Shown piece by piece: positions 1 through 64,000 of a stretch of DNA of 64,000 nucleotides. Every line of letters starts with the position of its first letter. Position 1 is the first letter of the stretch. Made by a program: the position numbers and the translations under genes. Source of the stretch: an uncultured delta proteobacterium (GTDB lineage Bacteria > Desulfobacterota > Binatia > UBA9968); the NCBI GenBank assembly GCA_963737905.1, contig CAVTUQ010000030.1, positions 42,250 through 106,249 on the forward strand. The letters are read 5' to 3'. The notes under the pieces are model-generated. The model did not search any database and was not told the origin of the DNA. It was given only the letters and a program-made list of their open reading frames with translations.

Positions 1-711
1 ATCCCGGGCGCGGTTCATTTTGATCTTTTTGGTCTCAGCTTAGTCGACACCAGCGAAGCGCCGCTCAGGGCATTCATGTATATGATCCATCATGTGCTCG
101 AGCTACGCGGCGTGAGCGAAACCAAGGAAGTTGTCTTTTACGAAAGCAACTCCGGCATGCGCGCGGCACGGGGACTGTGGTTTTTGGAATATTTCGGCCA
201 CCCTAATGCGCGCATGCTCGACGGGGGCTTCGACGCATGGAAGAGAGCGGGCGGGACGATCACGACGGAATCAGTCGTTCCGAAGGCAGCGACTTTCAAA
301 ACCACCGAGCGCCGGGAAGTCCTGGCTACGGCGGACGACGTTCTTAAATCACTCCAGAAGAAAGAGTTTTCCATACTCGATACCCGCAGCGATGGCGAAT
401 ATCTTGGCACCCACGTCCGCGCCGCCCGCGGTGGAGCCATCCCGGGCGCCATTCACATCGAGTGGACCGACAATCTCGACGCCAGTGGCAAATTCAAATC
501 CAACGCGGAGCTAAAAGCCATGTACGACAAAGCCGGCATCAGCCCGGACAAAGAAGTACTCTCCTACTGCCAGGGTGGTTATCGCGCGGCGCATAGCTAT
601 GTTGCGCTGCGCCTGCTCAGCTTCCCAAAAGTCAGAAACTATATCGGCTCCTGGAAAGAATGGGGCGACCGCGCCGACCTGCCGATTGAAATCCCGAGAG
701 CAAAGCAGTGA
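1..711 (+). CDS. Two-domain rhodanese / thiosulfate-mercaptopyruvate sulfurtransferase (5' truncated by window edge)
   Basis: Frame is open from base 1 (IPGAVHFD...). Motifs LDGGFDAW, LDTRS..EY.G, GAIPGAIHIEW, active-site loop YCQGGYRA and NYIGSWKEW. Confidence 0.92.
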   Translation: MPGAVHFDLFGLSLVDTSEAPLRAFMYMIHHVLELRGVSETKEVVFYESNSGMRAARGLWFLEYFGHPNARMLDGGFDAWKRAGGTITTESVVPKAATFKTTERREVLATADDVLKSLQKKEFSILDTRSDGEYLGTHVRAARGGAIPGAIHIEWTDNLDASGKFKSNAELKAMYDKAGISPDKEVLSYCQGGYRAAHSYVALRLLSFPKVRNYIGSWKEWGDRADLPIEIPRAKQ

Positions 712-997
712 CTTCGACGCTTTCCACATTTAACAACGCTCTATTACTATGCCTGCTGGCCTCGCTTGCACAGACTGACTTATCATTCGCCACGGAAGCT
801 AGAAAAGTGACTCTGTCTTATTCTGCGGTGAGCATGACCTGGTTTCCGGTGAAGGTAGCCGTGGAGAAGGGGTTTTTCCGGAATGAAGCATCGAGTGGAG
901 TTTCATCCAACAACAAACGAAAAAAACCACCGTGCCAGTTTCCATCGCTCATGATATGACTTTACTCAAAGAAGTGCAGCGTGACCTTGGCATGTAG
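708..997 (+). pseudogene. NMT1/THI5-type solute-binding protein with large internal deletion
   Basis: Signal peptide plus KVTLSYSAVSMTWFPVKVAVEKGFFRNE, then at ~889 a jump into another frame reading IEWSFIQQQTKK...DMTLLKEVQRDLGM* (stop 995-997), a typical SBP C-terminus. Confidence 0.75.
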
Positions 998-1042
998 CAA
1001 CCGGCCGCAAAATCAAACCACTTAAGAATAAGGAGTAATTCC

Positions 1043-1993
1043 ATGCTTAGAACACTCGATCTTCTGGCCAGTGATCCCTCCCATCTGCCCTTCCTCTTTG
1101 TATTCAAGGAGTCCGGCGTGATGGAAAAATACGGCTTCGAAATCGACCTCCACATAGTCGGCGGGGCCAAAGCGCCGACTATGGCGCATCGCGCGAAACT
1201 CGCTTTGGCCGGCGAAATCGACTTTCTGAGCGGTTTACATCACGAGACTTATCGAGAGCGCGCCAAGGGTGAGAAACGGCTCACCTACCTCGCTCAAGCC
1301 CAAAACAACTGGGATGACCGGCTCGTCGCGCTGCCAAAGATCCAAACCGTCCAGGACCTGAAAAACCAAAAGATCATCTGTCACGGCAAAGCGCCCTGCG
1401 TCGCCGGGAACCTGCGCGCAGTATTGGAAATCTGCGGTCTCAAACCGGAGGAGATAAACATCCAAGCCATCGAAGATTCGTCGGGCAAGTTTCTGCAATT
1501 TGTCGACCGCCTGACCTCCGGCGAAGCCGCGGCGGCGTTGGTGGACATGCCCTTCGATCTCTACGGCATCAAAAAGGGACTGAAGATCGTCGATCTGCCG
1601 GATCGGCCGGTCATCCACAATACAACTCTTTTAGCGACGACGGATTACATCAAACAAAACGAAGAAACCGTTTATGCCTTTATCAAGGGTTTCATCGAAG
1701 CCCTCCATTTCTTCAAGACCGAACCCGATAAAGTGGTCCCGATCCTCAAGAAAAACTTGGCAAAGCGCTACGGACTCGAGGAGGACGAGTATTATATTTA
1801 CCTGCAGCGCGAGTGGGCGCGACTGTTATCCAAGAAACCTTATCCCCTGGCCAGCGCCATTCAAAATGTCTATGACCTCGATGTCGGCAAAGATCCCGCG
1901 ATGAGAAACATCGGTCCGATGGAGCCGTGGGATTTGCATTATCTTCGCGCCATCGACGACAGCGGCTTCATCGACAAGCTGTATGCGGCCTAG
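1043..1993 (+). CDS. NMT1/THI5/SsuA-fold solute-binding-like protein, no signal peptide
   Basis: KYGFEIDL, VQDLKNQKI, FIKGFIEALHFFK, DDSGFIDKLY C-terminus. No hydrophobic N-terminal segment. RBS AGGAG upstream. Confidence 0.8.
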   Translation: MLRTLDLLASDPSHLPFLFVFKESGVMEKYGFEIDLHIVGGAKAPTMAHRAKLALAGEIDFLSGLHHETYRERAKGEKRLTYLAQAQNNWDDRLVALPKIQTVQDLKNQKIICHGKAPCVAGNLRAVLEICGLKPEEINIQAIEDSSGKFLQFVDRLTSGEAAAALVDMPFDLYGIKKGLKIVDLPDRPVIHNTTLLATTDYIKQNEETVYAFIKGFIEALHFFKTEPDKVVPILKKNLAKRYGLEEDEYYIYLQREWARLLSKKPYPLASAIQNVYDLDVGKDPAMRNIGPMEPWDLHYLRAIDDSGFIDKLYAA

Positions 1994-2115
1994 GATCGGA
2001 CATCTAGCCGATCTCAGTTTTCGGCTTTCGATCATGTGCGCCGGCATGAGGGGAGCGTAGAGGCATGACCCGATCCCACACAGCCTCGTTGCTGAACATT
2101 TTTGAGTGACAACTT

Positions 2116-2600
2116 GTGCCGATCCAACTGTACCTCGACACCAACGTACTTTGTCGTCGTTCGATGATCAGGGGATCAGCAGGGTGCGCGTTGAAACTGA
2201 TGCGTTCGAGCGGATTTTGGAGAAAGTAAGACGAGCCGATGCCACCCTAATATAGTTAGCTCCGAAATCCTAGTTTTTGAGATTCAAAGAATTATCGAAC
2301 CGGCCAAGAGAGCGAAGGCTTCTGTCTATCTCCGTATGGCGCGCACTTATCATGCCATGACGGATGAAACGCTTACCATAGCCAGAACAGTTGAAGACAG
2401 ATTCAAATTGAGCTACGCGATGCACTACAATGCAGTAAGCGCGCTTTTGGACGGGAGCGAATATTTTCTAACGTGCGACGATGGAATAACAAAGAGGTTT
2501 AAGTGATGTTCCCTTTCTGCTACCATTGGAATGCATCGCTGGATCTTGGGAGTAATGAATCCGGCAGCATTTTGTCGACACTGTGCGATGGTGATCTATG
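2116..2600 (+). pseudogene. PIN-domain (VapC-like) toxin, frameshifted/decayed
   Basis: Across frames reads LYLDTNVLC..FDDQ..RVRVETDAFERIL ... AVSALLDGSEYFLTCDDG ... VMNP. Contains an in-frame TAG and several indels. Confidence 0.75.
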
Positions 2601-2807
2601 AGCAAAGCCGCTACGAAGGTCGAGGAAGCAGTGATTAGAGAAGCTGGGATACTCTTGTGAAAAAGATGGGTGCAGCCAAGGCAACCACTTCCTAGTAGCT
2701 TTGAGCGTGGTGAAGGAGACTCTGTCAAAGAAATCAAGCGTTTCTGGCGCGGAAAGTCTCTCGATGAGATTTATCGCCAGGTAAAGCGAGCGAAGATCGC
2801 TTTCTAA
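2598..2807 (+). pseudogene. Putative small antitoxin partner of the PIN gene, frameshifted
   Basis: MSKAATKVEEAVIREA / DTLVKKMGAAKA / GEGDSVKEIKRFWRGKSLDEIY...* resembles the small proteins adjacent to this PIN subfamily. Confidence 0.55.
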
Positions 2808-2824
2808 GTTTCCCTCCATCATCA

Positions 2825-5800
2825 ATGGCCAGCGAAACTGGCAAACTCTTTCCGTCTAACAACGTCGGTCTCTTCTCTGACTATTTCCTGAGCAAGAGAC
2901 TACCCGCCGAGTCCCGCTATGGAGTAGCGAAAAACTAGCTGCCGAGAACTGCCTCGCAAAGATCCTCGCCCAGTACAAGAAGTTCACCGCCACCTACAAA
3001 TCCCCCAACGAGGCGCAAACGGAAGATGATTTTATCCGTCCCGTTTTGGCGCTACTTGGCTATTCCTACATCGTACAGACCTCGCTCAAACATAAAGGAA
3101 AAAGCAACCAGCCTGACTACGCTCTCTTCCCCGACGACAGGACGAAGAAAGAGGCCGGTTCTTTCAAAGTCAAAGAACAAGAAGCTTTCTACGGGAAGGC
3201 ATTGGCCATTTGTGACGCTAAGTATTGGGGGCGCCCGTTAGATATCAAGCTTAGCGACAAAAAGGACACTTTCACGAATATCAATCCCAGTTTCCAGATC
3301 GTCAATTACCTCGTCGGCGCCAACGTCGATTGGGGCATCCTAACCAACGGTAGACTCTGGCGTCTTTACTACCAAAAGGCATCGTCGCGCTCATCGACTT
3401 TCTACGAGGTTGACCTAGAAGAGCTCCTCCTGAAGGGTGACTCGGAACGATTTCTTTACTTCTATCTCTTCTTCCGTAAAGAGGCGTTGCTCAAAGATAG
3501 CCAGGGCAAAACTTTTTTAGAAAATGTCCTCGAAGGTTCGACCAATTATGCCTCCGAGTTAAGCGACAGCTTAAAAGACAAAGTCTTTGACAAAATTTTC
3601 CCCCACCTAGCGCGCGGCTTCGTACACTATCGCAAGAAAGAACTAGGCGTGCAGACGGAGACTGATGAGTCACTGAAGGAGACTTACAGCGCCACCCTAA
3701 CCCTTCTGTATCGACTTCTCTTCATTCTCTATGCCGAGGCCCGCGACCTGCTGCCAGTAGAAGAACAAGCATACCACCATTATAGCCTAACCAGATTTAA
3801 GCAAAGAGTGGCGGAATTACGCGACAAAAGATCAACATTGACTGAGCTTTCAACTGATCTTTGGAGCGATTTGGACACTCTGTTTAAGATCATTGATGTC
3901 GGTGACGCTAAACTGAACGTTCCCACTTACAACGGAGGTCTTTTTAGCCAAAAGAATCCGAAAAATGATTTCCTGAAGAAAAACAGGGTGCCTGACCCAT
4001 GGCTCGCTGAGGCACTCGATTATCTCACTCGCGACATTGACAAGGAAAGCAGCAAGCCACACTTCATCGACTACAGCGAGTTAGAGGTACGCCACCTGGG
4101 AAGCATCTATGAAGGCCTGCTGGAATTTCACCTGATGATGGCCCAGGAGGACAAAGGTGTCGTCAAAGAGAAAGGGCGAGAAGTTTATAAGCCGGTCAGT
4201 GATGTCCAGAATCCAAAGGAGATCGTTAAGAAAGGAGAACTTTACCTAGAGAATGACAAGCATCAAAGGAAAAGTACCGGCAGCTATTACACGCCTGACT
4301 ACATCGTCAAATACATTGTTCAGAATACCGTCGGGCCGGTTCTGGAAGAGAAAATGAAGAAGGGCGAGAAGCTCTTCGGGGAGATCGCGTTGTTAAGAGC
4401 CAAGGCCAAGCGAGCCACCGGCGCAAAGAGAATCTTGGCTCAGGAGCAACAAAAAGAGGGAAGCAGCCGATGAGCTGTTCTCTTTAAAGATTCTCGACCC
4501 GGCGATGGGCAGCGGCCATTTTCTAGTGGAAACCGTTGATTTCCTGTCCGACCACATCATCAAGTTTTTGACGGATCACCCCGACAACCCGGTTTTGGAA
4601 GAGATTGAAAATCTTCGTTCTACGATTCTAATAGACCTCAAGAAAAAAGGCATCGATATAGACGAGCAAAGGCTTACCCCTACCAATCTCGTCAGGCGCA
4701 TGGTTATGAAGCGTTGCATTTATGGCGTGGATCTAAATCCAATGGCTGTCGAGCTTGCCAAGCTCTCTCTGTGGCTTCACTCCTTCACCCTTGGTGCCCC
4801 GCTCTCCTTCCTCGACCATCATTTGAAATGCGGAAACAGTTTGATAGGGACAACTGTAAACAGGGTCAAAACATCCATGCAGGAAAAAAAGGAGAGCGAG
4901 GAAACGACTATAGCGGACTGGGAAGGCCAAGAGCGAACCTACTCTGGTCAATCATCTCTTTTCCTCTTTGGATCGCACTTCGCTGGGCTTCTGTCGGCCA
5001 CAGAGTTGATGCAACAAGTGGGGGAACTAACAGACTCTACGTTCGAAGAGGTTCAAGAGAGCCAACAGAAATACGAAAAAGCCGCCGAGGCCCTGAAGCC
5101 TTTCAAACTCATGCTTAACCTCTGGACTAGCGAATATTTCGGCAACAAAGACGCCCAACGCTTTCTCACCCATGGTGGCGACATAGAGGCTTTTCAAAAG
5201 AGCACGAATCGACTACCGGAAAAGACAAAAGCTCTTCGAGAAATCAGTGACACCCTCTCTGAGAGCAGAAGCTTCTTTCACTGGGAGCTGGAATTCCCGG
5301 AGGTCTTCTATAAAGGGACACGTGAAAAGGAAAACGCCGGCTTCGATGTAATCATTGGCAATCCACCCTGGGGAGCTGCGTTGGAAAACAATGAGAAGAA
5401 ATATCTTGGATCGGTTTATCCAACAACCGCTAAGAATTTTGACACCTACGTGGCCATGATCGAGAAGAACGTGGGAATACTGAGGAGCGCAGGCACGTTA
5501 GGGTTTATTATACCTAATGCTTGGCTAACCGGGGTTTCATACATCCCACTTAGAAGATTTTTGCTTATAAACGGAGTCCTGCTTGATTTTGTGAATCTTC
5601 CGTATGACGTTTTCTCCGACGCTTACGTCGACAGTGCCACCATAGTCTTTGAAAAGCGCGATCCCAGCGCGAATCCAATCTTTGGCAAAGTAAGAGTTAT
5701 CAATTTCGGTAAACGAGATCGTGTCACAGACATTAATCTCCACGTGTCGAAACGAGTCTATTTAGACTATGGTGTTTGGGCAAACGACCCGTACCTTGCT

Positions 5801-6901
5801 TTCCGAATATCTCTCTCCTCAGGCGACTACTCGATTGAGAAGAAGCTATCGGACAACGTTGTCCCGCTACAAAGCATCGCGGAAATTGACCGCGGGTTAG
5901 AGGCCTACAGCAAGTATCGGCAGTCTCCGGATGAAATAGGACGAAAAATATACCATTCCGCCTCTAAAATTGGAGAGTCCTACATTAAACAATTTCAAGG
6001 CACTCTACGGAGATATATACTCTCCGAAGATGGAGAACTCTGGGTGAAGTGGGGATCACATCTTGCGGAGTCTCCGGCAATCGAATTCTTTGAGAAACCA
6101 AGAATTCTGCTTCGGCGCCTAATCAGCAGACAGTTTCGTATAATGGCGACATTTACCGAGGACAAATTTGCCAACGATTCCTCGACCTTTGATATAATTC
6201 TAAGAGACGAACGCTACAACTTGTTCTTTGTTCTCGCTATACTTAATTCAACTCTTTTTTCCCATTTCCAAGTCAAAAGATCTCAACTCGCCCAGAGAGA
6301 TGATTTCCCAAAACTCTCCCTTGAAGAGGCTCGAACCTTCCCCATCCGGAACATCACGTTTCAAACATCGTCAAAGCAACGAGCGAATCTTTTGGAAAAA
6401 AGCAAATCTCTTTACGGGCGTTGCATGGCCAAGAGTGATTTTCTCTGTGTGACCGGGTTCGTGGAGCATTGTTTAAAACAAAAGCCGGAACAGACAGACG
6501 TGGTGCATGACCTCTTAGCGTTTTTGGCACAGCGAATGATAGAGCTAAACAAACAGGTCCTGACAGAGACGAAAGGATTCTTGCATTGGCTGGAGATAAC
6601 GATCGGCGCAAAGGTCGATGCGCTTAAAAACAAGACCAAACTCTTCGCTTATCACGACGGGAGCCTAGAGGAACTGCTGGAGGTAGTAAAGGAAAACCGA
6701 AGGATCCTCAAAATCAATCCTGCTAGCAAAGAGTTTTTTGATCCACTTAAAGATGCCTTTGAAAAAAGTTTGGCGAAACTTTCGCCCCTTAAAAAGAGCA
6801 TTACTACAACCGACCACCTCATTGACCTGATTGTTTACAGACTCTACGGCTTAACTGACGAGGAAGCTAAGCTAGTGAAAAATGAAGCTGAATCGCCATG
6901 A
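2825..6901 (+). CDS. Type IIG (Eco57I-like) fused restriction endonuclease-N6-adenine methyltransferase-TRD, split by frameshifts at ~2930 and ~4460
   Basis: LFSDYFL start, NEAQTEDDFIRPVL, PDYALF..CDAK (PD-(D/E)xK), ILTNGRLWRLY, YNGGLF, LGSIYEGLLE, GSYYTP, ILDPAMGSGHFL (motif I, next to the frameshift), IYGVDLN, GNPPW (motif IV), C-terminal IDLIVYRLYGLT. Confidence 0.9.
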
Positions 6902-7449
6902 TCCATAGAGCGTCTCTGACCTTCGCTATTGTTGCTCTTTTTGTGGCCAATTTGATTGGGTCGCTCTTCGCAGCCGAAAACAAGGGGGCTCATATGGAAC
7001 TGAAAAGCTCCGCTTTCACGGAGAGCGCCAACATCCCGCGCAAGCACACCTGCGATGCTGAAGATGTCTCTCCCCTACTCAGATGGGACGACGTTCCGGC
7101 GGGGACTAAAGCCTTTGCCCTGATTGCCGACGATCCGGACGCGCCGGGCGGCACCTGGGTTCACTGGGTTATTTACGATCTACCGGCAGAAACGAAAGAG
7201 CTGGCAGAAGGCACAGCCAAAACTGAGACGTTAGAGCGCGGAGCTAAACAGGGAATAAACGACTTCCGGCGAGTCGGCTACAGTGGACCATGCCCTCCGC
7301 CGGGCTTACCGCATCGTTATTTCTTCAAACTTTATGCTTTGGACGCACCGACTAATTTAAAACCGCGCGCGACAAAGCAGCAGCTACTCGACGCCATGAA
7401 AGGACACATTCTGGGCGAAGCCCAACTCATGGGGGGCTACGGTCGATGA
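6898..7449 (+). CDS. YbhB/YbcL family Raf-kinase-inhibitor-like (PEBP) protein
   Basis: DDPDAPGGTWVHW, GYSGPCPP, HRYFFKLYALD motifs. N-terminal signal peptide. Confidence 0.92.
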   Translation: MIHRASLTFAIVALFVANLIGSLFAAENKGAHMELKSSAFTESANIPRKHTCDAEDVSPLLRWDDVPAGTKAFALIADDPDAPGGTWVHWVIYDLPAETKELAEGTAKTETLERGAKQGINDFRRVGYSGPCPPPGLPHRYFFKLYALDAPTNLKPRATKQQLLDAMKGHILGEAQLMGGYGR

Positions 7450-7836
7450 CCGACTTCCGCGAAAACACCCGTTGTGAAGGCCGCTTTTCTATTTACACAG
7501 CTGGAGAGCAATGTCGTTGAATGCGATTGGCTCCGACATTTACCAGAGGTAAAGAAGATGTGAGTCGGCGCTCATGAATAGCGTACCGAACGAAAGATAT
7601 CTGAAATTTAGGTGTCGAAGAGAAGAAAAAGTTCCAAGTCGAAACCGTCGCGCTAAGGCATCAACGTCGCTTTTCTCCGTGCAGAGTGGTCGAATCGTCC
7701 ACCGCGATTGATCCCTTGTGAGGCATACATCTTTCTACGAATTTGGCTATGGACACACTTGACAGCGACAGCACGGCGGGGGAGCGGAGTTGAAGGGTTC
7801 GGTGGATGAAAAATCTAAAACTCGGCTAGGCGCTGG

Positions 7837-8730
7837 TTAGTTCGTTTTAGCGACGAACGTCACATCATCCCGGCGAACATAGCCGGTGGGATTGCTGCGC
7901 CTCGACCTCACTTCCAGCCAATCACCGAGGGAGCGGACGACATTGACCCGGGTTCCTTTGGTGATCTGAGACAAGACGCGTGAAGATGCAGAGGGCCCTT
8001 CGTAAACCGAGGTTGCGCGGAGGGTTTGGTAAACTCCCAGCTCAGCCGCACTGCGCGCGCCCTCGGACCGACTCGATGACGGGCTCGGCTCTGCCGGACG
8101 CGGCGAAGCCTTTGCTGCCGGCGCTACCTTGGTCGCCGCCAATCGCTCCGTCTCCCGCACCGTGCGAGTCAATTTTTGCTGGGTTGACGCTAGATTCTTT
8201 TGGCTTTCCTGGAGCTTTTTTTTGAGCTCGACAAGCTGAGTCGAATTCTGGGCCAGCTCCTTTCGCGCTTGAGCCAGTTCAGCTTCCAAGGTTTGAATCT
8301 TTTGGTCCTTGTCCCTGAGCTGCGCTAGTTTCTCTTCGAGCAACGATTGCGATTCACTGCGCTGGCGCTGTCCACCGATCAAAAAGACGCCGATACCGAA
8401 AACCAGCAAACCCGCGATCAAGATCGCTTTCGACGTGATCGAGGTCTTGGGCTTCTTGGACCTTAGACGCGCTTCCATAATATCGGATTCTCGCGTCGGC
8501 CATTCTGGAGCGACAGTTGAGCTCAGATCTGCTTTGCAGTACGGACACCTTAGGGCGTCCTCGGCAATGCTATTGGCGCAGTGGGGACATAGCTTCGTAC
8601 GAATTCCTCCCTTGGTGACTAAAGATTTGCCGTCCTTTGGGCAAACACTCATTTTGTCGTCGTATTCGGTGAAGCATTGCGGGCACCGCTTCATGGGAAT
8701 TATTCTGAATATAATACGTTTGTCCGTCAA
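7837..8730 (-). CDS. Double zinc-ribbon, TM, coiled-coil, C-terminal SH3b-domain membrane protein
   Basis: CPQC/CPKD and CPHC/CPYC motifs, TM segment AILIAGLLVFGIGVFLIG, heptad coiled coil, GTRVNVVRSLGDWLEV...GYV. Confidence 0.7.
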   Translation of the reverse strand: MTDKRIIFRIIPMKRCPQCFTEYDDKMSVCPKDGKSLVTKGGIRTKLCPHCANSIAEDALRCPYCKADLSSTVAPEWPTRESDIMEARLRSKKPKTSITSKAILIAGLLVFGIGVFLIGGQRQRSESQSLLEEKLAQLRDKDQKIQTLEAELAQARKELAQNSTQLVELKKKLQESQKNLASTQQKLTRTVRETERLAATKVAPAAKASPRPAEPSPSSSRSEGARSAAELGVYQTLRATSVYEGPSASSRVLSQITKGTRVNVVRSLGDWLEVRSRRSNPTGYVRRDDVTFVAKTN

Positions 8731-8837
8731 GAGGAATCGCCGACGTCAAGTCGACTTTCGAATGAAACTTGCTCAGGCCATCCGCAACTTGCCCTACCAG
8801 CACCCTTAAGCTATAGAACCCTGGGAGGAAAAAAATC

Positions 8838-9779
8838 ATGGCTCTCATCATAAGCGAAGCGCAGACCAGAAAACTCATCGACATGCAGGTGGCCTTAAAG
8901 CTCGTCGACGGAATGTTTCGTGCCCGCGCCGCCGGAAAGGTGCGCAGTGTACCGCGGCGCCGGCTCAAAGGAAGCGAAAAACAGCTCAACATGATGGCGG
9001 CATGGCAAGCCGACTGGGACTGGATTTGCTTGCGTGCTTACGCCGGAGCCTCTAATACCATCACCCTTTACAACGGACGCACGGGCCAGATCCAAGCCAT
9101 CATCGACATGGGCTATCTCAGTAGCCTCCGCACAGGCGCGGCCACCGGAGTCGCGGCGAAATATCTCGCCCCGCCCACGGCAAAAACACTAGGCGTGATC
9201 GGACCCGGCTGGCAGGCGACCTTTCAAGTCGAAGCGGTTGCGAACTCATGTCCCATTAAGGAGATTGTGGTCTATGGCCGAAATTCGAAGAGACGAAAAG
9301 AATTCATCCGGCAGATGAACAAAGTGATCAAAGCCGATTGGAAGGAAGCGGACACGGTCGACGAAGTGGAAGCCGCGTCGGATATTTTAGTCGTGTCGAC
9401 GGACTCGTCGACGCCGGTGGCCACGGGCGCGACCCTAAGAGACGAAGCCTTGGTCGCATCTATTGGCGCCAACGCAATGGTGAAGCATGAGGTTTCGAAC
9501 AATCTCATTCGCCACATGGATTTGATCGTGACCGACGACCTTGCCGCCGCCAGAGCCGACAGCGGCGATCTCGTCGAGGCTTGCCAAACCCGCATTGCCC
9601 GGTGGGAAGACATCGTCCCCCTGGAGAAAATCGTCGCCGAAGGCGTGCCCCAACCAAGACCCAAACGGATCTTCTTTCAATCCAACGGCATCGCCGATGA
9701 GGATCTGGCCGTGGGCCGCTATGTACTGGAACAAGCAAAGAAGAAAAAACTCAAAATGAAACGCATCACAGAGATCTAG
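8838..9779 (+). CDS. Ornithine cyclodeaminase / mu-crystallin family protein
   Basis: [14 protein letters not shown], Rossmann [19 protein letters not shown]. Confidence 0.88.
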
Positions 9780-9790
9780 AGGCGCCACGC

Positions 9791-10867
9791 ATGCCTATCT
9801 TCGATGGCGAACTCGGGCTTCAATTCGTCACGCACCTTGCCAATCAGTACACCGTGCCGGATCTCGTTCGTTTAGCCCAGCTGGCAACAGATAGGGGTTT
9901 CGAACAGATCTGGGTTAACGACAACATTCGTTACCGCGGACAGATGGTCGTTCTCACCGCCATCGCGTCTCATGTGCCCATACGCGTGGGTACCGCCATC
10001 ATGGTACCTTATTTTCACAATCCCCTGGACGTCGCGGATTCCTTAGCGGCGCTGTCCGAGTTATGCGAGGGAAAGGAAATTAGCATCGGCATCGCGCGCG
10101 GCGATCTGGGACAATCGCCGCAACATGTTCAGGCGTTGAAGCCCGTGGCCATGGTGGACGAAACAGTTCGTTTCCTGCGCCGGGCGCTGGCGGGCGAGGA
10201 AATCGCCTACGGAGACTATCCGTTCTTGCAGGACTTCTACCGTCTCAATCCAAACGGAAAATTCCGACTCGCTTTCGAGCCGAAAGCTGCGTTCAAGTTT
10301 TACGGCGGCGGCAACGGCCCGCAAGCGCTCCGCATGTGCGGCCGTGTGATGGACGGGTTGATCAGCTCGGGGACCTACATTCCTATGCTCAAAGCTGGCA
10401 GGCTTCCGGGAATGCTCGCAGCCGCGGACAAAGCAGCGACGGAACTCGATCCGACCAAGCGCCTGCGTAAAATTTGCGAACTGAATGTCTCAATATCACG
10501 GAACCGCGAGCAAGCGATCGAATTCCCCAAGCGTCAGGTTTCCCACTCGATCTTGCAATGGGAAGCTTTGGGGTTCACGGCCAAAGAGTATGCGCAATTA
10601 GGCGTGGACCGCGAGAAGGTCTTAAAGCTAAAAGAGGCTTATGCCGCGGGAGCGACCGTCGAAGAGGCATCTAAGCTCGTTACCGAACATATGGTGAAAA
10701 CATATTACGCGGCCGGCACCCCGGAGGAAGTCAAAGACCAGATCATCGAATTAGTGGGCGCCGCGGGCCGCCTCGGCTACCATCACGTCGCGTTCGCCAA
10801 GCTCGGCCCCGATTATGAAGAGGCGATCGAACTGCTCGCAAATGAAGTCGTCCCTGCGTTGAAGTAG
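9791..10867 (+). CDS. LLM-class flavin/F420-dependent oxidoreductase (Mer-like)
   Basis: GFEQIWVND, IRVGTAIMVPY, GIARGD, GGNGPQAL, AGTPEEV. Confidence 0.85.
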   Translation: MPIFDGELGLQFVTHLANQYTVPDLVRLAQLATDRGFEQIWVNDNIRYRGQMVVLTAIASHVPIRVGTAIMVPYFHNPLDVADSLAALSELCEGKEISIGIARGDLGQSPQHVQALKPVAMVDETVRFLRRALAGEEIAYGDYPFLQDFYRLNPNGKFRLAFEPKAAFKFYGGGNGPQALRMCGRVMDGLISSGTYIPMLKAGRLPGMLAAADKAATELDPTKRLRKICELNVSISRNREQAIEFPKRQVSHSILQWEALGFTAKEYAQLGVDREKVLKLKEAYAAGATVEEASKLVTEHMVKTYYAAGTPEEVKDQIIELVGAAGRLGYHHVAFAKLGPDYEEAIELLANEVVPALK

Positions 10868-10914
10868 GTGACACTCCCCCGCGATGACCCACTCACGCAG
10901 GCACGGTGCCCTCC

Positions 10915-11670
10915 CTAGGTTTTCTGAAACGCCAATACAAAGCGATCGTCTTGGTTCCGCTGCTTGTTGACGTTGAAATCGCGCGTATCCCCAGGTTTGC
11001 GCAGCATTGTCCCTTCCTTGGCTAGGGTAAAACCTGAACCCGTGACTTCTTTGATCACTAATGCTTTGTCGATACGATGGAGCGTTTTTACCGCTTCATT
11101 GCCGGTGCCGTCTTTAGCCGAGTGATCCACGACGCCGTAAATCCCGCCACGTTTCAGAGCACCGTAAATTCTTTTGTTCATCGCGATTCGAACGTCGGGA
11201 GCTAGGTCATGGTAGTTTAAATGAATGATCACGAAGTCGAGCGATCCGTCTTGAGGCAGCGCGATCTTTTCGAAAGGACCATCGACAATCCGTACATTTG
11301 CGTAAATCGGTTGTTTCCAGCGGTCAGTGAATTCTGGCCGCGAACCGGGGTTCGTGGAATAGACCACTCCCTCTGGTCCGACCACCTGCGAAAGAATTGC
11401 GGTGTAGTATCCGCGGGCCGCCCAGATATCGGCCACCTTGTCGCCTTTCTTGACGCCGTAAAAAGCCAATACTTCGCTCGGTTTCCGCGCCGCGTCTAGG
11501 GCACGTTCCGTGTCGGGCCTTTCCGAATTTGTCAGAGCGGCTGTATAATCCTGCGATCTATTTTCCGATCTCTCGGCAGTCGAACAAGCAGCTACAAACA
11601 AAATCGATGAGATTCCTATCCACGCATAGATTCTGATCAGACCCTGTTTGCCCATAGATGACTCCTTCAT
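10915..11670 (-). CDS. Predicted SAM-dependent methyltransferase-fold lipoprotein (COG4798-like)
   Basis: Lipobox-like LFVAAC, RKPSEVLAFYG, GYYTAILS, NYHDL, VDHSA, LHRID, DRFVL. Confidence 0.8.
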   Translation of the reverse strand: MKESSMGKQGLIRIYAWIGISSILFVAACSTAERSENRSQDYTAALTNSERPDTERALDAARKPSEVLAFYGVKKGDKVADIWAARGYYTAILSQVVGPEGVVYSTNPGSRPEFTDRWKQPIYANVRIVDGPFEKIALPQDGSLDFVIIHLNYHDLAPDVRIAMNKRIYGALKRGGIYGVVDHSAKDGTGNEAVKTLHRIDKALVIKEVTGSGFTLAKEGTMLRKPGDTRDFNVNKQRNQDDRFVLAFQKT

Positions 11671-11720
11671 TAGTCGTTAGACCCGGACTAGATTCTCTCT
11701 ACTCAAACATAAGGTTCTGT

Positions 11721-12557
11721 CTACTCCCACCAACTGAACAACGGCTTCCGCCGCATGCCTTTTTCCTGTTCCGGTGTCTGTGATGGATGACTTTCACGCA
11801 TCGCCTTATCAACGTCGTACCTCAGCATCTCCCAGATCTTATCCACGCAGCGGCCAAAGTCGGGGTCCCTCATGCTCTTGAAGTTGCGCGGCCGGGGTAC
11901 GTCCACGGTGACGATGCTCTTCACCACGCTTGGCGCCGCGCTCAGGACGGCAATGCGATCACAGAGCATCACCGCCTCTTCGATATTGTGGGTAACCAGG
12001 ACCACCGTCTTTTTATCTCGTTCCCAAATGCGCAAAAGTTCTTCACGCAGGAGCAGGCGCGTCTGGGCGTCGAGACTCGCAAACGGTTCGTCCATCAAGA
12101 TCACCTCGGGATCGTTAGCCAAAGCACGGGCAATGGCTACTTTCTGCTTCATGCCGCCGGACAATTCCCCCGGCCGCGCGCCGCTGAAATCCAGCAACCG
12201 CACCATTTCCAAAAAGAATTGGCTGATACGCTTGTAAGTGTAGCGTTGCTCTTTACGAAACTCCGCACCCAAGGGGACGTTCTCCTCCACCGTCCGCCAG
12301 GGCATCAGCGCGGAGTCCTGGAAGACCATCGATACCAGCGACTGGGTTCTTTTTTCCCCGACAAATTCCACGCTCCCCTGCGTCGATTTTTCAAGGCCCG
12401 CCATGATGTGCAGCAACGTCGTCTTGCCGCAGCCCGTCGGCCCGATGATGCCGAAGAACTCTCGATCGCGCACTTCGATATCGACGCCGCCCAAGGCGCG
12501 GTTTTTTCCCTTTCCCGTCGTGAACTCTTTGGTTAAACCGTGAACAACAACTTTCAT
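11721..12557 (-). CDS. ABC transporter ATP-binding protein (TauB/SsuB-like)
   Basis: GPTGCGKTT, LSGGMKQK, ILMDEPF, VTHN. ATG at 12557 preferred over the upstream start, which lies in repeat DNA. Confidence 0.92.
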   Translation of the reverse strand: MKVVVHGLTKEFTTGKGKNRALGGVDIEVRDREFFGIIGPTGCGKTTLLHIMAGLEKSTQGSVEFVGEKRTQSLVSMVFQDSALMPWRTVEENVPLGAEFRKEQRYTYKRISQFFLEMVRLLDFSGARPGELSGGMKQKVAIARALANDPEVILMDEPFASLDAQTRLLLREELLRIWERDKKTVVLVTHNIEEAVMLCDRIAVLSAAPSVVKSIVTVDVPRPRNFKSMRDPDFGRCVDKIWEMLRYDVDKAMRESHPSQTPEQEKGMRRKPLFSWWE

Positions 12558-12720
12558 CTCTAATACTCGGAGATCTAAACCGCAAAGAACGCAAAGATCA
12601 CATAGCTTCAATAAGGCTCTCACCCTCCTGTGCGCCGGGTACTCTTTGCGTCCTGCGTTCTGTGCGGTTAGATCTTTTGTTCTTTTAATCTAAGAATCTT
12701 CTCCGACAATCACGCCCCTT

Positions 12721-13743
12721 CTACCTCGCGCTAAACATTTCATCGAACAGCTTGGCGTAGCGTTCGAAATTATCAAGAACTTCCGTGGGCGCAAAGGCGG
12801 GCCGAATCCCTTCCATTAAACGCGCATGTTCGGGCGGGACATCGATCCGATCGGGAATTCGGCTCATGCCGCGGATGAGTTCTTGTCCTCGCTTCGACAG
12901 CACGAAATCCATGAACAGCCGGGCCGCATTTGGGTGAGGCGCCTTGGCAAAAATACCGGTAGGGTGAATATTGGCGAAAACCGGATTTAGATAAACCCAA
13001 TCAACCGGCGCGCCCGCGGGTTTCAATGTTTCGAATGTCTGGGAGTAAGCCGTTAACCCGCCTTTGAACTCTCCCGCCGCAACGAGCTGTGCGACCAGAT
13101 TCCGGCCGGCCCGAAGCTGCGCCTGCTTGGCCAGCTCGCGCATAAAACTCATCCCCTTTTCATCACCCATCGCTTTGATCAGTGTGCCGAACCACTCGTA
13201 AGGCCTGCTGTCCATGCCAATCTGACCTTTCCACTCCGGCTTCAATAGATCGTCGTAAGACTTCGGCACGCTCGTCTTGGGCACGGTTCGAGTGTTGTAG
13301 CCGAACGCGGCATAGTTCGTATAGATCGACGTCCAGGTCGCCTGCGGGTCCTTGTATCCTTCTCTAAAGTATTTACGCTCCGGCGAATCGTAGGACGCAA
13401 ACACCCCGCGCTTTTTTAAATTGTGTCCGTAGAAACTCGTCGTCATCGCTACATCCCAAAGATATTGGCCGGCGCGGGCTTCGGTTAGAATTCTCTCCAT
13501 GAGCGCGGCGTCGGTGGTCCGATAAAATACCGCGTCAATCTTCGGGTATAGCTGCTTGAATCCGTCGGTGAGCGTCTTAGAATCGGCCGCGTTGAAGGAA
13601 GCGTAGAACATGAATTTCCCTTCCGCTTCCGCGCGGTCTTTGACTTCCGCCGCGCCAGTGAAGATCGGCGATATCCACGCCCAGGCGGTGAAAAGGACCA
13701 ATGCAATGCAGCCAACTTGCTTCACAGAACTAGCTCTCTCCAT
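12721..13743 (-). CDS. Extracellular solute-binding protein (Fe3+/AfuA-like family)
   Basis: Signal peptide, AEAEGK, YNTRTVP..VPKSYDDLLKPEWKG, APHPNAARLFMDFVLS. Confidence 0.85.
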   Translation of the reverse strand: MERASSVKQVGCIALVLFTAWAWISPIFTGAAEVKDRAEAEGKFMFYASFNAADSKTLTDGFKQLYPKIDAVFYRTTDAALMERILTEARAGQYLWDVAMTTSFYGHNLKKRGVFASYDSPERKYFREGYKDPQATWTSIYTNYAAFGYNTRTVPKTSVPKSYDDLLKPEWKGQIGMDSRPYEWFGTLIKAMGDEKGMSFMRELAKQAQLRAGRNLVAQLVAAGEFKGGLTAYSQTFETLKPAGAPVDWVYLNPVFANIHPTGIFAKAPHPNAARLFMDFVLSKRGQELIRGMSRIPDRIDVPPEHARLMEGIRPAFAPTEVLDNFERYAKLFDEMFSAR

Positions 13744-13805
13744 GAGTTTGCTTCTCGATGCCGGGTTGATCCCGAGACTCGAAACCCGAAACGCGAAACC
13801 CAACG

Positions 13806-14528
13806 TCATGGCATTTCGGCAAGCAAGCGTCCGTAACCCATCACCGGCTCGTTTAGTTGGAGGATCTTCTTCGTAGCCCAAACTTGTGCCGGGATACTCG
13901 AAACCACCGTGGTTTTCAGATCCTTTTCTAGCATCTCGAGAACCGGCAAGTTGTGCCAGCCGGCGCCCAACATGTAGATCCCGTCGGCCGGACCATGCTC
14001 AAGGAAGACTTTCTTGGCAAAACCGTAGATCGCCTCTGGAGAAAGCTTCCCGGCATCTTTGAACGGCACTTCGATTCCCTTCATCGCTTTCACTTCGAAG
14101 CCATCATCCTCCAAAAATTTGGCGAAGCGGCGGTTCATGTCGTCTTGGAAGTAAGTAATACCTACCAGTTTTTTCATTCCCAAAGCACGAAAAGCATCGA
14201 CTTGCGCCATCGTCGCCACCAGCACCGGAATACCGTATCTTTTCGATAGCCGGTCAGAGATCTCACGGTCCGCACCGTGGCCGCGCACCATCGTTGGAGG
14301 CGCCCCCATGATCATGACGACATCGGCGCCCAGCTCGGCCAAACGTGCTACTTTTTTTTCGGCCACCGACAACGCTTCCTGAAGCTCTTGCTCATTGCCG
14401 GCTCGGATGCCGGCGTGGCACGGTATGAACCCCACGCCCTCCGGCATGAGCTTGATAAAACTTTCCATCGAACCCGGTCGATAAGTGGGCTTAACCAATC
14501 CGACAACTCCTCGCGCGCCGTAATACAT
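13806..14528 (-). CDS. Maleate isomerase / arylmalonate decarboxylase (Asp/Glu racemase) family protein lacking the catalytic cysteines
   Basis: LGADVVMIMGAPP, ALGMKKL..ITYF, ADGIYMLGAGW, LEKDLKTTVVSS, GYGRLL. Confidence 0.82.
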   Translation of the reverse strand: MYYGARGVVGLVKPTYRPGSMESFIKLMPEGVGFIPCHAGIRAGNEQELQEALSVAEKKVARLAELGADVVMIMGAPPTMVRGHGADREISDRLSKRYGIPVLVATMAQVDAFRALGMKKLVGITYFQDDMNRRFAKFLEDDGFEVKAMKGIEVPFKDAGKLSPEAIYGFAKKVFLEHGPADGIYMLGAGWHNLPVLEMLEKDLKTTVVSSIPAQVWATKKILQLNEPVMGYGRLLAEMP

Positions 14529-14557
14529 CTCTCTTCTTCTCCTGCCACGATAATAGA

Positions 14558-14586
14558 GTAGGGGCGGGTTTCAAACCCGCCCCTAC
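14558..14586. repeat. GTAG-family REP palindrome
   Basis: gtaggggcgggtttcaaacccgcccctac is a near-perfect hairpin. Second copy at 26848. Confidence 0.85.
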
Positions 14587-14632
14587 GGATCTGCGTTCTA
14601 TGCGTTCTTTGCGGTCAAAAATATACTTTCCG

Positions 14633-16348
14633 TTATGCTGCGGCCCTCAGCCCTGCACCGTTGCCGTTGCCCAGGACCTTACCCGGAAGAGCGCCGGTGT
14701 GATTGCCCTTTTCGACCAGCACTTCGCCGTTGACGAGAGTCATCTCGATGCCCACCGCTTTTTGAATGAAGCGTCTTTCGTTGGCCGGCAAGTCCTGCAC
14801 CATCTCTGGCTCGCACTCGCGGATCGTTGACGGATCGAAGAGCACCAGATCCGCCGCCATGCCGCGCCTGATTAAACCACGATCGTGCAAACCGAAGATC
14901 GAGGCGACCATGAAAGTCAGCTTGCGCACGCCCTCTTCCAGGCTCATGACGTTTTTCTCGCGGATCCAGTAGCCCAATAGCCGCGTCGCATAGCCGAAAC
15001 CGGCGTCGTAAATCAGATGGGCACCGGCGTCGGACTGGCCGACGAGAGTAAACGGGCTCCGGATGATCTCCGCCACCGCTTCTTCGTCGCCGTTGGTGCT
15101 GGAAGTTTGAAATTCTGTATCCAATCCCTCTTCCAAGGACAGATCCAGGAAGGCGTCGATGACGTCCTGGCCGCGAATTTTGGCGATCTCCGCCACACTT
15201 TTTTTCTCCAGATGTTTATTTGCCGGCGTCGCGGCCTTGATGAGATACACGAGATCCCAGCGCCGCGAGAACCGCGAAGATTTTTTCTCCTCCACCGCTT
15301 CGTAGCGCATCTTGCGCCGCGTCTCCGGATCGCGGATCGCTGCGATCCGAGCGTCAAGCGGTAAGAAGAGAATCGTTTTCCAAGTCGGCAGATCGTCGAA
15401 CACCTGGGCGTTTTTCATGGTGAGACGGTTATTGAACAGCCGCGCGTTGCACAGCGGATAGGATTGCACGCCGCGCTCCAAGGATTCCTTCGCCAGATCC
15501 AGCAGCTGGCGCCATTCATTCGGTTTATCCCAACGATGCGCGATGCTCTGCCAGATCACCGGCCGCCCGGATCGGGACGAGATCTCATCGAACAATTGCA
15601 CCGTCTCGCGCATCGGCACCGAGACTCCAAGCGAACCCCGGGAAATCTGCACCGCGCCTTGATTGATCTCGCCCAGCGCGCAGGCCAACTCGATGATTTC
15701 TTCATCGGTGGCGAATCGGCTTTGGATGGGCGTCCCGTCAGCAAACATGTGCACCGGATTTTGATTGGTCGAGAAGCCCATGGCGCCCGCGCGCACGCCG
15801 GCTTTAAGAATCTCTTTCATCTGGTGGATTTCCGTCGGAGTGGCGGCTCGTTCCGTGGCGGCATTGCCCATCACGAACTGCCTGAGCGCGCAGTGCCCCA
15901 TCAAGGCGGCGACGTTGACGCCAAGATGACCGCGCAGCTTATCCAAATATTGCGGAAACGTCGTCCAACCCCACTCGACGCCGGCCCGCAAAGCCGGCAG
16001 CGAGATCGCTTCGACTCTTTCGAAGCTCTTGAGAATCGTGTCCCGGTCCTCCTCCTTACAGGGTGCGAGCGCAAGCGCGCAGTTTCCCGGAATAACCGTC
16101 GTCACACCGTGAAAGCAGGAGGATGTTGCCAGCGGATCCCATAATAACTGCGCATCGAGATGAGTATGAAAATCGATAAAGCCCGGTGATACCGCAAGCC
16201 CGTCGGCTTGGACCACGCGCTTCGCCTCGCCGCCGATCCGCCCCGTTTCAACGATCCGCCCATCTTTAACCGCCACATCGCCAAGGTACGAGGGCATTCC
16301 GCTGCCGTCGTAGATCCGACCGCCTTTGATAACCAGGTCATAAGCCAT
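14633..16348 (-). CDS. N-acyl-D-amino-acid deacylase-like amidohydrolase
   Basis: PGFIDFHTHLD, GVTTVIPGNC, GHCALR, SDAGAH, ADLVLFD, VNGEV...TGALPG. Confidence 0.9.
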   Translation of the reverse strand: MAYDLVIKGGRIYDGSGMPSYLGDVAVKDGRIVETGRIGGEAKRVVQADGLAVSPGFIDFHTHLDAQLLWDPLATSSCFHGVTTVIPGNCALALAPCKEEDRDTILKSFERVEAISLPALRAGVEWGWTTFPQYLDKLRGHLGVNVAALMGHCALRQFVMGNAATERAATPTEIHQMKEILKAGVRAGAMGFSTNQNPVHMFADGTPIQSRFATDEEIIELACALGEINQGAVQISRGSLGVSVPMRETVQLFDEISSRSGRPVIWQSIAHRWDKPNEWRQLLDLAKESLERGVQSYPLCNARLFNNRLTMKNAQVFDDLPTWKTILFLPLDARIAAIRDPETRRKMRYEAVEEKKSSRFSRRWDLVYLIKAATPANKHLEKKSVAEIAKIRGQDVIDAFLDLSLEEGLDTEFQTSSTNGDEEAVAEIIRSPFTLVGQSDAGAHLIYDAGFGYATRLLGYWIREKNVMSLEEGVRKLTFMVASIFGLHDRGLIRRGMAADLVLFDPSTIRECEPEMVQDLPANERRFIQKAVGIEMTLVNGEVLVEKGNHTGALPGKVLGNGNGAGLRAAA

Positions 16349-16474
16349 ACGCCACCCTCCTCGTTTTCGGTAACATTACACCGAGCTTATCGACAGACCT
16401 ACATTGATGTCAACCAACGAGACTTATCGTCTGCACGCCGAGGCTCTTTGTTTCACAAGATCGGGCCCAAAGCC

Positions 16475-19400
16475 TCAGGAAAGCAGAAGCTCCAGGTCCT
16501 CGCGAGTCAAATTGTGAAGCAGGCTGTTGTCGGCGGTAATGATGGCGTCGGCCAGGTCACGCTTGGTTTGCTGCAACTCGATCACCTTTTCCTCCACCGT
16601 GTCGCGAGCGATGAGCCGATAAGCAAACACCTGACGCGTCTGTCCGATTCGGTGTGCCCGGTCGATGGCCTGAGTCTCAACCGCAGGGTTCCACCAGGGG
16701 TCGAGAAGATAGACGTATTCGGCCGCGTGCAGGTTGAGCCCCAGGCCGCCCGCCTTCAAGCTGATGAGAAACAGCTTCAAATTCGGATCATTTTGGAATT
16801 GCTCGACCGGCCACTCGCGGTCGCGCGTTCGTCCGTCCAGGTAGGCATAGGGAATCTTGGCCCCATCGAGCCGGCTCCTCAAAATTGCGAGCAGGCTCGT
16901 AAATTGAGAAAAAACCAAAATTTTATGCCCCTCATCGAGCACCTGATCGAGCTGCGCCAAGAGCGTGTCGATCTTGGCGCTCGGCTCCCCGGCCTTCTTT
17001 TTATCGATCAGGCCGGGATGGCAGGCCGCCTGGCGGAGGCGCAGCAGCGCTTCGAGCACCTGGAACTTTATCTGGCTTATGCCGTTACCACCGGCGTTTT
17101 TCAACAGCCGTCCGCGGTAATAGTCACGCAGCTCGTCATAGAGTTTTCTATCCCGGGGCTCGAGATCGCAATAAATCGTCTGCTCGGTTTTCGGCGGCAG
17201 CTCCCGCGCGACCTCGTCCTTCGTCCGCCGCAGGATAAAAGGCCTCAAGGCCCGTGCCAGCACACTCCTTGTGGCAGGGTCGGGATTTCTCCCCGCGCGG
17301 CCAAACACCGACGCGCTCCCGAGCATTCCCGGGTTGAGAAACTCGAAAAGGCTCCAGAGCTCGCCCAGATGGTTTTCCACCGGCGTACCGCTCAAAGCCA
17401 GCCGATGATCAGCGCTGAGCAGACGAGCGGCTTTGGCGGAGAGAGTCCCGGCATTCTTGATGGCTTGGGCTTCATCGAGAATGCAGTAGTCGAAACGCAG
17501 GTCTTTGAACTGCAGCGCATCCCGCCGCAGCGTACCGTAGGTCGTAAGCACCACGTCGTACTCATCGAAATGATCGCCGGGTTTGAGACGGGCCCCTCCC
17601 GTGTGATCGAGAACGCGCAGCTTGGGTGCAAATTGAAGCGCCTCCTTCTTCCAGTGAAAGACCAGCGAACGCGGCACAACGACGAGCGATGGACGGCGAG
17701 ATTGATTGTCAACTTGAACGCGGAGATCGCGTCGCGATTCCAAAAGCGCGAGGACCTGAATCGTCTTGCCCAACCCCATGTCGTCGGCCAAACACCCACC
17801 GAAGCCGAAGCGCTGGAGAAAATAGAGCCAGCCTAATCCCTCCCGTTGGTAACCGCGCAAACGGCCGGAAAACTCAGTCGGCGGGTCGGCAGATCTGATC
17901 CCGACAAAGGTCCTGAGCTCCTGGCGCACCTGCTCGAAGGTTGCGTCGGCGCTCACCGCCGGTTCCGAAGCCAGTAAAGCATCTAAGAGGCCCGCCTGCG
18001 GTCGCGTAAAGCGGATGTAATTTTTCTCGACGCTTCCAAGGCCGGCGAGAAAGCCGTATTTTTTCATCCACTCTTCGGGAATAATCCCCAAGGTGCCGTC
18101 GTCGAGGGGTACAGTTTGCTCGCCTTGCTTGATCGCACGCAACAGCCGTGGCAACGCCACCTTCGTATCGCCGAATTGCGCGCCGCCCTCGAGCTCGAAC
18201 CAATCGACGCCGGAGCTGATGTCCATCGTCAGCGCACCCGCGTTCCGGTAAAGCTTGCCTTCGGCTTCGACATGCCAGCCTTCATTTGTCAAGGTGCGCA
18301 CGACTTTGGGAAGCTGGTCGGGTGACAATCCGAGGTCAGAATCTTTGCTGGAATAACCGCTACGAAAACCGAGCTGCACAAGTCGCTTTTCGGCTGCGTT
18401 TTCAACCTCAGGGTCACGCCGTATCAGCCGGCGTCGCTCTTTTTGAAAGATCCCGCCGCCCTCGTGATCGTGCTGGACCCTCTCGCCTTCATAATCAAAG
18501 GACAGCTTTCCCAGCAGATGGGGCCGGGCCCAAGGATGACGCTCTCCGGGCTTGATGATCAAGTTGGGTTTCGGGCGCGGCGTAAGCAGTTCGAATTTGA
18601 GTTCCTCGGGAAGGTCCAGATTGGGCTGTCGTGAGAAGCGCAGCAGCTCCGCAAGAAAAGTCTCGCCCTCTTCGTTGGGAATCGACAGAGCGCCCTGCGC
18701 GCGCAGCAGGGAAATCCAGGCAAAGGCGCCGTGGTCGTTAAGACGCGCAATCCAACTGTCCCAGAACACCAAACCACCAGCGAGGAGCAAGACCGGTTTC
18801 GCCAGCTCCATCTCCGCCTCGCCGCGCCGTAGCACGCCTTTGACGGAATAGTTCCCAGTGTTGCTTTCACGCGTGACTTTAAGGCACAAATCCCACGCAT
18901 CCCCATCATCCCAATAGACTGCCGGATGTTCTTTGGCAAGGATAGACACCCGCAAAAAACAACGCGCCGTCGCGCACATGAGCGGCAGCACGACATCCCA
19001 TAGAGGCCGGGGCACGACAAACTCGGGATATACCGATTCGCTATAGTAAGGCGAGTAGCCATACGCGGCCCCCGGCCGCGAGCCGAAGAGAATCGCCAGA
19101 ATTCGCCGGTCCCTCGGATCCACCAGGTCATTGATCTCATGGAGGCCGAGCTTTTTTGTCTTGAGCTTCCCCCATTCACCGTTAATCTTTTTGTCGCGCT
19201 GGGCCACTTCAACGGTAAGCCGCTCTTGGGCCAACGTTGCCCCCGCATTGATGATGTACACGAATTCGCGCTCCGGTGCCGTCGTGAATCGCAAGCGACC
19301 TTCATCGGCCCCCATCTTCGCCAGCAGCGGCTGCAGTTGCTTTCTCCAACCCGGCGGCGGCGCCGGCTTCTTCACCAACGCTGGTCTTGGATAATGCCTC

Positions 19401-19738
19401 TCGGGGAACACTTCCGGAATCGCTTCGGAAAAGTCGGGCGCCGCGAAATCGCCGGCTCCCTTTAGATAGCCTTTCTGCTCCGCCGCGAGACAGGCCGCCC
19501 AGATGTGCTTGCAAGGCTCGAAATCTCTCTCGAAGTACGGGCAGGTGCATGAGTAATCCAAGAAGCCGTCCACACTGGAAATGGTGACGTCATATTGGAT
19601 CGTCCCTTGAACAACGGCGTTTATGGACAACGCATCGCCTTTAATACGCTTCACTGCGCCGCTCAAGAAATACTGCCGGCCCCGCTGCTGGGAGAGTCTA
19701 CCCACTTCGTCGGACAACTCTTCTGTGAGATAACCCAT
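16475..19738 (-). CDS. SWIM zinc finger + SNF2-family helicase
   Basis: CTCPY..PCKHIWA (SWIM), LRGYQREG, LADDMGLGKT, ILDEAQ, LSGTPVEN, DPWWNP, DRAHRIGQ. Confidence 0.95.
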   Translation of the reverse strand: MGYLTEELSDEVGRLSQQRGRQYFLSGAVKRIKGDALSINAVVQGTIQYDVTISSVDGFLDYSCTCPYFERDFEPCKHIWAACLAAEQKGYLKGAGDFAAPDFSEAIPEVFPERHYPRPALVKKPAPPPGWRKQLQPLLAKMGADEGRLRFTTAPEREFVYIINAGATLAQERLTVEVAQRDKKINGEWGKLKTKKLGLHEINDLVDPRDRRILAILFGSRPGAAYGYSPYYSESVYPEFVVPRPLWDVVLPLMCATARCFLRVSILAKEHPAVYWDDGDAWDLCLKVTRESNTGNYSVKGVLRRGEAEMELAKPVLLLAGGLVFWDSWIARLNDHGAFAWISLLRAQGALSIPNEEGETFLAELLRFSRQPNLDLPEELKFELLTPRPKPNLIIKPGERHPWARPHLLGKLSFDYEGERVQHDHEGGGIFQKERRRLIRRDPEVENAAEKRLVQLGFRSGYSSKDSDLGLSPDQLPKVVRTLTNEGWHVEAEGKLYRNAGALTMDISSGVDWFELEGGAQFGDTKVALPRLLRAIKQGEQTVPLDDGTLGIIPEEWMKKYGFLAGLGSVEKNYIRFTRPQAGLLDALLASEPAVSADATFEQVRQELRTFVGIRSADPPTEFSGRLRGYQREGLGWLYFLQRFGFGGCLADDMGLGKTIQVLALLESRRDLRVQVDNQSRRPSLVVVPRSLVFHWKKEALQFAPKLRVLDHTGGARLKPGDHFDEYDVVLTTYGTLRRDALQFKDLRFDYCILDEAQAIKNAGTLSAKAARLLSADHRLALSGTPVENHLGELWSLFEFLNPGMLGSASVFGRAGRNPDPATRSVLARALRPFILRRTKDEVARELPPKTEQTIYCDLEPRDRKLYDELRDYYRGRLLKNAGGNGISQIKFQVLEALLRLRQAACHPGLIDKKKAGEPSAKIDTLLAQLDQVLDEGHKILVFSQFTSLLAILRSRLDGAKIPYAYLDGRTRDREWPVEQFQNDPNLKLFLISLKAGGLGLNLHAAEYVYLLDPWWNPAVETQAIDRAHRIGQTRQVFAYRLIARDTVEEKVIELQQTKRDLADAIITADNSLLHNLTREDLELLLS

Positions 19739-19898
19739 ACAAAAAACTGAGTAACTTACTGGGACGAAAAAGTCTATGACCCGATCCCTAACAAGATTCG
19801 TTCAAGCCGTTCCAGTGTTCAGTCGTTCAAAACGTTCGTTGACAATCCGATTCGCTCTGTGAGAATAAGCGCAAAGCAAAAACGTGGAGGTAATGTCA

Positions 19899-20968
19899 TG
19901 AAAACAAACTCGCACCGGAAATCAAACGGCTATAACAGAGGAGGCGCAAGGCGCATCATCGATGCCGACGGCCACGTGCGCGAGACCGATGAGCAAATCA
20001 TGGACTATATGTCCGCTGGCTACCGCTCACGACGCGACGCCATGCTCTATTTTCCTCTGGTGCCGCACCATGGCTGGCACCGATCGATTCCCTCGAATGA
20101 TTATCGCCACCAAGACTTTCGCGTGCCGGACTGGCGCGAGTGGGCGGCCAAGCTCGACGAGGGCAATATTGAGCTAACCGTTCTCTATCCGACGCGCTTC
20201 ATGCACATCGGTCAGATCGGCAATCCAAAATACGCCGTGGAGCTATGCCGAGCCTATAACGATTTTCTCCACGAGCAATTTCTCATGCAAGATCGCCGCT
20301 TCCGCGGCATGGCGCTGCTGCCTCTCCAGGATGTCCCAGCGGCAGTAAACGAACTGCGCCGCGCAGTAAACCGGCATGGCATGGTGGGCGGTATCCTGCC
20401 GGCGGAAGGGTTGCCCCTGCCCCTCGGCCACGCGCTCTATCGCCCGATTTTCGTCGAGGCCGACCGTCTAGGCTGCGTCCTCTCGGTGCACTCCTGCACG
20501 TCGCTCAGAGACAACGACCGTTTTTTGCAGCCCAACGAAGTCGCCACGCTCGCCCATGTGATTCCCCAGATGCGCCAGTTTACGAATATCGTCTTCGCCG
20601 GGGTGATGAACAAACTGAAGAAACTCCGACTCGGCTTTCTCGAAGCGGGATGTGGCTGGGCTCCCTTTCTGATCAGTAAAATCGAAGAACGATTGGAGCG
20701 AGTTTCACCCAACGAGCGACCGGTGCTGCCAAGCGAGCTGCTTGCCCGGAAGCAGTTTTTCTTTCAATGCGGCGAAGAGAACACGACGGAGCGGGATGTC
20801 GAACTGCTCGGGGACGATTGCCTCCTTTGGGCCTCGGACTTTCCCCACGAAGCAACGCGCACCAACTTGCATGAGTTGGTGAAAGAATTTTTTGACCGCA
20901 AAGATTTGTCGGCCACCGCGAAGAACAAAATCGCCCACGCCAACCCAAAGCATTTCTATGACTTGTGA
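19899..20968 (+). CDS. Amidohydrolase_2 family metal-dependent hydrolase/decarboxylase
   Basis: IIDADGHV, RAYNDFL, LPLQD, FLEAGCGW, WASDFPH. Confidence 0.88.
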
Positions 20969-21077
20969 AAAAAGGGAGAGTTATATCTGCCCCCGTCAAA
21001 ACGGAAAAAACTGTCATCTTCTTAGTTTTTCCTCCAGCGGCTTGAAGACTTGAACGTTTTGAACGGCTTCAACCGAT

Positions 21078-22086
21078 TCAACGCTCTGAGAGGACCGATT
21101 TGATAAATCCGCTCTGATCTAGCTCTTTTACCAACCGGCTGTCGGCGAAATCTTCGGGTTTAGCGCCTCGGGCCTTGGGATTCTGTTTTTCCAGCCCCTG
21201 AAGCAAACTGGCGATGCCCGGGATCGAAGGATAGGGCGGGATCGAAAAATTAGATTTGATCGTGGTTTCGTAACTTTCCTCAAGAATCTCCTTGTCATCG
21301 GTCCTGAAATATCTGCCCATGACCTTTAACGCAAAATTCTTGTCCTTCTTTCCGCGAGCCGCTCCTTCGATATAAGCCTTGAGAAAGCGCCGGACAATAT
21401 CTTCCTGAGTCTTCAAGAATCTTCGCGTGGTCACCACGCCGTTAATGTGATACTCGGCCTCCAGCTTGGACATATCGAGTAGCTCTCTTAATTTGAACTT
21501 CCTCGCATTTAGCGTTGACGGCGGGCTCAAGGCTGCGGCATCGATTTTGCCTGCAACCATAGCGGTAATCGCTTCCGTCGGACCGCCGGTCTGGACCATC
21601 GTGATATCTCTTTCCGGATCTATGCCGTGTGATCGCAAAGCAAACCTGGCGGCAAGATCGGACAACGTCCCGAAGCGAGTGGTGCCGAACACCTTTCCCC
21701 TTAAGTCCTCCATTCGCTCGAAACCCGGACGCGCAAAAATCCAGAAAAGAAACTTGCGCACGATGGTGGCGACAATGACGGTGTCGGCGCCGGAAAAGTT
21801 AGCCTGGATCGACGCGGCGCCACCCAGCTGAATAATCGGCAGATCTCCTGCGAGCATCGCCTGGAGCGCGAGCGAGCTTCCGGGGATACTGATAGCTTCG
21901 ACGTTGAGGCCGTTCTTTTCGTAAAAATTCCCATCCTTGGCCAGCCACAACGACATCTGAGTGGCCGACGCAGAACCACCGCCGACCCTGATCTTTTCAA
22001 GGTTTTTCTCCTGCGCGAGAACATTCGAGAGACAAAGCAGCCCTGTGACTACAGTGACAAGAACCACGCGGATAGCTTTTTTTCAT
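21078..22086 (-). CDS. NMT1/THI5-type ABC solute-binding protein
   Basis: Signal peptide, LWLAKDGNFYEKNGL, DLRGKVFG, ELDQSGFI. The ATG at 22086 is out of frame by one base in a poly-A run (MKKAIRVVL if one A is removed). Confidence 0.88.
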
Positions 22087-22182
22087 GGTTTTCCTTTCGG
22101 CTCAAAGACTACGCCATGACGCGGGCAACCGTCATCAGCGGCTGCCACTACGAGGCCTGCGGTCTGGGAATCACTTTTGAAT

Positions 22183-22503
22183 CTATTTGCCGGGGCTGGC
22201 TTCTGCATACCTCAACACCTTGCCGCCCTTCGGAGCGCGCGTTGGACCATAGGGCGTATCCTTCTCGATATAGATGCACGAGCCGGCCGTATAAGTCGTC
22301 CCGCCGATCTCGATCTCTCCCTGCAGCACGTAGAACATTTCGTGATACGGATGGCTGTGCACCGGAATATTGGTATCCGGCCCCCAGTGGCGAATCATCA
22401 TCTCCGGGCTCGCACCGTTTTTGCTGGGAACCAACCATTTCGTTTCCCCATGACCGCTCTTCACCAACTTGACGTCTTTCTCGTTGACGGCAATAACGCC
22501 CAT
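22183..22503 (-). CDS. Cupin_2 domain protein
   Basis: PVHSHPYHEMFYVLQGE...AGSCIYI..TPYGP. Confidence 0.85.
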   Translation of the reverse strand: MGVIAVNEKDVKLVKSGHGETKWLVPSKNGASPEMMIRHWGPDTNIPVHSHPYHEMFYVLQGEIEIGGTTYTAGSCIYIEKDTPYGPTRAPKGGKVLRYAEASPGK

Positions 22504-22580
22504 AGAACCTCCCAGCGAGTTTTAAGATTATCTATCTTACCGCTATACTTTTCGCTACTGGTTCTCCGCAGCCATTTAAG

Positions 22581-23549
22581 TCACTTTTTTAAATCCATCC
22601 GCGGATCCCACGAGCGCAGCATGCCCAATTCGTCCAGCGCTTCTTTGAGATACTTAAAATTGTAATAGTCACTCACGGGCTTTTTCGGCAGGGCCCACTC
22701 GCTGGTGTAGAAATCGACCTTCCGTTGATAGGCTTCGAAGTCGAGCACCGGACCCCACTCTTTGTGAACCTCGTCGTAGGCGAGGCTTGCCAGCTCGCGT
22801 GTGATGTAGTGGTTATGTCGCAGGATCGAGTCCAGTGTCTCTTCTTTGCTGACCCGAGCAATGGCCGTGCCGCGTAAAATTGACCGCACCATGCCCTTGA
22901 CGACGAATGGCTTTTCCGCGATGACCGCGGGCGAGGTTGAAAAGCCGGCTTCAGGAATGGCGAAGAGATCGCGGCAGGAAGTGAGCGCATGCCCGCCCAT
23001 CTGCACGGCGATATTCCAGTGCGGTGGATCACAGCACACAGCGTCGACTTCACCTTTGTCAAACAGCGCTAGACGAAAGCGTTCCGTGTTGGGTGGCTTG
23101 CCCCGGCTATCGATCCAGGTAAGGTCCTTTTCGGGATCGAGACCATAATGGCGCAACACGACCTTGGCATCCATGCTCGACCCACCCTTGAGATCCCCGG
23201 CGATTTTTTTTCCTTTAAGGTCGGGAATGTCTTTTATGTAGGGTTTCGCCACGAAGACATGCGCCGTCCGGTTGGCGATCGACACGACGTTGACCTCGCC
23301 GTCGATGTGATCGCGGTTTTCCAGAACCGAACGAAACGGCGGCGAGCCACCGGGCGACTGGAAAATGATTGCGCCATCCTTGCGCCACTGATGGCGCGGG
23401 TGCTGGCTGTCGGGAATACCTTGGACCGGTCTTAAATCTACGTCCAACCCCTCTTCCTTGAAAAAACCCTTGTCGTGAGCGACCCACATCGGGGCTAAGT
23501 TGAGAGGGAGAGCCGGTCCAAAAACGACGATCTTTTCGTTGGAACTCAT
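22581..23549 (-). CDS. NMT1/THI5-fold protein lacking a signal peptide
   Basis: PMWVAHDKGFFKEEGL, DLKGKKI, GLDPEKDL. Start MSSNEK at 23549 with RBS GAAAGGAG. Confidence 0.82.
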   Translation of the reverse strand: MSSNEKIVVFGPALPLNLAPMWVAHDKGFFKEEGLDVDLRPVQGIPDSQHPRHQWRKDGAIIFQSPGGSPPFRSVLENRDHIDGEVNVVSIANRTAHVFVAKPYIKDIPDLKGKKIAGDLKGGSSMDAKVVLRHYGLDPEKDLTWIDSRGKPPNTERFRLALFDKGEVDAVCCDPPHWNIAVQMGGHALTSCRDLFAIPEAGFSTSPAVIAEKPFVVKGMVRSILRGTAIARVSKEETLDSILRHNHYITRELASLAYDEVHKEWGPVLDFEAYQRKVDFYTSEWALPKKPVSDYYNFKYLKEALDELGMLRSWDPRMDLKK

Positions 23550-23583
23550 CCGCGATCTCCTTTCGGCTGACTTGAATCTGCAG

Positions 23584-23661
23584 TTTGGTCTGGCCAAACA
23601 AACTCGGTTTTGATATATAGCAGTCAAATTCAGGCTGTCAAGGAGATTTTGGCCTGACCAA
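23584..23661. promoter_or_regulatory. Divergent promoter with two FadR/GntR-type boxes and a minus-strand sigma70 promoter
   Basis: TTTGGTCTGGCCAAA (23584-98) and TTGGCCTGACCAA (23649-61) resemble TGGT-N3-ACCA. Minus strand has TTGACA-N16-TATATA between them. Confidence 0.6.
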
Positions 23662-24461
23662 TGATTGAATTTAATAGCCGGGTCGACAAAATTGCCAAAG
23701 ATCTGCAGGAACAGATCGTCCAAGGTAAACTAAAACCGGGAGATCGGCTGGCCTCGGAACGCAACCTGTGTTTTGTGTTCGGCGTTGGGCGGACTACCGT
23801 CCGTGAGGCCCTAAAGTCGCTAGCGGTGAGTGGGTTGGTTACCCGTTCCGCCCGTGGAGCCGTAGTCGCCGACGCTGAAACGATACGTCTTCCGGGCACC
23901 GATCTCGCGGGTCTTGCCGCCCAGACCTCGATCCGACAGCTTTTCGAAGTGCGCAAGCTGATGGAGGTAAGAGTCGCGGGTTGGGCGGCTTCGCGCGCGA
24001 CCGAAGAAGACATGGACGCGATGCGGCTGGCGATCGAAGCCGACATCTCTCGTAACACGGCCGCAGGTAATCCCAGTCGAATTTTCCACGACGCTTTGGC
24101 TAGAGCAGCACATAATCCCGCCCTGGTGCAGGTTTATGACTCGGGAAGACACCTTTTCTTCCGTCTACCTTTTTACTGGAAGCTTTTCGATGATGCGGAA
24201 GTGAGGACGGCCAGGGCGGCGCGTCATGAACTCGCCCGGCGCTGGCACGAACATATCTTAAAGGCAATCATAGAGCGCGATGCGGCGGAGGCTGAAGGAG
24301 CGATGTTTCAACACCTGGACATCATGGAGAAAGATCTGCTTAACCGGTTACAGGTTGCCGACGGTGACGCCAAGAACCCAAAGCTCTATTCTCATCCAAT
24401 GCTTACCGATCTCGAGCAAGACAAGAAACAGAAATCGGAAGGAATTCCCTCGATACGTTAA
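23661..24461 (+). CDS. GntR/FadR family transcriptional regulator
   Basis: LKPGDRLASERNL..FGVGRTTVREAL wHTH, FCD-type FHDAL..AHNP. Confidence 0.92.
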   Translation: MIEFNSRVDKIAKDLQEQIVQGKLKPGDRLASERNLCFVFGVGRTTVREALKSLAVSGLVTRSARGAVVADAETIRLPGTDLAGLAAQTSIRQLFEVRKLMEVRVAGWAASRATEEDMDAMRLAIEADISRNTAAGNPSRIFHDALARAAHNPALVQVYDSGRHLFFRLPFYWKLFDDAEVRTARAARHELARRWHEHILKAIIERDAAEAEGAMFQHLDIMEKDLLNRLQVADGDAKNPKLYSHPMLTDLEQDKKQKSEGIPSIR

Positions 24462-24490
24462 ACGAGGAGGCGGGCTATGGAGCATGACCG

Positions 24491-25534
24491 ATGAAACTTC
24501 TAATGGCGTGTATTGCTCTCGCTCTTCTCTCGCAAGGAACGACTCTTCCTGCCGCCGAATCCAAGCTAACGGAGCCGCTGAAATTAAGACTCGGGCTCGG
24601 CTCCGCCCCGGCTCCGGCGCTGCCCAATTCCGTGCTGTGGCTAGCCAAGGATTTGGGGTTTTATAAGCGCGAAGGGCTTGAGGTCGAGCTTAATGAGTTC
24701 CAAGGAACTCCTCTTGTGATCGCTGCGATGATTGCGGGGAACATTGACGTAGGCAATGTTTCGACTTCTGATGTTATCAGGATGAACGCGACCAAAGGTC
24801 AGGCCATGCGCGCCATCCATTCCCCGGATGCCCGGCTCTACTTCCTCATTGCCGCCAGAGACGATATCAAGTCAGCGAGCGGACTCCAGGGCAAAACTTT
24901 CGCCGTGGCGCGTATCGGCAGCGTCGACCACACCCTTTCGATGATTGCGCTCAAAAATCTGGGCGTGAACACGGCTTCTCTAACGCCGATCGCTATCGGG
25001 ACCCCATCAACCCGCGCCCAGGCGCTGGTGGCTGGGCGCGTCGATGCCACCACCCTTTCACTGGCGACCTGGGTTACAATCCAGAAAGAACCCGGTGTCA
25101 GAGTTCTCGTCGATCACAACACCTATTACGAGACGGCCATGGTCGTGGAGAAAGTGAACGCGGTCACTACCAAAGTGATGGAAGATAAGCCCGAACATTT
25201 GCGCCGTTTCACCGCCGCGATCATGAAAGCAAGCCGCCACTTTGCCGAAAACCAAGAGGCATGGGTGGCTGCCATGACCAAGCGTCGCCCCGACCTCGAT
25301 AGCAAGGACGCGTCAAATCTTTGGGCCGGCTTCAAAACCGCATGGGCGGTAAACGGCTTGATGAACCTCGACTCCTATAAGAAAAGCGCTGACTTCTTTT
25401 ATCAGACAGGAGCTTTGGAGAAAGTTCCAAAGATAGACGTCAATGAATGGGCGGAAACGCGCTTCGTCGATCAGGTGCTCAAAGAAATCGGCACGTACGC
25501 GAAATTCGACCCGACGGGTCGGTCACTTCAGTGA
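24491..25534 (+). CDS. NMT1/THI5-type ABC solute-binding protein
   Basis: Signal peptide, WLAKDLGFYKREGL, LQGKTFAV, ALVAGRVDAT. Confidence 0.88.
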   Translation: MKLLMACIALALLSQGTTLPAAESKLTEPLKLRLGLGSAPAPALPNSVLWLAKDLGFYKREGLEVELNEFQGTPLVIAAMIAGNIDVGNVSTSDVIRMNATKGQAMRAIHSPDARLYFLIAARDDIKSASGLQGKTFAVARIGSVDHTLSMIALKNLGVNTASLTPIAIGTPSTRAQALVAGRVDATTLSLATWVTIQKEPGVRVLVDHNTYYETAMVVEKVNAVTTKVMEDKPEHLRRFTAAIMKASRHFAENQEAWVAAMTKRRPDLDSKDASNLWAGFKTAWAVNGLMNLDSYKKSADFFYQTGALEKVPKIDVNEWAETRFVDQVLKEIGTYAKFDPTGRSLQ

Positions 25535-25762
25535 CAACGCCATGGCACACGTGATTCACAGAGGATTCGGCAACTAGGAAGTCTCCTTTTGTAAAGGGAG
25601 ATTGAGAGGGATTTTCATCTGCTCAACACGACTTTGACGAGACTTTGATGTTCACTTCGTTTGAGTTGACAATGAAAACCCATAATGGTACGCGCAGGAT
25701 CAAAGACGGCTTTTGTCGAGAGAATCATTGATCAGCAAAATCCAGTTTAGGAGGGCAAACAT

Positions 25763-26839
25763 ATGGCGATCGGATTGTCCCACGGCGGTTCGACCATCTA
25801 CTCTTCCCCATCCCCTTCACGGGAGCTTCTGGTGGGAACACGAGAAGGCATCGTCACGATCGAGCGCGAGGCCTCTGGGTCGGAGTGGCGGGTAAAACAC
25901 CGCGCTCTGACCGACAAGCACATCAGCGCGATCATCAAGGAACCGGAGAGCGGTTTGACGTTTGCCGGCGCCTTTCACGGCTCAGTGCATGCCAGTGCGG
26001 ACGACGGCAAAACCTGGGAGCCCAGGGGCAACGGATTAACGGAAACCGATGTTTACTCGCTGGCAGCGCGGCGCGTGAACGGGCGCGTGCGTTTATACGT
26101 CGGCACCGAGCCGGCGCACCTGTTCACTAGCGAGGATCTCGGTCTCCACTGGAGCGAAGTGCCGTCGCTGCGTTCCGTGCCCAGCGTGCCGAAGTGGAGC
26201 TTTCCTGCTCCGCCGCACATTGGGCATGTGAAGCATATCAACTTCGATCCCGACAACCCGACGACGATGTACGCTTCCGTTGAAGTGGGCGGCCTGCTGA
26301 AAAGCACGGATGCGGGAGAGCATTGGGAAGAGTTTCCGAGTCTCTACGAGGACGTGCACCGGTTAATGATTCATCCGAGCAATCCCAGATTCCTGTATGC
26401 AGTCACGGGGAGAGGACTGTACGTTAGTCCAGACGCCGGCGCCAGTTGGGAGCAATGGACACGAAGGGAAGATGAGATCGGCGGGTACCCAGATGGGTTT
26501 GTGTTCCGTCCGTCCGATCCGAAGCTGATTTTTATGACGGCTGCTCAGGACGCTCCGGGGACCTGGCGCACGACTCATTTCGCGGGCGCGCGAATCTCGC
26601 GCAGCGCCGACGGCGGTCGGAGCTGGGAGATTTTGCGTGCTGGATTGCCGGATCGATTGCAAGCCAGCATCGAAGCCTTCTCCCTCGAAGAGGCGGGAGC
26701 ATCTTCTTCACTTTTCGCGGCAACGACTTCAGGGGAGGTTTTTTGCTCCGAAGATCTGGGTGAGCACTGGAACAAAATCATTAGCGGCTTACCGCCGATC
26801 TCCAAAGCAGGACACTATAGGAACTTGGTTGCGGCCTAG
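25763..26839 (+). CDS. BNR/Asp-box beta-propeller protein
   Basis: Repeated SxDxGxxW boxes (SADDGKTW, SEDLGLHW, STDAGEHW, SPDAGASW, SADGGRSW). Confidence 0.85.
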   Translation: MAIGLSHGGSTIYSSPSPSRELLVGTREGIVTIEREASGSEWRVKHRALTDKHISAIIKEPESGLTFAGAFHGSVHASADDGKTWEPRGNGLTETDVYSLAARRVNGRVRLYVGTEPAHLFTSEDLGLHWSEVPSLRSVPSVPKWSFPAPPHIGHVKHINFDPDNPTTMYASVEVGGLLKSTDAGEHWEEFPSLYEDVHRLMIHPSNPRFLYAVTGRGLYVSPDAGASWEQWTRREDEIGGYPDGFVFRPSDPKLIFMTAAQDAPGTWRTTHFAGARISRSADGGRSWEILRAGLPDRLQASIEAFSLEEAGASSSLFAATTSGEVFCSEDLGEHWNKIISGLPPISKAGHYRNLVAA

Positions 26840-26847
26840 TCAACAAT

Positions 26848-26875
26848 GTAGGGGCGGGTTTGAAACCCGCCCCTA
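26848..26875. repeat. GTAG-family REP palindrome (copy 2)
   Basis: gtaggggcgggtttgaaacccgccccta, just after the stop of the propeller gene. Confidence 0.85.
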
Positions 26876-26959
26876 TTTCCTAGCATAAATTCTCCAATCG
26901 CTGTTTCTCGCGAACCCTTCACAATTTATTTGAAGGTGGCAGTTACTTAGACGGGCGAT

Positions 26960-27151
26960 CACGGATCACCGGTGATTCGTTATGATTGCGCGCACGACTT
27001 TGCTCATCACGATCGCTACAATCCAAAGGGCGATCATGATAAGGAAGAGATCCCACTGAGTTACACGGATTCACTGGATCTCGCGGACAAGGACATTAAC
27101 GGCAACTGGGATATTTACCAGGAACGCTTTCGACGAGGAGATTTTCCATGA
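26960..27151 (+). pseudogene. 3' remnant of a small putative TA-module gene (RYDxAHxFAH type)
   Basis: Reads PVIRYDCAHDFAHHDRY...SLDLADKDINGNWDIYQERF...* with no in-frame start. The stop overlaps an ATG (ATGA) of a truncated partner. Confidence 0.5.
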
Positions 27152-27179
27152 ATGTTTTTGCACTCGGTGGAGCAAATTT

Positions 27180-28148
27180 TCAGTCGTGGTATTGCACTTT
27201 TTCTAATTGCAGCGCGAGCCCTTCGATTTGCTCCTGCCAATAGTGCTCGGTACCGAAGGCAGGAAACGCCACTTTGAAAGCGCTGTCTTCCCAGCGGCGC
27301 GCGATCCACGCGGAAAAGTGAATCATGCGAAGCGCCCGCAACGGCTCGATGAGCTCTATTGTCGTCATGTCGAAAGTTCTGATCTGTTCGTAGGCCTCGA
27401 GCAAGATACGCCTTTGCTCTTTTCCGTAGTCGTCGTCTGCGCCCGTGAGCATCCAGATGTCTTGAACGGGAGGCGCGTAGAGCATGTCGTCGAAATCGAT
27501 GAAGTACGGATCGGCTCTATTCCACAAAATATTTCCGGAGTGGCAATCGCCGTGGAGCAGAACGTACTTGACGTCCTCGAAACGAGGAGTAATGGCGTCG
27601 CAAATTTGCGTTACGATCGTTTCGAATCGACTTGCGAGTTCCATCGGAACGAAATTTCCGTCTTTTAAGAACTTCAAAGGGTCTCGCCCATAAGTTTGAG
27701 GGTCAAGCCGTAACCGGGGCGCGGCTTTTACCGTCGCCCCGACGTTATGAAGGCGAGCCATGAACCTTCCCAAGCGCGTGAGCTGTTCCGTCGTCAGTTC
27801 CGGCTCGAGTCGCCCCGGATGCTTCGGGAAGATTGTGAACATCACTTCGCTAATTTCGAAAATACTTTGTCCCTTGTCGTCCGTGAGCGGGCAGACGACG
27901 GGAATTTCGCTTTCTTCGAGGGCCTTCAGAAGATCGTGCTCGGCCTGAATCGTGGCGCGGCTCCAGCGCCCGGGGCGGTAAAATTTGATGATGACGTGCG
28001 GGCCCTCTTCCATCTCGATGTCGTACACGCGGTTTTCCAACGCATTGAGCGCGTTGAAGCGGCCCGTGCAACGCCCGCCCAATTTCTCGGCGGCGTCGAA
28101 AATAACCTCTGGAAGAATCTGCATAAAGTTGTCTAGCATAGCCTTCAT
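27180..28148 (-). CDS. srkA: Stress response Ser/Thr kinase SrkA/RdoA (YihE)
   Basis: LNALENRVY, KFYRPGRWS, EHDLL, LHGDCHSGNIL, IDFDD, ARRWEDSAF..AFP.FGTEHYW. Confidence 0.9.
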   Translation of the reverse strand: MKAMLDNFMQILPEVIFDAAEKLGGRCTGRFNALNALENRVYDIEMEEGPHVIIKFYRPGRWSRATIQAEHDLLKALEESEIPVVCPLTDDKGQSIFEISEVMFTIFPKHPGRLEPELTTEQLTRLGRFMARLHNVGATVKAAPRLRLDPQTYGRDPLKFLKDGNFVPMELASRFETIVTQICDAITPRFEDVKYVLLHGDCHSGNILWNRADPYFIDFDDMLYAPPVQDIWMLTGADDDYGKEQRRILLEAYEQIRTFDMTTIELIEPLRALRMIHFSAWIARRWEDSAFKVAFPAFGTEHYWQEQIEGLALQLEKVQYHD

Positions 28149-28247
28149 CCTAGACGAGCGTACCCTCCTTGTACACTCCCGTTTAATGGTCAACAAAGGA
28201 CTCCCGCCGGGTCGCCCAGCGCTATCTTGATCCGTAGGATGACTTAG

Positions 28248-28457
28248 TCACATTGTCACCACTCGATCCCTTAGTTTCCCTTTGGCTGCTCGTTCCACCA
28301 GCTTGTCGATTCTACTTTGGGCCTGATATCCAATCTGCTCATGCTCGCATTCCTGGCAAATTGTGCATGGGACGTTACGGATCTCAAGTCGCTCGGTGTG
28401 TATGGTTGTCCGGCCCAAATAGGTCTTCGATCCACACTGTGCGCATCTCCCAGGCAT
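28248..28457 (-). CDS. YgiT-type zinc finger protein
   Basis: CAQCG ... IRNVPCTICQEC pattern in 69 aa. Confidence 0.75.
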   Translation of the reverse strand: MPGRCAQCGSKTYLGRTTIHTERLEIRNVPCTICQECEHEQIGYQAQSRIDKLVERAAKGKLRDRVVTM

Positions 28458-28561
28458 TGCTTTATTTAACTCTTGCGACTCTTTATGATCATCCCCCAGG
28501 GCATGGGTAAAAGGCTGGGATGTTTGTTTAAGCCCAAAAGATTTTTTAACAAGGAGGAAAC

Positions 28562-28822
28562 GTGAAGCTTTCCGTAAAGTCCTTAGTCATCGCAGCAGCC
28601 CTCCTCAAGGCGCTTTGTTTTCTCTTCGTCTCCCTGTTGAATTTAATCTTGCCTCCTTATGGTGGGGCGTTTCTCGCACTGCTGTCTTCTTTGTATCTGG
28701 GCTATGATCCCACGGCGGGTCTGATTAGCTTGCTCATCGGGACCTTATACTCGCTCATCGCCGGCGCCGTTGCTGGCGGGCTCTTCGGTTGGCTTTATAA
28801 TACTTTGGTTGAAAGATTCTGA
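28562..28822 (+). CDS. Small hydrophobic membrane protein
   Basis: AAGGAGG RBS, 2-3 TM segments, ...FGWLYN end. Confidence 0.7.
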   Translation: MKLSVKSLVIAAALLKALCFLFVSLLNLILPPYGGAFLALLSSLYLGYDPTAGLISLLIGTLYSLIAGAVAGGLFGWLYNTLVERF

Positions 28823-28909
28823 AGCAAGTCATGAGTCATGGGCGCCAAATCTTTACTTTGGGTGTGTCCGGATGAAATGCTGTCGTCGTCCATACTGTGG
28901 AACTAGGGA

Positions 28910-29164
28910 AAGTCGAATAGAGCTTGTGAGCTTAAATGACATAAGCAATCACCATCTCTGTGTGTCTAAAGACGGCGGTCGAGGGGTTCGAATGACCCTC
29001 ACCTCGCTCAGTTGTCCGGCCGCGCAATCATTGCCTGCAGAAGTGCAAGCTAAGACGAGGAGGTTCGCGGCGTAGCGGACGTCACGGTCGACGTCGTCTG
29101 CAACCCTCCCTGGGAACCGTCCAAGATGTCCGAAGCGGCTAAGCTCGATCTTGGCTTCATGTAA
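28910..29164 (+). pseudogene. SufT/DUF59 Fe-S assembly protein remnant
   Basis: VRMTLTSLSCPAAQSLPAEV, frameshift, then GVADVTVDVVCNPPWEPSKMSEAAKLDLGFM*. The N-terminal DPE motif is missing. Confidence 0.8.
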
Positions 29165-29365
29165 GAGGGGAATTTCCGAAAGGGGAGAGGTATCGGACAT
29201 TTAACCCTGTGCCGACATTCATTCGAGCGTTGCAGTGATCCTTTTCCTGGATAACCAGGTCTAAATTTGGCCTGCTCGATGTTTCACCAATAGTGATGTT
29301 TTGATTTTTCCCTGATTTATGGATTCTCATTGTCGGAACAGGGTTAATTATTTACGCGTGCGATT

Positions 29366-29896
29366 TCAGTTGCGTGACCGGTTTATCTTGTGCTTACCGG
29401 ATTCGAGCACGCTGTCAATTCGTGCTTCTGCCGCGGTTTTGCTTTCATCCATCACTTCCGAGATCTCGCATATCAGTAGCTTTCTCGCACGATACAGCGC
29501 ATCCCGATCGTGCGGTGCGAGGGTCTTGGTGCCGCTCAACTGAGTCAGCGACTCGACCATGCTAGCCAATTCGAATATGGATCCAGAGTTGAATAGTTTT
29601 AAATTGTCTACTTCGCGCTGGCGCCAGTTTTTGCCTGTTCCAAGATCTCTAGTCACTCCGGCTCGTGTCTTGAGGTGGCCTAGCAGCTTGGGAATCTCAG
29701 ACCGCTTGAGCAATGCCCGCAGGTGTAAATCGCGGGACTTATCGACCGGCACAAACAACTCGGCCCTGCTATCGTCCAATAGGGCTAATCGGTAAAAGCT
29801 CACCGACGTGCCACATACCACTTTCTCGACGATTCCACCGATAAGACAAGGTCCCCGACCCGGATAGATAACTCTATCGCCAACTGTCAACGTCAT
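29366..29896 (-). CDS. CarD family transcriptional regulator
   Basis: VGDRVIYPGRG, NWRQR, SGSIFELA, ARKLLICEISEV. Confidence 0.88.
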   Translation of the reverse strand: MTLTVGDRVIYPGRGPCLIGGIVEKVVCGTSVSFYRLALLDDSRAELFVPVDKSRDLHLRALLKRSEIPKLLGHLKTRAGVTRDLGTGKNWRQREVDNLKLFNSGSIFELASMVESLTQLSGTKTLAPHDRDALYRARKLLICEISEVMDESKTAAEARIDSVLESGKHKINRSRN

Positions 29897-30325
29897 TCGA
29901 ATCTCCACTTCTGCTGGATCCCGGATAAAGTGAATTTTCCAGTTTGTTGAGTCCAATATTGCCAGCTTCTAAACTAGCATCCTTCGCGTCGGATTCTTCA
30001 TGTCCACTGAAACGACACCTGGCAAGTGGAACTCGATCTCGTCCAGTGCTTACGGGGTCATCGGAGAAGCGTGCCAGATACTAAGGTGAAAGCAGGAGAA
30101 GTTCGCTAGAACCTCGGTGTTACATAACTGTACCACCTCTGATTGGAATAAGATATGGCTTGGACTTTGAGGGAGATGATACAGTTCCTAAGTATTCGGG
30201 TTGGACCTGTGCAGATATTGATTCAGGGGAATCATCTGGGGGACGACCCTTCCTCACGCTGTCGTAGAGCGTTTTACCCGCGCAGTCTCTCTCCCGCCTT
30301 TGAACTTCCGTAGTCTGCGCTAAGG

Positions 30326-31009
30326 TCACTGGGATTTTTCTTGCTCCATCCATTGAATCGCGTACCGGACAAGCTCGCTGGCATCACCTAAGGTCATTTT
30401 CTCCTTGATATGTTCACGATAGGACTCCACCGTTTTTACGCTCAGGTGCAACTCTTCTGCAATGCGGCGCGTTCCATGACCCTGGCCGATGAGCCGAAAG
30501 ACCTCCAGCTCGCGGTCACTGAGCCGATCCACGGGAAATTTGAGGTTTGCTCCTCCGGCGCCAACGAATTGCTGCAGCATCTTGTTGGCCATGCGATCGC
30601 TCAAATAGACTGCCCCGCTTAGAACCCGGCGCAATGCGACCAGCACATTCTCGGTGGCTTCTTGCTTCATAATATATCCTCTAGCGCCGGCACGCAGCGC
30701 CCGGGGAGCGTAGATGGATTCGTCATGTATGGAGAGAACCAGCACCGGCAAGCCGGGCATGCGGGTCTTCAAGTGCTTGATCAGCTCGATGCCATCGGGG
30801 CCCTTCAGCGAAATATCCGCAATGGCAATGTCAGGCTTCAAAATCTCCATTGATTTGAGCGCCGCGTAGATGTCTTCCGCCGCACCGCAAACAAACAGAT
30901 CCGGCTCCCCGTTGATCAACCGGGCAAGTCCTTCGCGCACAATCGGATGGTCATCGATGACAAAGACCGTGCACTTCTTCTTGATCGGATGTTTCCGCTC
31001 GCTCGACAA
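30326..31009 (-). CDS. NarL/LuxR family response regulator
   Basis: IDDHPIVREG, ADISL (phospho-Asp), GYIMK, LSDRELEVF..HLSVKTVESYR. Confidence 0.95.
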   Translation of the reverse strand: MSSERKHPIKKKCTVFVIDDHPIVREGLARLINGEPDLFVCGAAEDIYAALKSMEILKPDIAIADISLKGPDGIELIKHLKTRMPGLPVLVLSIHDESIYAPRALRAGARGYIMKQEATENVLVALRRVLSGAVYLSDRMANKMLQQFVGAGGANLKFPVDRLSDRELEVFRLIGQGHGTRRIAEELHLSVKTVESYREHIKEKMTLGDASELVRYAIQWMEQEKSQ

Positions 31010-31019
31010 AACTCCTCCG

Positions 31020-32792
31020 TTAATCTTCGACCCGCATCGGGAGCGCGCAAACTACGACCGTGCCACCTGTGGGATTTTTCTGAATATCCAGCGATGCACC
31101 AATCATATTGGCGCGATAATTCATCGTACGGATTCCCATGCCTTCTTTGTTTCCAGGCCGATCCGTGAATCCCGATCCATCGTCTTGGATACTGATTAGA
31201 ACTTGATCCCGGCGGTGCGACAGACCGATGACTATTCGCCGGGACTGGCCATGTTTGATAGCGTTCGTTACAGCTTCTTGAGCGATTCGATAGAGGTGGG
31301 TTGCCACATCAATGTCGCGAATCGAAACTTCCTCATCCACTTTGAAATGACACGAGATATGAAAAAGCTCTTCGACTTCGGTTGCTAGGTGTTGGAGTGC
31401 CGACGTTAACCCCTTCGACCCCGATGGAACCGGAAGCAACCCTCTCGCTAGTTCGCGGGTCTGATTAATGGCTTCGTTGACCAGCCGCGCTATCTTACCG
31501 GCATCGCAGGCATCCGGGACTGACTTTTCAATCAGCTTGCGTTCCAATACCTTGCTCAGGAAAGCGACACCCGTCAGATGTTGCCCAAGGCCGTCATGCA
31601 GGTCCTGTGCGATACGACCTTTCTCCTTCTCGCTGATGTCCAGGATCGACTTCTCCAGCCGTTTGCGCTCGATCATCTCGCTTCTCAAAGTCTCGTTGGT
31701 AATCGCCAATTGAGCGGTGCGTTCCTGAACGCGGATCTCCAATTCATGACGCGCCCTGACCAGGGCGTCTTGGATACGCTTGCGCTCCGTAATATCCGTG
31801 ATCGAGGCCAAGACCTGCATCTCGTTGACCGTGCCGATCGGATTCAGCCCAATCTCCACCGGGAACTCACTCCCATCCTTACGAAGACCGTAAAGATCGC
31901 GGCCCGCCCCCATCGGCCGGACCATGGGCTTAGCGAAAAACTCGCTGAGCTGGCGGAAATGCTGACCGCGAAACCGTTCGGGCACCAGCATCTCCACCGG
32001 GTGGCCCAGTAACTCTTCCCTCATATAGCCGAAAATGATTTCCATCTGGGAATTCGCCATCAAAATCGTGCCATCGCGTCCGACCGTGATCATCCCATTG
32101 GGAGCTCCTTCGACCGCGACGCGAAATTGCTCTTCGCTCTGGCGCAACGCTGCTTCGGCCCGCGCCCGTTCGGCGATTTCCGCTTGTAGCAGAGTGTTGG
32201 CGGCTGCAAGTTCTCTAGTCCGCTGCTCGACTCGATTTTCCAATTCGTCGTGGGCCTCTTGCAGTTCCGCCTCGACGTGTTTGAGATCGGTGATATCAAA
32301 GGCAATGCCATGAACGAACCAGGGCCGACCCTCCTCAGTTCGGACCATCTTGACGTCACAATGGAACCAAACGGTGTGTCCGTCCCGCGCGATGATCCGA
32401 TACACGGATCGCAAAGGTTCACCCGAGAGCACCATCTGGGCAGCCTCGAGGTTCCAACGCTCTTTATCATCAGGGTGGATCTGCCGATACCATCGGATGG
32501 GATCGTCAAGCCACTCGTCCTGCGAGAATCCAAGCGCGGCCTCAATATAGGGACTGACGTAGGCCTCGCTGATCCCTCGATCAAGAAAAATCATGAAGAC
32601 GACGGCGGGGACTTGTTCGGTTAAGGTGCGGTACCTGGCTTCGATGTCTGGCAAGGGTCGATGATCTTCTTGGATCCCCCCTTCGCCGTTTTTGAATGGT
32701 TTGGCACTTGCCTCGAAAAAGACTCCGGCGAGGCCCTGGATGATACTTTCCGCTTCCTTCAGACTCAGTGGCGTTTCAGCAACCTGGCTCAC
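31020..32792 (-). CDS. Cytoplasmic double-PAS sensor histidine kinase (HisKA_3 class)
   Basis: PAS IHPDDKE...DITD, second PAS LVPERFR..GLRKDG..DITE, H-box RIAQDLHDGLGQ, EAVTNAIKH, DDGSG. No TM segment. Confidence 0.93.
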   Translation of the reverse strand: MSQVAETPLSLKEAESIIQGLAGVFFEASAKPFKNGEGGIQEDHRPLPDIEARYRTLTEQVPAVVFMIFLDRGISEAYVSPYIEAALGFSQDEWLDDPIRWYRQIHPDDKERWNLEAAQMVLSGEPLRSVYRIIARDGHTVWFHCDVKMVRTEEGRPWFVHGIAFDITDLKHVEAELQEAHDELENRVEQRTRELAAANTLLQAEIAERARAEAALRQSEEQFRVAVEGAPNGMITVGRDGTILMANSQMEIIFGYMREELLGHPVEMLVPERFRGQHFRQLSEFFAKPMVRPMGAGRDLYGLRKDGSEFPVEIGLNPIGTVNEMQVLASITDITERKRIQDALVRARHELEIRVQERTAQLAITNETLRSEMIERKRLEKSILDISEKEKGRIAQDLHDGLGQHLTGVAFLSKVLERKLIEKSVPDACDAGKIARLVNEAINQTRELARGLLPVPSGSKGLTSALQHLATEVEELFHISCHFKVDEEVSIRDIDVATHLYRIAQEAVTNAIKHGQSRRIVIGLSHRRDQVLISIQDDGSGFTDRPGNKEGMGIRTMNYRANMIGASLDIQKNPTGGTVVVCALPMRVED

Positions 32793-32837
32793 ATTAGTTC
32801 ATCCAATCGGACGTTCAACGTTCACGGTTATAAGGAT

Positions 32838-33935
32838 TCAACTTGGACGAGACCGCTTGTCCCTTTCAACTTTAAACCTGGAACTTTGAACCTCGTTGGG
32901 TCGAGTCGTCGGATGCCGCCATTCGGGTTCTTTATTTAAGGACGCCTGGGTAAAACTGCGCAGGGCGCGAATCGTCTTTCCGTAGGTCATAACCGCGGTC
33001 GTTGAAAGAATCGATCCCGGAGGTTGATTCATAAATGGCATGAACTTGTCCGGGAATCCCGGCATCGTGCAGCCGATGCAGATGCCCCCTACGTTGGGAC
33101 AGCCCCCTATTCCCGATATCCAACCTCGCTTGCCAACATTGCACTGAACCACCGGCCCCCAGCATCCCAGTTTGACGATGCACTGGCGCGAGCCGTACTC
33201 GTCCGTGAACTCGGCTTGCTCATAATATCCGCCGCGATCGCAACCTTCATGAACGGTCTGGCTAAAAAGCCAAGTAGGCCGCAGGGCTTCGTCGAGGGGA
33301 ATCATGGGTGCGCTACCGGCGGCTTGATACAATAGATAGAGCAAAGTCTCCATGAAATTGTCCGGCTGAACCGGGCAACCGGGCACACACACGATGGGAA
33401 TACCGGAGTTCGATTTCCATTGCCAGCCCAGGTAATCCGCCAGTCCCATGGCACCGGTCGGATTTCCCTCCATCGCATGGATGCCGCCATAGGTAGCGCA
33501 TGTCCCGGCCGCAATCACCGCCCACGCATTGGGCGTGAGCCGATCAATCCACTCACAAGTCGTGATCGGCTGGCCAGTTGCTTTGTCGGTTCCTAATGCA
33601 GCCCAATAACCTTCTTCTTTGATCTTTTCGTTGGGAATGGATCCCTCAACGACCAGGATGAAAGGGGCAAGCTTACCTTCGGCGGCGCGATGAAAGGGTT
33701 GCAGGAAGTTCTCCCCGTTTTCACAAGAGAGAAAGGGATTATGAAAATTGACTTTGGGAATACCGGGGAGAGCTCCGAGTAAAATGTCTTCCAGGCTCGG
33801 CTGCGTCGCGGCGGTGATGGCAATGGTATCCCCGTCACACCCGAGACCGGCCGTAATCCATAGAATATCGATCTCCCGGATCGGCTCGGAAGTTGAGGAA
33901 AGGCTGTGATTTTTGACGCTCTGATCCTCAGTCAT
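32838..33935 (-). CDS. [NiFe]-hydrogenase small-subunit homolog, group 1h (HhyS)-like, no large subunit nearby
   Basis: ILWITAGLGCDGD, VVEGSIP, GTCATYGGI, PGCPVQPD, VHEGCDR, CIVKLGCWGP, QCN, GCPNVGGICIGC. No Tat signal. ATG at 33935 overlaps the upstream stop. Confidence 0.9.
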   Translation of the reverse strand: MTEDQSVKNHSLSSTSEPIREIDILWITAGLGCDGDTIAITAATQPSLEDILLGALPGIPKVNFHNPFLSCENGENFLQPFHRAAEGKLAPFILVVEGSIPNEKIKEEGYWAALGTDKATGQPITTCEWIDRLTPNAWAVIAAGTCATYGGIHAMEGNPTGAMGLADYLGWQWKSNSGIPIVCVPGCPVQPDNFMETLLYLLYQAAGSAPMIPLDEALRPTWLFSQTVHEGCDRGGYYEQAEFTDEYGSRQCIVKLGCWGPVVQCNVGKRGWISGIGGCPNVGGICIGCTMPGFPDKFMPFMNQPPGSILSTTAVMTYGKTIRALRSFTQASLNKEPEWRHPTTRPNEVQSSRFKVERDKRSRPS

Positions 33936-34761
33936 TCGCGTGCAGAGCAAACGTCGCGGAATCCTCGTTGGTAATCTGCAGGCGAAACCCGCTAGGCTCC
34001 CTAAAATAAGTGCCCAACTGTTCCGGCCGCCTTCCTTCGCGCTCGCCGTGGTCGTCGTGCTCGTCAATTCCCGCGCGGTGGAGTTTGTCGACGATTGCGT
34101 GAAAGTTATCGTCGGTCACGGTAAAGGCGAAATGGCGCCCTCGATAGGTCGTTTTCGTAACTTCGCTGAGCTCGTCGACCTGGTTGAGAACGACACACTG
34201 ATCCGAGGGAACTCCGATGACGGCCATGCCGTCTTTCTGCTCCACCAAAGCGAAATTCAAGAGGCTCTTGTAGAAACTGACGCTGGCCTCTAGGTCAGTG
34301 GTGTCAAAATGCAGGTGATGAAGCCGGGTCTTGCTGATTCCTTTGGCCCCGGCGATTTCCAGAAAGTTACCCTCGGAGTCCTGGAAGACCAATCCTTCGT
34401 TCCAACAACAACCCAATCTCTTTTCGTTTTTTATCTCTTTCACAAAGGGACTCGCGCGGCGGATTTTTTCCGCCATCGGTTCAAATTCATTTTCGGGAAC
34501 GATAAAGGAATGCCGTGGGTAAGAAGCAGCGCTCTCGCGCTTGGGCAAGATAGTCTTTCCCTGAGAAAACAATCCGACATGGTTTTCCCCCAATTTCATG
34601 AATACGCGGTTCATGTTCGGACTGTCGAACCGCTTCAGAGTTCTCGCCCCGAGAATCTCCGTGTAAAACTTCTCGGCCCGGTCCGCATCCATCACTGCCA
34701 CGACAAAATGGTCCAAGTGCCGGACATCCCCTTTGGTCTTCGCTTCAGTGCCCATGTTCAA
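33928..34761 (-). CDS. Two-domain VOC (glyoxalase/dioxygenase-fold) protein
   Basis: LDHFVVAV..AEKFYTEILG, DSEGNFLEI, LHHLHF..SVSFY, HFAF, EPSGFRLQI. Confidence 0.85.
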   Translation of the reverse strand: MNMGTEAKTKGDVRHLDHFVVAVMDADRAEKFYTEILGARTLKRFDSPNMNRVFMKLGENHVGLFSQGKTILPKRESAASYPRHSFIVPENEFEPMAEKIRRASPFVKEIKNEKRLGCCWNEGLVFQDSEGNFLEIAGAKGISKTRLHHLHFDTTDLEASVSFYKSLLNFALVEQKDGMAVIGVPSDQCVVLNQVDELSEVTKTTYRGRHFAFTVTDDNFHAIVDKLHRAGIDEHDDHGEREGRRPEQLGTYFREPSGFRLQITNEDSATFALHAND

Positions 34762-34983
34762 GTCCTCCTTTTCTCTTTGTCTGTGATTATTCTGGTTTTC
34801 TGCTACGGAGACATTTCGAGGTTCGCAGAGGTCGGAGAATTTTTAATTAAGAACTCCTTACTTCGTTCGGGCCTGACACGTCGCCTTAACGGTGCAATTC
34901 CGAGCCGCGATTCGAGGAATCTTTCTGATGTTCAGCGGCCAAGCTCAGATTCTAGCTCCCGATGGAGCTCGTGAGGGGAATCC

Positions 34984-36060
34984 TTATTCTGACGAACTAT
35001 CAGGAAACACGACCATCTTTTCCTTGGGGAAGGAAATAGAAACTTTTCCCTCCGGTCTATTACCGTCCGGCATGGCCTTGGCCGTCAATACTGAATTCTT
35101 AATCTTCATTTCGAAGATCACTTGATCCCCGACGAACGTGGAACTTGAAACTGTCGCCGCGAATCGATTACTTGAACCGTCCGCGAAATCAATCTTCATA
35201 TCTTCCGGCCTGATTCCTACAACGACGTTTCGGTTTGTCTCCCCACAGAAATCGACTTCGATCCTGCCGATCTCCGTCTCTACGCAATGTTTATCAAGGA
35301 CTGTGCCGTGAAGCCAGTTCATCGAGCCGAAGAATTCGGCCACCTGAGGGCTCTTCGGGTCACGGTAAAGCTCGTAAGGATTCCCCACCTGTAAGAGTTC
35401 TCCATGCGCCATGACCGCAATACGATGCGCCAGCACCATGGCTTCCACTTGATCATGGGTCACGTAGAGAACAGTGATTCCCAGCTCGCTGACCAGTTTC
35501 TTGATCTTCGTGCGCACCTCTTCTCTGAGCCGCGCATCGAGATTGCTCAGCGGTTCGTCCATGAGGAGCAGCTTGGGATTAATCGCCAATGCCCGCGCCA
35601 GAGCGACCCGTTGCTGCTGGCCGCCGCTCAGCAGCCGGGCCGGCCGCTTCTCGAAGTCGTCAAGCTGCACCAGACGCAGGGCATGCCGGATCCGTTCTGT
35701 GGCCTCGTTTCGAGAAAGCCGCGCGGGACCATGGGTCAATACGAGTCCGATATTTTCGGCGACGGTCATGTGCGGCCAAATCGCGTAGGACTGAAAGACC
35801 ATACCGATCTGCCGCTCCTCCGGCGGGACATTGCTGCGCGGATTAACAGAAAAAACGGTTTTCCCATCGAGAATAATATTCCCTACGTCGGGTTTCTCCA
35901 GTCCTGCAATGCAGCGCATCAAGGTGGTCTTCCCCGAACCACTAGGCCCTAGAAGAACGAAGAACTCCTTTTTCCCGACTTGAAGATCGATGCCATTTAG
36001 GGCAGCCACCGTTTGTTCGCCCGACTTGAAGTTCTTGCGCAAACCGGAGACGGAAATCAT
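34984..36060 (-). CDS. ABC transporter ATP-binding protein (FbpC/PotA-like)
   Basis: GPSGSGKTT, LSGGQQQRVALAR, MDEPLSNLD, VTHDQ, C-terminal TOBE-like region. Confidence 0.93.
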   Translation of the reverse strand: MISVSGLRKNFKSGEQTVAALNGIDLQVGKKEFFVLLGPSGSGKTTLMRCIAGLEKPDVGNIILDGKTVFSVNPRSNVPPEERQIGMVFQSYAIWPHMTVAENIGLVLTHGPARLSRNEATERIRHALRLVQLDDFEKRPARLLSGGQQQRVALARALAINPKLLLMDEPLSNLDARLREEVRTKIKKLVSELGITVLYVTHDQVEAMVLAHRIAVMAHGELLQVGNPYELYRDPKSPQVAEFFGSMNWLHGTVLDKHCVETEIGRIEVDFCGETNRNVVVGIRPEDMKIDFADGSSNRFAATVSSSTFVGDQVIFEMKIKNSVLTAKAMPDGNRPEGKVSISFPKEKMVVFPDSSSE

Positions 36061-37757
36061 AGCGCTTCTTCCAAACGGCTCCGTCGGCCCACCGTCAAAT
36101 ACAGCAAGACCAGAGGCAACATGAAAAGGAGGATCACCAGATTGGCCGCCGCGGCCTGATTGAGGCTACCTCCCAGCCACAATCCCCAAACGATCATCGG
36201 CAATGTGACGTTATTCTGGTTAGTGACCAAAACCGAGGCCATGGTCAACTCGCGATAACAAAGCAAAGCCATCCACAGCCAGGCGTATACCAAAGCCGGC
36301 TTGAGCAACGGCAGCAGTATCTTGCGCATCACCTGCAACACCCGCAGCCCCCCGGCAAAGGCGGCTTCTTCAAGCTCGGGGTGGATCTGTGCCAGGGAGT
36401 TGTTGATGATGCGCGTCGCGAAGCTGATACGGCTTATGGTGTAAACCAAAACCAGGATCGATAGGGTGCCGTAAAGGGGCAGAATGCCGCGCAACAGAAA
36501 AAGTGCTACAAACACGGCGGCGATCGCCAAGATGATGCTGGGCACGGCATGGGGCAGAAAGGCCAGCGCATCAAACACGATCCGCCACTTTAAGTCCGAT
36601 CGAAGAATCACCCAGGATATCGCCAAACAAAGAACTAATGTCAGGCTTGGCACCGCCAACATCAAAAGCAAGGTGTTTCGGGCGCCGGTCAACAAGAGAT
36701 CCCACGGCAGCCCATAAAAGTTGCGCAGCGATACCTGGCTTAACGCCGCCCAGGACGGCGGTTGAAAGTAACTCAACAGCGCAGCCCAGGCGAGGAGAAA
36801 AAGCGGCAAAAGTTTGGCTACGAGAAAAAAGAACCCAAGAAAAATCCACGCATAAAACCGTCCGCGCCTTCCAAGCTCGACGAGCTTTGGGCGATAGGCG
36901 CGGCCGGTAACGACAGCGTAACGAGAAGAGAAACGGAGCACTTTGAAATACCACCAGCTGAGCAAGAGCGCCAACACGACGAGCAAGCTGCTGACCGCTC
37001 CGGCGACGCCGTAATTAGGCAATTCCTCCAGCGGCTGCATTTTGTAGAAGATGAAAGTCGAGAAGGTAAAAATCTTGTTCGACATACCGATGATTGCCGG
37101 GACTTCGAAAGCCGAGAGCCCGATAGTGAAAATATAAATGGCCGCCGCCAGAATGCCGGGAAAGGTCAGCGGCAAGGTGATGTAGCGCAGGGTCTGCGCC
37201 ATTTTCAGACCGTGGACTCTTCCGGCTTCTTCCAGGGACGGATCCATGGTGCGATAGGTCGCCACGATCATGATAAATGCTATAGAGGATAGGCCGAGTC
37301 CTTCAACCCAGCCCATGCCGACGATCGACGCAATGTTAAATGGACCCTGCGCCAGGCCGAAGGCATCGACAAAGATCCGGTTCACCACGCCGATGCGTGG
37401 ATGCAACAGAAATACCCAACCCATGGCTGTAAAAAAAGTCGGGACCAACGCGCCCACCGCCATGAGCGTGAAAACCCATTCCTTTCCCGGCAGGTCAGTT
37501 CGTTCCACCAACCACGCGATAGGAATGGCGAAAAACAGAGAAATCGCCACCGTCGTTGATGCGAATCCCAGGGTATTGAGCAGTGTCTTAAAGGTAAAAG
37601 AATCGGTGAGGATATTGCGGTAGTGATTGAGCGTGTAAACCACAGGCTCGCCCGGCCCGCTTTGCCAGAAGCCCATCCAAAAGATCACCAGCAGGAGCCC
37701 GATCACGGGCAGCAGCGCTGCCGCCGACACTCCCACGAGCAACCAACGACCCTTCAC
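36057..37757 (-). CDS. ABC transporter permease, duplicated domain (FbpB-like)
   Basis: Many TM segments and two EAA loops (LEEAGRVHG, LEEAAFAGG). Confidence 0.92.
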   Translation of the reverse strand: MKGRWLLVGVSAAALLPVIGLLLVIFWMGFWQSGPGEPVVYTLNHYRNILTDSFTFKTLLNTLGFASTTVAISLFFAIPIAWLVERTDLPGKEWVFTLMAVGALVPTFFTAMGWVFLLHPRIGVVNRIFVDAFGLAQGPFNIASIVGMGWVEGLGLSSIAFIMIVATYRTMDPSLEEAGRVHGLKMAQTLRYITLPLTFPGILAAAIYIFTIGLSAFEVPAIIGMSNKIFTFSTFIFYKMQPLEELPNYGVAGAVSSLLVVLALLLSWWYFKVLRFSSRYAVVTGRAYRPKLVELGRRGRFYAWIFLGFFFLVAKLLPLFLLAWAALLSYFQPPSWAALSQVSLRNFYGLPWDLLLTGARNTLLLMLAVPSLTLVLCLAISWVILRSDLKWRIVFDALAFLPHAVPSIILAIAAVFVALFLLRGILPLYGTLSILVLVYTISRISFATRIINNSLAQIHPELEEAAFAGGLRVLQVMRKILLPLLKPALVYAWLWMALLCYRELTMASVLVTNQNNVTLPMIVWGLWLGGSLNQAAAANLVILLFMLPLVLLYLTVGRRSRLEEAL

Positions 37758-37759
37758 GG

Positions 37760-38828
37760 CTATTTCCCCATCAGGATATCTTGAAACTTCTGGCGTACCC
37801 GACTCTGGTTCTCGCGGTTTTTTACGACCTCGGAGACAGGGTTGGCAAAGAATTTAACCCCCTGGCGCTCCTGCTCTTTGACGAATTTGTTCATGTAAGT
37901 TCCTTCGACAAAGTGAGAACTCGTCTTCTCCGTTTGCCACAGAATATCCTGCCCGTCCTTGCTGAGCAGCAGGCCGGCCAGAAGCGCCGCTGCGTTGGGA
38001 TGGGCGGAGTTCGTTGGCACCGTGAGATACCAGTAGGAAAGAATACCGGCGTCCTTAAAGATTCTGCCGTTTACCGGCGCCCCTTTCTGATGCATTTCAT
38101 TGGCGTCCGCGAGATCACAGTTGAAAACCAACATGGCAAACTCGCCGTTGGCGACGCGCTCTTCCTCGCCGCAGCGGATCAGTCCTGAGACCTGTTTGAC
38201 GAATTTCTGGAGAAAAGCCGTGGTTTTCTCTTCGCCCCATATCAGCGCCAGGCGGTCAAAGGATGCCGCATAGGGAGTCGAAGCGATTTTTCCCTTCCAC
38301 TTGGGGTTGAGCACGTCCTCGACTTTCTGTGGAACTTCGCTGGCGGCGACGAGATTGGTATTATAAGTAAACCCCGGCGTACGCGAGACCACGACAAGCA
38401 CCCGGTCGTCCCAGTCTGTCATCTCGCGCGTGATATGGGGAAACGCTTTGGTCCATTCGAATTTCTTCAGCGACATCCGCACGACGTGATTCTCCGAGCC
38501 GATAAAGAGATCGCTGGAGGCGGCCTGCCCGGCCTTCGCCTCTTGAATGATCCGGCTGGCAAATTGCGGCATCGCGGGGCCAGGGGTGAATCTAAATTGC
38601 ACATTCAAGCCGTAGGCTTTGGCGAAAGCTTTTTCCATTGCCCGCGCGCCCTCGATCCCGCCCATGGTCCCGGTGCCCCAGCTGAGCGTGAGACTACCTT
38701 CCTTCTTAGCCCCCTCGATGAGTTGTGGCAGAGTCTGGGCGAAAGCTGTTACGCGGGAGTGACTACCAATGCCCACAATCAAACTCAGCGAGCACTAGCG
38801 AAAATCTAGATCCGTTGAATCTGCGCAT
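37760..38828 (-). CDS. Extracellular solute-binding protein (Fe3+-type); signal peptide frameshifted near 38790
   Basis: AKKEG, YNTNLV..PQKVEDVLNPKWKGKI, AHPNAA. Confidence 0.82.
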
Positions 38829-38924
38829 TCATAGTCCGCTCCTCTGACTTTGAACCTTGAACTTTGAACGTTGAACCCTCGTTGCGAACGGCTTGAACGT
38901 TTTGAACGACTTGAACAGCGCAAG

Positions 38925-39887
38925 CTAGAGGTCCATCCGTTTTCCCAGGCCTCGACGCACCGCTTCCTCGTAGAGCCAGGCGGCGAAAATCATGTCTCCG
39001 TAGCCGCCCTGCGATTCTCTAAAGATGTTGATCTCATCGCCATCCGCGCGGCCAACCACGCGGCCGGTGACCAATTCTCCCAACTCGGGAATCCGACTCC
39101 AGGAAAGCTTGCCTTCAGCCGTCAACTCTACGAGAGGAAGCGCCGCAGAGCGGTCGTTATAGTTTCGTTCTTGCTCCTGACTCCCCACGACAATTCGACT
39201 AGCCTTAAGAAGCAGGCCACGGCTCAACTCAGTGGGTTTCCCCATGCTGCTCACATGAGTACCGGGCTCGACCCAGCTTTCCGGAAATATCGGACTCAAC
39301 GAATTGGTCGCCGTCAGGATAACATCCATGCCACGCACGGACTGTTCAGGATTGTCGACCCCCCGAACGGTTATGCCGAGCAGCTGCGCCGCCTCGTCGC
39401 AGAATTTTTGCCGCCGCACGGGATCGCGGCTGGAAACGGAAATTTCTTTGATGCCGCGAACAGTAAGCAGAGCCTTGAGAATGCCCAACGCGTTTCGCCC
39501 GACGCCGAACAAGCCCAAGCGTTGAGAATCTTCACGCGCCATATGCTTCGCCGCGATCGCCACGACTCCGGCGGTTCTCAAGGTTCCGAACGGAAAACCC
39601 ATGAAAGAGAGCAGCTCGCCGGATTCCGTATCAAAAAGCAGCGCGTACATCATGTCGCCACCGCCCAAACCACTATTCGGGCCCAGTCTGACTCCGACGC
39701 GCCGCGATTCCAAAGCGGCGCCTGAAACCACCCGCAGGCCACTGTGGGCACCGACCGGAATATGGTACGGCGCGTGCGGAACTATCTTCCCCTGCGCTTG
39801 CTGCCGGTGAACCTCTTCGATCAGCTCGATCGCTTTCTTGAGATCGAGCAAGGGTCGAAGCTCATCGCGGCTGAGTATTAGCGGCAT
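38925..39887 (-). CDS. Ornithine cyclodeaminase / mu-crystallin family protein
   Basis: TLRTAG, GLFGVGRNA, ILTATNS, PGTHVS, ESQGGYGD. Confidence 0.88.
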   Translation of the reverse strand: MPLILSRDELRPLLDLKKAIELIEEVHRQQAQGKIVPHAPYHIPVGAHSGLRVVSGAALESRRVGVRLGPNSGLGGGDMMYALLFDTESGELLSFMGFPFGTLRTAGVVAIAAKHMAREDSQRLGLFGVGRNALGILKALLTVRGIKEISVSSRDPVRRQKFCDEAAQLLGITVRGVDNPEQSVRGMDVILTATNSLSPIFPESWVEPGTHVSSMGKPTELSRGLLLKASRIVVGSQEQERNYNDRSAALPLVELTAEGKLSWSRIPELGELVTGRVVGRADGDEINIFRESQGGYGDMIFAAWLYEEAVRRGLGKRMDL

Positions 39888-39988
39888 CTTTAGCTCCGGC
39901 TGGCGCCCGCATTTCTCTCGACCTTGAACCTTGAATCATTGAATGACCTCAAGGGTTTAAGCAACGATTTCAACTTTTTGAACGTTCT

Positions 39989-41209
39989 TCAGTCCCCCGC
40001 CACTACCAGATCGTGGGGCCGCTTGCCCAGCCGTCGTCCGCCGTTCTTCGTTATCACCACGGTGTCGCCCCACGTGCAGATGTACTGGTTATCCGCGGTA
40101 ATCGCCGAGGGCTTGCAAATAAAAACCATATTTTCGCGCAGCGCGACGCCTAGCTCCTTTGCACTGTGGGCGTGAGCAGTAATGATCGGACCGTCGTCGC
40201 CGGCGCCGCGGCCATGCATGTTGAGATCCGCCTTCGCCCCAGCGGCCGGGCCCGACTTCGGCGCGGCCTTTTGTCCGGTTTGAAGCGTCAGCTCAGCCAG
40301 ATCACCGACGGTAACACCAGGCTTCAGGTTCTCGAGAACCCGATTGAATACTTCTCTTTGCACTTTGATCAGCTCGGCATGCACGGGATCGATCTCCTCG
40401 ACAAATACCGGCTGCACGCCTTGCGAGCGATAACCCATCCATGACGCTTCCGTCTCATTGATAATCAAATCACCGCGCTCCAAGATACGCATGCTGGGGC
40501 GGGTCAACGTGCGCCGCGGATTTTTTCCGGACACCCAGTTGAAGTGCACCGGCATCTCGGAGCCGTTGCGCATGAGGGCGTATTGGTTCGCCGCCCAGAC
40601 ATCCCAATCTTTCACACCCGGCCGCGCTGCTTCGATCTCGGCTTCAAACGCAAGCTCGATGATCTCCATTGATTTGCTCAGCGCATCCAGCTCTTCCTGG
40701 CTTTTGATGTAGCGGACTTCTGTAAGCAGCGAAGTCGTATCGATCAACTCGGCATTGGGAAAGGCTTCGCGGATTTGTTTCCACGTACCATAGAAAATAG
40801 TTCCTTCCGGCGTCCGCGTTCCCTCGACTTCTCCCAGACCGGTGATGCCGATCCGGCCGCGCTCGATGTTCAGTTCTTTCAGCCGCTGCACGATGATGCG
40901 ACCGTAGTTCCGTCTCGCCTCGCGCACATCGTCGGTCCAATCCTGCACTGTCGGCCAGCGTGGCGCCGCTGAAGTCGCGATGGCAGTAACTTCACCTTCC
41001 AGAGGAAATACGGCCGCGACGTCGGCATCTCCGCCCCCGCCCACGTGGGTGAGATAGCGGGAGTTGGCCTGGTAGTCCGTCGAATGACCGCTGTTTTGCG
41101 GGGTGACGATGACGTCCAATCGTTGTTGCCGCATCAGCTCGCGCACCGCCTTCCACCGTCGATCTCGCTCGGCTAATGAAAACCGGGGATAAGGATACAG
41201 TTCAGCCAT
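39989..41209 (-). CDS. M24 (creatinase/Xaa-Pro) family hydrolase with non-canonical metal ligands
   Basis: Creatinase N-domain (SRYLT), RYIKSQEE, HGRG, FICKP, GDTVVIT..GGRRL. Confidence 0.85.
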   Translation of the reverse strand: MAELYPYPRFSLAERDRRWKAVRELMRQQRLDVIVTPQNSGHSTDYQANSRYLTHVGGGGDADVAAVFPLEGEVTAIATSAAPRWPTVQDWTDDVREARRNYGRIIVQRLKELNIERGRIGITGLGEVEGTRTPEGTIFYGTWKQIREAFPNAELIDTTSLLTEVRYIKSQEELDALSKSMEIIELAFEAEIEAARPGVKDWDVWAANQYALMRNGSEMPVHFNWVSGKNPRRTLTRPSMRILERGDLIINETEASWMGYRSQGVQPVFVEEIDPVHAELIKVQREVFNRVLENLKPGVTVGDLAELTLQTGQKAAPKSGPAAGAKADLNMHGRGAGDDGPIITAHAHSAKELGVALRENMVFICKPSAITADNQYICTWGDTVVITKNGGRRLGKRPHDLVVAGD

Positions 41210-41324
41210 AAATACGACTCCGCTTTGCGGTTACTTCAGTTGATTTCTACGACTACAACCGCCCGTGCACGGCCAGTAAGTATCACCAAAGGGATTGGGA
41301 AGCTAGGGTACTGGAAAGGGTGAA

Positions 41325-41530
41325 ATGAATCACCCCGCAGCAAGCTGCCGGGGTATCAGAACGTAGCGATGAGAATTTATCCCAAGGGCGTCACCCCCGA
41401 ATGTCTTAATCGGGGTCCAGTCAGAGTTTCGTCTGGATTCCCGCTAAGAGCATGCGGGAATGACCGACTTGAGAGGACAGGAATTGCATTACACAGCAAG
41501 GTGCGGGGAATGGACCCCAAAAAGATTGAA
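41325..41530. mobile_element. ~200 bp composite MITE-like element, copy 1
   Basis: ccccgcagcaagctgccgggg end hairpin, internal gtcacccccg..cggggtccag and ctggattcccgc..gcgggaatgac hairpins. Collinear with 58645-58840. Confidence 0.7.
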
Positions 41531-41572
41531 TTGCTGGACGCCCATCCAAGATGAGCGGGCAAGCGCTTCTCG

Positions 41573-42754
41573 TTAATCCTTCACGATCAACTGAAGCTCT
41601 CGCTTGCCCAACCGTCTGGCGCCGTTTTCCGTGACCGTGACGGTATCGCCGAGGCTGGCGCGGCCTTTGCCTTCAGCGGGCCTCACTTGAGGCTTGAGAA
41701 TGAACGTCATGCCGGTTTGCACCTGAAGCTTAGAGAACCGCTCCAGGTCTTTATCTCCCAACAACGCTGGTCCGTCGTCGCCGAGACCGCGCGCGTGCAT
41801 CATCGGATGATTCCACAGATACTTGCTCTTGCCATGATGCTCGACGGTATCTCGGTAGATCTCGAATAGCTGGCCGAATGTCACGCCCGGTTTCATCGCG
41901 CCGAGAATTGCGTCGAAGCAGGCACGCGAGATATCGATCATCTTTTGATACTCGGTGTCCGGCGTCCCAATGACCACCGGACACACGGCCTGCGCCGCGT
42001 AGCCGCAATACTTCGCTTCAATCTCGTCGATGATCCGGTCGCCTTTTTGGATTCGATAGTCGGTGGGAACGAAAGAGCTGTTGCTGAGGCCCGGCCCCGC
42101 GCTCAGAAAAAACAATGTCGGCAGCTCGCCGCCGTTGGCAAGCATCGTCTGCACCATCGCCCCATAAAGCTCCTTTTCGCTTACGCCGGGACTGGCGTTT
42201 TCCACCATCGCTTCGATGGTCTTCTCCACAATCGCGGCGGACCGTTCGAGCATCGACACTTCCTCCGCGCTTTTGACGGCGCGGATTTCTTGCATCATCT
42301 CCGTGACGTTGACGATCTTCGCTTGAGGAAACGCGTCCTGAATCGCTTTCACCGAAGAGTAGGGAATGATTCCTTCCGGCGCGCGAAATAGACCGGCGAG
42401 CCCGGAAATCCCGATGGTGCCTTTTTGCAAGCCGAGTTCGCTAATCCGCTCGATCGCGTTCTGTCCCCAACGGTTGCGCCCGTCGCGGACGTCGGCGACC
42501 CATTTCTGCGCCTGTTTCCACCAGGCCGCGCGGTTGAAGATGTACGCGGTGACATCGCCTTCACGGGGAAATACAGTGAAAACTTCGGTAGCAAAGCCGC
42601 CAATCGTGGTGAGATAGCGTGAGTCGCCTTGCAGCTGTTCCCACCGACCGGTATTCGCCGGCAGCAGCAAGCAATCGATACCGCGCTTCGCCATCTCACC
42701 TCTAACGATTTTGTAGCGACGATCACGCTCTTCAATAGATAATTGTGGAATCAT
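41573..42754 (-). CDS. M24 (creatinase/Xaa-Pro) family hydrolase with non-canonical metal ligands (paralog 2)
   Basis: DSRYLT, RAVKSAEE, HARGLG, FILKP, GDTVTVTENGARRL. Confidence 0.85.
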   Translation of the reverse strand: MIPQLSIEERDRRYKIVRGEMAKRGIDCLLLPANTGRWEQLQGDSRYLTTIGGFATEVFTVFPREGDVTAYIFNRAAWWKQAQKWVADVRDGRNRWGQNAIERISELGLQKGTIGISGLAGLFRAPEGIIPYSSVKAIQDAFPQAKIVNVTEMMQEIRAVKSAEEVSMLERSAAIVEKTIEAMVENASPGVSEKELYGAMVQTMLANGGELPTLFFLSAGPGLSNSSFVPTDYRIQKGDRIIDEIEAKYCGYAAQAVCPVVIGTPDTEYQKMIDISRACFDAILGAMKPGVTFGQLFEIYRDTVEHHGKSKYLWNHPMMHARGLGDDGPALLGDKDLERFSKLQVQTGMTFILKPQVRPAEGKGRASLGDTVTVTENGARRLGKRELQLIVKD

Positions 42755-42792
42755 TATCTCTTTACCTCAATCTCTGTGGTTTCCGATAACTT

Positions 42793-42871
42793 CTTGAACG
42801 ATTTGAACGTTTTGAACTGTTTGAACCAATTTCGTTCAAGCGGTTCCAGTCGTTCAAGTCGTTCAAACCGT
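42793..42871. repeat. Inverted array of TTGAAC-core 9-mers
   Basis: ttgaacgat ttgaacgtt ttgaactgt ttgaacc followed by the reverse-complement units gttcaagcg gttccagtc gttcaagtc gttcaaacc. Confidence 0.85.
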
Positions 42872-42876
42872 CGGAA

Positions 42877-43743
42877 TCAGTGCCTGGTGGTTCGTTCGAA
42901 TCGATGCCCGATCTGTATTCTGTTACCGAAGGGATCATAGCCATAAACCGTGTGGCCGCCCTGTTCGTGCCAGGGAATTTTCGTGGGATCAGGTCCCCAG
43001 TAGTATTCTTTTCGGTTGAACCGTTCAAGGATCAGTGGATACAGTTCCGGCGCGATCCGAAAATCGATGTGGGGTCCCTTGACCGCGCGCGTGCTGCGTT
43101 CGGCGACTTGATCGACCTTGCGCAGAATCACCAACTGCCCTGTGTTCGGCACGGTGAGCGTAAACTGCTCTTCACCCGGCACTTGTCCCCCTTCCGTCAG
43201 ACCGAATGTATCCCGGTACCAGATCTTTCCCTGTTCCAAGTCCGTCACCTCGACGCGGACGTGGCTGATGCGGCGCAACGGAACGGTCTTTCCCTGAGGT
43301 TTGTCGGCTACGGGATCCCGGCGGATCGAAAGCTCCACGGTGTTGCCGTCAGGATCCAGAACGAAAAGCGACTCTTTGATTGGACAGGGCGCAGTGTATT
43401 CCACCGGCCCATGCCATTTGAGTTTCCGCTCTTCGGCTGCGCGCGCCACGGCGGTCAAATCCTCCGCCGCGACTTCGAAGCCGTAGACGACACCTTCCAT
43501 TGGTCGCGACGGTGTGGGAGAGATCGGAAAGTCCTGCAGGGCCACCCCCCAGCCTTTGTGGTTCGCCAGCGTGTAAAAAACAATCTGCGGCACTTCGCGA
43601 TTGAGCCCGCGGATATTCAAGTTGGTGAGATGGTCGATCTCCCCGCCCATGAAAGTTCTCCAGAAGCGGTGCGCGCGCCCCAAGTCATTACTCGGAACGA
43701 CACCATGGTCGATCCTTTCTATTGTCACCGTTTCAGTTACCAT
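42877..43743 (-). CDS. Two-domain VOC family protein
   Basis: IDHGVV..DLGRA..F, DPDGNTVEL, ISHVRVEVTDLE, DPFGNRIQI. Confidence 0.85.
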   Translation of the reverse strand: MVTETVTIERIDHGVVPSNDLGRAHRFWRTFMGGEIDHLTNLNIRGLNREVPQIVFYTLANHKGWGVALQDFPISPTPSRPMEGVVYGFEVAAEDLTAVARAAEERKLKWHGPVEYTAPCPIKESLFVLDPDGNTVELSIRRDPVADKPQGKTVPLRRISHVRVEVTDLEQGKIWYRDTFGLTEGGQVPGEEQFTLTVPNTGQLVILRKVDQVAERSTRAVKGPHIDFRIAPELYPLILERFNRKEYYWGPDPTKIPWHEQGGHTVYGYDPFGNRIQIGHRFERTTRH

Positions 43744-43881
43744 ATTGATTCCCCTCCAATTTTGGATTTTTCGATTTTAGAATCCGGCAATCGCTTGCTA
43801 TGTCTCTTATCCCCCAATCTAAAACCTGTCCTGAGCTTCGCCGAAAGATCGGCAATCGAAAATCCAAACTCAAAGCTGCCG

Positions 43882-45009
43882 TCACTTGCCGGATTTCTGC
43901 CGAGCCGCTTGATGAGATCACCCACCGGCTTCCATTCCATCCAATCGTGGCGGCTGATTTCGATGTAATCGACATCCTTGCGTCGCCGCGCCGCTTCCGG
44001 CACGACATTCGCGGGCAAATCTTCGCGCATCGAAGTTGTGGTTTCGTCTTCCTTCGTGTTGTTTGCCATTCGAAAAGCGATTTGGCCTTCCCGCGATAAA
44101 TACCAGTTGATGAATACTTTAGCGGCGTTGGGATGAGGATGATTGTTCATCAAGACGATGGCTCCGTTATTCGAGCCGATGCCCGGGGGCCTCTTTGAAT
44201 TGATAGGGATTCACCTCGGCTACGGGAAGTCCCTGTTCCATAGCGCGCCTGAGCCGGCAGAGAACACAGATCTGATATTTACCTGATGCCAGCCAATCGG
44301 TTCCCTGGCGAAAATCGCTAAAGTAAGTGAGATCCATCTCACCACCGTAAAGCCGTTCAAGAAATTTTGGTCCGACTTGCGGATGATGGTACATAAAAAG
44401 CAGTGCCGTCGAAACGTAGTTGGCCCGCGGCCACAGAGCGATCATCTTCCCCTTCCATTTCGGATCGAGAAAATCCCACAGCGAACGGATGGATTCCAAA
44501 TTAACCAGTTTTGTGTTCGTGTAAAACGGCGGCCCATAGAGCGTACTCTGATAAACAAAGACGTATTGCCCTTCGGGATCGACGTAGCGGTGCTTGCCCT
44601 TCCACCACTTTGACAGATCAGTCACTTCGGGCAGGACCAATGCCGGTGGGAATGGATCGATGGCCTTGCCGCGGTAAAAGCTATTATAGGTAGCGCCCGG
44701 CGCGCCAAGCATGACGTCGACCAAAAACTGGCCCGCCCGCCGTTCCGCCATGACTTTCGTAACAATCTCACTGGTCGTGCTGATACCGACGGAATTTAGC
44801 TTGATCTTGGGAAATTTCTTCTTGAAAGCATCCCAGATCACCGTCAGATCGCCCACCGAATTAGTCGCATAGACCGCTACCTCTCCTTCTTTTTCGGCCG
44901 CTTTGACAACTTCCTCCCAGCCAGGCTGCGCGGCAATCGCCGCACCCGCAACACTGAAAGCTCCTAAGCATATAAAAACGGCGATGAGCCAACGATAAGC
45001 CAGTGTCAT
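43882..45009 (-). CDS. Extracellular solute-binding protein (Fe3+-type), two frameshifts (~44180, ~43908)
   Basis: Signal peptide, AAEKEG, DFLDPKWKGK, continuing in another frame as HPHPNAAKVFINWYLSREGQ. Restored end ...AARQKSGK* at 43882. Confidence 0.8.
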
Positions 45010-45043
45010 AATTGCCTCCGTTGTTGATTCTGCTGAGAGACCC

Positions 45044-45135
45044 TCCGTTCATCCTTCGAGGGTCTCAGGACGAACGGAGGAGTGGTTGAAATCATCTGAG
45101 ATTTTCCGTTCATGCTGAGCATAGTCGAAGCATTC
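45044..45135. repeat. REP-like paired palindromic element (ccgttc..ctgagc..gtcgaag type)
   Basis: tccgttcatccttcgagggtctcaggacgaacgga ... tccgttcatgctgagcatagtcgaagca. Related fragment near 43825. Confidence 0.55.
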
Positions 45136-46075
45136 ATTCCGTACTAATCTCCTGTCCCAACCCCCTGTTCCGCGCCTCTTCATAAGCCCATGCTGCCAGC
45201 GCCAGATCGCCGTAGCCGCCCTGGGAGTCGCGAAACACGATAACACTCTTGGACGCATCAGGCACAAGAATTTTGCCGGCTAAGAGATCGCCAAATTCCG
45301 CAATGTCGTCCCAAGACACTTTTCCTTGCTGCGCCAAGCGGATCAGCGGCTGGTCCAACTTCGTATCGTAATATCCCAGTTCGTGCGTCTTGCTCGTCAC
45401 ACAAATCAAATTCGATCGCAAATAAACATCATCGTCAAACTCATTGGGCCGTCCAATCCCGAAAACTGAAAGGCCCGGCCGCAGCCATTGGCCAAGCAAT
45501 GCAGCCACCGGCGAATGGGTGCTCACAAGCACGATTTGAGTCTCATCGATTGCCGCCTGAGGGGAAGCGACGGCAGTAACCGGCAGTTTGAGCTTCTCAC
45601 TTGCCTTTTGCGCGAACGACTCGCGGTTTTCCGGATTTCTGCTGTAGACAAACACTTGCGCTATCGAACGAACTGCAACCGCCGGCTCGAGAATCGACAT
45701 GGCCAGCCGCCCACTGCCGATCAACGCAATCGACTTTGTTCTTGGGCTGGACAAGCGATCGATCGCAAGCCCCACGGTGGCGCTGATTCGAAGATTGCTA
45801 AAGGGATAGCCCATCACCGAAATAAGATCGCCGGAGCTAATCTCGAACAAAAGGGCAATACTTTCTCCGCCGGTGACACTCACTCGAAGACCGTTTTTAT
45901 CCTGCGCCTCGAGCCCGCCGACCACCATGCGCATCCCGCGATTCATGAAGCGCAGTGGCGGCACTTGCTTGACCTTGCCGGCGGCTTGTTCGCGAAAGGT
46001 CTCTTCCAGCACCCGCATCGCTTGGCGGAGATCGAGTAAAGCAGCGACTTCAGATCGGCGCAGTAGCAGCGTCAT
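45134..46075 (-). CDS. Ornithine cyclodeaminase / mu-crystallin family protein
   Basis: NLRISA, LIGSGRLA, VYSRN, DSQGGYGDLA. Similar to 38925-39887. Confidence 0.85.
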   Translation of the reverse strand: MTLLLRRSEVAALLDLRQAMRVLEETFREQAAGKVKQVPPLRFMNRGMRMVVGGLEAQDKNGLRVSVTGGESIALLFEISSGDLISVMGYPFSNLRISATVGLAIDRLSSPRTKSIALIGSGRLAMSILEPAVAVRSIAQVFVYSRNPENRESFAQKASEKLKLPVTAVASPQAAIDETQIVLVSTHSPVAALLGQWLRPGLSVFGIGRPNEFDDDVYLRSNLICVTSKTHELGYYDTKLDQPLIRLAQQGKVSWDDIAEFGDLLAGKILVPDASKSVIVFRDSQGGYGDLALAAWAYEEARNRGLGQEISTE

Positions 46076-46146
46076 AACTAGCTCTGTGGGATCCCCGAAG
46101 GGCCGGTTTCAACTCGAAACGAGAAACCCGTAACTCGAAACTGTTT

Positions 46147-47175
46147 TCACTGCGCCAGAATTTTTTTTATCCTTTCAACAACCTCCGGTGGCTGCTCGAT
46201 CACTTCTTTGGCGATCTTGGTCAGTTCCTCACCGCTGACCGGGGTAATCTCCAACTTGTTCTTAGTTGCGTCCTCCAGGAGTGCGGGATCGGCCATGCTT
46301 TTCATAAAGGCCTCGCGCAAAATCTTCGTCCGTTCCGGCGGAGTCGCCGGATGAGTCACGATCGGTCGGCCGAGCTCGCCGGAACCGAGCATGACGGTAA
46401 CGACGCGTCGCCCGAGGTCGGAGGTCTTGACTTCGTTCATGAGATCGCTGAGCAAGGGCGTATCCGGCAATCGCGGGTCCCGCTTATGGCCGGTTTGCAC
46501 CAGTATCCGGACAAAGTTTTTTTTGCGCCACGTATGATAGGGCTCACGGGCAAAGTACGCCGCCGTGGTGAACGAGCGACACACAACTTCGTTTCGCTCA
46601 GTAGCCAAATCGATCTCGTTGCCGCCGGCGTAACCCGTCACGATCTGAAACTTTGTGCCCAACGCCTCTTCAAGCATGCGCGGGATATAGTGCCCGCTGG
46701 TTCCGGTACCGGTGGCGCCGCATTTGGGAGGTTCGGTAGCTTTACGAACGTCCTGCATCGTCTTATACGGCGCATCGGAGCGCATGTAGAGCATGTGTTC
46801 CGATTTGTCGGAACTGGCGAGCCAGGTGAATTTGGTCCAATCAAATTTCACTTCTTTGTTGCCTTGGAGCTGGTTGAAATAATGTGCCGGGTTGATCGAT
46901 GCGATGGTCAAGCCGTCAGGTTTGGCAACCTCGTAAACGAAGTTCGCCGCCACCATGCCACCGGCCGCGGGCATGTTCTGCACGATCACGGTGGGATTTC
47001 CTGGGATATGTTTTCCGATATAGTTACCGAGCAGTCGCCCGTACATGTCGTATGCGGTTCCCGTACCCGAACCGATAATCAATGTTATCGTCTTACCTTG
47101 GTAAAATGGCGTCTGAGCATAAGGTCCGGGACTCGGTAACAAAAGTAAAAATACTAACAAAGCGATACGTTTCAT
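46147..47175 (-). CDS. TctC/Bug tripartite tricarboxylate transporter substrate-binding protein
   Basis: FYQGKTITLII, HIPGNP..IVQNMPAAGG, KPDGLT, VTGYAGG. Confidence 0.9.
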   Translation of the reverse strand: MKRIALLVFLLLLPSPGPYAQTPFYQGKTITLIIGSGTGTAYDMYGRLLGNYIGKHIPGNPTVIVQNMPAAGGMVAANFVYEVAKPDGLTIASINPAHYFNQLQGNKEVKFDWTKFTWLASSDKSEHMLYMRSDAPYKTMQDVRKATEPPKCGATGTGTSGHYIPRMLEEALGTKFQIVTGYAGGNEIDLATERNEVVCRSFTTAAYFAREPYHTWRKKNFVRILVQTGHKRDPRLPDTPLLSDLMNEVKTSDLGRRVVTVMLGSGELGRPIVTHPATPPERTKILREAFMKSMADPALLEDATKNKLEITPVSGEELTKIAKEVIEQPPEVVERIKKILAQ

Positions 47176-47901
47176 TGGGGAGTCTCCTGTGCTTTCCATA
47201 ATTTCTTGGCGCGTCAGCGCGTACGCTCGACTCAAGTGCCCGCCATACTAGATCGGACGCATATATACGATCAAGTGGAAAAAGTCTTTGAGGGATGACC
47301 CGAGACTAGCAAAGCGCTGGCATCTTGGCTGCGAGCACGATGACCAACGAAAGGTTTCAGAATATTGTTGATTTTCACCTTTGTGTCCTGCCTACTACTG
47401 TGTTTAAAAGTTTCGCAGCTCGCGTAAATCTTGTAGTGCCTATTCTGATTGTATCGATCCAGAAGAGATCTCACCGCGGAGGCCTGAGGGCGCAGAATAA
47501 AAAGTTTTCGATCAAGAAAAACTCCGATCTCTGGGAACTCAGCGTGTCTGCGGTGAAGTAAGGCTTGTTGCTTTGGTTGTGGCTCCGGCCCTGCAAAGTT
47601 CTCAAAATTGCAGAAATCTACGCGCGACGTTACACCATAAGCAGAGAGAGTTCGTAAAGCTTGGGCTTGCAGCGAAAATTGTACGTGCAAACCGGCAATC
47701 CTTGGGGACTTCCAACCGGCAACAAAATCGCTCTTGCATTTATCGTTGTTTCTGACCGGTGAGCAATTGCCAACTCAAGACAAATACGCCCACGGAAAGA
47801 CAACACTTCTCTGTGGAGAAATCGCTTTATCTTGAAGACGCTGATATAAGAGCGGTATAAAAATTGCTCGCTTTTCGCCCCTCAACGAACCGGGGGAGGT
47901 C

Positions 47902-48891
47902 TTGATGGACGACAACACGTTGGTAAACAAAGGACAGTCTGGAGTGCGGAGAACCGTGATAGCGCTCGCCAGTTGTGTTTTCGGTGCGGCGTTGATCCTA
48001 TTGGTATCACAAATGGGCTCCAAGTCGGAGGATAAAACCGGTACGACAGGAGAGGAGTCCTCTTTAAAAGCCCAGAAAAAGAAAACCCAGCGTGCCTGGA
48101 ATATCGCTCTGGGTAATGTGGTTGTGGTAGCCCAGGATCTGGGCTTGAATGCCAAGGCTCTCAAGGGCGGGCAGGTTGAAGAGTCGAAGATCTCATTCAG
48201 ACTCGAAAGCCAGTTGCAGGGCCTGCGTGAATTTTATCGCCAGGAAAGTGAGAAAGATCCGACCCTCATGGGTGGGATGCTGCTACAACTGACCGTCAGC
48301 CCTTCAGGGGATGTCACTCATGTGAAGGAACTCGTCTCGCGCATCGCCGACGATGAATTTAAAAAGGAAGTGCTGGCCGAGGCAGCCAAGTGGACGTTTC
48401 CAGAAATCATAACGGACAGCACGACTATCACTTGTCCAATCCTGTTCGTTCGCGAAGGAATGGACATCACCACAATCGTCCAGTGGGAAAAAACTCTCGG
48501 AGAATTCAGCGAAAAATCTGCCGTTGCCAAAATGAGCCCGACGGCGATTCAACAAAGCCAGACCGCGGAGCGCTTGAAGCGAAGCGAACCTGTTGCCAAA
48601 ACCGTGACGGCGTCCAATAAACCCAAAGCCGAACAAAATCCGGAACCCAAGTCGCTACCGCGAATATATCAGATCAAGCATCCAACCGCGAGTTCGTCAG
48701 GAGCCGAACTTTGAGTTCCGCTTCGCGCTCGGTAAATTCACGGGCGGGAGCTAGGGTTACCGTTCGTTTCAGCACACGGCGACTGGGTCGAAGTGCGAGC
48801 GGATGATGGCGGTTTAGCCGGTTTCATTCGAAGGGAGTTTGTCACACCCGTCGAATTAACTCAGAAAAGCAAAAGCGTTTCATCGCAGTAG
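47902..48891 (+). CDS. Membrane-anchored TonB-C/AgmX-like + C-terminal SH3 protein; frameshifted at ~48690-48770
   Basis: TM segment, LREFY..LMGGMLLQLTVSPSG..KWTFP. A downstream frame gives HGDWVEVRADDGGLAGFIRREFV...* (48891). Confidence 0.6.
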
Positions 48892-49098
48892 CCGGCCCTT
48901 TCTCCTTTAATCACCCTTCTCGAAACACGGAAGCGTCCTAAAGCCTCTCGATCTTACAAAGTTTGCTCCCAAAGCCCGGCGATCCATTGCTTGACAGGAA
49001 ACCGGTCACAGCTATGGCAGCTGGGCTATTGTGGAATAGCGCGGCCACGAATAAGATAGCTTCGGTCGCCGTTCTTTTGAACCCTTCGTCAAACCCTT

Positions 49099-50067
49099 AT
49101 GCCGAGTCGATTCGACAATCGCAGGTGGAAAATTTCAGGGAACAGCGAGACACCCGAGGCCTTCTTTCGGGAACGCCGCCAAGTCATTAAAACGGCCGGA
49201 GTTCTCGGTCTCGGACTTATTACCGGAACCGTATTCGGCTGTGGTCCCGCTCAGGACGCAGCAAAAATCGGCGGCCAGGAGCATCCGCCTGCTCCAGAGA
49301 TGTATCCAGCCCCCAGAGATACTCGTTTCAATCTCGACCGCCCCATAACGGATGAAGTCTACGCCGCCTCCTACAACAACTTTTATGAATTCACCACCTT
49401 TAAAGGAAGCGTTTACAAAAAGGCAGCGCGCCTGCGCACCTATCCCTGGCAGGTAGCGGTCGGCGGGCTCGTTTCAAAACCGCGTGTCTTCGACATTGAC
49501 GAACTCGTTCGTGCAATGCCGCTGGAAGAGCGCCTTTACCGTTTTCGCTGCGTGGAGGCCTGGGCAATGGCCGTCCCATGGACAGGCTTCCCGCTCGACG
49601 CTCTTATAAAAATGGTGCAGCCACTCTCCTCGGCTAAATTTGTTCGGTTCGTTTCATTTTTCAACCCGGCCGATGCCCCAAACCAAAGTTCATCTTACGG
49701 GCCCTGGCCCTATACGGAAGGTCTGACAATGGCCGAGGCGAACAACGATCTCACATGGCTGGCGACCGGCATCTATGGTCATCCGCTACCGAAGCAGCAT
49801 GGCGCGCCGTTGAGGTTAATTGTTCCATGGAAATACGGCTTCAAGAGCATCAAGTCGATAGCAAAGATTGAGTTTACAGCGGAGCAACCGAGAACTTTCT
49901 GGAATAGTATCACACCCCACGAGTACGGTTTTACGGCGAACGTCGACCCTAAGGTTCCACATCCGCGCTGGTCGCAGGAATCCGAACGCCTCATCGACAC
50001 CGGTGAGCGGCGCAAGACACTCTCTTACAATGGCTACGGGGAATGGGTCGCGAATTTATATAGGTAA
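49099..50067 (+). CDS. msrP: Protein-methionine-sulfoxide reductase catalytic subunit MsrP
   Basis: Tat-like RRQVIK, SYNNFYEF, RFRCVEAW (Mo-Cys), PWKYGFKSIKSI, EYGFTANV, HPRWSQ, YNGY. Confidence 0.93.
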   Translation: MPSRFDNRRWKISGNSETPEAFFRERRQVIKTAGVLGLGLITGTVFGCGPAQDAAKIGGQEHPPAPEMYPAPRDTRFNLDRPITDEVYAASYNNFYEFTTFKGSVYKKAARLRTYPWQVAVGGLVSKPRVFDIDELVRAMPLEERLYRFRCVEAWAMAVPWTGFPLDALIKMVQPLSSAKFVRFVSFFNPADAPNQSSSYGPWPYTEGLTMAEANNDLTWLATGIYGHPLPKQHGAPLRLIVPWKYGFKSIKSIAKIEFTAEQPRTFWNSITPHEYGFTANVDPKVPHPRWSQESERLIDTGERRKTLSYNGYGEWVANLYR

Positions 50068-50167
50068 CAGCACAAATAAGGCAAAGAGACTGAGAGGAAA
50101 ATATCTAGTTGCGAAGTTCGCGGTGACGAATCCTACGAGATGTATTGTTAGAGGCCGCCAGCGCTGG

Positions 50168-51277
50168 TTAGATCAACTGCCGTAGCGCTTTAGCCAGCAA
50201 CTCGACATTTTCCACCCGGGCTCCGTGCCCCATCAGGCCGACGCGCCAGATCTTTCCCTTGAGTGGACCAAGACCGGCGCCAATTTCAATATTGAACTCG
50301 TCGTACAAACGCTGCCGCACTTTTGCGTCGTCCGCGCCTTCGGGGATACGAATGGCGTTGATCATCGGCGCCCGGATCGATTCCGATACAGCAGGCTCGA
50401 TCTCCAGCTTACGCATCTCGCGAATAAAGACCTCATGCACACGACGGTGGCGCTGCCAACTGGCTTCCAAACCTTCCTCAAGCACCACCCGCAGGGCTTC
50501 ATGCAAAGCATAGTTCATGGAAATGGGCGCGGTGTGGTGGTAGACACGCTCGCTGCCCCAGTATTTTTCAATCATTGATAAATCGAGATACCAGCTCTGA
50601 ACTTTGGTCTTACGTTTTCGCACGGCCTCGATGGCCCGCTCGCTAAAGGTCACCGGCGAAAGCCCCGGCGGGCAACTCAGGCACTTCTGCGTGCCGCTGT
50701 AGCACGCATCGATACCTAACTCGTCTACCCTTACCGGCGCCCCGCCAAGCGATGTCACAGTGTCCACGAGAAGCAAGCTTTCGTACTCATGAACCAGTCG
50801 CGATATTTCGTCGAGCGGCTGAAGCACGCCGGTCGAAGTCTCCGCGTGAACGACCGCAACGAGCTTGAAACTCTTTTTTGCCAATGCGGCGCGGAATCGC
50901 GCCGGATCGAGCGCCGTCCCCCACTCCGCTTCAACCGTATCCACCTGGGCGCCGCAACGTTGAGCGACGTCCACCATCCGCGTGCCGAACACCCCGTTCA
51001 CTCCTATGAGGACCGCATCGCCGGGCTCGAGGAGGTTGACGAAGCAGGTCTCCATACCCGCGCTGCCGGTGCCGGACATGGGCAAGGCAAGGCGGTTTTT
51101 GGTCTGAAACAGTTCGCGCAGCATAGCCATGCTCTCGTCCATGATCTTGAGAAACGCAGGATCGAGATGACCCACTACGGGCAGAGACAAGCTCTGAAGC
51201 ACGCGCGGATTCACGGGACTCGGACCCGGTCCGAGTAGGGTGCGCAAGGGTGGTTTAACCTTCGGCGGAATTTCCAT
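50168..51277 (-). CDS. Alanine-glyoxylate / serine-pyruvate aminotransferase (class V PLP)
   Basis: LLGPGPS, GTGSAGME, HAETSTG, SGTQKCL (PLP Lys), YHHTAP, WRVGLMG. Confidence 0.93.
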   Translation of the reverse strand: MEIPPKVKPPLRTLLGPGPSPVNPRVLQSLSLPVVGHLDPAFLKIMDESMAMLRELFQTKNRLALPMSGTGSAGMETCFVNLLEPGDAVLIGVNGVFGTRMVDVAQRCGAQVDTVEAEWGTALDPARFRAALAKKSFKLVAVVHAETSTGVLQPLDEISRLVHEYESLLLVDTVTSLGGAPVRVDELGIDACYSGTQKCLSCPPGLSPVTFSERAIEAVRKRKTKVQSWYLDLSMIEKYWGSERVYHHTAPISMNYALHEALRVVLEEGLEASWQRHRRVHEVFIREMRKLEIEPAVSESIRAPMINAIRIPEGADDAKVRQRLYDEFNIEIGAGLGPLKGKIWRVGLMGHGARVENVELLAKALRQLI

Positions 51278-51572
51278 ATGGACTTTCCTTTCATTTAGCC
51301 GGTCGGTAGGACGTGTCGCGGATGCATCCCGTTCTCAGCTTCTTTCTTGATACAGCTTTACGAATATCCCAAGAGCCATTTACAATCGTTCTACCCTTAA
51401 CAGACACCGCTAGCAGCAAACAAGTTCTAAATAGTTTACTCAACACGCTTAACCTGTCCGTTGGAACCTGGATGCCCTTTGTTTAGGCAGAGAAATGAGT
51501 AAGCATGCGGCATCTCACCGAGGCAATGCCGAAAACAAATAGACTCTCGCTGACTTTTTCCTTGAAGGTCTT

Positions 51573-51588
51573 TGGCATGGCCATTGCT
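51573..51588 (+). promoter_or_regulatory. sigma54 (-24/-12) promoter
   Basis: TGGCATG-GCCA-TTGCT with GG at 51574-75 and GC at 51586-87, the canonical spacing. Confidence 0.7.
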
Positions 51589-51769
51589 CACTCAAATTTT
51601 AGAACTTGTTGAGCCGCTGATAAGTATAGTTTTATCGTTACTGTCCGGGAAGCAATGGCGCGATCCGAGACGGAAACAGAGCAAAGGCGCTCCCATCCAT
51701 AAAATGGTAGCGTTTTTTGTTTTTCCGGGGGAGGGAAGTTGAAGCGCAAATATCGTGTAACGCTAGGAA

Positions 51770-51970
51770 TCGATAGTCGGTGAAGCGCGGGATGAGCCGA
51801 CTCTGGCGCGCGCTTCCGTTTGTGTAACTGTGCCCCTCGCATGCCTCCGCGTGGGGGTAGGTCACACAGGGCCGGAACCAATTCGGAAGCGCGCGCCACT
51901 GATTTCGAGCTGGAAACCGGGAAATCCTCATCGCCTTTGCCGGCGGGATTTGACGAGGCGAAAAGGGAGA
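51770..51970 (+). ncRNA. Candidate structured leader RNA of unknown family
   Basis: Perfect 15-bp inverted repeat 51804-18/51884-98 enclosing further stems, flanking hairpins, and a 3' end abutting the RBS. Confidence 0.45.
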
Positions 51971-51977
51971 CAAAACA

Positions 51978-52364
51978 ATGGAAAGATTCATCGAGGTAGC
52001 TAAGGTTAAAGATATACAGCCCGGCGGAGCGGGACTGATTCACTTTGGATACCAGAGCATCGCCATATTCAATGTCGGGGGAGCATTCTACGCCACCGAC
52101 GAATACTGTACCGGCGATGGGGGATCACTCTCCGAGGGTACACTCATGGGCACCACGATCATATGTTCAGCGGATCGCTGTACCTATTATCTCCCAACGG
52201 GTGAATGTTTGGATGCAACCACAAAGCCGCTGACTACCTACGCTGTCCACATCCATGGAGATCTGATTAAAATTGACCGGGACGAGATTAAGCGGAAACT
52301 CTTTCCGGTCATTGAGCGCCGGAGCTTGAACGATTCGCTTTGGCTTGCAGACATGAGGATCTGA
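51978..52364 (+). CDS. Rieske-fold ferredoxin-like protein lacking both His ligands (NirD-like)
   Basis: IAIFNVGGAFYATDEYCTGDGGSLSEG..IICSAD..YYLPTGEC. Confidence 0.75.
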   Translation: MERFIEVAKVKDIQPGGAGLIHFGYQSIAIFNVGGAFYATDEYCTGDGGSLSEGTLMGTTIICSADRCTYYLPTGECLDATTKPLTTYAVHIHGDLIKIDRDEIKRKLFPVIERRSLNDSLWLADMRI

Positions 52365-52365
52365 G

Positions 52366-52941
52366 GTGATCTCGGAGGATAAGAAGTTGAGTTACCTGCC
52401 GATTCTTTTAAGACTTCGGGACCGCCCTTGCGTAGTGGTGGGGGGCGGGGTAGCCGCCACAAGAAAGGTCGAAGCATTGCTAAAAGCCGACGCGAGGCTG
52501 ACAGTCATCAGCCCGCATGTCACAGAGGTTATCGAAAGGCTTGCCGCAGCCGGCCATTTGCAGTTGGTTAGCAGGCCCTATGCCAGGGGCGATCTCAGAG
52601 GCTTTTATCTGGGCTACGCGGCGACCGGACTCTCCGCTCTCGATGAACAAATAGCCAGGGATGCGGAATCTGAGCACGTATTGTTGAGCGTGGCGGACCG
52701 GCTGTCGCTCGGCGACTTTCTCAGCCCACCGATTATTCAAAGAGGCGACCTCACTATAGCCGTTTCAACGAATGGGAGAAGCCGCGGCTTTGCCCAGCTT
52801 ATGAAGAAAAAATTGGAGCGTCTGATCGGTCCCGAATATGGAGATCTACTCGATATCGTGGAGACTGAACGTTTGGTTACGAAGCGCCCAAACTCGTCTG
52901 CGAAATCCGAGAGATCCCTGCCCAACGAAGCAGCGTCCTAA
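52366..52941 (+). CDS. Precorrin-2 dehydrogenase / sirohydrochlorin ferrochelatase (CysG N-terminal, SirC/Met8-like)
   Basis: YLPILL, VVVGGGVAATRK, AATG, VAD, IAVSTNG. Confidence 0.85.
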   Translation: MISEDKKLSYLPILLRLRDRPCVVVGGGVAATRKVEALLKADARLTVISPHVTEVIERLAAAGHLQLVSRPYARGDLRGFYLGYAATGLSALDEQIARDAESEHVLLSVADRLSLGDFLSPPIIQRGDLTIAVSTNGRSRGFAQLMKKKLERLIGPEYGDLLDIVETERLVTKRPNSSAKSERSLPNEAAS

Positions 52942-53038
52942 CCGAGATAGTTCAAGATTCAACGTTCGAAACGAGTTGAAGACCTTGACATCGATCGACA
53001 CCAGTGTCGTATTTTCCTCTGAAGATCAATAAACCCAG

Positions 53039-53927
53039 CTACGCCTCCGCCTTGACGCGTAATTCCATCTGACCGATCTTCTCAATTGTTCCTGTGAGAT
53101 GATCACCGTCGTTGAGCTTGCTCACGCCGGCGGGCGTTCCGGTCGTGATCAGATCCCCCGGCCGGAGGGTCAGGCAGCTCGTGAGAAACCGGATATGTTC
53201 ACGCAGACCGCAAATCATGTCGCTCGTGTGCGCCGTCATGACTTCTTTCCCATTTTGTAGGACCTTGATCGAAAGATTTTGCGGCTCATCAATTTCGTCC
53301 CGGGTCACGATCCACGGCCCCAATGCACTAAAGGTATCAAACCCTTTACGAATATTGCGTGTGTTGTGCATGCCCTTACCCCAGGGGTCGCGCTGGCTGA
53401 TGTCCCAGCAAATCGTGTAACCGAATACATAATTGAGCGATTGCTCCTCGGTGATTTTCCGCGCTCGTTTGCCTATCACCGCGCAAAGTTCGCATTCGAA
53501 ATCAACCAGCTTCGAGATTTTTGGGAGAATAATCGTGTCACCGGGACCGATGATCGATGAAGTGGTCTTAAGAAAGAACTCCGCCATCAAGTCATCCTTG
53601 TTCTTGATCTCCTTGTTCGCGCTGCCCATCCGATCGACCATTTCCGCGCGGTGCGCGTAGTAATTCGCGGCGGCCGCCCATAGAGAACCGGGGTTTGTTA
53701 TCGGGGCGAGCAGTTTCACGGAGCTCAGATCGATACCCCCGGTTCCGGAGGAAGCATCGCGGGCAATCTGCATCGCCGCGGGATTGTTGGCAAGCGCGTC
53801 GATAATTTCGAGCATAGTGTAACCCTGGCGAGCTAAACCCGCCTTAATTCAACGCGTCGCCAATGTTATGAACCTTATCGCCGACGACCGCGCCGGCTTG
53901 ATTATTATTGTAATGGCATATCTTCAT
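53039..53927 (-). CDS. Fumarylacetoacetate hydrolase family protein (frameshift ~53850)
   Basis: NYYAH, FFLK, DFECELCAVIG, DISQRD, RKGFDTF, TGTPAGV. N-terminus MKICHY... lies in another frame from 53927. Confidence 0.88.
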
Positions 53928-54175
53928 GTTTGCCTCCGCTTCTCAAATTCAAAGACTTTCCCCTCATACCTGAAGGTCTCGATAAAGTCCAACACGTCGC
54001 CGGCAAAATTCGCTACTCAAAATCCGAAATTCGAAAGAATTTCCGATCCTCAAAAATCAGAAGGTTCCTCCCTCGACACTCTACCCTCGACCCTCGTGTG
54101 CGTTTGACGACAGTCACCCCGCCGTCGTATTTAGAAGCGGGCGATCTTAAACATGCGAGAAGGAGCAAACAGGGT

Positions 54176-55215
54176 ATGCTGAATCTAACGGTAGCGGTTA
54201 CGAGGAATCTCCGCTTTGAGCCGCTCATCGATGGCACCATCACCTCGAAAATTCTTAATCTCCAATTCGTAGTTACCACGCCGCCAGAGCTTTTCTACCG
54301 TAACCTCAAATACGACGAGTTCGACGTTTTCGAAATGTCTCTCTCCGAACTGGCGATCTCTCGTGAGCAAAGCCCAGGCACGCGATGGCAGTGGAGCGCT
54401 CTGCCCGATATTTCCCGCCAAAGCTTTTCTGTGGTCTGGACTTTACGTGAACCGCCAAGCCGGCATCCGAGGCATCGGCGACTTGCGGGGCAAGCGCGTG
54501 GGCGTGCCGGATTATGCGATGACCGCCGCGCTATGGTTCCGTTCTTTCTTGAAAGAACTTTACGGGATCAAGCCGCAGGAGGTATCCTGGTACATCGGCC
54601 GGCTGAAACAATTCAGCCACGGCGCCATACTCGGGATCGACAAGGATCCTCCGGCCGGTGTTTCGCTGAACTGGTTGACCGAGGAACAAACCTTTGATCG
54701 CATGTTGGACCGCGGCGATCTGGACGCCGCCTACAGCATCGTGCCCAGCCACGACCCCAAGTTGCAGACATTTGGCAACAATATCGACCGTTATGGGGGA
54801 ACGCGAGATCGCTGGCAATCCCCGCCTGCGAAAATTGTTTGCAGATGGGGGCCGCCAATTGATTATCGACTATTTCCGGAAAGACCGGCATCGTGCCAGC
54901 TAATCATACGATTGCCGTCCAAAAGCGTTTGCTCAACGAGCATCCCTGGTTGGCGCTGGAGCTATTCAAGCTCTTCCAAGAGGCTAAACAGGTTGCATAC
55001 GAAAACGCGAAACGCTGGAGCGCGGCTTATTTTTATTTCGAAGGCAACGACGCAGCTAGCCAAGCTAATCTCTTTGGAGACGATCCCTATCCCTATGGCA
55101 TCAAGGACAATCGCAGGATGTTGGAGTTCCTTTCCGCAACTCCCACGAGGAGGGGCTAACCCACGAGCCCGCTCGGGTAGAGGACATTTTCCACCCAACC
55201 ACCTTGGACACTTGA
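54176..55215 (+). CDS. 4,5-dihydroxyphthalate decarboxylase (Pht5)-like protein; multiple frameshifts
   Basis: PLIDG, EFDVFEMSLS, PIFP..F, DLRGKRVGVPDYAMTAALW, PANHTI, FGDDPYPYGI across three frames. Confidence 0.75.
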
Positions 55216-55268
55216 ACCGTATTTCACTTCGTTTCGCAGAAGCCTATCCTTAGGCGAAGGAGACGCCT

Positions 55269-56372
55269 ATGAGCAGTAAATTTCCGACAATCGATGCCGA
55301 CGGCCATCTCGAAGAGGTGCACATCAACTGGAAAGAACGAGTCTCCGAGAAATATCGGCGCATGGCTCCGGAAGAGCGTCCGGCAAGCGACAGCCATTTG
55401 CGACTCACGTTGGAAGGCAAGCCCTGGCCAAAACCCAAGCGGACCTGGGCATCGGCGTGGGCGGACCGTACCGTAAATCCGCATCCTCGACGCGAAGGAA
55501 TGAAGAATCCTAAGGCGCGCCTTGTTGACATGGACAGCGAAGGCATCGATGTGGCCGTGCTCTTCGGAGGGTGGGATTGCGGGGACTATTCCGGCGCTTG
55601 AGGACGCTGCCTTGGCCAACGAACTGGCTCGCGCGCGCAACACCTGGGTGGCGGAATATTGCGCGGAAAATCCTGCGCGTCTAAAGGGGACGGCGGTGCT
55701 GCCGCAACAAGATATCCGGCGGCGGCAGTGGCTGAGCTTAGACGCGCTGTAACCGATCTCGGATTCGTCGGCGTCTCGCTTTTGCCCAATCTGCGCGGGC
55801 GTCACATGGGTGATCCTTATTTCTTTCCTATTTACGAAGAGGCAGAGCGCCTCAACATTCCCTATTTGCGTCCACATGTTCCTGGGCCGTTATGGATCAG
55901 AGGCAACCGGTACTCTGCGTGTCGATAAGTTTTTTTATTCCCACCTGTTCGGACATACTTTTGAACAGATGATTGCTCTTGCGTCGTCTTAGGGGAAGGA
56001 GCTGTTGGACCGCTTTCCAAATCTTCGCTTTGTGTTTTTAGAATCGGGCTGCCGGCTGGCTGCCCTATTGGTTCTATCGTTTGGACGAGCATTATGAAGT
56101 CCTGGGCAATCAGGTGCCGGAACTCAAGACATGCCGAGCAAGCTTCTGGAGCGCGGGCAGCTGTACTTTTCCTGCGAGGCCGATGAGACGGAAATTCCCC
56201 GAGTTATCGAAACCATCGGAGATGACTGGATCGTCTTCGCCTCGGATTACAGCCATTTCGACAGCCGTTTCCCCGGCGCTTCTCAACCCATTATTGAGAA
56301 CGACAGATCAGTGACTCATCCAAGCGCAAGATCCTCAACGACAACGCCCGGCGGCTCTATTCACTGGGCTAG
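55269..56372 (+). CDS. Amidohydrolase_2 family protein; multiple frameshifts
   Basis: IDADGHL, RLVDMDSEGIDVAVLF, ARNTW, FPIYEEAERL, FASDYSHFD in successive frames. Confidence 0.78.
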
Positions 56373-56384
56373 AAAGGGCAATTC

Positions 56385-57334
56385 ATGTCGCGAACAGGTC
56401 GATGCTTTTTCGAGAGTTGGAGTCGCGTTGATCATCGTACATGCTGTCTTTCGATAACGCGCTCGCCGAGAACATCAAGATCGGCATTCCCTCGTTAACC
56501 GTGACCATGATGCCGGTCGCGGTCGCAAAGGAACAGGGCTTCTTCCAAAATGAGGGACTCAACGTTGAAATGGTGCTCATGCCCGCGTCTCTGAACATCA
56601 AAGTACTTCTGAGCGGTGACATCCAATATGCCACAACCATAACCTCCGGGGTCGTGGCTAACGTGCGCGGGGTCAACACGCGAGTCGTGATGTGCTTTGT
56701 CGATCGGCCGCTACTCGACCTCGTTGGGAACCCAGAGATCAACTCGATCGCAGACCTGAAAGGAAAGTTGGTCGGAATCTCTTCCCGGGGGGGATTGCAC
56801 GATGTCACGATGCGACGCATCTTCACGCAATCGGGGATGGATCCTTCGCAAGCGACCTTCATCACCGTCGGAGAGCAGGGCGCGATGTTGACCGGAGTGA
56901 AAACCGGACGGATCTCAGCCGGATTGCTCAACCCGCCCCACAATTTTCTCGCTTACCGGGAGGGACTCAAAAATTTGGGATTCGCCGGAGACTTCTTTCG
57001 CGCTCCGAGCACGGGCATCGTAACTATGCGGGAAACTTTAGAACGTTCTCCGGAACAAGTCCGGCGCCTGACCCGCGCGTTAACCCGCGCGCGGGCGTTT
57101 GCCAGAGAAAACAAACCCGCCACGGTCGCCATCTTGAAGCGCTTTGTCAGACTACAAGATGAAGACTTAGTCTCGAAAATTTATGACTACCACAGGAAGG
57201 CCGAGACACCGGACGGCAAAGTTGACATGGCCCTAGCCAGTGAAACCGTCCGCGACGTCCGTCAAACCGAAGGAATCACGAAGGAGATTCCGGTTAACCA
57301 GGTATTCGACTTCTCATACCTACCCCCACGCTGA
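56385..57334 (+). CDS. NMT1/THI5-type ABC solute-binding protein (5' end frameshifted)
   Basis: PVAVAKEQGFFQNEGL, DLKGKLVG, VFDFSYL. Confidence 0.82.
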
Positions 57335-57347
57335 GTTCCCGAATCAA

Positions 57348-57450
57348 AGGTTCAAGATGTTCAAGCAGTTCCAGCCGTTCCAAACGTCACTGCGCCGAAC
57401 AAAACTCAAAACGACTTGAACGGTTTGAACTTTTTGAACGGCTTGAACTG
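57348..57450. repeat. Inverted TTGAAC-core repeat array between convergent genes
   Basis: gttcaagat gttcaagca gttccagcc gttccaaac ... ttgaacggt ttgaacttt ttgaacggc ttgaactg. Possible bidirectional terminator or RNA-stabilising hairpin. Confidence 0.8.
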
Positions 57451-57455
57451 CAGCA

Positions 57456-58484
57456 CTATCTGAGTTCCGGCATCACGCGCTCTGCGAATAGTCGGATATT
57501 CTTCATTGCCATTTCCTGCGGCATGCCGCCGAAGTGGAATGTGCCTGAGATAGTCGTCAAACCGGCCGATTCGCGCCATTTCTGAATCGTGTCGACGCAG
57601 CGCTCGGGATCCCCCGCGATCACAAACCCCTCGGTTATCTGAGTCTTGGCGTCGCGCTGGATGAGTAGCCCTGCTTCCTTGCGATCGGTGTCCGCCGCGT
57701 GGTGCACCTCGAGATAGTTTTCTAAGTAAGGCGACGCCTCTTCCACCGCCTGAGCCAAGCTGCTCGACACGTAGATATGAAACTTTCCAAGCACATCGGT
57801 TGCCGTAAAGTCATGCCCGGCCTTGGCCAGTCCATGGCGATAAGCTCTCACGAATCCGGGCAAGCATCTGTGGGTCGCGGTAGAGATACGGCAAGGTCAT
57901 CAAGTGGTAACCGTTTTCACCAGCCCAGCGAAACGAATCTTCGCTGCGTGCGCAACCCGACCCAGATCGGCGGATGCGGGCGTTGCACCGGCTTCGGAAG
58001 GACGGGGACGTTGTTGACGTTGTAGAACTCGCCTTTGAAGTTGACCGGCTTATCGGACCAGGCTTGCCGAATGATTTCCATTCCTTCGACCATCCGTCCC
58101 GGTAGATTCTTCCTGGCGAACGCCCAGCTTTCGGTACTCATGAGCCTCGCTGCCCTTTCCCACGCCAAAGTCCAAACGCCCGTTGGAGACAACATCCACC
58201 ATCGCGTAGGACTCCGCCACATCGAGCGGATTGTGTAGCGGCAACACGTTGATGGCGACGCCCAAACGAATCCGTTTCGTCGTGCGCGCGATTGCCGACA
58301 GAAAGGTCGGCGGATGCGGCAAAGTGCCACCGTACATGGCGAAATGATGCTCCGTGACCCAAACATGATCGTAACCAAGCCGATCCATCTCCTCCATTTG
58401 GCTAAACATCCGCTGATAAAACTCATTGATGGGCCCGTCCAGATCCGGCACATAAGTCGGCAGATAGTGAGCCCCAAATTTCAT
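57456..58484 (-). CDS. LLM-class flavin-dependent oxidoreductase; frameshifted (~58105, ~57955-57860)
   Basis: GYDHVWVTEHHF, IRLGVAI..PLHNP, GRLDFGVGKG, PKPVQRPHPPIW, IAGDPE, RLFAERVMP. Confidence 0.85.
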
Positions 58485-58644
58485 TGCGTTACGATCCATC
58501 TCAGGTCAATTCCTCCGGTAATTCGAATGTAGCCATTTAGAATAAATAGCGAAGCCCCGGCTGTCAACGCAGGTGTGCTCCGGGAGAGACTAGAGGTTAA
58601 CCGTGCCAAAAAACCCGTTTTTCTGCTAGCTCGCGTTTTCAGGA

Positions 58645-58840
58645 ATGAAGACCCCGCCGCAAGCAGCGCGGTATCGAAAGGCCTTTATGACAATTTGTCC
58701 GAACCTCGTCACCCCCGAATGTTTTAATCGGGGGTCCAGATCCGGACTCGCCTGGATTCCCGCTTAAAGCATGCGGGAATGACGGACCTCGGATTGTCTG
58801 ACGCCGCAAGCAGCCGGGAATCAAACCCGGAGTAGTTGAG
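58645..58840. mobile_element. ~200 bp composite MITE-like element, copy 2
   Basis: Same module order as 41325-41530, including gtcacccccgaatgt.ttaatcgggg(g)tccag and ctggattcccgct.a.agcatgcgggaatgac. Confidence 0.7.
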
Positions 58841-58854
58841 TTGATGACGATTGA

Positions 58855-59829
58855 CTATTTAATCCCTAGCTCCTTGTCGACTTCGCGTTGAATGGTGAAG
58901 TCAAACACGCTCGAAGGAGCTACGGCCTGCGGTAATTTGAGAATCTGGGCATCGAGAATCAGATACTCCTTGATCTCGTCCTCAGTGGGAATGCCCGTCA
59001 CAGTGAATGCGGGTTTCGCTAAACGGTACGACTCCAGGGCAGTCGCCACGTCGGTGTTCCACATCTTCGCGAGCATTTCACTCACCTCTTTTTCATTCTG
59101 CTCAAAATAACGAGCTGCCTTAGATTTGGCGCGGAGAAGCTTCTTCACCAGATCCGGTTTTTCCTGCAAAGTCTTCACGCCGACCGCCAAGCCGTTTTGA
59201 ATGCTAGCGTATTTGTCGACTGCGCTGTCCAGAACATTCATCTTGTATTTGTCACGCGCAAGCAGAACCCACGGCGGGCTGATCGCCGCAACCTGGACTG
59301 TGTTGCTGATCAAACCCTGAAGGTGCCGGCTCTCCTCTCCGCCCGCAATCGTCGTCAGATCCTTGTCGGGATCGAGGCCGGCCAAGCTGATCATTTTTTT
59401 CGCCGCGGTATGCTGGCTGCCGCCGATCGTGGCCGTGGCCAACACTTTTCCCTTGAGATCCTTCACCGACCGATACTCGGGTCGACTGACCAGCCAAAAA
59501 ATCGGACGGCGAAGACTGACGGAGACCACGCGCAATGGCGCGCCGCGCTGGATCGCCCGGATGGCGCTCCCGATGGAGCTCAATCCGGTCAACTCGCCGG
59601 TTACCCCGGCGGCGATCGCCGTATTCGCCGACATTTGCACCAGCAGAGGTTCCAATCCCTCTTCTTGAAAGAATTTTTTTTCCTTGGCGATGAAAAACTC
59701 AATGGAGGTAATCCCGCTGCTTGAATAACTGAGGGTTACCTTTTGAAGCGGCGTTTGGGCGAGTACCGGGTTTTCCTCCAATGAAAAGACAGTTATCAAT
59801 AACAAACAAATCAAGATGGTTTTTCTCAT
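58855..59829 (-). CDS. NMT1/THI5-type ABC solute-binding protein
   Basis: Signal peptide, IAKEKKFFQEEGL, DLKGKVL, GLDPDKD, VFDFTIQREV. Confidence 0.88.
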   Translation of the reverse strand: MRKTILICLLLITVFSLEENPVLAQTPLQKVTLSYSSSGITSIEFFIAKEKKFFQEEGLEPLLVQMSANTAIAAGVTGELTGLSSIGSAIRAIQRGAPLRVVSVSLRRPIFWLVSRPEYRSVKDLKGKVLATATIGGSQHTAAKKMISLAGLDPDKDLTTIAGGEESRHLQGLISNTVQVAAISPPWVLLARDKYKMNVLDSAVDKYASIQNGLAVGVKTLQEKPDLVKKLLRAKSKAARYFEQNEKEVSEMLAKMWNTDVATALESYRLAKPAFTVTGIPTEDEIKEYLILDAQILKLPQAVAPSSVFDFTIQREVDKELGIK

Positions 59830-60049
59830 AATATACCCCGTTGTGTTTTCTCTTTCAGGCATTTTTATTTTATCGCGTTATCTTTGAGTCGCGCGCTGGC
59901 GCGCTCTTCACGGCTGGGGATTCTAGTTTGGATGGTCTAGCGAAGCAAGACGCTTTGGAATTCCCGCACGCCATTCCTCCGGCTCAGCGACGGTCCCCAC
60001 TCTCATTTGCTTTTCCCCGTGAACTTCAGTCGTGGCTAATATTTTCATA

Positions 60050-60182
60050 TTGACAACAAAGCGTTTGCTCGGTTACCCTCCGGTGCAAGATCGGCCCCGT
60101 TGATAGAACCGCAGTCGAAAACGACTTGCGGGCTCGATCGGTCAACCGCTTGCACTGTCGCCCAATAACCGAAAGAGGAGGA
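60050..60182 (+). promoter_or_regulatory. sigma70-like promoter followed by a nested-hairpin leader
   Basis: TTGACA at 60050, TACCCT at 60074. Nested pairs gtgcaag/cttgcac, gttga/tcaac, ccgca/tgcgg, gtcg/cgac. RBS GAGGAGG follows. Confidence 0.5.
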
Positions 60183-60186
60183 GATT

Positions 60187-62094
60187 ATGAGCAATCAGAA
60201 CATCGACCGCCGTTCTTTTTTGAAAGGTGCCGCAGCCACCGCGGCCACGGTCATCGGTAGCAATCTAGCGTCCGGAACCCAACTCGCCGCCAATGCTGCA
60301 GCGGCCCAATCCGACAATTCCAACGCAGAGGCTCACGGTTCGGGCCGATCCTCGGAAAAAATCATCGCCAGGCCCGGCTCTGACTTTATGGTCGATGTCA
60401 TCAAGGCCACCGGCATCGAGTACATCGCTTCTAATCCGGGATCGAGCTTCCGCAGTTTGCAGGAGTCGATCATTAACTACGGCGATAACAAAAAGCCGGA
60501 GTTCCTGACCTGTATGCACGAGGAATCGTCCGTCGGCATGGCGCAAGGCTATGCCAAGGCGGCGGGCAAACCCATGGGTATCATGGCGCACGGGACTGTC
60601 GGGCTGCAGCACGCGACGATGGCGGTTTATAATGCCTGGTGTGACCGGGTTCCGGTCGTTATGTTCGCCGGCAATTTCATGGACGCCGACAAACGCCGGC
60701 CGGGCGTAGAGTGGTATCATTGTGTTCAAGATCCGGCAGCGTTGTTGCGCGATTTCATCAAATGGGACGACCAGCCGGTGTCGCTCCAGCATTTCGCCGA
60801 ATCGGTCATGCGCGCCTATAAGATCGCCACTACGGTACCCATGGGGCCAGTGCTCATCAGCGCCGATGGAGACCTGGCGGAAGAACCGGTGCACGACGAA
60901 AAGAAGCTGCGTATGCCTAAGCTCACGCTGTCAATTCCACCGCAGGGCGACAGCGGTGCGGTAGCCGAAGCGGCCAAGCTGCTCGTCGCAGCCGATCACC
61001 CGGTGATTTTGGCCGACCGTGCTTGCCGCTCGCAGGAGGGTATGCAGCGCTTGGTTGAGCTCGCCGAAGCATTGAATGCGCCGGTGGTCGATATCGGCGG
61101 CCGGATGAATTTTCCCACCAGCCATTATCTTTGCCGTAGCGCAGATCGTCGCTCGCTGGTGGGCCAAGCCGACGTTGTTCTGCTTTTGGAGGTGGCAGAT
61201 TCTTGGGGGCAGTTTAATACCATCAGCGACCCGCACCACGAATACCGGCGGCTCGCTAAGCCCGACGTTAAAATCATCCACATCTCCCTCGGCGACACCC
61301 TGACAAAATCGAACTACCAAGACATGCAGCGTTTCATGCCGGTGGATCTGCCAATCTCCGGCGACGCCCAGGCGACGTTGCCAGCATTGATCGAGGCGGT
61401 GAAGAACGCGACCACCTTGATGCGGCGCGGAGCGCTCACTGACCGCGCGGCGAAGCTTCGCGAAGACCACCGCCGCATGAAAGATCGAGCGCGCGCTGCG
61501 GCAAGCCAGGGCTGGGACGCCAGCCCGTGCAGCACGGCGCGCGTTTCCGCGCAGCTGTACAACATCATCAAAAACGATAAATGGTGTCTCGCCGTATCCA
61601 GCGTGCAGTGGAACCGGAATCTCTGGCCGGCTACGGAGTATCATAATTTCATCGGTGGCTCCGGAGGTGCCGGACAGGGCTATGGCGCGCCCGCCGCCGT
61701 CGGCGCGGCTCTCGCCAACCGGGACAAGGGCATTGTCACTATCTCGATCGAGGGGGACGGCGACTTGATGTATGCGCCGGGCTCACTCTGGACCGCGGCG
61801 CACCACAAGATTCCGCTGCTGATGGTGGTGCATAACAATCGCGCCTATCACCAGGAGGTGATGCACCTGCAAAAAATGGCCGCCCTGCACAATCGCCGTA
61901 TGGACACGGCGGCCATCGGCACGACCATCGAAAACCCCAACATCGACTTCGCCAAGCTCGCGCAATCCATGGGCGTGCACGGCGAAGGGCCGATCAGTGA
62001 CCCGGCGGCCATCGGTCCGGCGCTATCCCGCGCTCTTGCCGTGGTAAAGCGCGGGGAGCCGGCGCTGGTCGATGTAGTTTCTCAAGGGCGCTGA
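60187..62094 (+). CDS. ThDP-dependent enzyme (benzoylformate decarboxylase/ALS superfamily) with a twin-arginine signal peptide
   Basis: DRRSFLKG plus hydrophobic stretch, NPGSS, MHEE (catalytic Glu), GDGDLMY...HNNRAY ThDP motif. Confidence 0.92.
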   Translation: MSNQNIDRRSFLKGAAATAATVIGSNLASGTQLAANAAAAQSDNSNAEAHGSGRSSEKIIARPGSDFMVDVIKATGIEYIASNPGSSFRSLQESIINYGDNKKPEFLTCMHEESSVGMAQGYAKAAGKPMGIMAHGTVGLQHATMAVYNAWCDRVPVVMFAGNFMDADKRRPGVEWYHCVQDPAALLRDFIKWDDQPVSLQHFAESVMRAYKIATTVPMGPVLISADGDLAEEPVHDEKKLRMPKLTLSIPPQGDSGAVAEAAKLLVAADHPVILADRACRSQEGMQRLVELAEALNAPVVDIGGRMNFPTSHYLCRSADRRSLVGQADVVLLLEVADSWGQFNTISDPHHEYRRLAKPDVKIIHISLGDTLTKSNYQDMQRFMPVDLPISGDAQATLPALIEAVKNATTLMRRGALTDRAAKLREDHRRMKDRARAAASQGWDASPCSTARVSAQLYNIIKNDKWCLAVSSVQWNRNLWPATEYHNFIGGSGGAGQGYGAPAAVGAALANRDKGIVTISIEGDGDLMYAPGSLWTAAHHKIPLLMVVHNNRAYHQEVMHLQKMAALHNRRMDTAAIGTTIENPNIDFAKLAQSMGVHGEGPISDPAAIGPALSRALAVVKRGEPALVDVVSQGR

Positions 62095-62114
62095 CACTTA
62101 GAGGAGGAGCCAGA

Positions 62115-62468
62115 ATGTATAAGCTAGTTTCAGCCGCGTTATTGGCGTTGGCCGCGTCCACTGTGTTCGCACAAGACCCGCCACCCCCGGGTTCCGCCGA
62201 CCGCGGCCAACAGGCCTTTATGAAGTATATGTGCTATACATGTCACGGCACCGTTGGCCAGGGCGCCGACCGGGGCACGGGTCCTAAACTGGCGCCGGGG
62301 ATGCTTCCTTACGCAGCCTTTGCGCTCCAGGTGCGTACGCCGCGTCTCGACATGCCGCCCTACCGCCAACAATTTCTGAGCGACCAGGAACTCGCCGATA
62401 TCTACGCTTACCTCTCGTTGACCAAACCGTCGCCCGCGGCGAAGGATATTCCGCTGCTCAACTTCTAA
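62115..62468 (+). CDS. Monoheme c-type cytochrome
   Basis: Sec signal ending VFA-Q, CYTCH heme motif, distal Met in DMPPY, LSDQELADIYAYL. Confidence 0.92.
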   Translation: MYKLVSAALLALAASTVFAQDPPPPGSADRGQQAFMKYMCYTCHGTVGQGADRGTGPKLAPGMLPYAAFALQVRTPRLDMPPYRQQFLSDQELADIYAYLSLTKPSPAAKDIPLLNF

Positions 62469-62605
62469 GCAACCATGCGGGAGCACAGCCATCGCTTTGC
62501 TTCCGCTTTCGTCTCCATAAAGGCACGATTACGAACCTGAGATAAGGTATTTCCAGGTTCAGCGTTCAGTTTCCTTGACCTTGAACATTGAACTTTGAAC
62601 TCGTG

Positions 62606-64000
62606 TCACTTGCCCACCATTTTTTTTTCGAGAAAGTCGCGCCAGTTAGTCGCAACTTTGTCCTTTAACTCCCGGCTGGCGCCGCTGACTTTGGGAAACT
62701 TATCGATCCACTCGTAGGGGCGCGTGGCATCGATGACGGCGCGCGAGCTGTGGCCGACCTCGTCGCGCGGGATGCGAGGGTCCAGGGGGCCACTCCAGGC
62801 ACGTCTGAGAATCTCGATGGACTGCGTCGGGTCAGAGCGGCTGCTGAGCACCCACAAGACCTCTTCGGAATCCGTGATATCTACATCATCGTCAACGACA
62901 ATCACGTACCGGCCGAGATAGGCGCCGGTGCGGCATTGACTGGCGATTATGCCGGTTTGACGCGCATGACCTGGATAGCGCTGCTTGATCGAAACCACAG
63001 TTAAGAATCTGCCGCACGACGGATGGCACCATACCCCTTTGACGTCCGGCACTCCCGCTTCGTCGAGCGCGTTCCAAACGAGGGATGAACGCATCAGCGA
63101 GAAATGAATATTGTCGCCGGCGGAAGGCTTGAGCAGCGGGAAGCCGCACAGGATCGGATCGTTGCGGAAGTAGAGTGCTTTGATTTGAATGACCGGCACC
63201 GCCGGCTGATTACTCGCGTAGTAGCCCGTCCACTCTCCAAAAGGACCTTCGGGCAAAAGATCGTCAGGTGCCACTTCGCCTTCGATGGCCATCTCCGCGT
63301 CTGCGGGAATTGGCAAACCGGTGAGCGGTCCTTTCACCACTTCCAACGGCCTGCCGAGAACTCCGCCGGCGTAATCGTATTCATTAACGCGATTCGGCAC
63401 ATCGGTGGATGCAAAGACGAAGTTGATTGGATGATGACCGAAAGAAACCGCAATCGGCAACGGTTTTCCACGCGCGTGATATTTGTCCTTGTGCACGCGG
63501 CCGTGCTTCCCCGGCGACATGTGTAAAGCCAACCGATCCGGGCCGTGAACCATAATGCGGTAGGTGCCGACGTTGACCCAGTCCTCTTCCGGATCGCGCG
63601 TGATCACTAAATCATCCGTGCCGATATAGCGTCCGCCGTCGAGCTCATGCCAGCGTGGCACAGGAAATTTCAAAACGTTGATCTCTTTGCCTTCTTTGAC
63701 GTTCCCAAAGAGCGGACCGGTGGAAACCGTCTTGGCGGGAATCGGCGTAATCTTCTTCACCTGGTGGCGCCAAGCCTGGACGAAATCCATGTCGCTCATG
63801 CCGGCCTTCATCCCGAGGGTAAGTGCCAAGCGCCCGACGGAGGAAACCAAATTGGCCGCGACACGATAGCCTTGCGGATAATCTTTGATGCGATCGAAAA
63901 GGATCGCCGGCCGATTCTTTGATCGCTCGTTGATGATTTCCGTGAGGGTCGACAGCTCGAGGTCCCAGTCGACTCCGTCCACGGTCATCAATTGGCCGAG
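62606..64000 (-). CDS. UbiD family prFMN-dependent decarboxylase (5' end beyond window)
   Basis: DGGRYI, NVGTYR, EGPFGEWTGYY, VVDDDVD, LDP, IDATRP. Confidence 0.93.
   Translation of the reverse strand, partial: LGQLMTVDGVDWDLELSTLTEIINERSKNRPAILFDRIKDYPQGYRVAANLVSSVGRLALTLGMKAGMSDMDFVQAWRHQVKKITPIPAKTVSTGPLFGNVKEGKEINVLKFPVPRWHELDGGRYIGTDDLVITRDPEEDWVNVGTYRIMVHGPDRLALHMSPGKHGRVHKDKYHARGKPLPIAVSFGHHPINFVFASTDVPNRVNEYDYAGGVLGRPLEVVKGPLTGLPIPADAEMAIEGEVAPDDLLPEGPFGEWTGYYASNQPAVPVIQIKALYFRNDPILCGFPLLKPSAGDNIHFSLMRSSLVWNALDEAGVPDVKGVWCHPSCGRFLTVVSIKQRYPGHARQTGIIASQCRTGAYLGRYVIVVDDDVDITDSEEVLWVLSSRSDPTQSIEILRRAWSGPLDPRIPRDEVGHSSRAVIDATRPYEWIDKFPKVSGASRELKDKVATNWRDFLEKKMVGK

Follow-up and report, generated by a model that had tools for sequence, protein, structure and literature searches.

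The window (the whole stretch of 64,000 nucleotides that was analysed) carries a cassette in which a hydrogenase small subunit, called S' here, is followed by a soluble PAS histidine kinase and a NarL-type response regulator, and we put at roughly four in five the probability that this cassette is the input module of a switch for hhySL, the genes of a group 1h hydrogenase of the atmospheric-H2 type. Judged by sequence comparison, S' is a duplicate of the HhyS type kept under purifying selection, which forms a separate and strongly conserved paralogue clade and is not a stranded hhyS. The cassette probably represents a so far uncharacterised switch for group 1h hydrogenase genes; no description of a regulator of these genes in Acidobacteria was found in the literature searched.

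The first-pass annotation had described four co-oriented genes between positions 30326 and 34761, coding for a VOC protein, the small subunit, a PAS-PAS-HisKA_3 kinase and a NarL-type regulator. This layout was confirmed (Table 1), and so were the 8-bp overlap between the VOC and S' genes, read directly from the sequence as ATGACTGA, and the gaps of 45 bp between S' and the kinase and of 10 bp between the kinase and the regulator, taken from the list of open reading frames. The VOC gene, for which the ATG at 34755 (preceded by AGGAGG) is the likelier start, could not be upheld as a member of the module: the one genome with a homologue is G002, of the same genus, and there the two genes are at least 121 bp apart and do not overlap. 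No conserved gene was found upstream of S' among the related loci, the best cluster comprising 4 loci, and a scan for promoters and terminators between 29900 and 35100 gave nothing exceeding shuffled controls.

Table 1. Features of the cassette and its surroundings, in positions of the window, with the basis of each assignment
Feature	Position	Strand	Basis and remarks
S' small subunit, 365 aa	ATG 33935 to 32838	minus	Pfam Oxidored_q6 + NiFe_hyd_SSU_C
Soluble sensor histidine kinase, 590 aa	31020..32792	minus	Pfam PAS_3 + PAS_9 + HisKA_3 + HATPase_c; order from N to C terminus: helix, linker, PAS1, PAS2, HisKA_3, HATPase_c
Kinase N-terminal amphipathic helix, residues 11-30	32703..32762	minus	Consensus AExxLxxLAxVF, conserved in alignment
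Kinase PAS1, residues 50-166	32295..32645	minus	Invariant alignment columns and AlphaFold2 PAS fold
Kinase PAS2, residues 205-345, FixL/DosP-like	31758..32180	minus	phmmer against PDB
Kinase HisKA_3 (dimerisation/phospho-acceptor, residues 390-454) and HATPase_c (catalytic, residues 497-587)	31032..31625	minus	Pfam
NarL/FixJ-type response regulator, REC + GerE HTH, 227 aa	30326..31009	minus	Pfam Response_reg + GerE
Two-domain VOC/glyoxalase-fold protein	33928..34761	minus	Pfam Glyoxalase x2; neighbour, probably outside the module
One-mismatch operator core GGGAATCCT	34976..34984		About 215 nt upstream of VOC; significance doubtful

The identity of S' is well defined by its domains (Oxidored_q6 and NiFe_hyd_SSU_C, with E-values of 6e-22 and 1e-21) and by its closest solved structure, the group 1h HofK (5aa5_A, E 4.8e-177), the runner-up being 1cc1_S (E 8.5e-43). 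The protein is 66% identical to the HhyS encoded in the same genome and 66-76% identical to HhyS proteins. The reported absence of a Tat signal and presence of the CDGD motif were both verified, the N-terminus (MTEDQSVKNHSLSSTSEPIREIDILWITAGLGCDGD) being devoid of a twin-arginine motif. The Fe-S ligands are intact, as the first reading had it: eleven Cys/His columns (C33, C146, C187, H229, C232, C252, C258, C265, C279, C286 and C289) show 100% conservation in the S' and HhyS clades alike, so that the relaxed selection on the Cys ligands, which would have spoken against the first-pass proposal, was not observed. The allocation of these residues to the individual Fe-S clusters is presumed here.

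Fourteen sites are fixed differently between the S' and HhyS clades, and those adjoining ligands include T37-I38-A39, C183, G235, Q264 and G268. Two cysteines of S', C127 and C183, are absent from HhyS, which has Asn at both positions; C127 is found in 95% of the S' sequences, as against N in 68% of the HhyS sequences. The S' signature (T37, I38, A39, C127, W138, C183, G235, Q264, G268, Q304, S308 and S332) is complete in the window protein and is common to 49 of the 73 clade members. The only segment more conserved in S' than in HhyS comprises residues 300-339 (0.93 against 0.81). An apparent deletion of 9 amino acids in S' relative to the HhyS of its own genome was rejected, as it is actually an insertion peculiar to that HhyS.

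The separation of the two paralogues was analysed by means of 136 intact small subunits, in trees rooted on one distant outgroup and with no group 2b reference sequences included. With FastTree, 68 of the 69 kinase-adjacent copies fall in a clade of 73 rows (SH-like support 97), and 59 of the 62 copies next to a large subunit in one of 60 rows (SH-like support 91); L084 and L100, which belong to the kinase-linked or large-subunit-linked rows, are placed outside both. The S' protein of the window is placed in the former, and not in the canonical clade, among whose members the first-pass annotation had considered that it might nest. The same two clades were recovered with IQ-TREE from 59 of the 136 rows with moderate support (SH-aLRT 91 and 89). 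In the 49 genomes having both copies, the rate of divergence of S' is 1.37 times that of HhyS, its mean pairwise identity still being 83%, and 201 of the 322 columns of the S' alignment are at least 95% conserved. The proposal that S' is a duplicated subunit of the HhyS type is supported.

Gene order was compared in the 80 best related loci. In 67 of them the small subunit gene is directly followed by the kinase gene, and 58 of those 67 continue with the regulator, so the succession of small subunit, PAS kinase and NarL-type regulator, whose conservation in other genomes had been suggested as a check, is indeed kept. The full order S'-kinase-regulator-hhyS-hhyL is present in 51 of the 80 best loci, with one large subunit for two small subunits. 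Most carriers are devoid of a dedicated large subunit for S', and typical ones (G440 and G441) have one group 1h-type large subunit each, located in the cassette locus. Other arrangements also exist. In G022 (96% complete) and G444 the sole small subunit found belongs to the S' clade and adjoins a group 1h large subunit, locus L087 has the order S'-large subunit-kinase, and in the sister genera G022 and G013 the large subunit gene comes after that of the kinase.

Searches with PF00374 and PF01924 agreed, as far as the large subunit and HypD are concerned, with the earlier statement that the window encodes neither a large subunit nor a hyp gene. The separate canonical hhySL that had been proposed as an object of search is present in the genome (6.7 Mb, 87% complete), in which the sole large subunit (PF00374) and the sole HypD (PF01924) found both lie on contig C25. 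The cassette is on contig C30; hhyL is therefore not beside S', and the cassette is unlinked from hhySL, as it also is in at least one of the sampled Acidobacteriota genomes, G723, at a distance of about 620 kb. In a sample of 401 genomes of Acidobacteriota (the phylum to which the genome of locus L041 belongs) the kinase N-terminus was found in 12, all of which fall among the 18 genomes with an HhyL at least 65% identical to that of the window's genome. None of these 12 carriers has the cassette without HhyL. When 401 genomes from the window's own phylum were sampled, kinase matches were obtained in 3, two of them weak.

The kinase is modular: its N-terminal helix and PAS1 are conserved across carriers and its transmitter is variable. 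Identity over the first 200 residues amounts to 50-70% in 74 kinases adjoining S'-type genes, and among 69 cassette kinases scanned PAS_3 was detected in all 69, HisKA_3 in 59 and HisKA in 8. Within the kinase it is PAS1 whose conservation goes along with that of S', and its C145 is invariant. The AlphaFold2 model consists of helix 11-30, a linker of low confidence (residues 31-49) and a PAS1 fold with pLDDT above 90, for which Foldseek, run with the N-terminal model, returned generic PAS, LOV and FixL folds to which no cofactor could be assigned. Helix 11-30 is a candidate docking element for S'. In a complex prediction, S' (A1) and kinase residues 1-200 (A2) reached a score of 0.12 and a mark of 0.32, values that speak neither for nor against binding. 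PAS2 was matched by phmmer to PDB entries of FixL (8js5, 1d06 and 1dp6) and DosP, with E-values from 6e-15 to 7e-9; its His278 aligns with the residue that we take to be the heme ligand of FixL, and heme binding by PAS2 is putative.

The association between S' and the kinase is also found within a single polypeptide. The fusion protein P0001 (761 aa), known from one contig, comprises an S'-type subunit with C127, W138 and C183, the same N-terminal helix, a PAS1 domain that is 45% identical (E 4e-40) and an HWE kinase. P0031, a second apparent fusion, seems garbled by frameshifts. The regulator of the window is 59-66% identical to the regulators that come after the cassette kinase in Acidobacteriota loci, and its NCBIfam matches are NarL/MctR-like, under the curated cut-offs.

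A candidate operator was recognised in the spacers between the regulator and hhyS. The 17-bp palindrome ATCrGGGAWTCCCyGAT (core GGGGAWTCCCC, with at most one core mismatch) occurs in 43 of 51 such spacers, compared with 32 of 335 control windows. It is absent from all three spacers in which the regulator is only about 30% identical, and from 5 of the 48 with an orthologous regulator. In the genome of the window, CTAGGGGATTCCCCTAG on C25 precedes the hhyS ATG by 156 nt, and the same-genus genome G002 has the palindrome about 195 nt upstream of its hhyS. The 11-nt core occurs twice in the 6.7 Mb; the second copy, on contig C7, lies within an ORF of 209 aa and was taken as a chance occurrence. 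Position and co-variation suggest that the regulator would bind this palindrome. In this genome the cassette would have become separated from hhySL with its candidate operator retained. No good copy of the palindrome precedes the cassette itself, where only the one-mismatch core of Table 1 is found, and such cores are common (31 in the window, about 19 being expected). Autoregulation of the cassette is not supported, one-mismatch cores being present in 12 of 68 regions upstream of S' and in 32 of 335 controls.

The mechanism that can be proposed from these elements would start with S', which would have an HhyS-like fold and three Fe-S clusters and would be held by the soluble kinase through its N-terminal helix and PAS1, probably also by means of the C-terminal segment of S'. 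Together with the single HhyL of the cell, S' would constitute a sensing heterodimer, in which H2 oxidation by HhyL would reduce the cluster chain of S', and the redox state of this chain would set the activity of the kinase. The NarL-type regulator would then act on the 17-bp palindrome upstream of hhyS and adjust the transcription of hhySL. The complete scheme with a borrowed HhyL is given slightly less than an even chance. Of the sensory module proposed in the first-pass annotation, the tie of S' to one lineage of PAS kinases and to a NarL-type regulator is supported; the physical binding of S' to the kinase, its pairing with HhyL and the nature of the signal that it perceives are the parts that we infer. 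Pairing with a large subunit is favoured by G022 and G444, where S'-clade proteins adjoin one, by the order seen in L087 and by the single group 1h-type large subunit of G440 and of G441, and the link with the hydrogenase by the presence of HhyL in all 12 carriers of the kinase. A more specific version is put forward tentatively: a new class of H2 sensors derived from a group 1h enzyme and having no catalytic subunit of their own, in which S' would compete with HhyS for HhyL. The S'-HhyL pair, docked on the kinase, would perceive H2 even at atmospheric concentrations and pass the signal to a NarL-type regulator acting on the GGGGAWTCCCC palindrome.

The most serious alternative, though an unlikely one in our estimation, is that S' works with no large subunit, as an Fe-S protein that is docked on the kinase and by itself reports cellular redox state or O2, so that starvation or an appropriate redox state, and not H2, would turn on hhySL. 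Most carriers do lack a large subunit dedicated to S', as seen in the 51 loci with one large subunit for two small ones and in G440 and G441 with one each; the two clade-specific cysteines and the changes adjacent to ligands could retune or expose the clusters, and the likeness of PAS2 to heme PAS domains that sense O2 makes an O2 or redox theme plausible. Besides, the induction of hhyL that is described in PMC8027828 occurs under carbon limitation, which a starvation or redox signal fits at least as well as H2. On the other hand, S' is conserved over its full length, without the large relaxed patch that a lost large-subunit interface would be expected to leave, in G022 and G444 the sole small subunit next to a large subunit is of the S' clade (with S' also preceding the large subunit in L087), and in the sample the cassette never occurs without HhyL.

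It is improbable, in turn, that S' is an alternative catalytic small subunit, which would provide HhyL with another electron acceptor or potential and would be physically unconnected to the adjoining two-component system. Such an isoform would keep every ligand column and group with functional small subunits, as S' does; no small subunit other than S' was found in G022 and G444, and the clustering of the differences around the Fe-S ligands is what redox tuning would predict; but the tie to the kinase lineage is very tight (one kinase-adjacent copy apart, all are in one clade), the conserved part of the kinase is its input module and the variable part its output domain, at least one S'-kinase fusion exists, and S' heads a regulatory unit instead of a structural operon. 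That S' could be a functionless remnant of hhyS, stranded by deletion of hhyL, hardly deserves credence: the window is without a large subunit and the sister genera G022 and G013 have one after the kinase, but the frame is intact, the ligands are invariant, the clade averages 83% identity and dozens of species retain the synteny. Scattered contigs from the soil RNA libraries X19 and X20 also match the stretch, some of them over the S' gene, which is a hint only given that DNA carry-over is possible; parts without coverage carry no weight.

The cassette is a concrete candidate for the regulator of group 1h genes: its input would be an Fe-S protein, its kinase has a conserved PAS and candidate docking module, and its regulator has a predicted operator at hhyS. 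If S' does share HhyL, a sensory hydrogenase would have evolved independently of the group 2b sensors, and if the group 1h H2 sensor is real, the enzyme would itself contribute the sensor component of the system that governs it. The matter is of environmental relevance, as a large share of the atmospheric H2 taken up by soils is consumed by group 1h hydrogenases, according to published work that includes PMC8027828.

The novelty claimed in the first-pass annotation has to be reduced with respect to S', since an extra hhyS copy is already in print. For Acidobacteriaceae bacterium KBS 83, Edaphobacter aggregans and Pyrinomonas methylaliphatogenes, Giguere et al. (2020, PMC8027828) describe an additional hhyS copy that precedes the structural genes of the group 1h enzyme by about 3,600 bp. 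They also report the induction of hhyL in carbon-limited stationary phase in cultured Acidobacteria and the detection of hhyS homologue expression in one of their two strains only; the words kinase, regulator and sensor are absent from the main text of that article. Because the published spacing fits the S'-kinase-regulator-hhyS order of 51 of the 80 loci, the published copy almost certainly belongs to the same paralogue clade as S'. Both are alike in the distribution of the clade in Acidobacteriota and in the association with hhySL, whereas the cassette of the window is on a contig apart from hhySL and in another phylum. The instance outside Acidobacteriota and the candidate operator are new here, and this instance suggests that the module can work without linkage to its target genes and that it has passed from one phylum to another.

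The group 2b regulatory [NiFe]-hydrogenases, such as HoxBC-HoxJ-HoxA of Cupriavidus necator and HupUV-HupT-HupR of Rhodobacter (PMC12319191), offer the best functional analogy, as they also combine a small subunit without Tat signal, a soluble PAS histidine kinase and a response regulator for uptake-hydrogenase genes. However, S' seems to derive from group 1h, its nearest relatives by identity being of the HhyS type, and the large subunit (HoxC or HupV in those systems) is absent from the window and from beside the cassette, most S' carriers being without one. The kinase core of the window is HisKA_3, and its regulator has the REC and GerE domains of the NarL type and is not NtrC-like; NCBIfam ntrC matches cover the receiver domain only and are far under the cut-off. 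Compared with FixL-FixJ, PAS2 aligns with the heme PAS of FixL and DosP and the regulator belongs to the NarL/FixJ class, but the part conserved with S' is PAS1 and not PAS2, and no NCBIfam score for FixL or FixJ comes near its cut-off.

With canonical HhyS/HofK (5AA5), S' shares the domains, the length class, CDGD, the absence of Tat and all ligand columns, and it differs in its separate clade, in having no hhyL alongside, in the 14 differing sites and in a more conserved C-terminal segment. With the cassette of soil Acidobacteria the window copy has in common the S' signature, the kinase helix and PAS1, an orthologous REC-GerE regulator and, in the same genome, the palindrome (GGGAWTCCC core) upstream of hhyS; it differs from that cassette in not being immediately upstream of hhySL.

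The hydrogenase-like locus of the window is a genuine member of a module in which a paralogue of hhyS is linked to a histidine kinase. The paralogous small subunit is here called S', whereas HhyS and HhyL refer to the canonical small and large subunits of group 1h hydrogenases. The first-pass annotation had described four genes (VOC, S', kinase and regulator), with a candidate H2/redox sensor built on S' and the kinase and regulator, and their arrangement was confirmed in full: the ORFs are co-oriented on the minus strand, with gaps of 45 bp (S'/kinase) and 10 bp (kinase/regulator) and a VOC/S' overlap read directly from the sequence as ATGACTGA, and the coordinates and Pfam domains also agree. 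None of the four proteins exceeded a curated cut-off in the NCBIfam search. S' carries GLGCDGD and lacks a twin-arginine motif. Among solved structures it is closest to HofK, the small subunit of a group 1h enzyme (5aa5_A, E 4.8e-177; runner-up E 8.5e-43).

Coordinates of the features discussed (window positions unless the canonical contig C25 of the same genome is named)
Feature	Position	Strand	Remarks
CarD-like gene	29366-29956	-	CarD_TRCF_RID + CarD_C; 370 bp downstream of regulator
Regulator, 227 aa	30326-31009	-	Response_reg + GerE (Pfam)
Kinase, 590 aa	31020-32792	-	PAS_3, PAS_9, HisKA_3, HATPase_c (Pfam)
Second PAS domain of kinase (PAS2)	31758-32180	-	
S', [NiFe]-hydrogenase small subunit, 365 aa	ATG 33935 to 32838	-	Oxidored_q6 + NiFe_hyd_SSU_C (Pfam)
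VOC	33928-34761	-	two Glyoxalase domains (Pfam)
Catabolic/transport genes upstream of VOC	34984-43743	-	ABC transporter (ATPase, permease, binding protein), ornithine cyclodeaminase-like, two M24/creatinase-like, second VOC
Metatranscriptome contigs on regulator	30306-30436 and 30831-30983		
Metatranscriptome contig on kinase	31699-31918		
Metatranscriptome contig on S'	32908-33772		
Metatranscriptome contig on VOC	33907-34394		
hhyS	C25:73703-74761	-	
hhyL	C25:71850-73622		after hhyS
IS110-family transposase gene	C25:70297-71532 (L005:8298-9533)		between hhyL and NifU-Rieske accessory gene

Membership is supported by the synteny of the best 80 of 597 relatives, nearly all of them MAGs of Acidobacteriota (Terriglobia, Bryobacterales, Blastocatellia); a few come from Planctomycetota and Verrucomicrobiota. 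ORFs in these loci were labelled as small subunit (S), kinase (K), regulator (R) or large subunit (L) by BLAST against the window proteins. S is directly followed by K in 67/80 loci and then by R in 58 of those 67, 51 of which show the full order S'-K-R-hhyS-hhyL, so that the conserved synteny for which a check had been suggested does exist. Other arrangements are S-L (5/80), R-S-L or K-K-R-S cut upstream (4/80), S alone at a contig end (2/80), S-L-K (1/80) and K divergent from S (1/80). One locus, L088, contains two kinase modules (K-R-S'-K-S-L); it is labelled Bacillota (Heliomicrobium sp. MAG), although its genes fall with those of Acidobacteriota, and the contig is therefore possibly mis-binned.

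The VOC gene, on the other hand, does not count among the sensor genes. Among the related loci its homologue was found only in the same-genus genome G002, where it does not overlap S' and at least 121 bp separate its end from the opening of the S' frame; VOC is therefore a neighbour of the module and not a member of it. No gene is conserved upstream of S' in the related loci. The VOC overlapping S' may be the tail of the upstream catabolic/transport cluster. At the other end, downstream of the regulator, lies a CarD-like gene; a CarD-like gene 43% identical to it stands beside S' in one Blastocatellia locus only (L058). In the DNA sequencing run X1, one contig omits 362 bp between the CarD-like and regulator genes (29943-30306), and another has 181 different letters instead of the 218-bp spacer upstream of VOC (34772-34991), which means that strain variants diverge precisely at both edges of the VOC-S'-K-R block. 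Contigs from two soil metatranscriptome runs of one study cover the locus in parts (match at least 95%); as DNA can occur in RNA libraries, this is only a hint of transcription.

The proposal that S' is a duplicated HhyS was borne out by phylogeny. The FastTree analysis comprised 136 intact small subunits, excluding five split ORFs and any with coverage below 290 residues. One clade of 73 rows (SH-like 97) contains 68 of the 69 kinase-adjacent small subunits, together with three copies at contig ends or beside a divergent kinase and two copies followed by a large subunit (L087 and L076, both Planctomycetota). A 60-row clade (support 91) contains 59 of the 62 large-subunit-adjacent copies, and L084, L100 and the outgroup lie outside both. 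An IQ-TREE quick search with 59 of the 136 rows recovered the two clades (SH-aLRT 91 and 89); support for the split is moderate, and a single distant outgroup provides the root. S' is 66% identical to the HhyS of this genome, and within-genome identity is 66-76% in the 49 loci with both copies, where the mean pairwise distance is 0.168 for S' vs 0.122 for HhyS (ratio 1.37). The HhyS of this genome (L005:11704-12762) is an outlier of its clade: its branch is the longest of the inner group (0.43, or 0.88 with IQ-TREE), it has a 9-residue insertion of its own, and position 183 is Cys, as is typical of S'.

Eleven columns (C33, C146, C187, H229, C232, C252, C258, C265, C279, C286 and C289) do not vary in either clade, in keeping with the apparent Fe-S ligand set described previously. 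Different residues are fixed in the two clades at 14 sites, those adjacent to ligands being T37-I38-A39 after CDGD, C183 four residues before C187, G235, Q264 and G268. C127 and C183 of S' stand where HhyS has Asn, and the full S' signature is present in the window protein. Conservation of S' is somewhat below that of HhyS at residues 40-119 and above it at residues 300-339 (0.93 vs 0.81), which makes the latter segment a candidate S'-specific contact.

Over its first ~180 residues the window kinase shares 50-70% identity with the 74 kinases found beside S'-type genes. Their alignment (58 sequences, without the unpublished genome G012) shows a short helix that is conserved (AExxLxxLAxVF, residues 14-26), a linker that varies and a strongly conserved PAS domain (PAS1, residues 50-172) with an invariant C145. 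AlphaFold2 predicted for this N-terminus a helix at 11-30, PAS at 50-166 and a helix at 168-198 (mean pLDDT 86.5), and Foldseek returned only generic PAS relatives. The output part varies: HisKA_3 is found in 59/69 cassette kinases and HisKA in 8/69, and the kinases of the sister-genus genomes G022 and G013 have a HisKA core and no NarL regulator after them, as in G012, where a receiver-only protein follows the kinase. What is conserved as a unit is therefore S' together with the N-terminal helix and PAS1 of the kinase.

A search for longer proteins gave 46 matches at E <=1e-30, most of them small-large subunit fusions. One protein (P0001, 761 aa, a single contig) begins with an S'-type subunit in which C127, W138 and C183 are present, and continues in an uninterrupted frame through a linker and the conserved helix to PAS1 (45% identical to that of the window, E 4e-40) and an HWE kinase. 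The three remaining kinase-type fusions are harder to read: P0031 is apparently garbled by frameshifts, P0014 is labelled partial in its source record, and P0043 shows only 38% identity and has its small-subunit part at the C-terminus, after the kinase part. A single clean fusion lends support without settling the matter. In six further proteins (P0006, P0008, P0010, P0018, P0032 and P0035) a group 1h-like small subunit is joined with AIR-synthase-type domains (PF00586/PF02769, the domain pair of HypE); these could be real fusions or gene-calling artefacts.

The assembly of this genome (6.7 Mb, 46 contigs, 87% complete; the window lies on contig C30) contains a separate canonical hhyS-hhyL pair on contig C25, together with the only HypD found. 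The absence of a large subunit near S' is thus upheld, since the only one found in the genome sits there, as does the only other small subunit. After hhyL follow the IS110 transposase, NifU-Rieske, DUF5947, DUF6084, a gene without Pfam match and the HycI protease; mobile-element activity may be related to the separation of cassette and hhySL.

This linkage also varies in Acidobacteriota, being present for example in G593 and absent in G723 (~620 kb apart). In a sample of 401 genomes of this phylum, to which the genome of L041 belongs, the kinase N-terminus occurs in 12 (identity 51-62%) and HhyL matches at E <=1e-150 in 21, 18 of them at 65% identity or more; the 12 genomes with the kinase all fall within these 18. 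A sample of 401 genomes from the window's own phylum gave only this genome and two weak matches (38-41% identity), and in its family S' was found here and in 4 of 24 other genomes searched. This phylum therefore rarely carries the module, which was presumably acquired from Acidobacteriota-like donors.

Typical carriers have one group 1h large subunit per two small subunits, which makes it plausible, though not proven, that S' shares HhyL. S'-clade proteins do adjoin large subunits and are the sole available partner in two genomes: G022 (96% complete; order S'-K-L) and G444 (L076), where the protein stands beside the large subunit. G013 (S'-K-L) and G443 (L087, S'-L-K) have a canonical pair as well. 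The large subunit of G022 shares 80% identity with HhyL of this genome and 85% with the kinase-following G013 copy. In both G013 hydrogenase loci (L026 on C144; L019/L021 on C43) the subunit genes are split by frameshifts, which looks like an assembly error.

The spacers between regulator and hhyS share the palindrome ATCrGGGAWTCCCyGAT, whose 9-nt core, with one mismatch allowed, occurs in 43/51 spacers vs 32/335 control windows of 350 nt. It is absent from all three spacers (Blastocatellia-type loci L058, L082 and L094) whose regulator, still REC-GerE, is only ~30% identical to that of the window, and no site was found upstream of hhyS in G013 and G012, both without NarL-type regulator. This genome has CTAGGGGATTCCCCTAG at C25:74917-74933, 156 nt upstream of the hhyS ATG, and G002 has CTAGGGGATTCCCCGAA ~195 nt upstream of its hhyS. 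The 11-nt core GGGGAWTCCCC has two copies in the 6.7 Mb, the second inside a 209-aa ORF; by simple arithmetic, the chance of one of two falling in the ~380-bp spacer is ~1e-4. We infer that the regulator binds this candidate operator. From G012 come the S'-K-receiver arrangement, one palindrome absence and two tree rows (L025 and L028), and no conclusion depends on them.

The module has been noticed in print: Giguere et al. (2020, PMC8027828) describe an extra hhyS copy some 3,600 bp upstream of the group 1h structural genes in Acidobacteriaceae bacterium KBS 83, Edaphobacter aggregans and Pyrinomonas methylaliphatogenes. They detected expression of this homologue in KBS 83 and not in E. aggregans, and the words kinase, regulator and sensor are absent from the main text. 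The literature searched, as far as it could be read, contained no characterisation of the module, nor did it describe the cassette as a sensor or mention the palindrome. New here are the module's occurrence in a further phylum, where it is not linked to its target; the candidate operator still connecting cassette and hhySL; the S'-specific Cys pair and more conserved C-terminal segment; and the strict co-occurrence with HhyL within the sampled genomes. S' may sense either H2, by borrowing HhyL, or redox alone.

The kinase may also take O2 as a second input. Its PAS2 is most similar to the PAS domains of the heme-binding O2 sensors FixL and DosP and can be aligned with them, His278 matching the His that is the heme ligand in FixL.

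Follow-up and report, generated by a model that had tools for sequence, protein, structure and literature searches.

What does a bacterium do with a ThDP enzyme that carries an export signal and is encoded next to a cytochrome c? The question is raised by two adjacent genes in the 64,000-nucleotide stretch of DNA that we analysed (the window, from contig CAVTUQ010000030.1 of assembly GCA_963737905.1, an uncultured member of the Binatia; positions are counted from its first letter). To our knowledge, every ThDP enzyme characterised so far acts either in the cytoplasm or in the matrix of an organelle, and those that are oxidative use lipoamide, FAD or iron-sulfur clusters as electron acceptors. 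We consider it reasonably probable that this pair is a periplasmic ThDP-dependent oxidoreductase, in which a 2-oxoacid or an aldehyde is oxidised and the electrons go to the enzyme's own cytochrome c. If this is true, ThDP catalysis would gain both a new compartment and a new electron acceptor, the twin-arginine (Tat) pathway would gain a new class of cargo, with holo-ThDP proteins implied, and organic carbon would have a new way into the respiratory chains of uncultured bacteria that abound in soil and fresh water (Binatia, Burkholderiales, Acidobacteriota). Only two genes make up the module, and at least 574 confirmed related loci are present among 185,579 species genomes.

The two genes and their products

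The first gene is an intact open reading frame whose start reads MSNQNIDRRSFLKG and whose TGA stop codon lies at 62092-62094. Its features are as follows.

60175..60183, + strand: ribosome-binding site of the ThDP enzyme gene, GAGGAGGAG, read from the sequence; the ATG at 60187 starts 3 bases later
60187..62094, + strand: ThDP enzyme gene with Tat leader, 635 aa (ORF; Pfam TAT_signal and TPP_enzyme_N/M/C; AlphaFold2; Foldseek)
60187..60297, + strand: putative twin-arginine signal peptide, residues 1-37 (D7-R8-R9-S-F-L-K13, hydrophobic stretch, A35-N36-A37)
60376..60675, + strand: core of the PYR (N-terminal ThDP-binding) domain, with E112 and H135 (Pfam TPP_enzyme_N, residues 64-163, 74.8 bits)
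60961..61389, + strand: middle (TH3) domain with FPTSH motif, H313 (Pfam TPP_enzyme_M, residues 259-401, 54.9 bits; HMMER alignment to PDB 9v6f)
61609..62076, + strand: PP (C-terminal diphosphate-binding) domain, G523-D524-G525 ... N550-N551 (Pfam TPP_enzyme_C, residues 475-630, 85.2 bits)

Tat substrates carry the consensus S/T-R-R-x-F-L-K, followed by a hydrophobic stretch and an AxA site. The N-terminus of the enzyme fits this pattern with DRRSFLK, a hydrophobic stretch and A35-N36-A37, which by inspection is the likely cleavage site. The Pfam model TAT_signal matches residues 5-22 with 24.5 bits (cut-off 22.7), the host genome has two TatC matches above cut-off (239.1 and 225.6 bits), and we infer that the enzyme is exported via Tat. 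All three ThDP domains score above their cut-offs and stand in the order PYR, middle, PP of the ThDP decarboxylase-type superfamily (POX/ALS/BFD fold). The AlphaFold2 model has a mean pLDDT of 91.3, with values below 50 at residues 1-5 and 19-54, and Foldseek assigns it to the ThDP decarboxylase fold, with probability 1.00 to many members and TM scores of 0.78-0.86 normalised to the target.

The residues that handle the cofactor are in place. E112, the cofactor-activating glutamate, is invariant in 73 aligned sequences and aligned with the corresponding Glu of benzoylformate decarboxylase (BFD). The diphosphate/Mg2+ motif of the ThDP superfamily, GDG-X(about 24-27)-NN, is present with 24 residues between its two parts, and D524, G525 and N551 are likewise invariant in the 73 sequences. 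In the HMMER alignment to 9v6f, S86, H135 and H313 align with BFD Ser26, His70 and His281, which we take to be the catalytic residues of that enzyme, and the Tat-bearing clade retains them in 75/77, 77/77 and 77/77 rows respectively; this equivalence is provisional because identity in the alignment is only about 21% (20-22%). Two hydrophobic-pocket positions of BFD, A460 and F464, presumably correspond to Gln556 and His560 here. The predicted pocket residues S86, H135, H313, Q556, E557 and H560 are all polar, a mild indication that the substrate is a small carbonyl compound of polar or anionic character.

The best of 55 NCBIfam matches is NF006203 (PRK08327 type, 'thiamine pyrophosphate-requiring protein'), at 277.6 bits below the family cut-off of 456; the BFD model NF005485 gives 184.9 bits against a cut-off of 493, and the pyruvate oxidase/PoxB model NF006377 gives 99.7 against 742. 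Close homologues are abundant, with at least 120 proteins at 77-93% identity among the matches listed. The best sequence match in the PDB is to BFD (4q9d, E 1.2e-33). The Tat-leader enzyme has its three-domain ThDP fold in common with BFD (MdlC, EC 4.1.1.7; PDB 1bfd, 4q9d, 6qsi) and with the rest of a flavin-free group (benzaldehyde lyase 2uz1, HKA synthase 8x3x, 2-hydroxyacyl-CoA lyase 7pt4), and it resembles BFD in the activating glutamate, the GDG...NN motif and the aligned Ser/His/His, but identity to the group is just 20-23%, and BFD is a cytoplasmic, non-redox enzyme, whereas this one has a Tat leader and a cytochrome c of its own. Nearest in sequence are leaderless paralogues of the PRK08327 type (35-43% identity), seven copies of which are in the host genome and which, as far as we know, are uncharacterised. 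Both they and the Tat-leader enzyme keep R170, R171, W176, H178, K192, W193, H560 and R570.

The second gene, also intact, begins 20 bp past the stop codon of the first.

62100..62109, + strand: ribosome-binding site of the cytochrome c gene, AGAGGAGGAG, read from the sequence; the ATG at 62115 starts 5 bases later
62115..62468, + strand: gene for a monohaem cytochrome c, probably of class I, 117 aa (ORF; Pfam Cytochrome_CBB3 and Cytochrom_C; AlphaFold2)
62115..62171, + strand: putative Sec-type signal peptide, residues 1-19, ending VFA before Q (inspection)
62232..62246, + strand: haem-binding motif C40-Y-T-C43-H44 (C40, C43 and H44 invariant in 63 sequences)
62352..62354, + strand: M80 in a conserved PR..MP.Y stretch (invariant in 63 sequences)
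62430..62465, + strand: conserved C-terminal tail, ..AAKDIPLLNF (P113, L114 and L115 at least 90% conserved)

Pfam matches the product to Cytochrome_CBB3 (43.9 bits) and Cytochrom_C (37.5 bits, cut-off 21.3). Its N-terminus (MYKLVSAALLALAASTVFA before QD) looks, by inspection, like a Sec signal peptide, and a hydrophobic leader also opens the cytochrome homologues in 62 loci. There is a single CxxCH, and M80 is the probable sixth ligand of the haem. The AlphaFold2 model (pLDDT 80.8) is nearest, in Foldseek, to cytochromes c6, c551 and c552 and to the NirS c-domain, with weak E-values (4e-3 at best); TM scores normalised to the target are 0.58-0.71 for c6, c551 and c552 at these weak E-values. 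The host genome has three Cytochrom_C_asm (cytochrome c assembly) matches above cut-off, two matches to haem-copper oxidase subunit I, and only one copy of this cytochrome.

A preliminary description of this DNA had read the locus as a full ThDP enzyme behind a twin-arginine leader, followed after 20 bp by a His/Met monohaem cytochrome c with its own ribosome-binding site. The open reading frames and both ribosome-binding sites bear out this layout, the Pfam matches agree with the reading of the first protein, and the lone CxxCH together with the invariant M80 agrees with that of the second.

Conservation of the leader and of the pair

The preliminary description had named a lack of conservation of the Tat motif or of the cytochrome linkage as grounds for giving up its proposal; neither ground is borne out. 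We compared the best 80 of the 574 confirmed loci, which span Binatia, Burkholderiales, Acidobacteriota and Rokubacteria records. Counting the window, 76 of 79 orthologous ORFs have the RRxFLK-type motif (75 of 78 scorable from the best 80 of 574 loci), and the three orthologues that lack it are one N-terminal truncation, one contig edge and one frameshift. Across phyla the leader is conserved, whereas the linker that follows it varies. The motif occurs in none of 60 leaderless relatives. In the tree, one branch (support 100) divides the Tat-bearing rows from the leaderless rows, so the leader-bearing enzymes are one clade, separate from the leaderless paralogues. Thirty positions are conserved in the Tat clade only, for example H568, which is Arg in all 60 paralogues.

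The linkage to the cytochrome has held as well. A cytochrome homologue (tblastn E <= 1e-3) lies near the enzyme gene in 75 of these 80 loci, in several phyla, and in 64 of them within 400 bp. It is downstream on the same strand in 36 loci, convergent in 34 and upstream in 5, and because three arrangements occur, the adjacency of the pair survives rearrangement. Five loci have no cytochrome within the examined DNA, of which one is cut at the enzyme gene and two have less than 2.3 kb downstream. Around the leaderless paralogues of the same genome, the 1.5 kb flanks contain no cytochrome. Among 41 related genomes, enzyme and cytochrome occur together in 3 (one of these with two pairs), 2 more have cytochrome fragments that are each cut by a contig end, and neither gene was found in the other 36; in these genomes the cytochrome subfamily was found nowhere but next to the enzyme. 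A phylum-wide sample has the cytochrome in 1 of 151 genomes, the window's own, which says little because the sample includes only 4 genomes of the same class. The pairing of enzyme and cytochrome exceeds chance. That many bacteria of soil and fresh water combine a conserved export signal with a neighbouring cytochrome c points to an undescribed respiratory enzyme outside the cytoplasm.

The possibility that the pair is not exported or not functional, with the RR motif a fortuitous N-terminal extension or the genes decaying like several of their neighbours, could draw on the several split genes just upstream and on an assembly that is 87.5% complete with 6.7% contamination, but we regard it as hardly credible given two intact ORFs with strong ribosome-binding sites, a leader that persists across phyla, plentiful close homologues and TatC in the genome.

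Predicted contact and a proposed route for electrons

Structure prediction of the two proteins together had been suggested as a check in the preliminary description, and its outcome supports direct binding: with one enzyme chain, the median score is 0.67, compared with 0.01 for the best of three controls. Of 80 solved complexes 58 reach the score mark, as do 2 of 110 mismatched pairs; these counts are only a rough guide for this pair because the prediction used our own alignments and a riding haem. Agreement between runs is at least 80% of contacts, with a partner pLDDT of 87 or more. Enzymes with the ThDP decarboxylase fold assemble into dimers or tetramers and have their active sites where subunits meet; the prediction here is of a single enzyme chain. 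One segment of the enzyme stands out in it.

61843..61914, + strand: helix after the NN motif and the following loop, residues 553-576 (interface list of the complex prediction)

The inner face of this segment (Q556, E557, H560) is predicted to line the ThDP active site, an assignment for which we take A460/F464 of BFD and I472/E473/I476 of Zymomonas PDC to be the equivalents, and its outer face (V558, M559, Q562, K563, A565, A566) is predicted to contact the haem-binding segment of the cytochrome. Six of the 30 Tat-clade-only positions fall within residues 553-576 (hypergeometric p = 8e-4); the exact interface residues overlap the clade-specific ones at 4 of 30, which is not significant (p = 0.21). 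The tail of the cytochrome is predicted to lie on enzyme residues 439-459, and the lowest expected errors in the complex are those of cytochrome residues 109, 112, 114 and 115 with enzyme residues 439-455.

How might such a complex work? We propose that the ThDP enzyme would fold and bind ThDP and Mg2+ in the cytoplasm, be exported in folded form by Tat and then lose its leader, and that the cytochrome c would be exported by Sec and have its haem attached in the periplasm. There the partners would bind: the cytochrome would place its haem-binding edge against the outer face of the post-NN helix, the inner face of which would be at the ThDP site, and its conserved IPLL tail would anchor it to the enzyme. 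ThDP would then add to a carbonyl compound and give the carbanion/enamine (Breslow) intermediate; the likeliest substrate is a 2-oxoacid, which would be decarboxylated, and the alternative is an aldehyde. These steps, from export of the two proteins and haem attachment through binding to carbonyl addition, we infer from sequence, comparison and prediction. Haem c would then oxidise the intermediate in two one-electron steps in place of protonation, hydrolysis of the acyl-ThDP would yield a carboxylic acid, and the electrons would pass onward to the respiratory chain. One-electron acceptors such as ferricyanide oxidise the ThDP enamine in ThDP enzymes that are themselves non-redox, and pyruvate:ferredoxin oxidoreductase (PFOR) works via a ThDP radical.

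More tentatively, and with slightly more doubt than belief, we suggest that electrons pass singly and directly from the ThDP enamine to the c-type haem, without flavin or metal cluster. This would be a fourth natural route for such electrons, next to those through lipoamide, flavin and iron-sulfur clusters, in a family that would be extracytoplasmic and widespread in soil and freshwater bacteria; the enzyme would be the first extracytoplasmic ThDP enzyme, and it would let cells respire small carbonyl compounds, for instance 2-oxoacids or aldehydes, without importing them.

Parts of this scheme have counterparts. In PoxB (pyruvate oxidase/pyruvate:quinone oxidoreductase, formerly filed under pyruvate dehydrogenase (cytochrome)) and in PFOR, a ThDP enamine is likewise oxidised to acyl-ThDP with electrons going to an acceptor, and from PoxB they go on to respiration. 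Those enzymes, however, are cytoplasmic or at the inner face of the membrane, with FAD (PoxB) or [4Fe-4S] (PFOR) as first acceptor, whereas the sole redox partner encoded here is a c-type haem protein that would lie outside the cytoplasm. The architecture recalls SorAB sulfite dehydrogenase and flavocytochrome c sulfide dehydrogenase, in which a Tat-exported, cofactor-bearing catalytic subunit is bound by an adjacently encoded, Sec-exported small cytochrome c that accepts its electrons, although binding is here a prediction only, the cofactor would be ThDP and not molybdopterin or FAD, and the catalytic subunits are unrelated in sequence. The preliminary description knew of no characterised example of an exported ThDP enzyme with a cytochrome c, and our literature searches likewise found neither an example nor a description of one; in the available text of PMC6050957 and PMC3305326, thiamine appears only in unrelated contexts.

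Other readings and the surroundings of the pair

Like pyruvate oxidase, the Tat-leader enzyme might also hold FAD in the middle domain, so that electrons would run from ThDP to FAD to haem c and the haem would never oxidise the ThDP intermediate directly. A flavin would make it easy for a two-electron donor to feed a one-electron acceptor, Tat cargo typically consists of proteins with bound cofactors, and the FAD-containing acetohydroxyacid synthase, glyoxylate carboligase and pyruvate oxidase have the same fold (Foldseek lists 8i01, 5wkc and 6den, at TM 0.75-0.76 normalised to the target). We nevertheless consider a flavin unlikely. The nearest solved relatives in sequence and fold, namely BFD 4q9d, 4-hydroxybenzoylformate decarboxylase 6qsi, benzaldehyde lyase and HKA synthase 8x3x, are without one, and the score against the pyruvate oxidase model is far under its cut-off. 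FAD- and ADP-binding members of the superfamily have a glycine-rich turn at the strand that opens the middle domain; here that first strand, PVILADRACRS, lacks such a turn by eye. The predicted cytochrome site, moreover, is on the PP domain beside the ThDP helix, away from the middle domain.

It is also conceivable, if rather improbable, that the enzyme is a non-redox periplasmic ThDP lyase, decarboxylase or carboligase and that the cytochrome c works with a different enzyme or plays a structural or regulatory part. Its closest characterised relatives (benzoylformate decarboxylase, benzaldehyde lyase, 2-hydroxyacyl-CoA lyase and HKA synthase) are all non-redox, the BFD-type Ser/His/His is retained, and at 34 of 80 loci the two genes cannot be co-transcribed because the cytochrome gene is convergent there. 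But if the cytochrome served some other enzyme, one might expect that partner to be encoded nearby, and ORF clustering of the best 80 of 574 loci and the window, with shadow ORFs inside the enzyme gene set aside, finds no third gene shared by more than 14 of the 81. The restriction of the cytochrome subfamily to places beside the enzyme in the 41 related genomes, its single copy in the host, the bare flanks of the leaderless paralogues and the complex prediction also argue against this reading.

A third possibility reverses the flow, with the cytochrome giving electrons to the enzyme, or makes the cytochrome protective, scavenging leaked electrons or radicals; the pair would then not be a respiratory dehydrogenase. 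A His/Met class I cytochrome c can donate or accept, and its sequence does not fix the direction. We find this very improbable, however, since the ThDP enamine/acyl couple has a far lower potential than a His/Met c-type cytochrome, so that flow from the cytochrome to the ThDP intermediate would be strongly uphill, and the haem-copper oxidases of the host can accept electrons from cytochrome c.

For the periplasmic oxidoreductase that we favour, we considered whether neighbouring genes might hint at the substrate. Clade-specific neighbours include solute-binding proteins, an MFS transporter, a porin-like protein, cupins, TctC, an SDR and a Mo-hydroxylase with its 2Fe-2S subunit; they agree on no pathway, and we rejected them as a clue. 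A search for longer proteins containing the cytochrome gave 10 matches, two of which (P0271 and P0279) carry ThDP domains. We rejected these as ThDP-cytochrome fusions, and thus as Rosetta-stone evidence, because the stretches at the join are out-of-frame and Arg/Ala-rich, and they look like frameshift artefacts. Rfam has no match at E <= 0.1 in 59700-62800, so this interval holds no TPP riboswitch by that search, and shuffled sequences contain promoter-like and terminator-like sites at least as often. One RNA library contains a 371-base contig inside the enzyme gene, with 5 differences, and a 42-base piece, which we do not take as evidence of transcription because RNA libraries can contain DNA. 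Directly upstream of the pair, several genes are split in pieces.

The enzyme and cytochrome genes

60187..62094, plus strand: ThDP enzyme gene, ORF of 635 aa
62115..62468, plus strand: cytochrome c gene, ORF of 117 aa

The two ORFs share a strand and are separated by 20 bp; a GGAGG-type ribosome-binding site, readable from the sequence, stands before each of them. The enzyme matches the Pfam TAT_signal model at residues 5-22 (24.5 bits against a cut-off of 22.7), its leader reading DRRSFLKGAAATAATVIG...LAANA/A, and the full set of three ThDP-enzyme domains is present (N, 64-163; M, 259-401; C, 475-630). In the cytochrome, an N-terminal hydrophobic leader ending VFA/Q precedes a single CYTCH motif, and the Pfam matches are Cytochrome_CBB3 and Cytochrom_C. 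ORF, Pfam and sequence evidence thus agree with the preliminary description of a Tat-leader ThDP enzyme at these positions, adjoined by a cytochrome c with its own ribosome-binding site.

The enzyme reaches the cut-off of none of the 25 NCBIfam models shown (55 matched). Its best match is NF006203 (PRK08327, an unnamed ThDP protein; 277.6 bits against 456), followed by benzoylformate decarboxylase (BFD; 184.9 against 493), and it scores 99.7 against a cut-off of 742 with pyruvate oxidase. The closest solved structures by sequence are flavin-free: the BFD-like 4q9d (E 1.2e-33), the HKA synthase 8x3x (deposited under the name BbmA), Pseudomonas BFD and benzaldehyde lyase. An AlphaFold2 model built from a 73-row alignment is confident (mean pLDDT 91.3); residues 1-5 and 19-54 are disordered, in keeping with a leader followed by a linker. 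Foldseek places this model in the ThDP decarboxylase fold (17-23% identity, TM 0.75-0.86 normalised to the target) and distinguishes no one subfamily among its matches. The activating Glu, E112, and the G523-D524-G525...N550-N551 motif are invariant across the 73 rows. Residues S86, H135 and H313 align by HMMER with those that we take to be Ser26, His70 and His281 of Pseudomonas BFD, and are kept in 75, 77 and 77 of 77 rows, respectively, of the Tat clade, the leader-bearing orthologues of the enzyme. As a lead rather than a result, this BFD-type Ser/His/His set would favour an oxoacid decarboxylation step, and polar residues at the presumed pocket positions would likewise favour a small polar substrate.

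Conservation of the leader and of the gene pair

Close relatives of the enzyme are very numerous in metagenomes; among the matches listed (at least 120), identity is 77-93% and names are generic only. About ten full-length 50%-identity clusters (44-56% identity, 620-665 aa) align from enzyme residues 3-7 onward; in the next tier of representatives (about 40% identity, about 600 aa) alignment begins only at residues 43-64. A survey at one genome per species confirmed at least 574 related stretches, the best 80 of which (54-88% identity) we analysed. According to the record titles, these come from Binatia or 'delta proteobacterium' MAGs, Burkholderiales (Limnohabitans, Usitatibacteraceae and Casimicrobiaceae), Acidobacteriota, a Rokubacteria MAG and other sources. 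An RRxFLK-type motif upstream of the conserved GSDFMVD fold start is found in 76 of 79 orthologous ORFs, the window's included; the other three are N-terminally cut (L010), at a contig edge (L052) or frameshifted (L074). The leader is present in 0 of 60 leaderless relatives, which are PRK08327-type ThDP proteins with a median N-terminal extension of 8 residues; two regex matches among them are internal to the fold, in its first helix. With leader columns excluded, the leader-bearing rows (77) are set apart from the leaderless ones (60) by a single branch, support 100, in a FastTree phylogeny; this split partly reflects sampling, since the searches supplied the two sets at different score ranges. 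Within the window's own genome, the copy described here is the only one of 25 ThDP-enzyme matches to span residues 1-59. These 25 superfamily members are an unusually large paralogue set, with a tandem pair on contig C25 (e.g. G000:C25:226950-230562).

Linkage to the cytochrome, the other feature on which the preliminary description depended, is also conserved: tblastn finds a homologue of the window's cytochrome in 75 of 80 loci, downstream on the same strand in 36, downstream and convergent in 34 and upstream on the same strand in 5, and in 64 loci it lies no more than 400 bp from the enzyme match. The match in L086 is weak because its ORF leaves frame past the haem site. Of the five loci with no tblastn match, two (L064 and L068) have full flanks; the DNA of L055 stops at the enzyme gene, and that of L024 and L026 extends for less than 2.3 kb downstream. 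Clustering of ORFs from 81 loci yields no further real gene family common to more than 14, and the conserved unit is therefore two genes. The invariant positions across 63 aligned cytochromes are G31, C40, C43, H44, G50, P76 and M80, and conservation of an IPLL tail at the C-terminus is 90% or more; fold matches of the cytochrome model (pLDDT 80.8) include cytochromes c6, c551 and c552, with weak E-values. Some homologues deviate. One (L031:1-396) has the motif CFSCL, with no His, and another (L088:7955-8296) has Asn after CxxCH where Gly is usual, each being either a sequencing error or a real variant; two Acidobacteriota loci (L083:8054-8587 and L085:7913-8467) show two successive cytochrome c matches past the enzyme gene, from tandem genes or a dihaem protein.

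The own genome has a single copy of this cytochrome, and its seven nearest paralogues of the enzyme have neither a leader nor a cytochrome inside 1.5 kb flanks. Among 41 related genomes, 36 yielded neither enzyme nor cytochrome. The cytochrome occurs in five and the leader-type enzyme (E <= 1e-160) in three, with the cytochrome adjacent every time; the two cytochrome-only cases are fragments truncated by a contig end on the enzyme-gene side. One related genome, G173, has two complete pairs, on separate contigs. A mobile two-gene module would be consistent with such patchy occurrence inside one family and with the presence of the pair in several phyla. Two database proteins, P0271 and P0279, appear to be ThDP-cytochrome fusions. 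We rejected both, as an Arg/Ala-rich out-of-frame stretch at each join makes them look like frameshift artefacts; in public gene calls they could mislead surveys of domain architecture.

Predicted complex and candidate electron transfer

Prediction of a complex between mature enzyme (58-635, as a single chain) and mature cytochrome (21-117), with their own alignments and haem riding along, gave a median score of 0.67, against 0.01 for the best of three controls. Among solved complexes 58 of 80 attain that mark, as do 2 of 110 mismatched pairs; these rates are approximate here given the own alignments and the small molecule. The three runs share at least 80% of contacts, with partner pLDDT of at least 87. 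We know of no solved complex between a ThDP enzyme and a cytochrome c, and a pass from model memory therefore seems unlikely. Enzymes of the ThDP decarboxylase fold are oligomers, and the prediction applies to one chain. The prediction supports direct binding of the two proteins. The predicted interface comprises enzyme residues 347-348, 433-459, 473-481, 553-576 and 633-635 and cytochrome residues 37-53 (around CxxCH), 78-88 (around M80) and the tail 106-117. Segment 553-576 starts two residues past the NN motif, and the model supports placement of the cytochrome beside the ThDP site. Positions NN+5, +6 and +9 presumably line the active site, by equivalence with BFD A460/F464 and Zymomonas pyruvate decarboxylase I472/E473/I476, and in the enzyme they are Q556, E557 and H560; the predicted contacts 558, 559, 562, 563, 565 and 566 lie on the opposite face of the helix. 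Thirty positions are Tat-clade-specific (at least 90% conserved in the clade, at most 15% shared with leaderless relatives), and six of them fall in segment 553-576 (Q556, E557, M559, Q562, M564 and H568; enrichment p = 8e-4), the position of H568 being Arg in 60 of 60 paralogues. Residue-exact overlap of the predicted interface with these positions is 4 of 30 and not significant (p = 0.21).

By sequence and comparison, the ThDP catalytic apparatus of the module is intact, its Tat leader is conserved and its His/Met cytochrome c is dedicated to it, with no third conserved partner. We consider predicted export of the enzyme very probable and a functional partnership with the cytochrome highly likely. 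The whole reading, a periplasmic ThDP oxidoreductase that hands electrons to its own cytochrome c, is a candidate activity that we judge somewhat more probable than its alternatives together; the preliminary description proposed it for 2-oxoacids or aldehydes, and it is backed as far as sequence, comparison and prediction allow. The holo-enzyme would be exported by Tat, a ThDP carbanion/enamine would form by decarboxylation of a 2-oxoacid or else from an aldehyde, haem c would oxidise this intermediate in two one-electron steps, acyl-ThDP would be hydrolysed to the acid, and the electrons would be delivered to oxidases. There is chemical precedent: ferricyanide is reduced by the enamines of non-redox ThDP enzymes, and pyruvate:ferredoxin oxidoreductase proceeds via a ThDP radical. 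Above the Pfam cut-offs, the own genome gives two genes for TatC, two for haem-copper oxidase subunit I and three matches to cytochrome c assembly proteins.

A flavin might instead sit between ThDP and haem, which we regard as improbable given that the closest relatives of the enzyme are flavin-free. It is also unlikely that the enzyme is a non-redox lyase whose neighbouring cytochrome serves another process; two observations are hard to reconcile with this, namely that no third gene is conserved and that the two proteins are predicted to form a complex. We give very little weight to reversed or protective electron flow, and least of all to an enzyme that is not exported or to genes that are decaying. 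The candidate oxidoreductase would join two known kinds of system, the ThDP oxidative enzyme and the periplasmic dehydrogenase:cytochrome c pair, and the combination has no known characterised member; in full-text literature, largely without subscription journals, we found no description of a Tat-leader ThDP enzyme with a cytochrome c.

Genomic surroundings

Several genes directly upstream of the module (53930-58499) are broken into overlapping or adjacent pieces, reflecting either gene decay or assembly indel errors; the enzyme and cytochrome genes are intact, unlike these.

57456-57863 and 58050-58499, minus strand: pieces of a luciferase-like monooxygenase, plus a third overlapping ORF
55269-56457: Amidohydro_2 gene in pieces
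53930-55253: gene without a Pfam match, over three frames

The local neighbours of the module (62606-63991, minus; 58855-59862, minus; 56441-57334, plus; 53039-53815, minus) are a UbiD-family decarboxylase, which is convergent and extends past the window, two solute-binding proteins of NMT1/SsuA-like type and a member of the fumarylacetoacetate hydrolase family. These surroundings resemble a locus for aromatic or organic-acid catabolism, and none of these genes is conserved beside the module in other genomes. At 51978-52941, the gene for a small Rieske-like [2Fe-2S] protein ends 2 bp before the start codon of one for a sirohaem-synthase-like NAD-binding protein. Two own-genome paralogue stretches, L002 and L003 (G000:C4:76170-77906 and G000:C24:5666-7402), apparently carry one and the same ThDP paralogue, their scores and upstream translation being identical, which suggests duplicated contigs in the bin (reported contamination 6.69%). 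In eight or nine Burkholderiales or Acidobacteriota loci (those listed being L019, L023, L030, L034, L037, L038, L054, L057, L066 and L081), a Mo-hydroxylase of the aldehyde-oxidase type, represented by its large subunit and its 2Fe-2S subunit, is encoded near the module, a clade-specific neighbourhood that may hint at aldehyde metabolism.
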